Positions 1 through 30,775 of a DNA stretch of 30,775 nucleotides are shown piece by piece (the stretch's first letter is position 1; each line of letters starts with the position of its first letter). Source of the DNA: a virus (lineage: Duplodnaviria > Caudoviricetes); IMG/VR virus record IMGVR_UViG_3300010354_000364, positions 1 through 30,775 of that record. One strand, written 5' to 3'. Made by a program: the position numbers and the translations under genes. Under the pieces are notes generated by a model, which did not search any database, was not told the origin of the DNA, and was given only the letters and a program-made list of their open reading frames with translations.

Positions 1-519
1 AGCGTAGCGAGTACCCGCATCTCCCCCAAAATAAGGAAGGTTCAGGAAGTTGCCTGTATCGCCCCGGTCAACAAGGATTTCTGACTGTTTGGGGAATATT
101 TCCCGCCCTGCTTCGCCAAGAAGTGACGCGGCGTTTTTCAGGTAGTTTTGAAAATCCCGTGCAGGGGCAGGCTCCTTGGTAAAAAGGAAAACATGCGCTC
201 CACCGGATTTGCTTCGACAGACTACAAGGGGAAGGTTTAACTGGCGAACCTTTTCCACCAGTCCCTTATGGTCAAGAGGGTACTGGTCAATATCAATACA
301 ACCCCAAATGCAAGAGTTGTCAGCCCTAATAGGAATAATACCGAGAGAAGGCTCAACACCGTTAAGATGCTTGACCCAAAGGTCATCCGTTGGGGGCTTG
401 CGAACCACCGTAGCTTGTCCCGCTTGTTTGCCATCTCCACGCTCCGATTTGATTTTGTAAGTGCCATAAGCGATATCCAACCCGCTAAATATGGCCTTAA
501 ATCTGGTGATGTCAGTCAT
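1..519 (-). CDS. AEP-superfamily primase/primase-polymerase, N-terminal part (runs off the left edge; not in the ORF track)
   Basis: Manual translation from ATG at 519 gives MTDITRFKAIFSGLDIAYGTY...WGCIDIDQY...VVCRSKSGGAHVFLF...EIFPKQ...GNFLNLPYF with no stop before position 1. DxD and SxSGGxH are AEP motifs I and II. It lies in the replication module. Confidence 0.85.
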   Translation of the reverse strand, partial: MTDITRFKAIFSGLDIAYGTYKIKSERGDGKQAGQATVVRKPPTDDLWVKHLNGVEPSLGIIPIRADNSCIWGCIDIDQYPLDHKGLVEKVRQLNLPLVVCRSKSGGAHVFLFTKEPAPARDFQNYLKNAASLLGEAGREIFPKQSEILVDRGDTGNFLNLPYFGGDAGTRYA

Positions 520-534
520 GTGAACTAAAGAGGG

Positions 535-563
535 AAAAAGGGCGCTGATTCACACCAGCGCCC
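535..563 (-). terminator. Rho-independent terminator after the SSB-like gene
   Basis: Minus strand reads GGGCGCTG-gtgtgaat-CAGCGCCC-TTTTT, an 8-bp perfect stem plus U tract, a few nt after the stop at 570. Confidence 0.8.
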
Positions 564-569
564 CGAGGT

Positions 570-1346
570 TTAGAACGGGATGGAACTGCTGTCCACGGTT
601 CCTTCCGCATGCTCATGCTTGACCTTGACTTCGCCTGCATTAATCTGTGAGGCAAAGGACTTGGCAGCCGCATAAGCGTTCATGTCCTCAACTGGACCAA
701 CCTTCTCGATCTCCCAGCCAAACCACTTGCCTTTGTCGTTGGACTCGGCTTGAGTCGTCAGGCGGTACACATGACTGTACATGGGAGGGGTGAAAGGGCC
801 GTTCTTACCAATCATCTTGGTAGCCATCATCATGCTGTTCCACTTGCGGCTTTTCTTAAGCTGCGTGGACTTCATGGTGATCAGTGCTGGATTAGGCATG
901 CCATCTTCGCCCATGACCATCACATAGTGGTTGGCCGTGTTCTCAATGTAGTTACCGTTGTCCAGATAGTCCTTGTTGTCGCCCGGTTCACGGTGCGTGC
1001 GACTAAGGATATCGCTAGTGGCCGGATACACCGCAACGGGTGCGCCGGAACCCGATCCACGAGGAGCCCATTCAATGTACTGACGCACATAGGCCACGGG
1101 GATCACTTCAATGCCTTTCTTGCCGTCATAAAGCTCGTTGGTGACCGAGTTATAGACCATGCCCGGAAGAGCACCGTCGATCTCACCCACCTCAGGGCTG
1201 GTATTGGTCAGAAGGCGAAGAAAGGGCAACGCAAAATCTTCCTGACCCATGCTACCGAAGCCGGACTGTGCGTCCTCTTCAAATGCATTGCCCAGGGCAA
1301 CTGCGTATTCTTTTTTCTCTTGTACTGCTACTTGATTCTTGCTCAT
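570..1346 (-). CDS. Phage single-stranded DNA-binding-like protein
   Basis: 258 aa, aromatic-rich beta-type core, flexible C-terminal tail ending VDSSSIPF (SSB-like PF terminus), located next to the primase. Confidence 0.65.
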   Translation of the reverse strand: MSKNQVAVQEKKEYAVALGNAFEEDAQSGFGSMGQEDFALPFLRLLTNTSPEVGEIDGALPGMVYNSVTNELYDGKKGIEVIPVAYVRQYIEWAPRGSGSGAPVAVYPATSDILSRTHREPGDNKDYLDNGNYIENTANHYVMVMGEDGMPNPALITMKSTQLKKSRKWNSMMMATKMIGKNGPFTPPMYSHVYRLTTQAESNDKGKWFGWEIEKVGPVEDMNAYAAAKSFASQINAGEVKVKHEHAEGTVDSSSIPF

Positions 1347-1358
1347 GATAGATTTCCT

Positions 1359-1916
1359 TTAAGCTGATTTAATGGTCGCTTTTTGGCCAATGAATACGCC
1401 AAAAAGTTCTGTGGGGAATGCGTTGCCGCGCTCCACCATGTCGCGAGCCCAAGCCTTGAGGGTTTGGGGCTCGATCTTCTGCGCTTGCTCCACTGGGTAG
1501 TTTTGCTCACGCAGTTGATTCAGTAGGCTATCGCACAATTCGTCTTCCCCACGCCCGAATCGTACAGACACCGTGTTCTTGATAATGTCGTCGTAACCAT
1601 GTTCACGCAGCCACTCAAAGGCCTGCGCCCGGTTCTCTTCCTTAATGGTCGCGCCGTAGAACGGTTTGATTGACACCTTGCTGCCATCAGCCATGGTGAA
1701 ATCTTTCATGCCCAGTTCTGAAAGCATATTGGGGATGGACTCCTCCAATAGCTTGCGGTACTGCTCATTACGTTCCTTGAGCACAGACTCAATCTCTTCG
1801 ATCTCTTTCTCAAGCATCTTGGCTCGCTTAGCCAGTGCTGCAATCGAGGACAGGTCCTCATCTTTAACGGTCAACGCACCTGCGTCTTCCTCAAACATAG
1901 CGTTTAGGCTACTCAT
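1359..1916 (-). CDS. Conserved phage replication-module protein (N-terminal coiled coil), function uncertain
   Basis: 185 aa, strong RBS AGAAAGGAGAG, overlaps the upstream gene's end, charged helical N-half followed by AFEWLREHGYDDIIK. Confidence 0.6.
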   Translation of the reverse strand: MSSLNAMFEEDAGALTVKDEDLSSIAALAKRAKMLEKEIEEIESVLKERNEQYRKLLEESIPNMLSELGMKDFTMADGSKVSIKPFYGATIKEENRAQAFEWLREHGYDDIIKNTVSVRFGRGEDELCDSLLNQLREQNYPVEQAQKIEPQTLKAWARDMVERGNAFPTELFGVFIGQKATIKSA

Positions 1917-2238
1917 CGATCTCTCCTTTCTGAGTTACATCCACTTTAACAGGAATATACATGCGCTCGCGGCGGTCCCACTTCAACGCAGTGTAGCGGC
2001 CAGAGTTGAAAAACGCAGCAATAGAGCAGGCCAACCCTATCGCTACGGGGTCACCTGTCAGCAACAGGTAATCTTCATCAGAAAACTTGCGTAGCTTGGT
2101 ACGCATGCTCCTTATGGTCGGTGCAGTGCTGAAGGCAATCTGATTGTACGGCGGAAGCAGTACCTTCATTTCGCCAAACTTCATTGCGGGGGCAATGTCG
2201 TGATTCGGCATCTCTTGAACTACATATACGGTTGACAC
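1909..2238 (-). CDS. Small alpha/beta phage protein, first gene of the leftward early operon
   Basis: 109 aa, GTG start, RBS AGAAAGGAGAG at 2246-2256, just downstream of a sigma70-like promoter; motif DYLLLTGDPVAIGLA. Confidence 0.7.
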   Translation of the reverse strand: MSTVYVVQEMPNHDIAPAMKFGEMKVLLPPYNQIAFSTAPTIRSMRTKLRKFSDEDYLLLTGDPVAIGLACSIAAFFNSGRYTALKWDRRERMYIPVKVDVTQKGEIDE

Positions 2239-2269
2239 GTTTTCGCTCTCCTTTCTTCAAACGTGCTTT

Positions 2270-2305
2270 TAGTGTACACTATCTTTCAAGGTTGTCAACA
2301 ACCTT
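2270..2305. promoter_or_regulatory. Two dyad-symmetry elements (putative operators)
   Basis: Perfect palindrome TAGTGTACACTA (2270-2281) over the -10 box, and inverted repeat AAGGTTGT-ca-ACAACCTT (2288-2305) over the -35 box. Confidence 0.5.
2271..2298 (-). promoter_or_regulatory. Sigma70-like leftward promoter
   Basis: Minus strand TTGACA (2298-2293), 16-nt spacer, TACACT (2276-2271), in the divergent intergenic region. Confidence 0.7.
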
Positions 2306-2326
2306 TTTTAAGAAAGGAAGAAAGTT

Positions 2327-3781
2327 ATGGATTATTTTTTAACGCGCTACCCCTTCAAGAACAAGCCTTTTCTCCATCAAGCGGCGTATTTACAGCGTTT
2401 CTGGGAGGACAAAGAGGCTGCTGTCTTGGCTGAAATGGGCACTGGAAAGAGCTTTATGCTCATAAACAACGCCGCCATGTTGTACGACAAGGGGCGGATA
2501 AATGCCATGTTGATTGTGGCTCCCAAGGGCGTATACCGTAACTGGTATACCTCCGAAATCCCAAAGCATATGCCGGATCACGTCCAGTACACCATGGCCT
2601 GTTGGTCCCCCTCCCCCCGTAGGGCGGAAAAGGAGGAAATGGACAGAATGATGATGGCAACGGATACGTTGCGGATTCTGATCATGAATGTGGAGGCGTT
2701 TAGTACGGAAAAAGGCATGTTGTTTGCCCGTACTTTCCTACGGGTAACTGAGGCCTTTATGGCTATTGACGAAAGCACAACCATCAAGACGCCTAACGCC
2801 AAGCGGACAAAAGGCATCATCAAGGTAGGCAAGGAGGCGCGGTACAGGAGAATTGCCACGGGCTCCCCGGTGACAAAAAGCCCCCTGGACTTGTTTAGCC
2901 AGTGTGAATTCCTTGGTGCTGATTGCCTTGGATACCACAGCTTTTATGCATTTCAAGCCCGGTACGCGATCCTTATGGAACGCCGCATGGCAACCCACAC
3001 CTTTAAGCAGATTGTGGGCTACCGCCACCTCGAAGAATTGCAGAAAAAGCTAAACAACTTTTCCTTTCGCGTTACCAAGGAAGAGTGCCTGGACCTGCCT
3101 GAAAAAGTGTTTGTTCGCAGGGAAATTGAGTTGACCCCAGATCAGAAAAAGTACTATGACCAGATGAAGCTAATGGCGCTGGCTTTGTTTGAGGACGGTT
3201 CTGTCATGACCACCAACAACGCCCTGACACAGCTTATGCGTCTGCATCAGATTTGCTGTGGGCACATCAAGTTGGATGATGGGCGGCAAGAGGACATCCC
3301 CAGCAACCGTGTTAAAGAGCTACTGGATCAGATCGAGGAAGTGGATGGCAAGGTCATCATCTGGGCAACCTACCGCCGGGATATTGAAAACATCCGCCTA
3401 GCTCTGCAAAAAGAGTACGGCATGAATTCTGTTGCAACCTACTTCGGGGATACCGAGGCCGAGGAGCGGCAGCAGATTGTCACTAACTTTCAGAACCCTG
3501 ACCATGAGCTTCGTTTCTTTGTTGGCAACCCACGTACTGGTGGTTACGGACTGACGCTCACAGCGGCTAAAACGGTGATCTACTACAGCAACAACTTCGA
3601 TTTGGAAGTCCGGCTGCAGTCCGAAGACCGCGCTCACCGTATCGGGCAAACCAACAAGGTGACCTACATCGATTTCATCAGCCCCGGCACAGTTGATGAG
3701 CACATTGTCAAGGCGCTTCGTAACAAGATCAACATTGCCAACGCTGTGCTTGGCGAAGAACTCAAGGAATGGATTAAATAA
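2327..3781 (+). CDS. SNF2-family (SF2) helicase/ATPase
   Basis: Motif I AEMGTGKS, II IDESTTIK, III ATGSP, V GGYGLTLTAA, VI QSEDRAHRIGQ; RBS AGAAAGGA at 2311-2318. Confidence 0.93.
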   Translation: MDYFLTRYPFKNKPFLHQAAYLQRFWEDKEAAVLAEMGTGKSFMLINNAAMLYDKGRINAMLIVAPKGVYRNWYTSEIPKHMPDHVQYTMACWSPSPRRAEKEEMDRMMMATDTLRILIMNVEAFSTEKGMLFARTFLRVTEAFMAIDESTTIKTPNAKRTKGIIKVGKEARYRRIATGSPVTKSPLDLFSQCEFLGADCLGYHSFYAFQARYAILMERRMATHTFKQIVGYRHLEELQKKLNNFSFRVTKEECLDLPEKVFVRREIELTPDQKKYYDQMKLMALALFEDGSVMTTNNALTQLMRLHQICCGHIKLDDGRQEDIPSNRVKELLDQIEEVDGKVIIWATYRRDIENIRLALQKEYGMNSVATYFGDTEAEERQQIVTNFQNPDHELRFFVGNPRTGGYGLTLTAAKTVIYYSNNFDLEVRLQSEDRAHRIGQTNKVTYIDFISPGTVDEHIVKALRNKINIANAVLGEELKEWIK

Positions 3782-4527
3782 TGCAGCTTGTCCCAATCAG
3801 AAATAAGTTTGTCTACCCCAAGCTCAAGCGCGTAGACCTGCCCACGGGCCGCGTTTATACGTTGGATGGCACGGACCCCGTTCCAAGCGTCACCACCATC
3901 CTGTCAGCAACCAAGGACCGTCAGCATCTAGATGCCTGGGAAGAGCGCATTGGTAAGGAAGAAGCCAACCGCATCAAGAACGATGCTGCCACGGTGGGCA
4001 CGCACATGCACTCCGTGGTTGAACGCCTGCTGTTAAACAGACCGCTGGAAACACCGCGCACATGGTTGCAGATTAAGGGCTACCGAATGGGCTACCTGTT
4101 GATTGAAAGTTTTTTCCACAATCTGCAGGAAGCGTGGGGCACGGAAATCCCCCTGCTGTACCCGGGCCGATATGCTGGGACATCGGATTGCATTGGTGTG
4201 TACAAGGGCAAGCCCTCCATCATCGACTTTAAGCAAGCCAATCGCATGAAGAAGCGGTCATGGATTGATGATTACTTTGTCCAGCTTGCTGCGTATTCCG
4301 AAGCGCACAACAAACAGCACGGGACGGAAATCAATCAGGGCGTGATCCTGATGGTGTCACAGGACGGAGAAGTGCAGGAATTTGTGACCGTTGGCAGGGA
4401 ATTTGATTCGTACCGGGACGCATGGTGGCGCAAGGTCGAGGATCACGCAAAAAGGAGCCCGGAACACGGTCCGGGCTCAAATGCCAGTGTGGGAGAAAGG
4501 ACACAAGAGTCACACGGCAACTGCTAG
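3781..4527 (+). CDS. PD-(D/E)xK exonuclease (RecB/Cas4-like fold, phage type)
   Basis: PSVTTIL, GTHMH, E-x-P-L, AGTSD, IIDFK and YFVQLAAY motifs; TAATG coupling to the helicase. The last ~25 aa look like a non-conserved extension. Confidence 0.88.
   Translation: MQLVPIRNKFVYPKLKRVDLPTGRVYTLDGTDPVPSVTTILSATKDRQHLDAWEERIGKEEANRIKNDAATVGTHMHSVVERLLLNRPLETPRTWLQIKGYRMGYLLIESFFHNLQEAWGTEIPLLYPGRYAGTSDCIGVYKGKPSIIDFKQANRMKKRSWIDDYFVQLAAYSEAHNKQHGTEINQGVILMVSQDGEVQEFVTVGREFDSYRDAWWRKVEDHAKRSPEHGPGSNASVGERTQESHGNC
4449..4478 (-). terminator. Rho-independent terminator ending the late (minus-strand) region
   Basis: Minus strand GAGCCCGGA-ccgtgt-TCCGGGCTC-c-TTTTT, a 9-bp stem plus U tract about 50 nt after the last late gene. 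Confidence 0.8.
4482..4519 (-). ncRNA. Candidate structured 3'-UTR RNA with an anti-Shine-Dalgarno loop
   Basis: Minus-strand stem TGCC-GTGTG / CACAC-t-GGCA closes the 19-nt loop ACTCTTGTGTCCTTTCTCC, immediately 5' of the terminator. Function is inferred only. Confidence 0.4.
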
Positions 4528-4530
4528 TTT

Positions 4531-4911
4531 CTATTCGAGGTTACGAAGCTTGTAGATGACTGATAGATATGTTTCGATTGCGGTATCTATCAGGTTCTGA
4601 ATAGCGGTGTCGGACTTGTCGCATGCTCTGTACCGCAGGTCTTCAACAGAGTTCATGTGGCTTTCAAGGATTGTTGCGGTTGCTGCAATTGTCTTTTTCC
4701 CTTTTGGGCATTCCAGACAAGGAATGTCGTCCATCAAGCCATACATGCCTTGATAGGCTTCTGCTATCGAATCGGCGTTGTCGATAATGTCATCATAAAA
4801 TGATCCAAGCGCCATATGAGCAGCAAAACTGCCCGGGCCCGTTACCGCCAAGTGGCGACGATGAGCAAATTCACGGCTTAAAAACAAAGTTGCGATAAGT
4901 TGTTCCATCAT
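4531..4911 (-). CDS. Dps/ferritin-like four-helix protein
   Basis: AHRRHLAVTGPGSFAAHMALGSFYDDIIDNADSIAE parallels the Dps signature H..HW.V.GP.F...H...E..Y......D.IAE; ATGA overlap with the upstream gene. Confidence 0.7.
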   Translation of the reverse strand: MMEQLIATLFLSREFAHRRHLAVTGPGSFAAHMALGSFYDDIIDNADSIAEAYQGMYGLMDDIPCLECPKGKKTIAATATILESHMNSVEDLRYRACDKSDTAIQNLIDTAIETYLSVIYKLRNLE

Positions 4912-7900
4912 TGGCGGCCTCCTAATTGCTGTTGACGCTGCTGAAGCATCTGACTAATTGGGTCATTTGGGAAAAGTTGCGGGTACATCAGCGGTACTTG
5001 TGGACTGCTTATTGGGGGCGGCGGCCCAACCCGAAGGTTTGGCATTCCCCTGGTTTGCGGTGCAGGTGGCATTTTACGCAACATCTGGGCTGCTGTGCCG
5101 GGAACCTCCGGAAGTCCTGCTGTAGCTGTCGGGACAGTCCTATCCTGCTGCGCCAACTTGGAAGCCTCAAGAGCCGTGATCCGGGCAGGGGAAGGAACGT
5201 ATTTTGTTGGGGAAATGCCAATATCTTGTAGCTTTGCGGCTACTTTTTTGGCCTCTTCAGGCGTACCTACGCGGACCATGGATTTTGCAAATTCCGGGTC
5301 TTCCAGCGCTTTTGTAAAAATACGCTGATACAACTGGTTTTCAATTGATCCAGTCAGGCGCAACAACATTGCCAATGCGCCGGTTTGCGGATTAATCCTG
5401 CCCACTGCAGCTTCACGCATCGTAGTCGTCAGGAATTGAATACCAGAACCAAATAGGCGCTTCATCGCTTGATCAAGAGAATCAAACGCTGGAATCTGCC
5501 CCGTTATGTCGGAGAAGGCATTGACCCGACGCTGCAGATCGGCCAAGGTTTTGAGATCATTTAGGTGAGAAGTATTTTTAAACAGAACACTGAGTGACTT
5601 CTCGTTGTTCTTCAAGAAATTTTCCAACGCACCACCGGCTTGTGCGCCGCCTGTGGACAAATCCCAGACTTTACGGCGTAAGGCAGCCAAGTCATCCGGA
5701 TTCTTTCCAAGCTGATCTACCAGCACCCTCATTGTTGCCGGGTCCTGTAGCGCCTTGGTCAGTACTTGTTGCGGATCGGCATCTGGCCGAGAAGCTTTTG
5801 CAAGCAATGCATCAAGTTCATTGTTAGTGGCGTCCACTCGACGGCGGTCCAAGTCGCCCATGCGCTTTGCAAAATCATCAGCATTTGCTACTTCATCCCG
5901 CAGACGTTGCTGCACGGCAGGAGGCAGTGTCTCAACAATATTTTTATTGTTGTCAAGAATGCTGCGAATCTTTTTCGGGTCTACCAGACCGTCCTGAGTG
6001 ACCGCACCCTTGGATCGGAGCCAATCAATAGCTCCACGGGTAAACATGTCTTCTTTAACAGGGTTGTTCCCCAGCGTCAAATCTAGTTGACGCAGATTTT
6101 CTGCCGATTTAAATGCTGTACGCATCAAATCTTCATTGGGCAAGAGGTAGTCTCTTCCCCCTGCTCGCTTAGATGTCAGAAGCAGCGGTAAGCGTTGTTC
6201 AAAGCCAGCGTTGTAATCATCCAGCACCATCTTCATGGCGCCGTATTCTTGATTGACTTTTGGAATAGAACCAAGAACTAGGTTTTCAACATCCTTATAT
6301 GCGGCATTACCTCGATCAAGGCGCAATTGAGCATCCGTGGTCCGTGTTCCACGGCCCGATAGCTGTGAGCGGTTGAACGCATTAACAGCATCATGGCGGG
6401 AGCGTTGAGCGGCAGCCAACAAGTCCAACGCTTCCGGGATGTTCAGGTCTATCTTTGTTCCCTCTGCCGCAATCAATTCAGCATCTTTGCGGATTTGATC
6501 TGGGTTGATATAGACTGCGCGTCCTGGATAGCCAGTAGCTACCCGAATCTCGCCTTCCTTTTCCCCAGTTTTAAATCCAGCAGACTTGAGCAGGTTGGCT
6601 TCTCTAACGGATGCAATATCCTTTTTGCCCTTTGCTTTGGCAGGATTGACAAGCATACGAACGCTTTTTATTAACTCGTCCTGGAGTGCAGGATCAAGCT
6701 CAAACCCACCAAGCTGTTCTTTTATGCGCTGTTGGATTAGCGATTCAGTAGCATGATCAAGTGCCTTACGACGAGCCACATCTGTAGATGCAATCATGTT
6801 TTGCAAAATACGAATCGGCTCAGGCATTTCCCCGCCCTTGGCCCGTGTTGCACGAGCAGGGTTGTATTTTTCTACAAGCTTACGGGCAGCATCCTCGATG
6901 TCATAGGCTGGATACAACGATTTTCCTGCATCAGCGCCTTCACGCACGCGGGTGTCCGCCAGTGTGCCGTCAGGGTTTATAGCGCGTTTCATACCTAACT
7001 TGGACAAGACTCTTTGGCGCATTCCAAAGTCTGCTTCCATGTCCGCCAAAATCACTCCGCGCAGTTCATTGTTGAGCATGTCAATGTTCTGCGGGCCAAG
7101 GCGCTCGGAGATGGCAGCAACTTCTGCCTCAGTAAGGTCTTTCTTCTGACGAAGAAGATCATCAAACAGGGATTGACGTTCCTGTTGCGCGGCCAAGAAA
7201 GCTTCCTCAATTGGCTTGCGTGTAGCGGGAGAAAAGGAATCAAATAGAGAAGCCAGCTTTTGCTGGTTTTCGTTGATTCGAGCTTTTACTGATTCAAGTT
7301 CTTTGGGGCCCAGTTGCTCTAATAGCTCGGCTTTTCGCTTGAGCAGCGGGTTATACATTGTCCGCTCAGACACGTCGAACAAGAATCCCGCATCTGCAAT
7401 TCTGGGATCAGCCAAAGCCGCTTCTAGCTGCTTGAGTGCTTGCTGCGCTTCGGGGCTTTCGCTGATCGGGCCGAATACCTGAGTCAGCTTGCTTTCCGCA
7501 CGTTTTACCAGTGTGCGAGGAATGATGTTGATTAGGGGAAGCCTATACCCCTTTGGTAGCGATTGAATGGCCTCATGTTCCACATTGCCAAGACCACCAG
7601 AAGCACCTTTGATTTTGTCGATGGTCCAGCCAGCGGCTTTTACGCTGGGAAGATTAGCAGCAGCAAAAGGGAGCCCCATAAAAGCAGCGGCTGGCAGCAA
7701 ATCCTTGTACATACTTTTGTACGGATTGCTGTTATCAACATTTTCTTCCACTGCCTGACGCAGGCCCTCATAGCCCGCGCCAAATGCTACGTCCGTAGCG
7801 GCAGCAAGGCGGGGGTTCTTCTGGACAAAGCTGATTGCATCATTAGCAATTGACTTCAATAGTCCGGCCCCGGGTTCAGCAGCCCTGACCATCGGAGCGC

Positions 7901-8291
7901 TTTTAGCAGCATACGCAAGAATTCCTGTGAAAGGTAGCGTCCCACCAATGCCTTCGCCCACGGCACGAGCGTAACGCTCTTCACTGTTTACAGCGGCCCG
8001 TTGTCCTTTATTAAAGAACTTGGTAAGCGTAAAAACTTCTTCTGGATTGAGCCCTAGACCTTTGGCTATTAGCTTTGTTCCCGCATCTGGCAATGCAAAC
8101 AACGCACTGTTAAAGCCCCATGATAGGTTGTTGATCAGCCCCGCCGCAGTGCCTTCTGGAGAAGGCACGTCTACGCCAGTGGCTTTTCTAGGATCGACCT
8201 CTGTGGGCGTTCCTTCAACCCTGCCTTCAGTTCCAGAGCCAAAAAGATCAATTTTTCGTCCCTGTGCATCTTCGACGTAAAACGAGCTCAT
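4908..8291 (-). CDS. Large internal virion/ejection protein
   Basis: 1127 aa, mostly helical, Ala/Gly-rich hydrophobic segments near the N-terminus, Pro/Gln-rich tail, last of four large genes after the tail hub. No catalytic motif recognised. Confidence 0.6.
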   Translation of the reverse strand: MSSFYVEDAQGRKIDLFGSGTEGRVEGTPTEVDPRKATGVDVPSPEGTAAGLINNLSWGFNSALFALPDAGTKLIAKGLGLNPEEVFTLTKFFNKGQRAAVNSEERYARAVGEGIGGTLPFTGILAYAAKSAPMVRAAEPGAGLLKSIANDAISFVQKNPRLAAATDVAFGAGYEGLRQAVEENVDNSNPYKSMYKDLLPAAAFMGLPFAAANLPSVKAAGWTIDKIKGASGGLGNVEHEAIQSLPKGYRLPLINIIPRTLVKRAESKLTQVFGPISESPEAQQALKQLEAALADPRIADAGFLFDVSERTMYNPLLKRKAELLEQLGPKELESVKARINENQQKLASLFDSFSPATRKPIEEAFLAAQQERQSLFDDLLRQKKDLTEAEVAAISERLGPQNIDMLNNELRGVILADMEADFGMRQRVLSKLGMKRAINPDGTLADTRVREGADAGKSLYPAYDIEDAARKLVEKYNPARATRAKGGEMPEPIRILQNMIASTDVARRKALDHATESLIQQRIKEQLGGFELDPALQDELIKSVRMLVNPAKAKGKKDIASVREANLLKSAGFKTGEKEGEIRVATGYPGRAVYINPDQIRKDAELIAAEGTKIDLNIPEALDLLAAAQRSRHDAVNAFNRSQLSGRGTRTTDAQLRLDRGNAAYKDVENLVLGSIPKVNQEYGAMKMVLDDYNAGFEQRLPLLLTSKRAGGRDYLLPNEDLMRTAFKSAENLRQLDLTLGNNPVKEDMFTRGAIDWLRSKGAVTQDGLVDPKKIRSILDNNKNIVETLPPAVQQRLRDEVANADDFAKRMGDLDRRRVDATNNELDALLAKASRPDADPQQVLTKALQDPATMRVLVDQLGKNPDDLAALRRKVWDLSTGGAQAGGALENFLKNNEKSLSVLFKNTSHLNDLKTLADLQRRVNAFSDITGQIPAFDSLDQAMKRLFGSGIQFLTTTMREAAVGRINPQTGALAMLLRLTGSIENQLYQRIFTKALEDPEFAKSMVRVGTPEEAKKVAAKLQDIGISPTKYVPSPARITALEASKLAQQDRTVPTATAGLPEVPGTAAQMLRKMPPAPQTRGMPNLRVGPPPPISSPQVPLMYPQLFPNDPISQMLQQRQQQLGGRQ

Positions 8292-8304
8292 CGCTGCCTC
8301 TCAA

Positions 8305-10779
8305 TCACTGAATGGATGCGCCAAGGATACTTGAAACAGGCACAAGAACCTTTTCGCCATTTGGACGCTTGATGTAGACCGATGCCCCTGGCGCAGTGGA
8401 TTTGCCTAGTGTCGATTGTAAGAAATTAGCCATCTTGGCTTTTTCTTCATCGTCATTGGGAATCACAAACGGGTCGTTCTTGGTTCCTGTATTCGGCACT
8501 GACATCACTAATTCTCGCGTACCTATACCTAGCTGTCTGGCACGGTCATTCCACTCATTCTTATACATCGTAGCCAACGAATTAAGAGTGGCTGCAGCAA
8601 GCTCAGGGTTCTTGAGCAATGCAGTCGGGTCCTTGACCGCAGTGCTGTTTTCCTGTGCCCATCTTTGCTGCTGCGTGGATAGGCGGCCTTCATTTGCCGT
8701 TGCTAAGCGACTGACGGAATCAAAGCCCTGACGCAGTATTGTCGCAGCCTTTTGCAGGTCAGTGTTGGGGCTGACCAACGCATCAGGCAGCACAGGGACA
8801 AAAATGTTATTTTTAATATCAGATACGAACGCTCCAGGGCCGTAGGCCTGCTGGACCACGCTCTTCATGTATTCAATTTTACTGAGATTATCATTGATCA
8901 GATTTATTTCCCCAACAATTTTTTCACGATCTTTAGGATTGGTTACTGTAATAGCAGTAGCTGATCCTGCATCTCTAACGAATGGATTGCTCGTGTCGAA
9001 GTAGTTATAATTTTTTCGGATATCTTGGATGGTCGGATGATCCTGATTGAGGAATGTTCCAAGATACGAGCCGTCTTTGCTTTCATAGTTGATCAGTCCT
9101 ACTCCAGCATCTTTTGCAATAACCTGATTCTTCTCGGCCAACTTTCCCAGTAGTCTGTAATCACCTTCCAGCGCTTTAAGCTTCAAGGCCTGCAGGAACT
9201 TGTCTTCTGTAGTGACATCCGTAATGGCCTGCTGCAGTGTTGCCGTTTTGCCCTTGAGTGCCAGTTCGCGCTCTTGTGCGGCAATAGCTGCCATGCCCCT
9301 TGGAACACCAGCAAATGCTTCGCCCACCGCCATGGCTGCAGTAGGTTTTCCAATGGTTGCAAGTTTTAGCCCTGCTTCAGACAACAAGAGCAGTGCGTTC
9401 ATTTTCGCCGCTTCTTTGTCCGAGCCAAAAATCTCCTCAAACAAAGGTGCGTATTCTCCTTGCGCTTCTTTAATGCGCTCCATCTTTGTCTTCGGCCCCT
9501 GCTTTTCTTGAGCAGCTTGCGTCTTAGAGATAAAGTCACCAAGAGGCATAGTAGAAGGGGACAGGCCCTCCCCCTGAGCTCTTTCTTGCTCTGGGGTAAA
9601 TGCAGGCGCTTCACCTTGAGCTATTTCCTGTTCTGGAGTCGCAGAAAGTTTTCCTGCCCCGCTAAAAGGATCGCCAGAATATTCATATAAAACAGGGTTA
9701 AACGGAATTGGCAGTTTCTTGCCTTCTGGTCCTTGCTGCGAGGTCCAGTCTTCACCTTTCGGGGCAGATATGTCATACGTCATTGATGGAGGCTTGCTCA
9801 TCAACTCCAGACGAGCAGCGCGATCTGCTGCTGTATCAACAGGGATCTGATTTACCAAATCGGATTGTTCTCCTGCCCCGTCCCCGCCACGAGTAGCCAA
9901 TCCATATGCTGGGACACTGCCAAAAGCAGCCGTTGATTTAAGAGCGCCCGCGAGTCGTGGGTATTGATCAACAAACCTACTTGCTCCCTGCATCATTCCT
10001 TGCGTAAATGTCGGGTACAGCAGTTCCCCGCCACGAGCAATCTGCTCAGCCGTATATCGACCACCAGGACCCCGAACATTTTCCAAAAACGGCTGGGTCA
10101 TCGAAGGCTGCATAAACATACGGCCCAGAGCGGCGTTTGCCGCACCGGCTTTGTCGCTCATAAACTGAGCAGCACGCATGGCCGGGTTGACAAAAGCGCC
10201 TAAGAAAGCATGCATCGGTGGCATGCCATCCGGGGTCGGCGGTTCTACAGCCCCGCCGTGTGCATATTGTTGTGGGGCACTAGGCCCCTGGGAAAAAGGG
10301 GGAGCACTCTCCATGCCCTGGGGCATCGGAATACCGCCTTGGGGCATGGCCGCGCCGGGTTGCTGGGGGGCAGGTGCAGGCGCACCACCCATTGGGGGCT
10401 GTCCGCCCGGGGGCATCATTCCTTGGGCCTGGGGCAATGCACCGATGCCCCCGCCTTGTTGCTGCATAGCCAGTTGTGTCTGCAGCATCGCCAAGACTTC
10501 TGGCGGCGTATCCATCGCAGCTTCTTCGCCAACCATCTGAGCAAGTTCCTGATAGCGAGCGTCAACAGAGCGCATGTCACCACGCAGATTGTTCATCAGA
10601 ATCTCTGGATTCTGGGGAGTCCTGGACATGGCGGGCATTTGCTCCATCTCAGCATTCTCATCCCGATCCATCTCACCTTCCATCTCATCCATGTCAAACC
10701 CAGACATGATGCCCGAGTTGCGCGACTCCTTTGACAGAGGCATCGCAAACATTGCTCGTTTTAGGATTTCTGTTTTCAT
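8305..10779 (-). CDS. Internal virion/ejection protein
   Basis: 824 aa, Met/Pro/Gly/Gln low-complexity N-half with a YAHGG motif, helical C-half; position in the ejection cluster. Confidence 0.6.
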   Translation of the reverse strand: MKTEILKRAMFAMPLSKESRNSGIMSGFDMDEMEGEMDRDENAEMEQMPAMSRTPQNPEILMNNLRGDMRSVDARYQELAQMVGEEAAMDTPPEVLAMLQTQLAMQQQGGGIGALPQAQGMMPPGGQPPMGGAPAPAPQQPGAAMPQGGIPMPQGMESAPPFSQGPSAPQQYAHGGAVEPPTPDGMPPMHAFLGAFVNPAMRAAQFMSDKAGAANAALGRMFMQPSMTQPFLENVRGPGGRYTAEQIARGGELLYPTFTQGMMQGASRFVDQYPRLAGALKSTAAFGSVPAYGLATRGGDGAGEQSDLVNQIPVDTAADRAARLELMSKPPSMTYDISAPKGEDWTSQQGPEGKKLPIPFNPVLYEYSGDPFSGAGKLSATPEQEIAQGEAPAFTPEQERAQGEGLSPSTMPLGDFISKTQAAQEKQGPKTKMERIKEAQGEYAPLFEEIFGSDKEAAKMNALLLLSEAGLKLATIGKPTAAMAVGEAFAGVPRGMAAIAAQERELALKGKTATLQQAITDVTTEDKFLQALKLKALEGDYRLLGKLAEKNQVIAKDAGVGLINYESKDGSYLGTFLNQDHPTIQDIRKNYNYFDTSNPFVRDAGSATAITVTNPKDREKIVGEINLINDNLSKIEYMKSVVQQAYGPGAFVSDIKNNIFVPVLPDALVSPNTDLQKAATILRQGFDSVSRLATANEGRLSTQQQRWAQENSTAVKDPTALLKNPELAAATLNSLATMYKNEWNDRARQLGIGTRELVMSVPNTGTKNDPFVIPNDDEEKAKMANFLQSTLGKSTAPGASVYIKRPNGEKVLVPVSSILGASIQ

Positions 10780-10788
10780 GTCTTGCCT

Positions 10789-12234
10789 TTAAAGAATGCC
10801 TGCTTTGTTGGCTGCAGCCGCCGCGCTTACCCCGGCAATTCCCAAACCAGCAACTTGTTGGAATGGACTTGGAGTAGCCTGTGTGCCTGTAATACTTGCC
10901 ATCTGTGAGGATGGAGCACCTTTGTAGATGTCCGATAGGAAGGCCATCTGCTGATATGGCTGCATGTTTTGCTGCAGTTCGTTCTGACGCGCTGCATCCA
11001 ATTCTGATTGCAGTTGACGTTGTTGTGCTTGTCCAAGGTTGTACAGGAAGTTTGTGTCCTGCTGGCCCAGCGTTTGTTGCTGTTGCCCCAAAGCAGCCTG
11101 TTGCATGCCGATATTGGCCTGTTGCGTGCCCAAAGCGCCAAGGCCCTGTGCCATTTGAGAGCCAATACCGAACTGCTGAGAAGCCAGATTGCCAATACCC
11201 TGTGCCATCTGTTGACCCAACTGGGACTGCTGGCCGTAGATATTGGCCTGTTGACTGCCCAAGTTTCCATAAAGGCTCGACAAATTTGCCAAATTGCTTG
11301 CCAAATTGCCCTGCAGACCGGCTGCGCCCTGACCTAACTGCGCTTGCTGGAGAGCTTGCTGCCCAAAAAGTCCGCCAATACCTTGGTATCCCTGAGCCTG
11401 AGCAAGTTGTCGCTGTTGTTGCTGTTCAAATGCTTGCTGAGCCTGTTGAGCAGCATTTTGATAACCCTGCTGCAGACCACCAACAATAGCGGCATTGCGC
11501 TGCTGAGCAAGATTTTTCTCCAATTCAGCACTTTCTACAGCTTGCCTGCCGCCGCCAAAAGCCCCAGCTTTTACTGCCTGCGCTTGTAGCCCTTGCCTAG
11601 TAATGTCCCCCTGACGGTTGATCTGACGAACAGCTTCATCAATTACCTGTTGCTGGTAAGGATTCATGAAACCCTGCGCCATCGTAGGGGCATACATCTG
11701 CCCAGCACCCTGCAATGTGCCCACACCTTGGCGTAGCGTGTTGAGCGCCTCGCCCATATTGGCCTGAGAGTACTGATTAGCCATCTGCTGAGCGGCAGTC
11801 AGGCCCTGGGCCCCTTGAGCAATCAGCGGGACGCCTTGAGTCACCAAGTTTGCAGCCCCGCCCATCTGCTGAATCGGAATGGCTGCCTGATTCATGGCAG
11901 CTTGCGCCCCGGCAAACTGACCACGGGTATCGGCTCCGCGTAAAATGTCGGCGGCTTCACCCAGAGTTTGTCCTCCGGCAGTGACCCCTTGAGTAGCTGC
12001 CGTCATATACGGCTGATATGCGCCAATACCAGCACGACCCATTTGTAGGGCAGTAAGTTGATCCGGGCTCATGCCCGCAATTTCATAATCAGGAGTCAGG
12101 TATTGACCGGAAAGTGCAGCTAGGTTGGTGGCATCTACAAGGGATTTTGCAGACCCCATCAGGCCTACTTTTGCTGCTTCAATATCCGGGGCTTCCCGGA
12201 CTATCTGCTCTTGAATGCTAGTTGGATCAGCCAT
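10789..12234 (-). CDS. Gln/Ala/Gly-rich ejection (DNA pilot-like) protein
   Basis: 481 aa, FMNPYQQQVID and AGAFGGGR motifs, Q-rich helical repeats, hydrophobic Gly/Ala C-terminus. Confidence 0.65.
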   Translation of the reverse strand: MADPTSIQEQIVREAPDIEAAKVGLMGSAKSLVDATNLAALSGQYLTPDYEIAGMSPDQLTALQMGRAGIGAYQPYMTAATQGVTAGGQTLGEAADILRGADTRGQFAGAQAAMNQAAIPIQQMGGAANLVTQGVPLIAQGAQGLTAAQQMANQYSQANMGEALNTLRQGVGTLQGAGQMYAPTMAQGFMNPYQQQVIDEAVRQINRQGDITRQGLQAQAVKAGAFGGGRQAVESAELEKNLAQQRNAAIVGGLQQGYQNAAQQAQQAFEQQQQRQLAQAQGYQGIGGLFGQQALQQAQLGQGAAGLQGNLASNLANLSSLYGNLGSQQANIYGQQSQLGQQMAQGIGNLASQQFGIGSQMAQGLGALGTQQANIGMQQAALGQQQQTLGQQDTNFLYNLGQAQQRQLQSELDAARQNELQQNMQPYQQMAFLSDIYKGAPSSQMASITGTQATPSPFQQVAGLGIAGVSAAAAANKAGIL

Positions 12235-12236
12235 TT

Positions 12237-14834
12237 TTACGCCCTTTGTGCATTGCTTTCAAGCTGATGCATCAGCTTGTACATTTTTTTAGCGCCATCT
12301 CGACGGCTTCCATTTCCCATGCCACGAACTGCTTTGGCAGTCATGACAAATTCTCCGTCGGAAAGCATTGCAGGGATGGAATCAGATTTCTCTGTTCCAG
12401 GACCGCTGATTTGTCCGTTCATCCTAGGATACCCTCCTTGAGCCAAAGCTGCAATACCTTTATCGGTAGAAAATGCAGTTGCTGGAGTCGTAACGGATGT
12501 TGCAGGTTTAAGAATATTTGCTATTCCAGAAAGATAGCTTTGCTGCCCCTGCAACATGGGCGCATAGGCCTGATTCAAGGCAGCAAGCTGGGCGGCTCGA
12601 TTGCGAGCACCAAATTGCTCATCACCATAACTTCCAGGCGAGGTGCGGCCTTCTTGTTGGCCCCATTGAGTGAAGTGCTGTTTCGCAAACTCAGACTGAG
12701 TTAAAGGCGAGTTAGAACGATAGTATTCCGCCTGCACATCGGGATTAGCCTGGAAATACGAATTGATCGGGTTGACTTCCGGAGCAAGTGCACCGAGGCC
12801 CGCATTGATGTTGGCGTACATCGTGCCATAGCCCTGAGCTCGGCGCATGGCTTTTTGTTGAGCAACCGCGTCACGAGCTTGTCGCTGTTGAGCGGCTAAG
12901 GCGTCTGCTGCTGCTTTATCCGCTGCTGCTTTATCCGCTGCTGCTTGATCTGCTGCAATCTGCTCAGCGGATTTTTGCACAACGCCGCCATCCTCATATT
13001 GTTGGATAGAATAGTTAGGGTAGTTAGGATATAGCAGGTTGGGGTACATCAATGCTGTGTTATACGGCTGAGCAATTTTGCCCGATCCCATTGCACCTTG
13101 AGGTGTAGTGTAAATAGGTGGTAATTGCATGATGCCAGAGGGCTGCATGACCCCTGGGGTCAAAGACCCATAGGTTGGCGTGTTGTATGTCGGCAAACTT
13201 CCTGTAAAACTTCCAGCAATGGGTTCGCCATACTGATCGTATTGAACACCCGGCAGACCCTGAATGTAATTTTGGCGTTGAGTGCCTTCTTCCCGTATAC
13301 GTTGAGCAGCAGGTTTGTACAGAGATTTCGTTATTTGTCCGGGTTCCACGGGCTTTTTATCAAATCCGCCAGACAGGGCCATGATCCCCAAGCCTGTGCC
13401 CACGGCAGGGCCGTAAGTGGAAAGTATCCCAGGAGTGGCGGATTTAACAGCAGCATCATAAGCCCTTATCTGTTGCCATTCCGGAGCTCCAGCTGCCTTG
13501 GCAGCATCTGCTGCCGTTTGCCCAGCTTGCTGCGCCTTGGCTGCCCCTTCAGCTTGTATTTCTGAGGGGGAAATCTTGCTCCACATATCCTTGGTTTTAT
13601 TCCAAGCATCACTTCCAAACTGCTTGGCTTGCTCCCACGGACTTTGTGGCATCGATGGCGACAATCCCTGTCCCTGTGCAAGTTCCTGCGCTGGAGTTAG
13701 TTCAGGAAAATTAGGGGAACCGGCAGGCGCGGCCTGAACTGGCGGAGCAACAGGCGCAGCTTTTTTCAAAGCATCCTGAGGGCTAAAAACAGTTGGCTGA
13801 ATATTACTTACGGACTCTGGGGTAATGGGAGCAGAAGGTACAGACGAAGCACCACCAAAAGGATCACCTGCGTACTCAGGAGGGACAACAGGAGCCGCCT
13901 CTGCTCCGGGTATGGCAGGAGCGCCGGGGGCCGCGCCTTCTGCTCCGGGGGCCATGGCTCCCGGGCCCATGAACTGGCTCATACCCCAGTTTGCCACGCC
14001 CGCGCTAATACCGGCAAGTACACCGGACCTCAGAGCATCACCAATGTTTCCGCCAGCAAGGAGCGTGGACCCCGCACCGCCGACAAAACCGCTAACGGCA
14101 GCCAAAGCAAGGGGAGAGCTAACTCCAAGAAAGCTGGCTGCCGCTGGGCCGAGGACCATGCCAAGGGCAATTGTAGTTACGACGCGCCCTACGCTGCTCT
14201 TTGCAAAATCGCTTACAGCCTTGCCAATACCGCTAATTGCGTCGGAAATAGCACCAAGGGGGTTGTCAAAAAATCCAAACTCCGGCAATCCAGTGGCAGG
14301 GTTAATGGTCCCCGAACCGCCCATCCGTTTCAGCATCCGTGCTTCTGCAGGATTAATGTGGGCCAAAATGGTATCGCCATTTCTGCCTTGAGACTGAATT
14401 GCTTTGGCAATCGGCTTTAGCTCAGCAATGCCACCTTTTGCAAAACTCTGCACTTTTTCGCCAGCGCCAGCGCCAGAAAGCTGATCAAGGGCCATGTTCA
14501 ACGCGCCAAAGAAGCTGGGATCAAAGCGTTCCGGCAAAATGTCCGCAGGAATACCGGCTTCTAAAGCAGCCTGTCGAATTTCCGCATATCGCTCAGGATT
14601 AGAAAGAATTTCCTGTAAAAGCCTATCCAGAATATTTAAAACTTCTGGCGGAACCTGAAGCTTATTTAATTCGGATTTAAATTTATAAACGGCTTGGGGA
14701 TCGACCTGCGACGCCCCGGACAACAATTCATTAGAAATTTGTCCTGGTGCAGCGTTTTGGCGAATTTGATCAAGGATCGCCATTTGATCAGGAGAAGGGG
14801 CGGTGGCAGGCATTGCCATTGGGATGTTTGCCAT
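12237..14834 (-). CDS. Internal virion/ejection protein with glycine-zipper hydrophobic region and two AxGG-led domains
   Basis: 865 aa; FAKGG...GRNGDTILAHINPAE...NPATGLPEF; hydrophobic IALGMVLGPAAASFLG...SGFVGGAG; C-terminal GPGTEKSDSIPAMLSDGEFVMTAKAV; RBS AAGGA. Confidence 0.65.
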   Translation of the reverse strand: MANIPMAMPATAPSPDQMAILDQIRQNAAPGQISNELLSGASQVDPQAVYKFKSELNKLQVPPEVLNILDRLLQEILSNPERYAEIRQAALEAGIPADILPERFDPSFFGALNMALDQLSGAGAGEKVQSFAKGGIAELKPIAKAIQSQGRNGDTILAHINPAEARMLKRMGGSGTINPATGLPEFGFFDNPLGAISDAISGIGKAVSDFAKSSVGRVVTTIALGMVLGPAAASFLGVSSPLALAAVSGFVGGAGSTLLAGGNIGDALRSGVLAGISAGVANWGMSQFMGPGAMAPGAEGAAPGAPAIPGAEAAPVVPPEYAGDPFGGASSVPSAPITPESVSNIQPTVFSPQDALKKAAPVAPPVQAAPAGSPNFPELTPAQELAQGQGLSPSMPQSPWEQAKQFGSDAWNKTKDMWSKISPSEIQAEGAAKAQQAGQTAADAAKAAGAPEWQQIRAYDAAVKSATPGILSTYGPAVGTGLGIMALSGGFDKKPVEPGQITKSLYKPAAQRIREEGTQRQNYIQGLPGVQYDQYGEPIAGSFTGSLPTYNTPTYGSLTPGVMQPSGIMQLPPIYTTPQGAMGSGKIAQPYNTALMYPNLLYPNYPNYSIQQYEDGGVVQKSAEQIAADQAAADKAAADKAAADALAAQQRQARDAVAQQKAMRRAQGYGTMYANINAGLGALAPEVNPINSYFQANPDVQAEYYRSNSPLTQSEFAKQHFTQWGQQEGRTSPGSYGDEQFGARNRAAQLAALNQAYAPMLQGQQSYLSGIANILKPATSVTTPATAFSTDKGIAALAQGGYPRMNGQISGPGTEKSDSIPAMLSDGEFVMTAKAVRGMGNGSRRDGAKKMYKLMHQLESNAQRA
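12907..12951. repeat. In-frame 15-bp tandem repeat (3 copies) encoding (D[KQ]AAA)n
   Basis: gctgctgctttatcc twice exactly (12907-12936), then gctgctgcttgatct. Confidence 0.9.
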
Positions 14835-14874
14835 AGTTTTCCTTACGCTGTGGTCAGCAGGTAAAAGTTATTGA

Positions 14875-14903
14875 ATCGTACCATGTTCAGGGCAATTTTC
14901 CAA
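14875..14903 (-). promoter_or_regulatory. Sigma70-like internal promoter ahead of the ejection-protein genes
   Basis: Minus strand TTGGAA (14903-14898), 17-nt spacer, TACGAT (14880-14875) with TGn extension, in the largest intergenic gap (69 nt) of the late region. Confidence 0.55.
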
Positions 14904-15563
14904 CTACATCGCGGACACAAACGTAATCGACCCGATCATGGACGGCACACTTGGGCGCGGCATCGGGGTAGTCTGCGCGGTATCGGCAAAGATATAAATC
15001 CCATTAGCCCCGCCAGAAACTGCGGCTTGCTCCGTCCCCCACCATAGCCCAACCGTGTCTCCCGCTTCCATTGGAAAAACAGCCTCAGAGTAGCCACACC
15101 GGTAGTCCCAAACCGAAGCACTCTGCCGAGCCTGAAGAGAGAAAATAGTGGTTGAAGCCGGTACATCTACCCCGTTTAGGCGCAACCAGAATACAGCAAA
15201 GTGAGGGGCATTTGCATTATTAGCCAGTTGTGCGCTGTAGGTTATCTTGAATATGCCTGAAACATTGGCTGTTGCAGTATGATCATTATTTAATGTAAAC
15301 CCGTTAATGCCCGTTGTGCCATCCCACTCAATTATTGTTGGGGTATTATTTGCCGTGGCGTACAGGGAATATGAACAAATAGCCGCAATAAACGGATTGG
15401 ATATATACTGCCCACCCAGCGTATTTGTTACGTTATTTAAATTATTTGTTAGTTGGTTGAAGTACAACCTCAAGACGTTACTGTACTGGTCTTGATGGTT
15501 TTTGGTGTACTCCACTCCGCCAAATGGCAGGTTTGGGACGGCAACTGACTTTAGTTGTGGCAT
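14904..15563 (-). CDS. Tail-associated protein, N-terminal coiled coil plus C1q/BclA-like beta-sandwich
   Basis: 219 aa; PNLP...Y...Q..NVLRLYFNQL start, then beta-rich ANVSGIFKITYSAQL...VFWLRLNGVDVP...AGDTVGLWW; directly after the tail hub gene. Confidence 0.55.
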   Translation of the reverse strand: MPQLKSVAVPNLPFGGVEYTKNHQDQYSNVLRLYFNQLTNNLNNVTNTLGGQYISNPFIAAICSYSLYATANNTPTIIEWDGTTGINGFTLNNDHTATANVSGIFKITYSAQLANNANAPHFAVFWLRLNGVDVPASTTIFSLQARQSASVWDYRCGYSEAVFPMEAGDTVGLWWGTEQAAVSGGANGIYIFADTAQTTPMPRPSVPSMIGSITFVSAM

Positions 15564-17669
15564 TTATCTACGTCCATCAGGTCTGATGTCAATCCTTGGC
15601 GCACCAAGCTGCCAAGTCGTGCCGACTTTATTAGACTGCATCTTCAGGATCAACTGACGCCCCCGGACACGGGTGTAGATTTGGCCCGTGAATTCTTCGG
15701 TAATGTTGTAGTTTGATCCCTGAGTGATTCCTCCGGAGGCCTGAATATTGACCCCGGAGCCTGAGTTGACCATGCCATACAGCGTCATGGTTGCCTCTGC
15801 GGTTGTGCCGCTGGTTGAGCCGTTAAAGGTCAGGTCGGGAAGTACGCGCCAGACATAGCCAAAGTTATGCCCGTCGTTAATGTCAAACTCAGCCGAGGAG
15901 ATATACGCCTCAATAGCCTCTGCCGTGCCGCTTTCCACATTGTCCACGCCGTCCTCATGCTGGACTAACTTATAGTTGTAGGTGGCTGCGATTGGATAAG
16001 GAATTAGCCCGGAATCCAGCCAAGCTGTACGGGCCATGTTGCCGTAATACCACACATTTTCAAGGTAGTTGTAGACCACATATTTATCTATTGCTACAGA
16101 GTTTGCAGAGCAGTAGAACCACCAGACTTCATTAAAGGCCTCGTTCGTTCCGGCGTAGACTTGCTCCCTTTGGTCGGCATTAAAGTCGTTGAAAACATAC
16201 TTACGCAGGTCGCAATTAAGCGTCATAACTTGACCGTTATACAGATAAAACTTGTCAATTCCCATCCAGTAAATGATACCGGAGGCGATAACTGCCGCAT
16301 TTGGCCCTGCAATAGAGATGTTGTCACCCAGCAACTGAGAACCCCAAACATAGGGTGGCCCAAGATACTGCAAGGAATAGACGGAAGTATCCGTAAAAAC
16401 AACAATTTCCTGACGGGTTTGAACTCCGGTAACAATCCTAGAGCCATGAGATAGCCGCAAACTGCCAGCCTGATTTGTAGCTTCCGGTGTCCATGTGTAT
16501 GGGTCTTCTTGCTGTGACCACCGGATAAGCATCGGGTCAAGGACGGTCGATCCGTAATCATTTGTGCCGAATACGATAACAAACCTAGATACATCCGACA
16601 CCATAATACAGTTTTGGTATATCGGAGTATCTGCATCCCCGGCATCCGCCAGATCAATACCGCGTTGAGATATGTACTGAAGTCCCGACTGCGTTCCGCT
16701 TGTGGTTATTGCCGCGCCTTGTAGTGTGGTAGAAACACTGAACGTGGTTCCTGTTGAATTGACAACAAAATACACCTGTCCGACATCCAACCCGGTAGGC
16801 AACGCCCCGGTACTGGTGAATGAAATAGCCGTTCCGTCTGGAATGCTAAACCCAACAGGAAGCGTTATCACCCCCGGAGCAGCAATGCTTATGGTTATCT
16901 GGATTGGCGTATAGCCAACATTTGCGTTCCAGTAATAAATACCCCCGCCTCGCGGCCCGTAGATAAGGTCTTCACCAAAGTTCTGCTGACTCCATAGCCG
17001 CATCGGATACTGCGTATTAGTGCCAATACCCCATTCCCCAGAACCCCACGGGCCTGCTCCCCAACCTGTAATTGGAACTTGATACGCTGTACCCGTGTTT
17101 ATTTCATACTGAGTCACAACCGTCCCACCACCGGGTGAGCCAGCGGCATCGGTAGCGTTGGCGGTTACGCCAACATTTATCGTATAGACATCATCGTTTA
17201 CATAGGTGACTTGGAATGTTCCAGTTAGTACGGATGCCGTTATGTTTCCGCCCAGACCAACGATTCCTGCCCCACTATAGATAACCGTATCCCCATCAGC
17301 GCAGCCGTGATCAACCTCGTTAATTGTCAGGATTGAAGAGCCATCAGTGGCGGTAAATGGGTCAGTCAGGGTTTCTGTCTTCCTAATTGGGGTGACATCA
17401 TAATATGCGCCTCCCTTAAGGATGTAAAACTTGAGGTTTGTTCCAACTCCGACCAGATTTTCACCTGCCAAAGTCACCCAGTTCCACAGGGAGCGGCAGA
17501 CCCCCAAGAATGTATTAACAGAAAACTGCGTCCAGCCGCCTATTTTTTCCGGGGTTCCTTGGCGGAAACGGATTTTGTCGCACTCATACCAGCCGCCTTC
17601 GGTGGTGTAGCGGGTGTTTTCTCTATTTACACCGGATTTCAGGAGTGTTTTAGTTAATGGCATGGTCAA
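15564..17669 (-). CDS. Tail hub/nozzle (P22 gp10-like stabilisation protein)
   Basis: 701 aa, aromatic beta-propeller-like repeats (IRWSQQEDP, EIVVFTDTSVY, IIYWMGIDKFYLYNG, EVWWFY, YVVYNY), C-terminal RVRGRQ...RIDIRPDGRR. Confidence 0.7.
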   Translation of the reverse strand: MTMPLTKTLLKSGVNRENTRYTTEGGWYECDKIRFRQGTPEKIGGWTQFSVNTFLGVCRSLWNWVTLAGENLVGVGTNLKFYILKGGAYYDVTPIRKTETLTDPFTATDGSSILTINEVDHGCADGDTVIYSGAGIVGLGGNITASVLTGTFQVTYVNDDVYTINVGVTANATDAAGSPGGGTVVTQYEINTGTAYQVPITGWGAGPWGSGEWGIGTNTQYPMRLWSQQNFGEDLIYGPRGGGIYYWNANVGYTPIQITISIAAPGVITLPVGFSIPDGTAISFTSTGALPTGLDVGQVYFVVNSTGTTFSVSTTLQGAAITTSGTQSGLQYISQRGIDLADAGDADTPIYQNCIMVSDVSRFVIVFGTNDYGSTVLDPMLIRWSQQEDPYTWTPEATNQAGSLRLSHGSRIVTGVQTRQEIVVFTDTSVYSLQYLGPPYVWGSQLLGDNISIAGPNAAVIASGIIYWMGIDKFYLYNGQVMTLNCDLRKYVFNDFNADQREQVYAGTNEAFNEVWWFYCSANSVAIDKYVVYNYLENVWYYGNMARTAWLDSGLIPYPIAATYNYKLVQHEDGVDNVESGTAEAIEAYISSAEFDINDGHNFGYVWRVLPDLTFNGSTSGTTAEATMTLYGMVNSGSGVNIQASGGITQGSNYNITEEFTGQIYTRVRGRQLILKMQSNKVGTTWQLGAPRIDIRPDGRR

Positions 17670-17671
17670 TC

Positions 17672-18148
17672 CTACGACAGAAACATGGCTTTTTCGTCAA
17701 TTCTGCGGTTTTGTAGCCCTTTCAGTATTTTGCCACCAGCCATGCAATACTTCAAGAACTCCTCGGCTGCGCCCTCTTTGTCGCCCCTGTTTAGCTTTAA
17801 TCTTAGGGTTGATCTTTGGAGCGTCCCAAGGCCGCAATTAAATGAGAAGCTAACAAGCCCATCAAACATACCTTGGGTAAGCTGGGTAGTGATAAGTCTA
17901 CTAACGCCTTGTTCAAATCTAGCAAGGTCTGCACGTAGTATTGCATCTACTTCTTCTTTGCTAAAAGTGCGGTTATCTTCTGGGCGAAGCGCATAACCAT
18001 CTCTTTCATTGATTGGCATTTTGCCTTGATCTGGGTAAAGTACATGACCAACTCCTATAGTCCAAAGTTTCGCCGGGCAACGGTATGGTTTAAACCTCAC
18101 TCCTTCGTGGTGCTTAATTACCTCAGTTGCTTTAGCACTTACTTTCAT
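17672..18148 (-). CDS. Endolysin, GH24 (T4-type) lysozyme
   Basis: HEGVRFKPYRCPAKLWTIGVGH fits E-x8-[D/C]-x5-T; also FDGLVSFSFNCG, STL and GLQNRRIDE. Confidence 0.92.
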   Translation of the reverse strand: MKVSAKATEVIKHHEGVRFKPYRCPAKLWTIGVGHVLYPDQGKMPINERDGYALRPEDNRTFSKEEVDAILRADLARFEQGVSRLITTQLTQGMFDGLVSFSFNCGLGTLQRSTLRLKLNRGDKEGAAEEFLKYCMAGGKILKGLQNRRIDEKAMFLS

Positions 18149-18387
18149 ACATAAACATCCACATGGTTCATTGTGATGTTATGCCCGTTCTTCTGATCTT
18201 TGCCAAGGTATGCTTCCCTTGCCTGAGCAACGCAATCAGCTTGCAGGTCTTTCAATCTTTTAGCCTCGATGTCTGCCAGTTTACGCATATGCTTTAAATG
18301 TTCACAATGCTGAATCTGCACCTGCTCCGCAACTCTCTTTGCGTTGATTAGGTCATAAGACGCTCTGGCAGCATCGTTGACCTTCAT
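18145..18387 (-). CDS. Hypothetical protein in the lysis cassette
   Basis: 80 aa, soluble and helical, ATGA overlaps with both neighbours. Confidence 0.6.
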   Translation of the reverse strand: MKVNDAARASYDLINAKRVAEQVQIQHCEHLKHMRKLADIEAKRLKDLQADCVAQAREAYLGKDQKNGHNITMNHVDVYV

Positions 18388-18899
18388 TTACCAAATGCCC
18401 TGCCACCAAAATGAAACGCTATTATCGAAGCAAACAATGCCTGAGTCTCGTTGTCCCACAGGTGTTCTGCCATTTGCTCGAATGGAATATCGTACTTAAA
18501 CCCATGAATGATCAGCGCCAAGTCAATTCCAACCAGCAGGAAAAAGAACCCATAAGTGATTACCGGACGAACTGATGCACGAAGATTCTTCATCCACTGG
18601 GAAGTACCCTCATTTAATGCGGTGTCGTGGGCATAGATTGCCTGCATCTCTGCTGTCTGGGCAGCAATCAAACTTTGCTTTTCGGCGCTCTTGGTTTCAA
18701 TCTCAAGCTGCTCGGTCTTTATGTGTTCAACCCGTTCTTGCGCCTCGAAGCCGAGTTTTCGTAGCTCCATCTCCCGCTGAATCTGAAGTTGGGCTAACTC
18801 CATCTCATGCTTTTTGTCAGAACGATCCTGAAAGAAGTCCAGCAACTTGGGAAGACCGCCCATCAGGAAAGAGATTAGGGTAGATAGTAGCGTCAGCAT
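18384..18899 (-). CDS. Putative holin (3-TM, GTA-holin-like)
   Basis: Hydrophobic N-terminus, coiled coil, then LRASVRPVITYGFFFLLVGI and LFASIIAFHFGGRAFGK; close to the endolysin. Confidence 0.7.
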   Translation of the reverse strand: MLTLLSTLISFLMGGLPKLLDFFQDRSDKKHEMELAQLQIQREMELRKLGFEAQERVEHIKTEQLEIETKSAEKQSLIAAQTAEMQAIYAHDTALNEGTSQWMKNLRASVRPVITYGFFFLLVGIDLALIIHGFKYDIPFEQMAEHLWDNETQALFASIIAFHFGGRAFGK

Positions 18900-18906
18900 A
18901 AAGTCC

Positions 18907-19074
18907 TCACTTGAATCGACTCATTACAGAGTCCATGATAGGCACAGCCAGTTCATTTGGCAATTTGGAAATAATGTCCAAAAACCAGATGAAGGCCATC
19001 CCGTAGCAGAACAATTTGAACCATTGCTTAAAACCATCAATGATCTCTTTGGTCAAAAAGTCCTTGAGTCTCAC
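18907..19074 (-). CDS. Small membrane protein (55 aa)
   Basis: Start re-called to GTG at 19074, which gives a GTGA overlap with the upstream stop; hydrophobic WFKLFCYGMAFIWFLDII. Confidence 0.55.
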   Translation of the reverse strand: MRLKDFLTKEIIDGFKQWFKLFCYGMAFIWFLDIISKLPNELAVPIMDSVMSRFK

Positions 19075-19562
19075 CGTCCGCAACCCGTAGATGAACAGAA
19101 TGAAATAGCTTCCCACGCCGCCCAGCCAATGAATATGGCAAACACAATCAGCACCCCAGCAGCAACCATCATCTCGTTGAATTCTTCTTCCTTGCGTTTG
19201 CGTTTTGCTTCAGCAATGCTGTCCTTCTGAGCCTGTACTGCGTTGGCTGCTTCCATGTCGCTGGCTCGCTTCTTGATGTTTTGCCAGATGTCCATGTTAT
19301 TTGTACTGAAAAACAAGCCTTGTAGCTCATTTTCAAAGTCTCTCTGTGCTTTCAGTGCCAGTTCAATCTCAATAGCCTTGCCCATTGCAGAGCCGCCAGA
19401 CTTCTTGGCCTGTTGGACTGCCTTGGTAGCTGTGTGCTTGGCCTCAAAATACTTTCCAATCATTGGCCCAAGCGAGGCAACATCATCCACCGTAGCGGAT
19501 GCTTTTTTAATTAGAGCAACTGCGCTTTGAACTGCTGCAAGGGCTGAGACTGGATCAATCAT
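19071..19562 (-). CDS. Membrane-anchored helical protein in the lysis region
   Basis: 163 aa, MIDPVSALAA N-terminus, coiled coil, C-terminal TM segment VAAGVLIVFAIFIGWAAW. Confidence 0.7.
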   Translation of the reverse strand: MIDPVSALAAVQSAVALIKKASATVDDVASLGPMIGKYFEAKHTATKAVQQAKKSGGSAMGKAIEIELALKAQRDFENELQGLFFSTNNMDIWQNIKKRASDMEAANAVQAQKDSIAEAKRKRKEEEFNEMMVAAGVLIVFAIFIGWAAWEAISFCSSTGCGR

Positions 19563-19589
19563 TTTCTAGCCTTTTAACTCTTTTGCTTC

Positions 19590-20531
19590 TTAAAAAGTAA
19601 TTGAACCTGACGATGTCCACTTATAAATGCGGTATCCGCCAGTCACAGTGATCGTGGGCGATCCAGTAGTAGACGTGGCCGCGCTGTAAGTGTCGGAATA
19701 ACGGATGATTACGATGCCGGAACCACCGTTGCCGGGAGTTGGCACGTTGGACGCCACTCCTCCACCGCCCCCACCGCCGGTATTAGCTGTTCCAGAAGTT
19801 GCTTGCCTCGCCGCGTCGTTGTACGTCGCACCTGTGCCACCACCACCATTACCGCCAGCACCACCACCTGTTCCCGTATCCCTTCCAGAACCACCGCCGC
19901 CGCCAGCGTAGTAAGTTGCAGTGCCGCTGATGGAAGACTGAACCCCGACCCCGCCAACGCCACCAGCACCGGCAGAAGGAGAATTCCCGCCAACAGCGCC
20001 AGCTCCGCCCCCGCCGCCTGCAGCATCACCCGCGATCGTGTCGCCAGAACCTCCGCGATAGCCCTGCCCAGAAGTTCCTGCACCGTAGTTCGATGCAGTT
20101 TCACCAGAGCCACCACCCGAACCGCCGGTTGCACCAATTCGAGAGTTTGAACCGCCATATCCACCACCAATTGCGGTGATGCTGCCAAATACAGAATTGC
20201 TGCCGGATGTTGAAGTGTTGCTACCCGCTCCGGTGCCACCTGCCCCAACAGTCACGGTAATTGGCGAACCAGCGGTTACCGAATACCCGCTAGAGGTCAA
20301 TAAACCTCCTGCGCCACCACCGCCAGAAAAGTTGGAACTGTTAGAGCCACCACCGCCTCCACCAGCAACAACAAGATATTCAACAGATGTAGGGCCGTTA
20401 TACGGCTGCGGCCATGCACCCTGCTTTTGCAAAGCGGCCTGCTGAGAAAGAGTCCACAACCCCGGAGCCGCAGACGATGTCGGCGTCGGAGGCGCTTTGG
20501 TTATGTAGCCACCGGGGTATTGCTCACTCAT
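19590..20531 (-). CDS. Polyglycine-rich adhesin/receptor-binding-like protein (paralog 4)
   Basis: Start re-called to ATG 20531 (ATGA overlap); VEYLVVAGGG, repeated Gly runs, GGSGIVIIRY and YRIYKWTSSGSITF. Confidence 0.75.
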   Translation of the reverse strand: MSEQYPGGYITKAPPTPTSSAAPGLWTLSQQAALQKQGAWPQPYNGPTSVEYLVVAGGGGGGSNSSNFSGGGGAGGLLTSSGYSVTAGSPITVTVGAGGTGAGSNTSTSGSNSVFGSITAIGGGYGGSNSRIGATGGSGGGSGETASNYGAGTSGQGYRGGSGDTIAGDAAGGGGGAGAVGGNSPSAGAGGVGGVGVQSSISGTATYYAGGGGGSGRDTGTGGGAGGNGGGGTGATYNDAARQATSGTANTGGGGGGGVASNVPTPGNGGSGIVIIRYSDTYSAATSTTGSPTITVTGGYRIYKWTSSGSITF

Positions 20532-20875
20532 GCCAACTCCATCCAAGAAGTTGTGATCTCATCCCAGCGATATTGCTTGCCATCAGTCGGCATGGCAACA
20601 GGAGGCTCCCAAATGCAGGTTTGCTCATTTAGCCGCCAACTTTTGAATGGGCGTTGCGGAATAAATGCATCACGGTATGAGTCGTAGTGATAGCCGATCC
20701 CAGCATAATTTTTGCGTAAAGGAGTTCCTCCATTTAAGTGAACTCCACCCTGCGTGTTGTAGGACGTTTGAACCCAAGACGAAGGATCGCCAAACAGCCC
20801 AGAGTCGATGACATCCTGTTCAGCAACAATCACTTGAGTGACAATTCCATCTTCAACTTTTGCAAAGTGCGACAT
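20528..20875 (-). CDS. Small fibre-associated protein (possible assembly chaperone/cap)
   Basis: 115 aa, Trp/Tyr/Pro-rich (WVQTSYN, RKNYAGIGYHYD, WEPPVAMP), between Gly-rich genes; RBS TAAGGAG. Confidence 0.6.
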   Translation of the reverse strand: MSHFAKVEDGIVTQVIVAEQDVIDSGLFGDPSSWVQTSYNTQGGVHLNGGTPLRKNYAGIGYHYDSYRDAFIPQRPFKSWRLNEQTCIWEPPVAMPTDGKQYRWDEITTSWMELA

Positions 20876-20884
20876 TTTTTCTCC

Positions 20885-22042
20885 TTAGAAGGTGATTGAA
20901 CCTGATGAAGTCCATTTGTAGATTCGATAACCGCCAGTTGTGGTGATTGTTGGTGAACCTGTGGTTGAAGACGCAAGAGGGTATGTATCTGAATAACGGA
21001 TTATGACAATACCAGAGCCCCCAGCGCCGCCAGAAACTGTAATGCTATCTTGACTACCGCCGCCTCCGCCACCTCCCGTATTAGCCGTTGCTGCACCACC
21101 ATTACCGTCGCTTGTTACTGCGCCGTTACCGCCTCCTCCAGAACCGCCAAGACCACCTGTACCACCATCTCTTGAGCCGCCGCCACCGCCGCCAGCATAA
21201 GTTACTGAAGAGCCAGAAATTGACGACGCAGTGCCATTACCGCCTGCGCCTGCTACAGACCCTGAACCATTAGCGCCTACGGCACTTGCACCGCCACCAC
21301 CGCTACCGGGGTAAGGAGAACTTGTCGAAGCGTTACCGCCGTTGCTACCTTGCCCAGCCGTCCCCGACCCAGCGCCTGCCCCACGATAGTCTGACCCCCC
21401 ACCAGAACCACCAGATGCACCTGCGCCGCTGCCAGTGTTGTATCCGCCACCGCCACCACCTCCAGTAGAAGTAATAGAACTAAATACAGAGTTATTTCCG
21501 TTTGCACCTCGGTTTGCAGTAGCCGCGCCACCACCGCCAACAGTTACAGTAATCGCGGAACCCGCAGTAACGGCAAATCCTGCTGCAGTTCTATAACCTC
21601 CAGCACCGCCACCGCCCATACCAGCACCGTTAGCGCCTCCGCCACCACCACCACCGCCAGCAACCACAAGGTATTCAACGGTAGATGGTGCAGAAGGCGC
21701 GACTGGCGTAACACTATTTGATGCCGCACTTGCTGGGCCAGTCCCGCTTGCATTAGTAGCCGTCACGGTGAACGTATATGAAGTCCCGTTGGTAAGCCCT
21801 GTGACAACAATCGGAGAAGCTGATCCTGTTCCAGTAAGCCCACCGGGGCTAGAAGTAACTGTGTAGCCAGTAATTGTTGATGGGTAACCCGTTTGAGTTG
21901 GCGCAGTAAAAGTGACAGATGCTTGTGCATCCCCTGCTGTTGCCGTCCCAATTGTTGGCGCTCCCGGTTTAGACGGCCAAAGGCTTGCCGCAATTGCTTG
22001 CAACTGCTGTCGTGATGTCCAAAGTCCACTGAAATTTGGCAT
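20885..22042 (-). CDS. Fibronectin type III plus polyglycine-rich adhesin-like protein (paralog 3)
   Basis: FN3 signature PGAPTIGTATAG...GLTNGTSYTFTVTATNASGTGPAS, then a Gly-rich domain with the shared C-terminus. Confidence 0.8.
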   Translation of the reverse strand: MPNFSGLWTSRQQLQAIAASLWPSKPGAPTIGTATAGDAQASVTFTAPTQTGYPSTITGYTVTSSPGGLTGTGSASPIVVTGLTNGTSYTFTVTATNASGTGPASAASNSVTPVAPSAPSTVEYLVVAGGGGGGGGANGAGMGGGGAGGYRTAAGFAVTAGSAITVTVGGGGAATANRGANGNNSVFSSITSTGGGGGGGYNTGSGAGASGGSGGGSDYRGAGAGSGTAGQGSNGGNASTSSPYPGSGGGGASAVGANGSGSVAGAGGNGTASSISGSSVTYAGGGGGGSRDGGTGGLGGSGGGGNGAVTSDGNGGAATANTGGGGGGGSQDSITVSGGAGGSGIVIIRYSDTYPLASSTTGSPTITTTGGYRIYKWTSSGSITF

Positions 22043-22105
22043 AGATCGTCCTTAGAAGGTGATCGAGCCACTGCTCGTCCATTTGTAGATTCGATAACCG
22101 CCAGT
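20910..22105. repeat. 29-bp exact direct repeat in the 3' ends of Gly-rich paralogs 3 and 2 (20910-20938 and 22077-22105)
   Basis: gtccatttgtagattcgataaccgccagt occurs in both; a synonymous-diverged third copy lies near 19615-19643. Confidence 0.9.
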
Positions 22106-23218
22106 CGTTGTGACTGTTGGCGAACCAGTGGTTGAAGATGCTAATTGGTATGTGTCTGAATAACGAATAATTACAACTCCAGAGCCTCCCGCCGCTCCAT
22201 CTGCGCCCGAACCCCTAGCTCCGCCACCGCCTCCGCCTGTATTAGCTGTGCCAGCAGTTCCCGACCCGTTATCAGTGCCAGCATAACCAGCACCGCCACC
22301 TCCTAAACCACCCGCTCCACCACTTGCTCCAAGGCGAGTTCCTCCACCGCCACCACCGCCGTAATAAGTTCCAGAGCCGCTAGGCCATATAACACCAGTT
22401 CCCCCAGCGCCGCCGTCGCCGTTTGATAGAGCCGCGCCGCCAACACCGCCAGCGCCACCCCCGCCTCCAGACGCACCATCTCCAGCAGTCGCTTGAGCGG
22501 CTCCGCCTGCATAACCTTCGACTGGAGAATACCCACCAGCGTTACCAGAGCCGGGAGCGCCAAAAGTACCACCAGTGTTTGTTGTACCGCCACCTCCAGA
22601 GCCTCCGTTGCCTCCCGGTTGAGGCGAGCCTCCACCGCCGCCACCACCCCCGCCGCCTGTTGTGTTAATTCCAAATGCGGAAGATGTGCTTCCATTATTA
22701 CCGGGGCCACTTGTAGTTTGTGTTGCCCCACCAGCACCAACAGTAATTGTGTATGCCGTACTTGCGGTAACAGAAGCAGTGCCAGACCTTAAACCACCAG
22801 CACCACCGCCGCCACCAACATATTTGCCAGCACTACCGCCGCCAGCAACAACAAGGTATTCAACAGTCGAAGGAGTGGTCGGAGCCGCAGGAGAAAAACT
22901 ACTAGTCGCAGAACTGATTGGGCCAGTACCATAAGCATTGGTCGCGGCCACGGTTGCTGTGTAAGTGTTGCCGTTCGTCAGCCCAGTCACAACAATTGGA
23001 GAGGAAGCGCCAGTGTTTGTGAAAACAGCACCGCTCGACGAATCCTTAACAACAACAATGTATGAAGTGATTGCCCCGCCACCTACATTAGCAGGAGCGG
23101 TAAAGGTCACAGACACTTGCGCATTTCCAGCCGTGGCTGTGCCAATCGTTGGAGCGTCAGGGGTCTGTAGCGGGAAGTAGGAAGCCGTCAGAATAGCGGC
23201 TTGATAGCGCATCGACAT
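22052..23218 (-). CDS. Fibronectin type III plus polyglycine-rich adhesin-like protein (paralog 2)
   Basis: FN3 signature PDAPTIGTATAG...GLTNGNTYTATVAATNAYGTGPIS, then a Gly-rich domain with the shared C-terminus. Confidence 0.8.
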   Translation of the reverse strand: MSMRYQAAILTASYFPLQTPDAPTIGTATAGNAQVSVTFTAPANVGGGAITSYIVVVKDSSSGAVFTNTGASSPIVVTGLTNGNTYTATVAATNAYGTGPISSATSSFSPAAPTTPSTVEYLVVAGGGSAGKYVGGGGGAGGLRSGTASVTASTAYTITVGAGGATQTTSGPGNNGSTSSAFGINTTGGGGGGGGGGSPQPGGNGGSGGGGTTNTGGTFGAPGSGNAGGYSPVEGYAGGAAQATAGDGASGGGGGAGGVGGAALSNGDGGAGGTGVIWPSGSGTYYGGGGGGGTRLGASGGAGGLGGGGAGYAGTDNGSGTAGTANTGGGGGGARGSGADGAAGGSGVVIIRYSDTYQLASSTTGSPTVTTTGGYRIYKWTSSGSITF

Positions 23219-23230
23219 TGGATGTCCCTA

Positions 23231-23602
23231 TCAAGTAATCGCTTCGTAAGATGCGGTCAACTCAATCGCACTACCCGTTCCTACAGTGACCACAATGGAT
23301 TGAGACTCACCACAATAGAAGGCGGTGGTCTTGTCGGTGATGATCAGAGATGCGTTTGCAGGAACGCTGATCTGATATGCAATGCGATATGCAGTGCCGC
23401 CACCACCAGTCGCGCTATTGATCGACACAGTTACCGCAACAGCAGAGCCAGTAACGTTAGCCGCAACAATGTTGTCGATCTTGTTTACCGTTCCTGCGGC
23501 TGGCGTAAGCGCCGTCCATGTGGTTGCACTTGTAGTGCTTGGGATTAGGTAAGACGTGTTGCCGTAGATCGACGTGACGTTTACGATGTTTGGGTTTGCC
23601 AT
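23231..23602 (-). CDS. Small beta-sandwich virion protein (fibre connector-like)
   Basis: 123 aa, Thr/Ala/Val-rich all-beta pattern (KIDNIVAANV, ISVPANASLII, LTASYEAIT); RBS GGAG. Confidence 0.6.
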   Translation of the reverse strand: MANPNIVNVTSIYGNTSYLIPSTTSATTWTALTPAAGTVNKIDNIVAANVTGSAVAVTVSINSATGGGGTAYRIAYQISVPANASLIITDKTTAFYCGESQSIVVTVGTGSAIELTASYEAIT

Positions 23603-23614
23603 GTCTTACTCCAA

Positions 23615-24700
23615 TTAAAGTTGTCCTGCGTTTGTCGAAGGGAACGCTCGGACGATGCCGGGATTTGTTGACCAGATAATACGAACTGCGCCTGCGCGGC
23701 CATCAGAAGAATTGCCGCTTGTATAGTACTTAGTACCATCGGAATCTTCACGATAGCGAGACCCTCCAGCGCCGCCGCCGCCACCATATAGACCCCCACG
23801 ACCACTACCAGTGACAGAACCTACGCCGGAATTCTCCCCGGTTTCCCCACCTGATCCTCCCGTGCCACCTGTTGCTTCGGTATAGTTAATTGTACCGTTT
23901 GGAACCATACCAGTACCGCCAACACCATTTGCGCCAAGCCCATTCAGGCCGGTACCCCCACCTCCAGCACCGCCTTGATATACAGCATAGAAAATTGGGT
24001 TTGATCCGACTGTGTATTCCGCAAGGCCACCACCGCCTCCCCCACCGCCGCCACCGCCGGTGCTTGATAATCCATTACCCCCCGTGCCTGCGGCGTTACC
24101 TCCCCGACCGCCAATGGCCGTGTATCCCCCGGCCCCGCCACCGCCGCCCCCTGCCGCAAACTTTCCATAATTGTTGTCCCATGCGGTTTGCCCCCCTGCA
24201 CCCCCAGCAAAGCCTGTTCCAACAAGCACTAGCCCACCCGCTCCGGTTTGCCCATTGGCTCCCCCTCCAGCCTGTACAAGGTAGGTTGAACTCCGCTGCA
24301 CCCCTGAAGGATTTCCAGCATCCCCAAATCCGCGAAGAGGGTCGGACACCACAGGAGGGTTTTCCGCGCCGCCCGCACCAACAATAACCGTCAATACCTC
24401 ACCGGGCGTCACAGAAACAGTATTGCTATATGCGAGCGCCCCGCCGCCTCCACCATAAACCGTTGTACCAGACGCTACAGGCCCAATAAATGAGGCGGGA
24501 TCGAATTGATTTGTGTACCGAACTGCCCAACACCCTGCGCCGCCGCCACCAACCGCAACCATAGAAATGGACGTCACACCGGCAGGCACGATAAACGTAT
24601 AAGTACCGGGCTGCGTGAATGTCTGTTCCCCAAAAGCATCTTCCGAGCTAAACCCAAATGCTCTGGCAGATAGAGCAGCGAAAGAATTGATGATTGGCAT
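23615..24700 (-). CDS. Polyglycine-rich adhesin-like protein (paralog 1, divergent)
   Basis: Start re-called to ATG 24700 (MPIINSFAALSARAFGF), 1 nt after the upstream stop; GTYTFIVPAGVTSISMVAVGGGG, Gly runs, GAVRIIW...RAFPST. Confidence 0.75.
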   Translation of the reverse strand: MPIINSFAALSARAFGFSSEDAFGEQTFTQPGTYTFIVPAGVTSISMVAVGGGGAGCWAVRYTNQFDPASFIGPVASGTTVYGGGGGALAYSNTVSVTPGEVLTVIVGAGGAENPPVVSDPLRGFGDAGNPSGVQRSSTYLVQAGGGANGQTGAGGLVLVGTGFAGGAGGQTAWDNNYGKFAAGGGGGGAGGYTAIGGRGGNAAGTGGNGLSSTGGGGGGGGGGGLAEYTVGSNPIFYAVYQGGAGGGGTGLNGLGANGVGGTGMVPNGTINYTEATGGTGGSGGETGENSGVGSVTGSGRGGLYGGGGGAGGSRYREDSDGTKYYTSGNSSDGRAGAVRIIWSTNPGIVRAFPSTNAGQL

Positions 24701-24701
24701 A

Positions 24702-25790
24702 TCAGGCGAACCGGACTTGAGAAGCAAACACCGTGAACGCAGCCGATCCGGTCTTGATGATGGTGTATGTGTAAGAATCAATGCCGGAGGCTGTACCAAA
24801 TGACCACGCAATACCTCCTTGGTACTTTGGCGTTACAGATGCCCCATCAATCGTCACTGCGTTGTTGTAGTAGGCAGTACCACCGTTAGTAGCCAAAAAC
24901 ACAACCGTCAGCGTTTGCCCCGTAGACATCAGCGTGTTTAAAGATGTGCTTCCGTTGCCCCGGAAGTTCATTGTCCAGTTAGCTGATGCTGCGGTCGTGT
25001 AATAAACCACCGACTGCGTGGTCACATCAAAGTTGATTGTCCCAGTCGCCGCTGTCGCTGAGATGGTGATTGGTTCCGCAGCATTCGCCAATACCGCTGC
25101 CAACTCTGAGGTCGAACCATTAAACGTCTGTTTGGCTGTAAAAGTTGTGGCAGTCCCCGAAGCAACGTAGTCTGTGCCCGGAGTGGCGTTTGCCAACGCA
25201 CCACCAGAGTTAGCTTTCAGGATCGCCGTGCCAGAGGGGGGAGCAAGATAATCAGTTCCAGCAGTTGCGGCAGACAATGCAGTGCCGTTGCCTTTTGTGA
25301 TACCAGTGATTGTTGTAGTAAGCGTGAGCGTTCCGTTGGTGTTTGTACCGGCAAAACCGTTTGCCGTGGCAACTGACGCGCTACTAACTGTTGATCCAAT
25401 TTTCACAAAATCAGAACCATTCCATGCAACAGCGCATTTTTCACCGGCAATGATTGTCACGCCAGATGTGGGGCCAGCACCACGAACAACGATTGACGCC
25501 GTTCCTGCATTAACAACAATGTATGCTTTGCTCTGAGCGGGGGCAGTAATGTACCGTGTTACCCCATTTGATGCCGTCCACAGAATGATGGCTTCACGGG
25601 CTTGATTGCTTGATCCGTTGTTTGTAGATAAAGTCACATCAGCATCGGCACTAAGTGTGGTTGTGCCAGCTACAGCGGAATCAATCAGCGTTGTGATTGA
25701 ATCATTTACAGTCGTGCCCCATGTACCAGACAAATCTCCTGTGGTTGGGAGAGCTAGGCCCAGTAATGGAGAAAAGTTAGTTACTGCCAT
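24702..25790 (-). CDS. Tail fibre protein
   Basis: 362 aa, Thr/Ala/Gly/Ser-rich; N-terminal LGLALPTTGDLSGTWGTTVN anchor, repeated AT[AP]GTDY, C-terminal beta domain ending GIDSYTYTIIKTGSAAFTVFASQ. Confidence 0.75.
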   Translation of the reverse strand: MAVTNFSPLLGLALPTTGDLSGTWGTTVNDSITTLIDSAVAGTTTLSADADVTLSTNNGSSNQAREAIILWTASNGVTRYITAPAQSKAYIVVNAGTASIVVRGAGPTSGVTIIAGEKCAVAWNGSDFVKIGSTVSSASVATANGFAGTNTNGTLTLTTTITGITKGNGTALSAATAGTDYLAPPSGTAILKANSGGALANATPGTDYVASGTATTFTAKQTFNGSTSELAAVLANAAEPITISATAATGTINFDVTTQSVVYYTTAASANWTMNFRGNGSTSLNTLMSTGQTLTVVFLATNGGTAYYNNAVTIDGASVTPKYQGGIAWSFGTASGIDSYTYTIIKTGSAAFTVFASQVRFA

Positions 25791-25799
25791 AAACTACTC

Positions 25800-27419
25800 C
25801 TAAAAACCAAAAATCATTGCCATTGCAATGCTCTTGCCTGTTGAAACGCCTGTTGGTGCAGCAGATGTCCATGTTGTGCCGTTTGATGTAAGCACATTAC
25901 CAGACGATCCGGGCGCTACCACCTGTAAGGCAGATGTTCCATTCCCAAGAAGGACATTGTTTGCTGTCAGGGTTGTTGATCCTGTGCCACCATTGGCTAC
26001 TGGCAAAGTGCCGTCAACATGCGTAGTTAGCCCTACTTTCCCCCAAGATGGCGCAGTACCAACGCCGCCAGAAATAAGAGCGTTTCCAGTTGCAACATCG
26101 GATAATTTAGAAAACGCCGAGGATGATGATGCATACAGAATATCGCCTGTTGTATACGAGCTATATCCAGTACCACCATAAGTGGCATTTACAATTGCCG
26201 CGTTCCATGTCCCAGCGGTCAGTGTCCCAACCTCAGTAATACCTGTATAAGACCCGGTTAGCCGTGCAGACGGTAATGTGCCGGAGGTGATATTGGATGC
26301 GTTTGTGGTGTCTGTTGTAGCAGACGGAGCCAACCCAGATACTGCCCCTGCGGTAATAGAGATAGCCGTATTGGTTACGCTGGACACCTGACCGCTTGCG
26401 TTAGTCGTGAAGACAGGAACCTGAGAGGCTGATCCGTAGGTGCTTGCCGTGCCTACCGGGGTAATACTAAATTGGTTACTTGTTAGGGTTAAACCTGTAC
26501 CAGCAGAATAAACCGGTGTGGCACTTACCTGTACAAATGTGATTGCGGTCGTGCCAAAAGTAATGGTTCCAGTGTTATTACAGACATACGTTTCACCGGC
26601 TCCGGTATCACCAGAAGTGACAAAGAACGCATCTCCGCCCCCTAGCGCAGTTGGACTAATAGGATTGTAGGTGTCTGCATCCGTGGCCCGTGTCAGAACC
26701 CAAGCAACAGAACCACTACCCACCGTGGTAACTGTGTAAACGCCGTTCTGCGCTGCATTGGTCTGGTTGTAAATCAAAATCCTGTCATTGACGCTGGCGA
26801 CTATCCCATCAGGTGTAAACGCTGCCAGAGTTCCTGCATTTGTCAGAGTTGCTCCAACCCCAGAAGAACCATTGTTGTAGGTTGCGTTTAAATTGCCGGT
26901 TGTGTCTGGAACCTCGTACTTGACAGGCGTGTGATAATGAACGGATTGAACAGCAATGCTATCAACATATGCTTTATTGGCAAGGTCGTTATCACCAGTT
27001 GGGGTTGTGGAAACCGTTCCAGCGGTAATGTTGGCTGTGGATATATTTGCTGTGCCAATTCCTGCCGTGCCAATATCGAGGAGCGTAACGGCTGAACCTG
27101 CGGTATCGAGATAAACAGCCCGTTCTGCCGGATAAGTTACAAAAGCATCCTTACTGCCAGCAGAAAAATTAACAAGGCTTCCCGCATTACTGGATTCTAA
27201 AACTGTATCTCTACTTAGCGTTGGGCCAGAAGAACTGTAAGTTCCAACGCCAACTTCCCAATCGCCAGTTTGTTGGTCATATAACGTGTAATAAGTAACA
27301 TTACTGTTTCCAATAACAGAAAAAGATTGATACCCAAGGGATGCCCCACCAAGCGTAATTGTTCCTGTGCCTGTGGTGGTGAATACTTCTTTAACTCTAT
27401 CTTTTACAACAAGTGACAT
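25800..27419 (-). CDS. Tail fibre protein
   Basis: 539 aa; N-terminal VKDRVKE...WEVGVGTY, central DRILIYNQTNAAQNGVY...WVLTRATDAD, shaft repeats (GTLPVANGGTG), hydrophobic terminus GKSIAMAMIFGF. Confidence 0.8.
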   Translation of the reverse strand: MSLVVKDRVKEVFTTTGTGTITLGGASLGYQSFSVIGNSNVTYYTLYDQQTGDWEVGVGTYSSSGPTLSRDTVLESSNAGSLVNFSAGSKDAFVTYPAERAVYLDTAGSAVTLLDIGTAGIGTANISTANITAGTVSTTPTGDNDLANKAYVDSIAVQSVHYHTPVKYEVPDTTGNLNATYNNGSSGVGATLTNAGTLAAFTPDGIVASVNDRILIYNQTNAAQNGVYTVTTVGSGSVAWVLTRATDADTYNPISPTALGGGDAFFVTSGDTGAGETYVCNNTGTITFGTTAITFVQVSATPVYSAGTGLTLTSNQFSITPVGTASTYGSASQVPVFTTNASGQVSSVTNTAISITAGAVSGLAPSATTDTTNASNITSGTLPSARLTGSYTGITEVGTLTAGTWNAAIVNATYGGTGYSSYTTGDILYASSSSAFSKLSDVATGNALISGGVGTAPSWGKVGLTTHVDGTLPVANGGTGSTTLTANNVLLGNGTSALQVVAPGSSGNVLTSNGTTWTSAAPTGVSTGKSIAMAMIFGF

Positions 27420-27426
27420 GGCGTCC

Positions 27427-28005
27427 TCACGTTTGGGTTTTAACTACCGTCCATGTAGTAGTCTGTGTGTCGTCTATTACTGCCCAATTTGCATTCTGAG
27501 AATCGTTTATCAACTCCCAAAGCAGTCTGGAAACTACTGCATCTACCCCTATTGCGCCGTCTGACATGGTAGCAAAAAACACACCCAATGCCAAGACAGA
27601 GTCCGCTGCATTTACAACTTCACTTACAGGCGCATTAAATATTGACGGGGCTACAAATGTCGAATCTGTACCAACAGCGGCGTCAGAAATACTGACAAGA
27701 ACGCTTGCAATACTGGAAGCTGTGTCTGATATTGCCGATTGATCTAAGAAAGCAGCATTAAGTGTGCCAATTGCACTATTTTGATCGGACGCTGTACTTG
27801 AGTCTGGCACAACGGCATTAAACACAGATGCTATTACCTGTGTCTGATCTGCGCCAACGACTGTGTCTGTGCTTAAAACACTAAAACCAACCAATAAAAA
27901 ACTAAAGGCTTCAATAGACGCTGCGTCTGTTATGGCAGAATCAAATACAGCCCCGCCTTCAACGGAAGAAAATGGTGCTGCTGCAAATGGGCTTATCCCA
28001 AACAC
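27427..28005 (-). CDS. Acidic 20-aa-repeat virion protein
   Basis: 192 aa, GTG start, MFGISPFAAAPFS head, seven 20-21-aa repeats, Trp-periodic tail. Confidence 0.7.
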   Translation of the reverse strand: MFGISPFAAAPFSSVEGGAVFDSAITDAASIEAFSFLLVGFSVLSTDTVVGADQTQVIASVFNAVVPDSSTASDQNSAIGTLNAAFLDQSAISDTASSIASVLVSISDAAVGTDSTFVAPSIFNAPVSEVVNAADSVLALGVFFATMSDGAIGVDAVVSRLLWELINDSQNANWAVIDDTQTTTWTVVKTQT

Positions 28006-28016
28006 AACAAGTAACC

Positions 28017-28595
28017 TTAAGCAGCATCAAGGCTAAAGGAGTAAGTTACGTTTAGCGTGTCACCGGATACAACCACCCTGTCACCGGGAGATTGAAAATC
28101 GGCTTCCGAAAACAAAACTCCTGAAGTGCCACTATCAACGGTACAAACAAACGCACCAGCCACTGTTCCACCTGCCCCGGTAATCGAAAACTGAGAAGGG
28201 GAAGCTGTAGTTGTGATTACTGATGGGGTGGCGTTTGTAGCTGAACCATAGGTCATTGCTTTGCGTGAACCAGAATAGTTAGTAAATTCAGTCCAACCAG
28301 CGTGAGATGCAAGCGTATCTGAAGCGGCATATGTCGATGCAGAACTTGGCCCCGTAACCAAACCAATATAAAAAGCTGCCGTATAAGAACTGCCTTTAAA
28401 ATAGTTTGTGTTCATGTCTTGCAAACCTTCGCTTACAACAAGGTTATGCATTTGCTCTTGCCATTTAAGATTGCCGTCTTTGTCAAAGCACTCAACGTGG
28501 AATACACCACCCGCTTTAGTGTTTTCAGAAAAACCGGTTTTGGCAATCAATCCAGCCGAAACATTGTCGGTTGATGTTGCTTTACTGTTAAGCAT
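28017..28595 (-). CDS. Virion structural protein (fibre subunit-like beta protein)
   Basis: 192 aa, HNLVVSEG...FYIGLV...WTEF...GAFV...GVLFS...VVSGDTLNVTYSF; RBS TAAGGAG. Confidence 0.6.
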   Translation of the reverse strand: MLNSKATSTDNVSAGLIAKTGFSENTKAGGVFHVECFDKDGNLKWQEQMHNLVVSEGLQDMNTNYFKGSSYTAAFYIGLVTGPSSASTYAASDTLASHAGWTEFTNYSGSRKAMTYGSATNATPSVITTTASPSQFSITGAGGTVAGAFVCTVDSGTSGVLFSEADFQSPGDRVVVSGDTLNVTYSFSLDAA

Positions 28596-28604
28596 GATTA
28601 CTCC

Positions 28605-29021
28605 TTAAGTAAGACGAATAAGTGCGTTATCAAAATTATCAGGTGGTAATATTACCTGAAACTGTTGACTCAACATAGTCTGATCAATTCCAAAATTTAA
28701 TACTGCAACAGATTTATTACTTTTGGAAGAGTTATAAATCAATGCTCCACGGGTAGTAAACGTAGACGCATTCCAAACAGGGTTGTCAAATGACACATAT
28801 GCAATTCCATTGTCTAAATTTACTGTTACATTTAGTAAAATTTGACCCCCAGCTGTATAGCCTACCCCAGATACCTCATTGGTAACTGTGTATTCTGTAG
28901 TATAGGGGGAAATGTCGGAATTAGACGTATACAGCGCCATTTTCATGACATCTGTACTAAAGTCATGAACCCCCAATAAAAGTTGTTCTTTAAAACTATT
29001 TGTCAATCCTGCCGTAATCAT
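28605..29021 (-). CDS. Virion structural protein (fibre subunit-like beta protein)
   Basis: 138 aa, SFKEQLLLGVHDF...KMALYT...NEVSGVGYTAGG...RGALIYN...VAVLNFG; RBS GAGGT. Confidence 0.6.
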   Translation of the reverse strand: MITAGLTNSFKEQLLLGVHDFSTDVMKMALYTSNSDISPYTTEYTVTNEVSGVGYTAGGQILLNVTVNLDNGIAYVSFDNPVWNASTFTTRGALIYNSSKSNKSVAVLNFGIDQTMLSQQFQVILPPDNFDNALIRLT

Positions 29022-29024
29022 TTG

Positions 29025-29870
29025 TTACCTCACAGGAATTTTGACTTGACCATCTTGATAAGCATCTCCACGCTGCTTACCATCACCCAAATATTTCAAC
29101 AACCCAAGTGCCTCTTTAAACTTTGTATCATACAAAGCCATCAAATCTTGTTCTCCTTTCATCCAGGTGTAAGCTTCTACTAAAGAACCGTACAACAAAA
29201 CAGAATCAAAATTATCACCAAGCCACGTTGTACCGGCAGTAACAATAGACTCAGGATAATAATAAAAATGTAGTTCGGCGCTATATGCCATATCAGGGGT
29301 AGGCCCCATAATAAAAGTCAATTCATTAATGTTTTCGCTATTTGGTCCAAATATTGCATAATATTTTGGAGTTGATCGGTATGAAGGGTTTGGATAAACC
29401 TGCCTAATATAATTAACATCCCTATTCAACAAATATGTATAGTCACCTTGAAAAGTGATTGTTCCAGATACCGTACCAGTATTAGCAACACTTAAAGTAA
29501 TCGTTGTGCCATCTATGCTTTCTATAGACGCATCTACTGATATTCCCGTTCCAGACACGTACATTCCCACAATTAATTCGGAAGAATCCGCCACTTCAAT
29601 ATCAAATTCCCCAAATACCCCAGTGGCTGTTGTGCTTGGATTTGGATAAATAGCTAATGAGTATGCAGACAAAAAATCAGCAGGACATGTCAGATATTTA
29701 TTTCCAGCAGAAATAACGCCTTTCATATTTTTGCGTAGATTGGCAATTTGAACGGTGTTATAGATTCTTTGTTCTGCTTGTTGAACAAACGTAGGAATTT
29801 CAGCAACAAACTCGTCGCTGGTGTTATTTGTATAAGCCTGAAGGGCATCACTTAATTCGGTGTAATTCAT
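29025..29870 (-). CDS. Head-tail adaptor/tail ring protein with inserted beta domain
   Basis: 281 aa, helical N-terminus (YTELSDALQAY...FVQQAEQRI), PKYY...GPTPD..Y core, helical C-terminus LLYGSLVEAY. Confidence 0.65.
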   Translation of the reverse strand: MNYTELSDALQAYTNNTSDEFVAEIPTFVQQAEQRIYNTVQIANLRKNMKGVISAGNKYLTCPADFLSAYSLAIYPNPSTTATGVFGEFDIEVADSSELIVGMYVSGTGISVDASIESIDGTTITLSVANTGTVSGTITFQGDYTYLLNRDVNYIRQVYPNPSYRSTPKYYAIFGPNSENINELTFIMGPTPDMAYSAELHFYYYPESIVTAGTTWLGDNFDSVLLYGSLVEAYTWMKGEQDLMALYDTKFKEALGLLKYLGDGKQRGDAYQDGQVKIPVR

Positions 29871-30202
29871 GTGATCTCCGTTGTCACCGTTCCAAGTGAA
29901 GTTCCTGCAACAAGCGGTTTTGCTTGGGGCATTGGCATCATCCCAATACTGGCAAATGATGTGTCTGCCGTAAACCCAACATATATTGTTACCCCCATTC
30001 TAGCCTCTGGTCGTGGCTGATACAAGGCTTGTGGCTCATTAATGTTACGTTTTGGCTCAAGCTGGGGATGCTTGGGCTCATAGCATTCTGAGCAAACCTT
30101 AAACCCTTTCCAGTCTTTAATAAGTTGGTTGAGCTTGTACCGTTGCCCGCACTGATCGCACAAAGCAATTGCAAATTTGCCTGATGCGTATCCTGCGGTC
30201 AT
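29867..30202 (-). CDS. Small Cys-rich (putative zinc-ribbon) protein
   Basis: CDQCG...VCSECYEPKHPQ gives two CxxC pairs; ATGA overlaps on both sides. Confidence 0.7.
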   Translation of the reverse strand: MTAGYASGKFAIALCDQCGQRYKLNQLIKDWKGFKVCSECYEPKHPQLEPKRNINEPQALYQPRPEARMGVTIYVGFTADTSFASIGMMPMPQAKPLVAGTSLGTVTTEIT

Positions 30203-30775
30203 GCTGGTTCTCTAAATGTTGGAACTGCGAAGTAACTAGACCGTTCCCGATCTTCTGCAGCAGCACGCGCAAATTCTTCTTCGTAAAATGCTTTTAGCAC
30301 TTGAATCCTGTCCGGTGCTTTTTTAATTGCCAAATAATAAGCCAGCCCAGCAATCAAAGCAGGTAAAAACCTAAACGAAATATCTGCCGTATTGGTAAAT
30401 GCACCTGTTTCTTGAATTCTGCGAATGGCGTAGTACCTAAAGATGTACGACTGAGTCGCATCTGGGGCCGGGTACAAAAACAACTTTGTGGGAACAGTTC
30501 TTTGTACAAAGTACTGAGCAGGCCTGGAAGGCGTATATTTGTTGGGAACATGCAGATACTCTGCACTTCCAATACGATCAATGGTGATGTCCTGTTGATT
30601 GGACGTGCCCGCGTTTGTGCGAATAACGGCAGACAATGCATCGACCGTATCGGCGGGTAGCTCATATTCATGAACATTTGCCACCAGTTCCACTTGCCGC
30701 TGTTCTATTGTCCACAGATTAAGGCCTCTATTGGCCCATTCTGCAAACATTAAGTTCAACGAACGCTGAGCAGTC
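30199..30775 (-). CDS. Head-tail adaptor/tail tubular-A-like protein (5'-truncated by the window)
   Basis: The frame stays open to the window edge (TAQRSLNLMFAEWANRGLNLW); RPAQYF...LFLYPAPD core and helical ALIAGLAYYLA C-terminus. Confidence 0.65.
   Translation of the reverse strand, partial: TAQRSLNLMFAEWANRGLNLWTIEQRQVELVANVHEYELPADTVDALSAVIRTNAGTSNQQDITIDRIGSAEYLHVPNKYTPSRPAQYFVQRTVPTKLFLYPAPDATQSYIFRYYAIRRIQETGAFTNTADISFRFLPALIAGLAYYLAIKKAPDRIQVLKAFYEEEFARAAAEDRERSSYFAVPTFREPA

Follow-up and report, generated by a model that had tools for sequence, protein, structure and literature searches.

The late (virion) operon of the uncultured aquatic podophage analysed here ends in a hairpin followed by a terminator, and comparison among relatives indicates that this unit is a real conserved RNA element. 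The whole stretch of DNA studied, 30,775 nucleotides long and referred to below as the window, represents about half of the phage genome (CheckV estimate 50%), complete relatives being 61–62 kb. In the reading that we prefer, to which we give a probability of roughly 45%, this module of hairpin and terminator on the late strand would be a broad anti-Shine-Dalgarno (anti-SD) translational repressor carrying a UCUCC loop. An exposed loop complementary to ribosome binding sites (RBSs) makes the element a likely small RNA (sRNA) that blocks translation, and in sharing the terminator of an mRNA and having a conserved, predicted accessible seed it has the features of a 3' UTR-derived base-pairing sRNA. 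Its parts in the window, listed 5' to 3' along the RNA, are these:

4521..4524, minus strand: GCAG directly 5' of hairpin 1, conserved (in 20/33 clusters of relatives and in the element alignment)
4482..4519, minus strand: hairpin 1, with an outer stem in which the 5' arm (4519-4511) pairs with the 3' arm (4491-4482), as given by the fold and by two-sided changes in relatives
4492..4510, minus strand: pyrimidine-rich loop of 19 nt, with the clade-conserved seed UCUCC at 4496-4492 and, in the window only, UCCUUUCU at 4501-4494
4479..4481, minus strand: U-rich linker (UUU) from hairpin 1 to the terminator, as given by the element fold
4448..4478, minus strand: intrinsic-terminator-like stem (4478-4455) and U-tract (4454-4448) at the end of the late operon

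The original prediction had described two adjacent hairpins, a 19-nt loop on the first and then the terminator, and the minus-strand fold agrees with that description. Measured against shuffles, the fold of the whole 86-nt element has a z-score of -3.6, and hairpin 1 by itself one of -1.75, with 11 of 200 shuffles equally good. The predicted probability that the loop is unpaired is 0.98 in the isolated element and 0.90–0.93 in local folds; accessibility is low in one 500-nt global fold, where the loop is paired to coding sequence lying upstream. The U-richness of the linker is not specific to the element, because U-rich stretches also precede the terminators of early operons.

The replication module of the phage is divergent, with a primase gene and genes resembling gp34, gp33 and gp32 of Pam3 pointing leftward, and helicase and exonuclease genes pointing rightward and converging on the long leftward virion operon. 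The open reading frame (ORF) at 570-1346, earlier labelled SSB, is Pam3 gp34-like according to Pfam. Among the closest annotated exonucleases are those of DSL-LC04 (54%) and Pelagibacter phage HTVC027P (40%). Contigs related to the phage were found in bins of Armatimonadetes, Verrucomicrobia and Gammaproteobacteria; these bins are unrelated to each other, and we judge the assignment unreliable. Two genes meet at the element:

3781..4527, plus strand: exonuclease gene (phrog_298), the unconserved C-terminal tail of which spans the entire RNA element
4531..4911, minus strand: last late gene (DUF5856 / phrog_858), replaced by other genes in most relatives

Since the plus strand has no U-tract at the element, the helicase-exonuclease mRNA would overlap it, and the exonuclease message's 3' end would be antisense to it. 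In many relatives the late operon is closed by small lysine-rich ORFs of about 52 aa with a YPNLVDNMRAA motif at the end (for example L004:5753-5914), which is the usual arrangement; the two that were tested gave no Pfam match.

Viral, metagenome and genome contigs were scanned for relatives, and 127 loci with an exonuclease identity of at least 63% and 250 nt of downstream sequence were kept, 91 of them distinct at the junction. Three junction boundaries were reset by hand, and one locus (L350) was placed in the group without a terminator. A minus-strand terminator is present at 85/91 distinct junctions and absent at 6/91. Within 55 nt upstream of the terminator, CUCC occurs at 69 of the 85 junctions and is unpaired at 65, while it is missing at 16; the CUCC of at least one locus (L339) looks incidental. 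In 33 clusters formed at 70% identity, CUCC is found in 28 and unpaired in 26, where dinucleotide shuffles lead us to expect 11.2 and 5.8, and a control spacer after the gp34-like gene has CUCC in 5/27 clusters and unpaired CUCC in 1/27. The commonest 5-mer is UCUCC (23/33 clusters). In its usual form the element runs from GCAG through a stem of ~7 bp, a bulge on the 5' side and an inner stem rich in G to the loop, followed by a U-rich linker and the terminator. When 36 elements picked from the 69 with CUCC were aligned by MAFFT, 84.8% of cells were paired compared with 35–57% when slid, and two-sided changes appeared at 5/7 outer, 3/4 inner and 8/9 terminator pairs; as the structure was named from these same sequences, the controls are biased towards it. 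With a covariance model we obtained 61 matches in 100 sources, each of them on the minus strand at the junction of late operon and exonuclease, and none in DSL-LC04 or in a distant clade, which lacks the element. Where the CUCC, the terminator or the element is missing, the GGAGA RBS of the 185-aa gene persists, a point against the reading that we prefer. A scan of viral contigs with a 14-base pattern returned 120 stretches, only one of which lies beside an exonuclease relative. Alignment across relatives had been named as a check on the original prediction, and its outcome is divided: hairpin and terminator are conserved and the stems covary, but the loop 8-mer is not conserved and does not covary with the RBSs.

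It could be argued that the terminator alone matters and that hairpin 1, loop included, has been inherited without having a function, given the z-score of hairpin 1 by itself, its loss in several lineages of a quick exonuclease tree, and the relatedness of the loci. We consider this most improbable, as the loop word persists across the tree on stems of unrelated sequence, and the control spacer has its unpaired counterpart in a single cluster.

Of the two strands, the late one is most likely to be functional. Better folding is seen on the minus strand in 22/28 clusters and on the plus strand in 6/28; the window's own element folds better on the plus strand (-30.5 versus -27.8). In an alignment fitted to the minus-strand fold, G-U exceeds A-C in every helix (31:17, 30:8 and 34:17), which favours the minus strand, as does a U-tract found on that strand only. 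If the function lay on the plus strand, the GGA motifs of the loop might form, at the 3' end of the mRNA for helicase and exonuclease, a site of the CsrA/RsmA type, or conservation would reflect coding constraint on the exonuclease tail. These folds, and a contig from an RNA library that spans the element from the exonuclease side, are consistent with such a role. However, the part of the exonuclease beyond residue 220 (window 4441-4527, plus strand) is an unconserved read-through over the RNA element that varies among relatives in sequence and in length (7 to 29 residues), and GGAG lies outside the exonuclease ORF in 14/28 clusters and in two frames in the remainder; all in all, a plus-strand role seems quite unlikely to us.

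A further possibility is that the loop acts in cis, folding back on the last late gene's SD to damp translation of that gene. The last gene of the window does have GGAGG, and cis pairing is predicted above 0.2 in 3/24 clusters, but it is predicted at 0.00 in the window; moreover, starts of the last gene have GGAGA in 3/27 and GGAG in 7/27 cases, and this gene is exchanged freely while the element remains. We therefore find regulation of the last gene very unlikely, and cis pairing and coding constraint are both disfavoured on these counts.

The complementarity on which the original prediction was built concerns three early RBSs:

1924..1931, minus strand: RBS AGAAAGGA(GAG) of the 185-aa Pam3 gp33-like gene, a candidate target; GGAGA in 59/59 loci
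2249..2256, minus strand: RBS AGAAAGGA(GAG) of the 109-aa Pam3 gp32-like gene, a candidate target; GGAGA in 41/64 loci
2311..2318, plus strand: RBS AGAAAGGA of the helicase, which would pair only with the loop of the window; GGAGA in 0/67 loci

All three exact complements of the loop were located where they had been claimed, at the RBSs of the 185-aa, 109-aa and helicase genes. With both strands of the window counted, AGAAAGGA occurs exactly four times, and the fourth copy, at 4494-4501 on the plus strand, is the complement of the element loop. It is the sole 8-mer common to at least three of the 32 start regions called in the window. Other complements of the loop, of 8–9 nt, lie at four unrelated places in the window. 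On the loop side, UCCUUUCU is identical to part of the common 3' tail of 16S rRNA (a tail estimated in about 52,000 stored genome stretches and confirmed in seven named genomes), and therefore AGAAAGGAG is an extended Shine-Dalgarno sequence. Neither this identity nor the position of the element within the exonuclease ORF figures in the original prediction. Elements in general share longer words with the 16S tail than their shuffles do (5.24 versus 4.65, with a maximum of 5.18 in 200 shuffles). For the longer match to AGAAAGGA in the window, the best reading is that mimicry of the 16S tail has been extended in this lineage.

The early/late split of RBSs in these phages is real, because AGAAAGGA is confined to early genes and TAAGGA is favoured by late ones in four genomes. 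With crude gene calls made by script, AGAAAGGA stands at 21/122 early and 0/153 late starts, which bears out the claim that late RBSs lack the 8-mer, and TAAGGA at 3/122 early versus 20/153 late starts. Three complete relatives (G156, G157 and G158), taken over their first 60 kb and on both strands, hold 18 copies of AGAAAGGA, and every one is the RBS of an early gene, most often in the form AGAAAGGATAG. From the same calls, GGAGA is also biased to early starts (21/122 versus 8/153 late; P 0.0015), while GGAG of any kind is not (40/122 early versus 40/153 late). Early starts are also the better partners of the 16S tail itself (P 2e-9), so that any mimic of the tail would lean to early genes. 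Duplexes formed by cognate loops did not separate early from late starts significantly (P 0.13, 0.50 and 0.069).

These data allow a narrower reading in which the loop has been tuned, in this phage, to the early AGAAAGGA RBS and selectively silences replication genes. The restriction of the motif to early genes argues for it, as does the finding that its RBSs make three of the five best loop duplexes among the 32 starts of the window. The fourth copy falls exactly in the conserved loop; UCCUUUCU arises in 1.3–1.5% of loop shuffles, with 0.09 occurrences expected over 33 clusters, so the match, for which chance had been raised as a caveat, is not trivially accidental, but the window was picked because of it. 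Against specific tuning, an early RBS is in view at 67 loci; of these, 59 have AGAAAGGA, and one of the 59, the window, has UCCUUUCU in its element. Nor does permutation show loops to favour their own phage's RBSs over RBSs of relatives at the 185-aa, 109-aa, helicase and gp34-like genes (P 0.62, 0.23, 0.20 and 0.45, respectively), and since the 8-mer equals the 16S tail, tail mimicry explains both the loop side and the RBS side. We consider specific tuning unlikely. Of the early-gene silencing switch first proposed, then, the conserved element and the early-only motif hold up, and the 8-mer in the loop and its covariation with RBSs do not. Judged across these loci, a switch based on the exact 8-mer fails as a clade-wide mechanism. 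A looser version survives, in which UCUCC would pair with the early-biased GGAGA that every one of the 59 loci has at the 185-aa gene; the conserved UCUCC seed finds no match in AGAAAGGATAG, the main early leader.

Another issue is whether the partner of the loop is an mRNA start at all. It might instead be an RNA-binding protein of the host or a G-rich host sRNA (the element serving as a sponge or decoy), or the loop may contribute to the stability of the 3' end of the late mRNA. Partners of this kind would suit a short loop that stays fixed on changing stems next to a terminator, and a lack of covariation with targets, and pairing with an SD leaves the conserved 5' GCAG and the frequent bulge on the 5' side unexplained. 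However, the conserved word is precisely anti-SD, its likeness to the 16S tail exceeds that of shuffles, and the nearest families in Rfam are RBS-directed sRNAs. We rate a partner other than mRNA starts, or a stability role, as rather unlikely.

At cut-off, Rfam gave no matches in the window or in 16 loci of relatives. The best match is RF02278, the toxic or double-hairpin sRNAs of Betaproteobacteria, with 26.2 bits for the window and 26.8 bits for one relative (L312), against a gathering threshold of 50. As described for RF02278 and for ncS03, ncS05, ncS27 and ncS62 of B. cenocepacia (PMC5688073, PMC4603805), these RNAs have two adjacent hairpins, as does the phage element, and both have CUCC in the first loop, a U-rich linker, a GC terminator with a U-tail and a length of 60–90 nt. 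The phage element also has the combination of a first hairpin with a CU-rich loop, a short linker and a terminator that characterizes the family. It differs in its longer, bulged first stem and its location in the 3' UTR of a phage late operon. YGUCUCCU opens all eight bacterial matches that we folded, whereas phage elements begin with GCAG and a stem; with scores of ~26 bits versus 50, and without the single-stranded 5' YGUCUCCUC, we do not assign them to RF02278. The phage model matches 15/151 Burkholderiales genomes, and 7 of the 12 loci inspected are RF02278 members over the cut-off. It also matches 12/151 Alphaproteobacteria genomes at similar scores, and homology to RF02278 is unproven because this control was matched at a similar rate. 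The bacterial double-hairpin RNAs are reported to be expressed and to have predicted RBS targets (PMC5688073), and the phage element may, by analogy, work as they do without belonging to the family.

The cuckoo RNAs of Alphaproteobacteria (Cuckoo / CcsR / ar14), according to PMC4615179, likewise present a fixed anti-SD loop on variable stems, and their RSs0680 cluster is described there as co-transcribed with the upstream gene and then terminated. In contrast to their two to four adjacent hairpins, each with CCUCCUCCC, the phage element has one loop, with UCUCC. The single loop, a commonest word of UCUCC and no Rfam match at cut-off lead us to reject membership in this group too. Loop-displayed pyrimidine seeds proposed to cover an SD are also described for CJnc190 and for staphylococcal RsaA and RNAIII (PMC12205990); these are chromosomal and have tested targets, and we found no sequence relation between them and the phage element. 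Among phage RNAs, PreS of lambda and VpdS are reported to pair with host mRNAs, VpdS also with phage mRNAs, and to aid the lytic cycle (bioRxiv 10.1101/2024.10.31.621285); they come from temperate phages and have specific seeds, and a generic anti-SD loop at the end of a virion operon is not described in what this source offers on them. Together with PMC10611076 and PMC9599517, the literature covered at the level of titles and the opening parts of abstracts, with most subscription journals outside the search, held no description of the element or of an anti-SD late RNA in these phages.

Promoters were scored with E. coli sigma-70 frequencies. On this scale the window has nothing promoter-like ahead of the element (percentile 0.51), and scores upstream of the element have a mean percentile of 0.65 and are high in about 10/33 clusters. 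A sigma-70-like promoter, TTGACA-16-TACACT, lies elsewhere in the window, at 2271-2298 (minus strand) in the divergent early spacer. Two RNA runs (X1 and X2) hold phage sequence as contigs only, which carry no information on strand, ends or level; their pieces cover 4498-4801, ending in adapter-like letters, and 4237-4539.

Other arrangements occur at the same junction. One lineage (L025, L031, L322, L331 and L337) is without the CUCC hairpin and has a different conserved word before the terminator. It also has a promoter-like TTGACA-17/18-CANAAT, kept in L331 and L337 after loss of a small basic gene; within that gene, TTGACA may reflect Val-Asp codons. At the L379 junction there is no first hairpin; after an extended -10-like TGGTATACT come a CU-rich stretch that is single-stranded and then a terminator, an arrangement that appears closer to a stand-alone sRNA. 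In a different place, the spacer that separates the primase from the gp34-like gene, 20/53 loci share a structured motif of GGGG-GAAAGCGGAUGCUG ... GCAGCGAGUA-CCCC with a variable insert (for example L014:1694-1797, minus strand) that has no match in Rfam; the window's counterpart (520-569) is a plain terminator-like hairpin.

Under the broad repressor model that we prefer, the UCUCC loop would pair, once the late operon is transcribed, with GGAG(A)-type RBSs of early phage mRNAs and of host mRNAs. In four Burkholderiales genomes, with crude starts, SD usage in 227 long ORFs runs to GGAGA 14, GGAGC 11, GGAGG 7 and GGAGT 6, counts that we set neither for nor against the model. The RNA, ~75–100 nt long, would be processed out of the late mRNA or, in certain lineages, transcribed from a promoter of its own; it would pair in trans, might make use of Hfq and could affect timing. 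We count it against the model that a seed of 5 nt is short. A bolder hypothesis, which we regard as possible but doubtful, ties the element to a division of podophage RBSs into early ones, with AGAAAGGA and GGAGA closely complementing the 16S tail, and late ones with TAAGGA. The late transcript would end in a mimic of the 16S tail that shuts off early and host translation, an early-to-late switch made of RNA only and buffered early by the mRNA for helicase and exonuclease, with its antisense 3' end.

As a covarying RNA family the element is uncatalogued; it belongs to a large clade of uncultured podophages of ~60 kb that have DSL-LC04 and HTVC027P among their relatives, and it places a known working kind of RNA in a new setting. 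Because the RBSs divide so cleanly into early and late, repression is testable with reporters in laboratory strains even where no host is cultured. If GGAG(A) RBSs are indeed repressed, a generic anti-Shine-Dalgarno RNA would serve an apparently lytic phage as a means of redirecting ribosomes late in infection.
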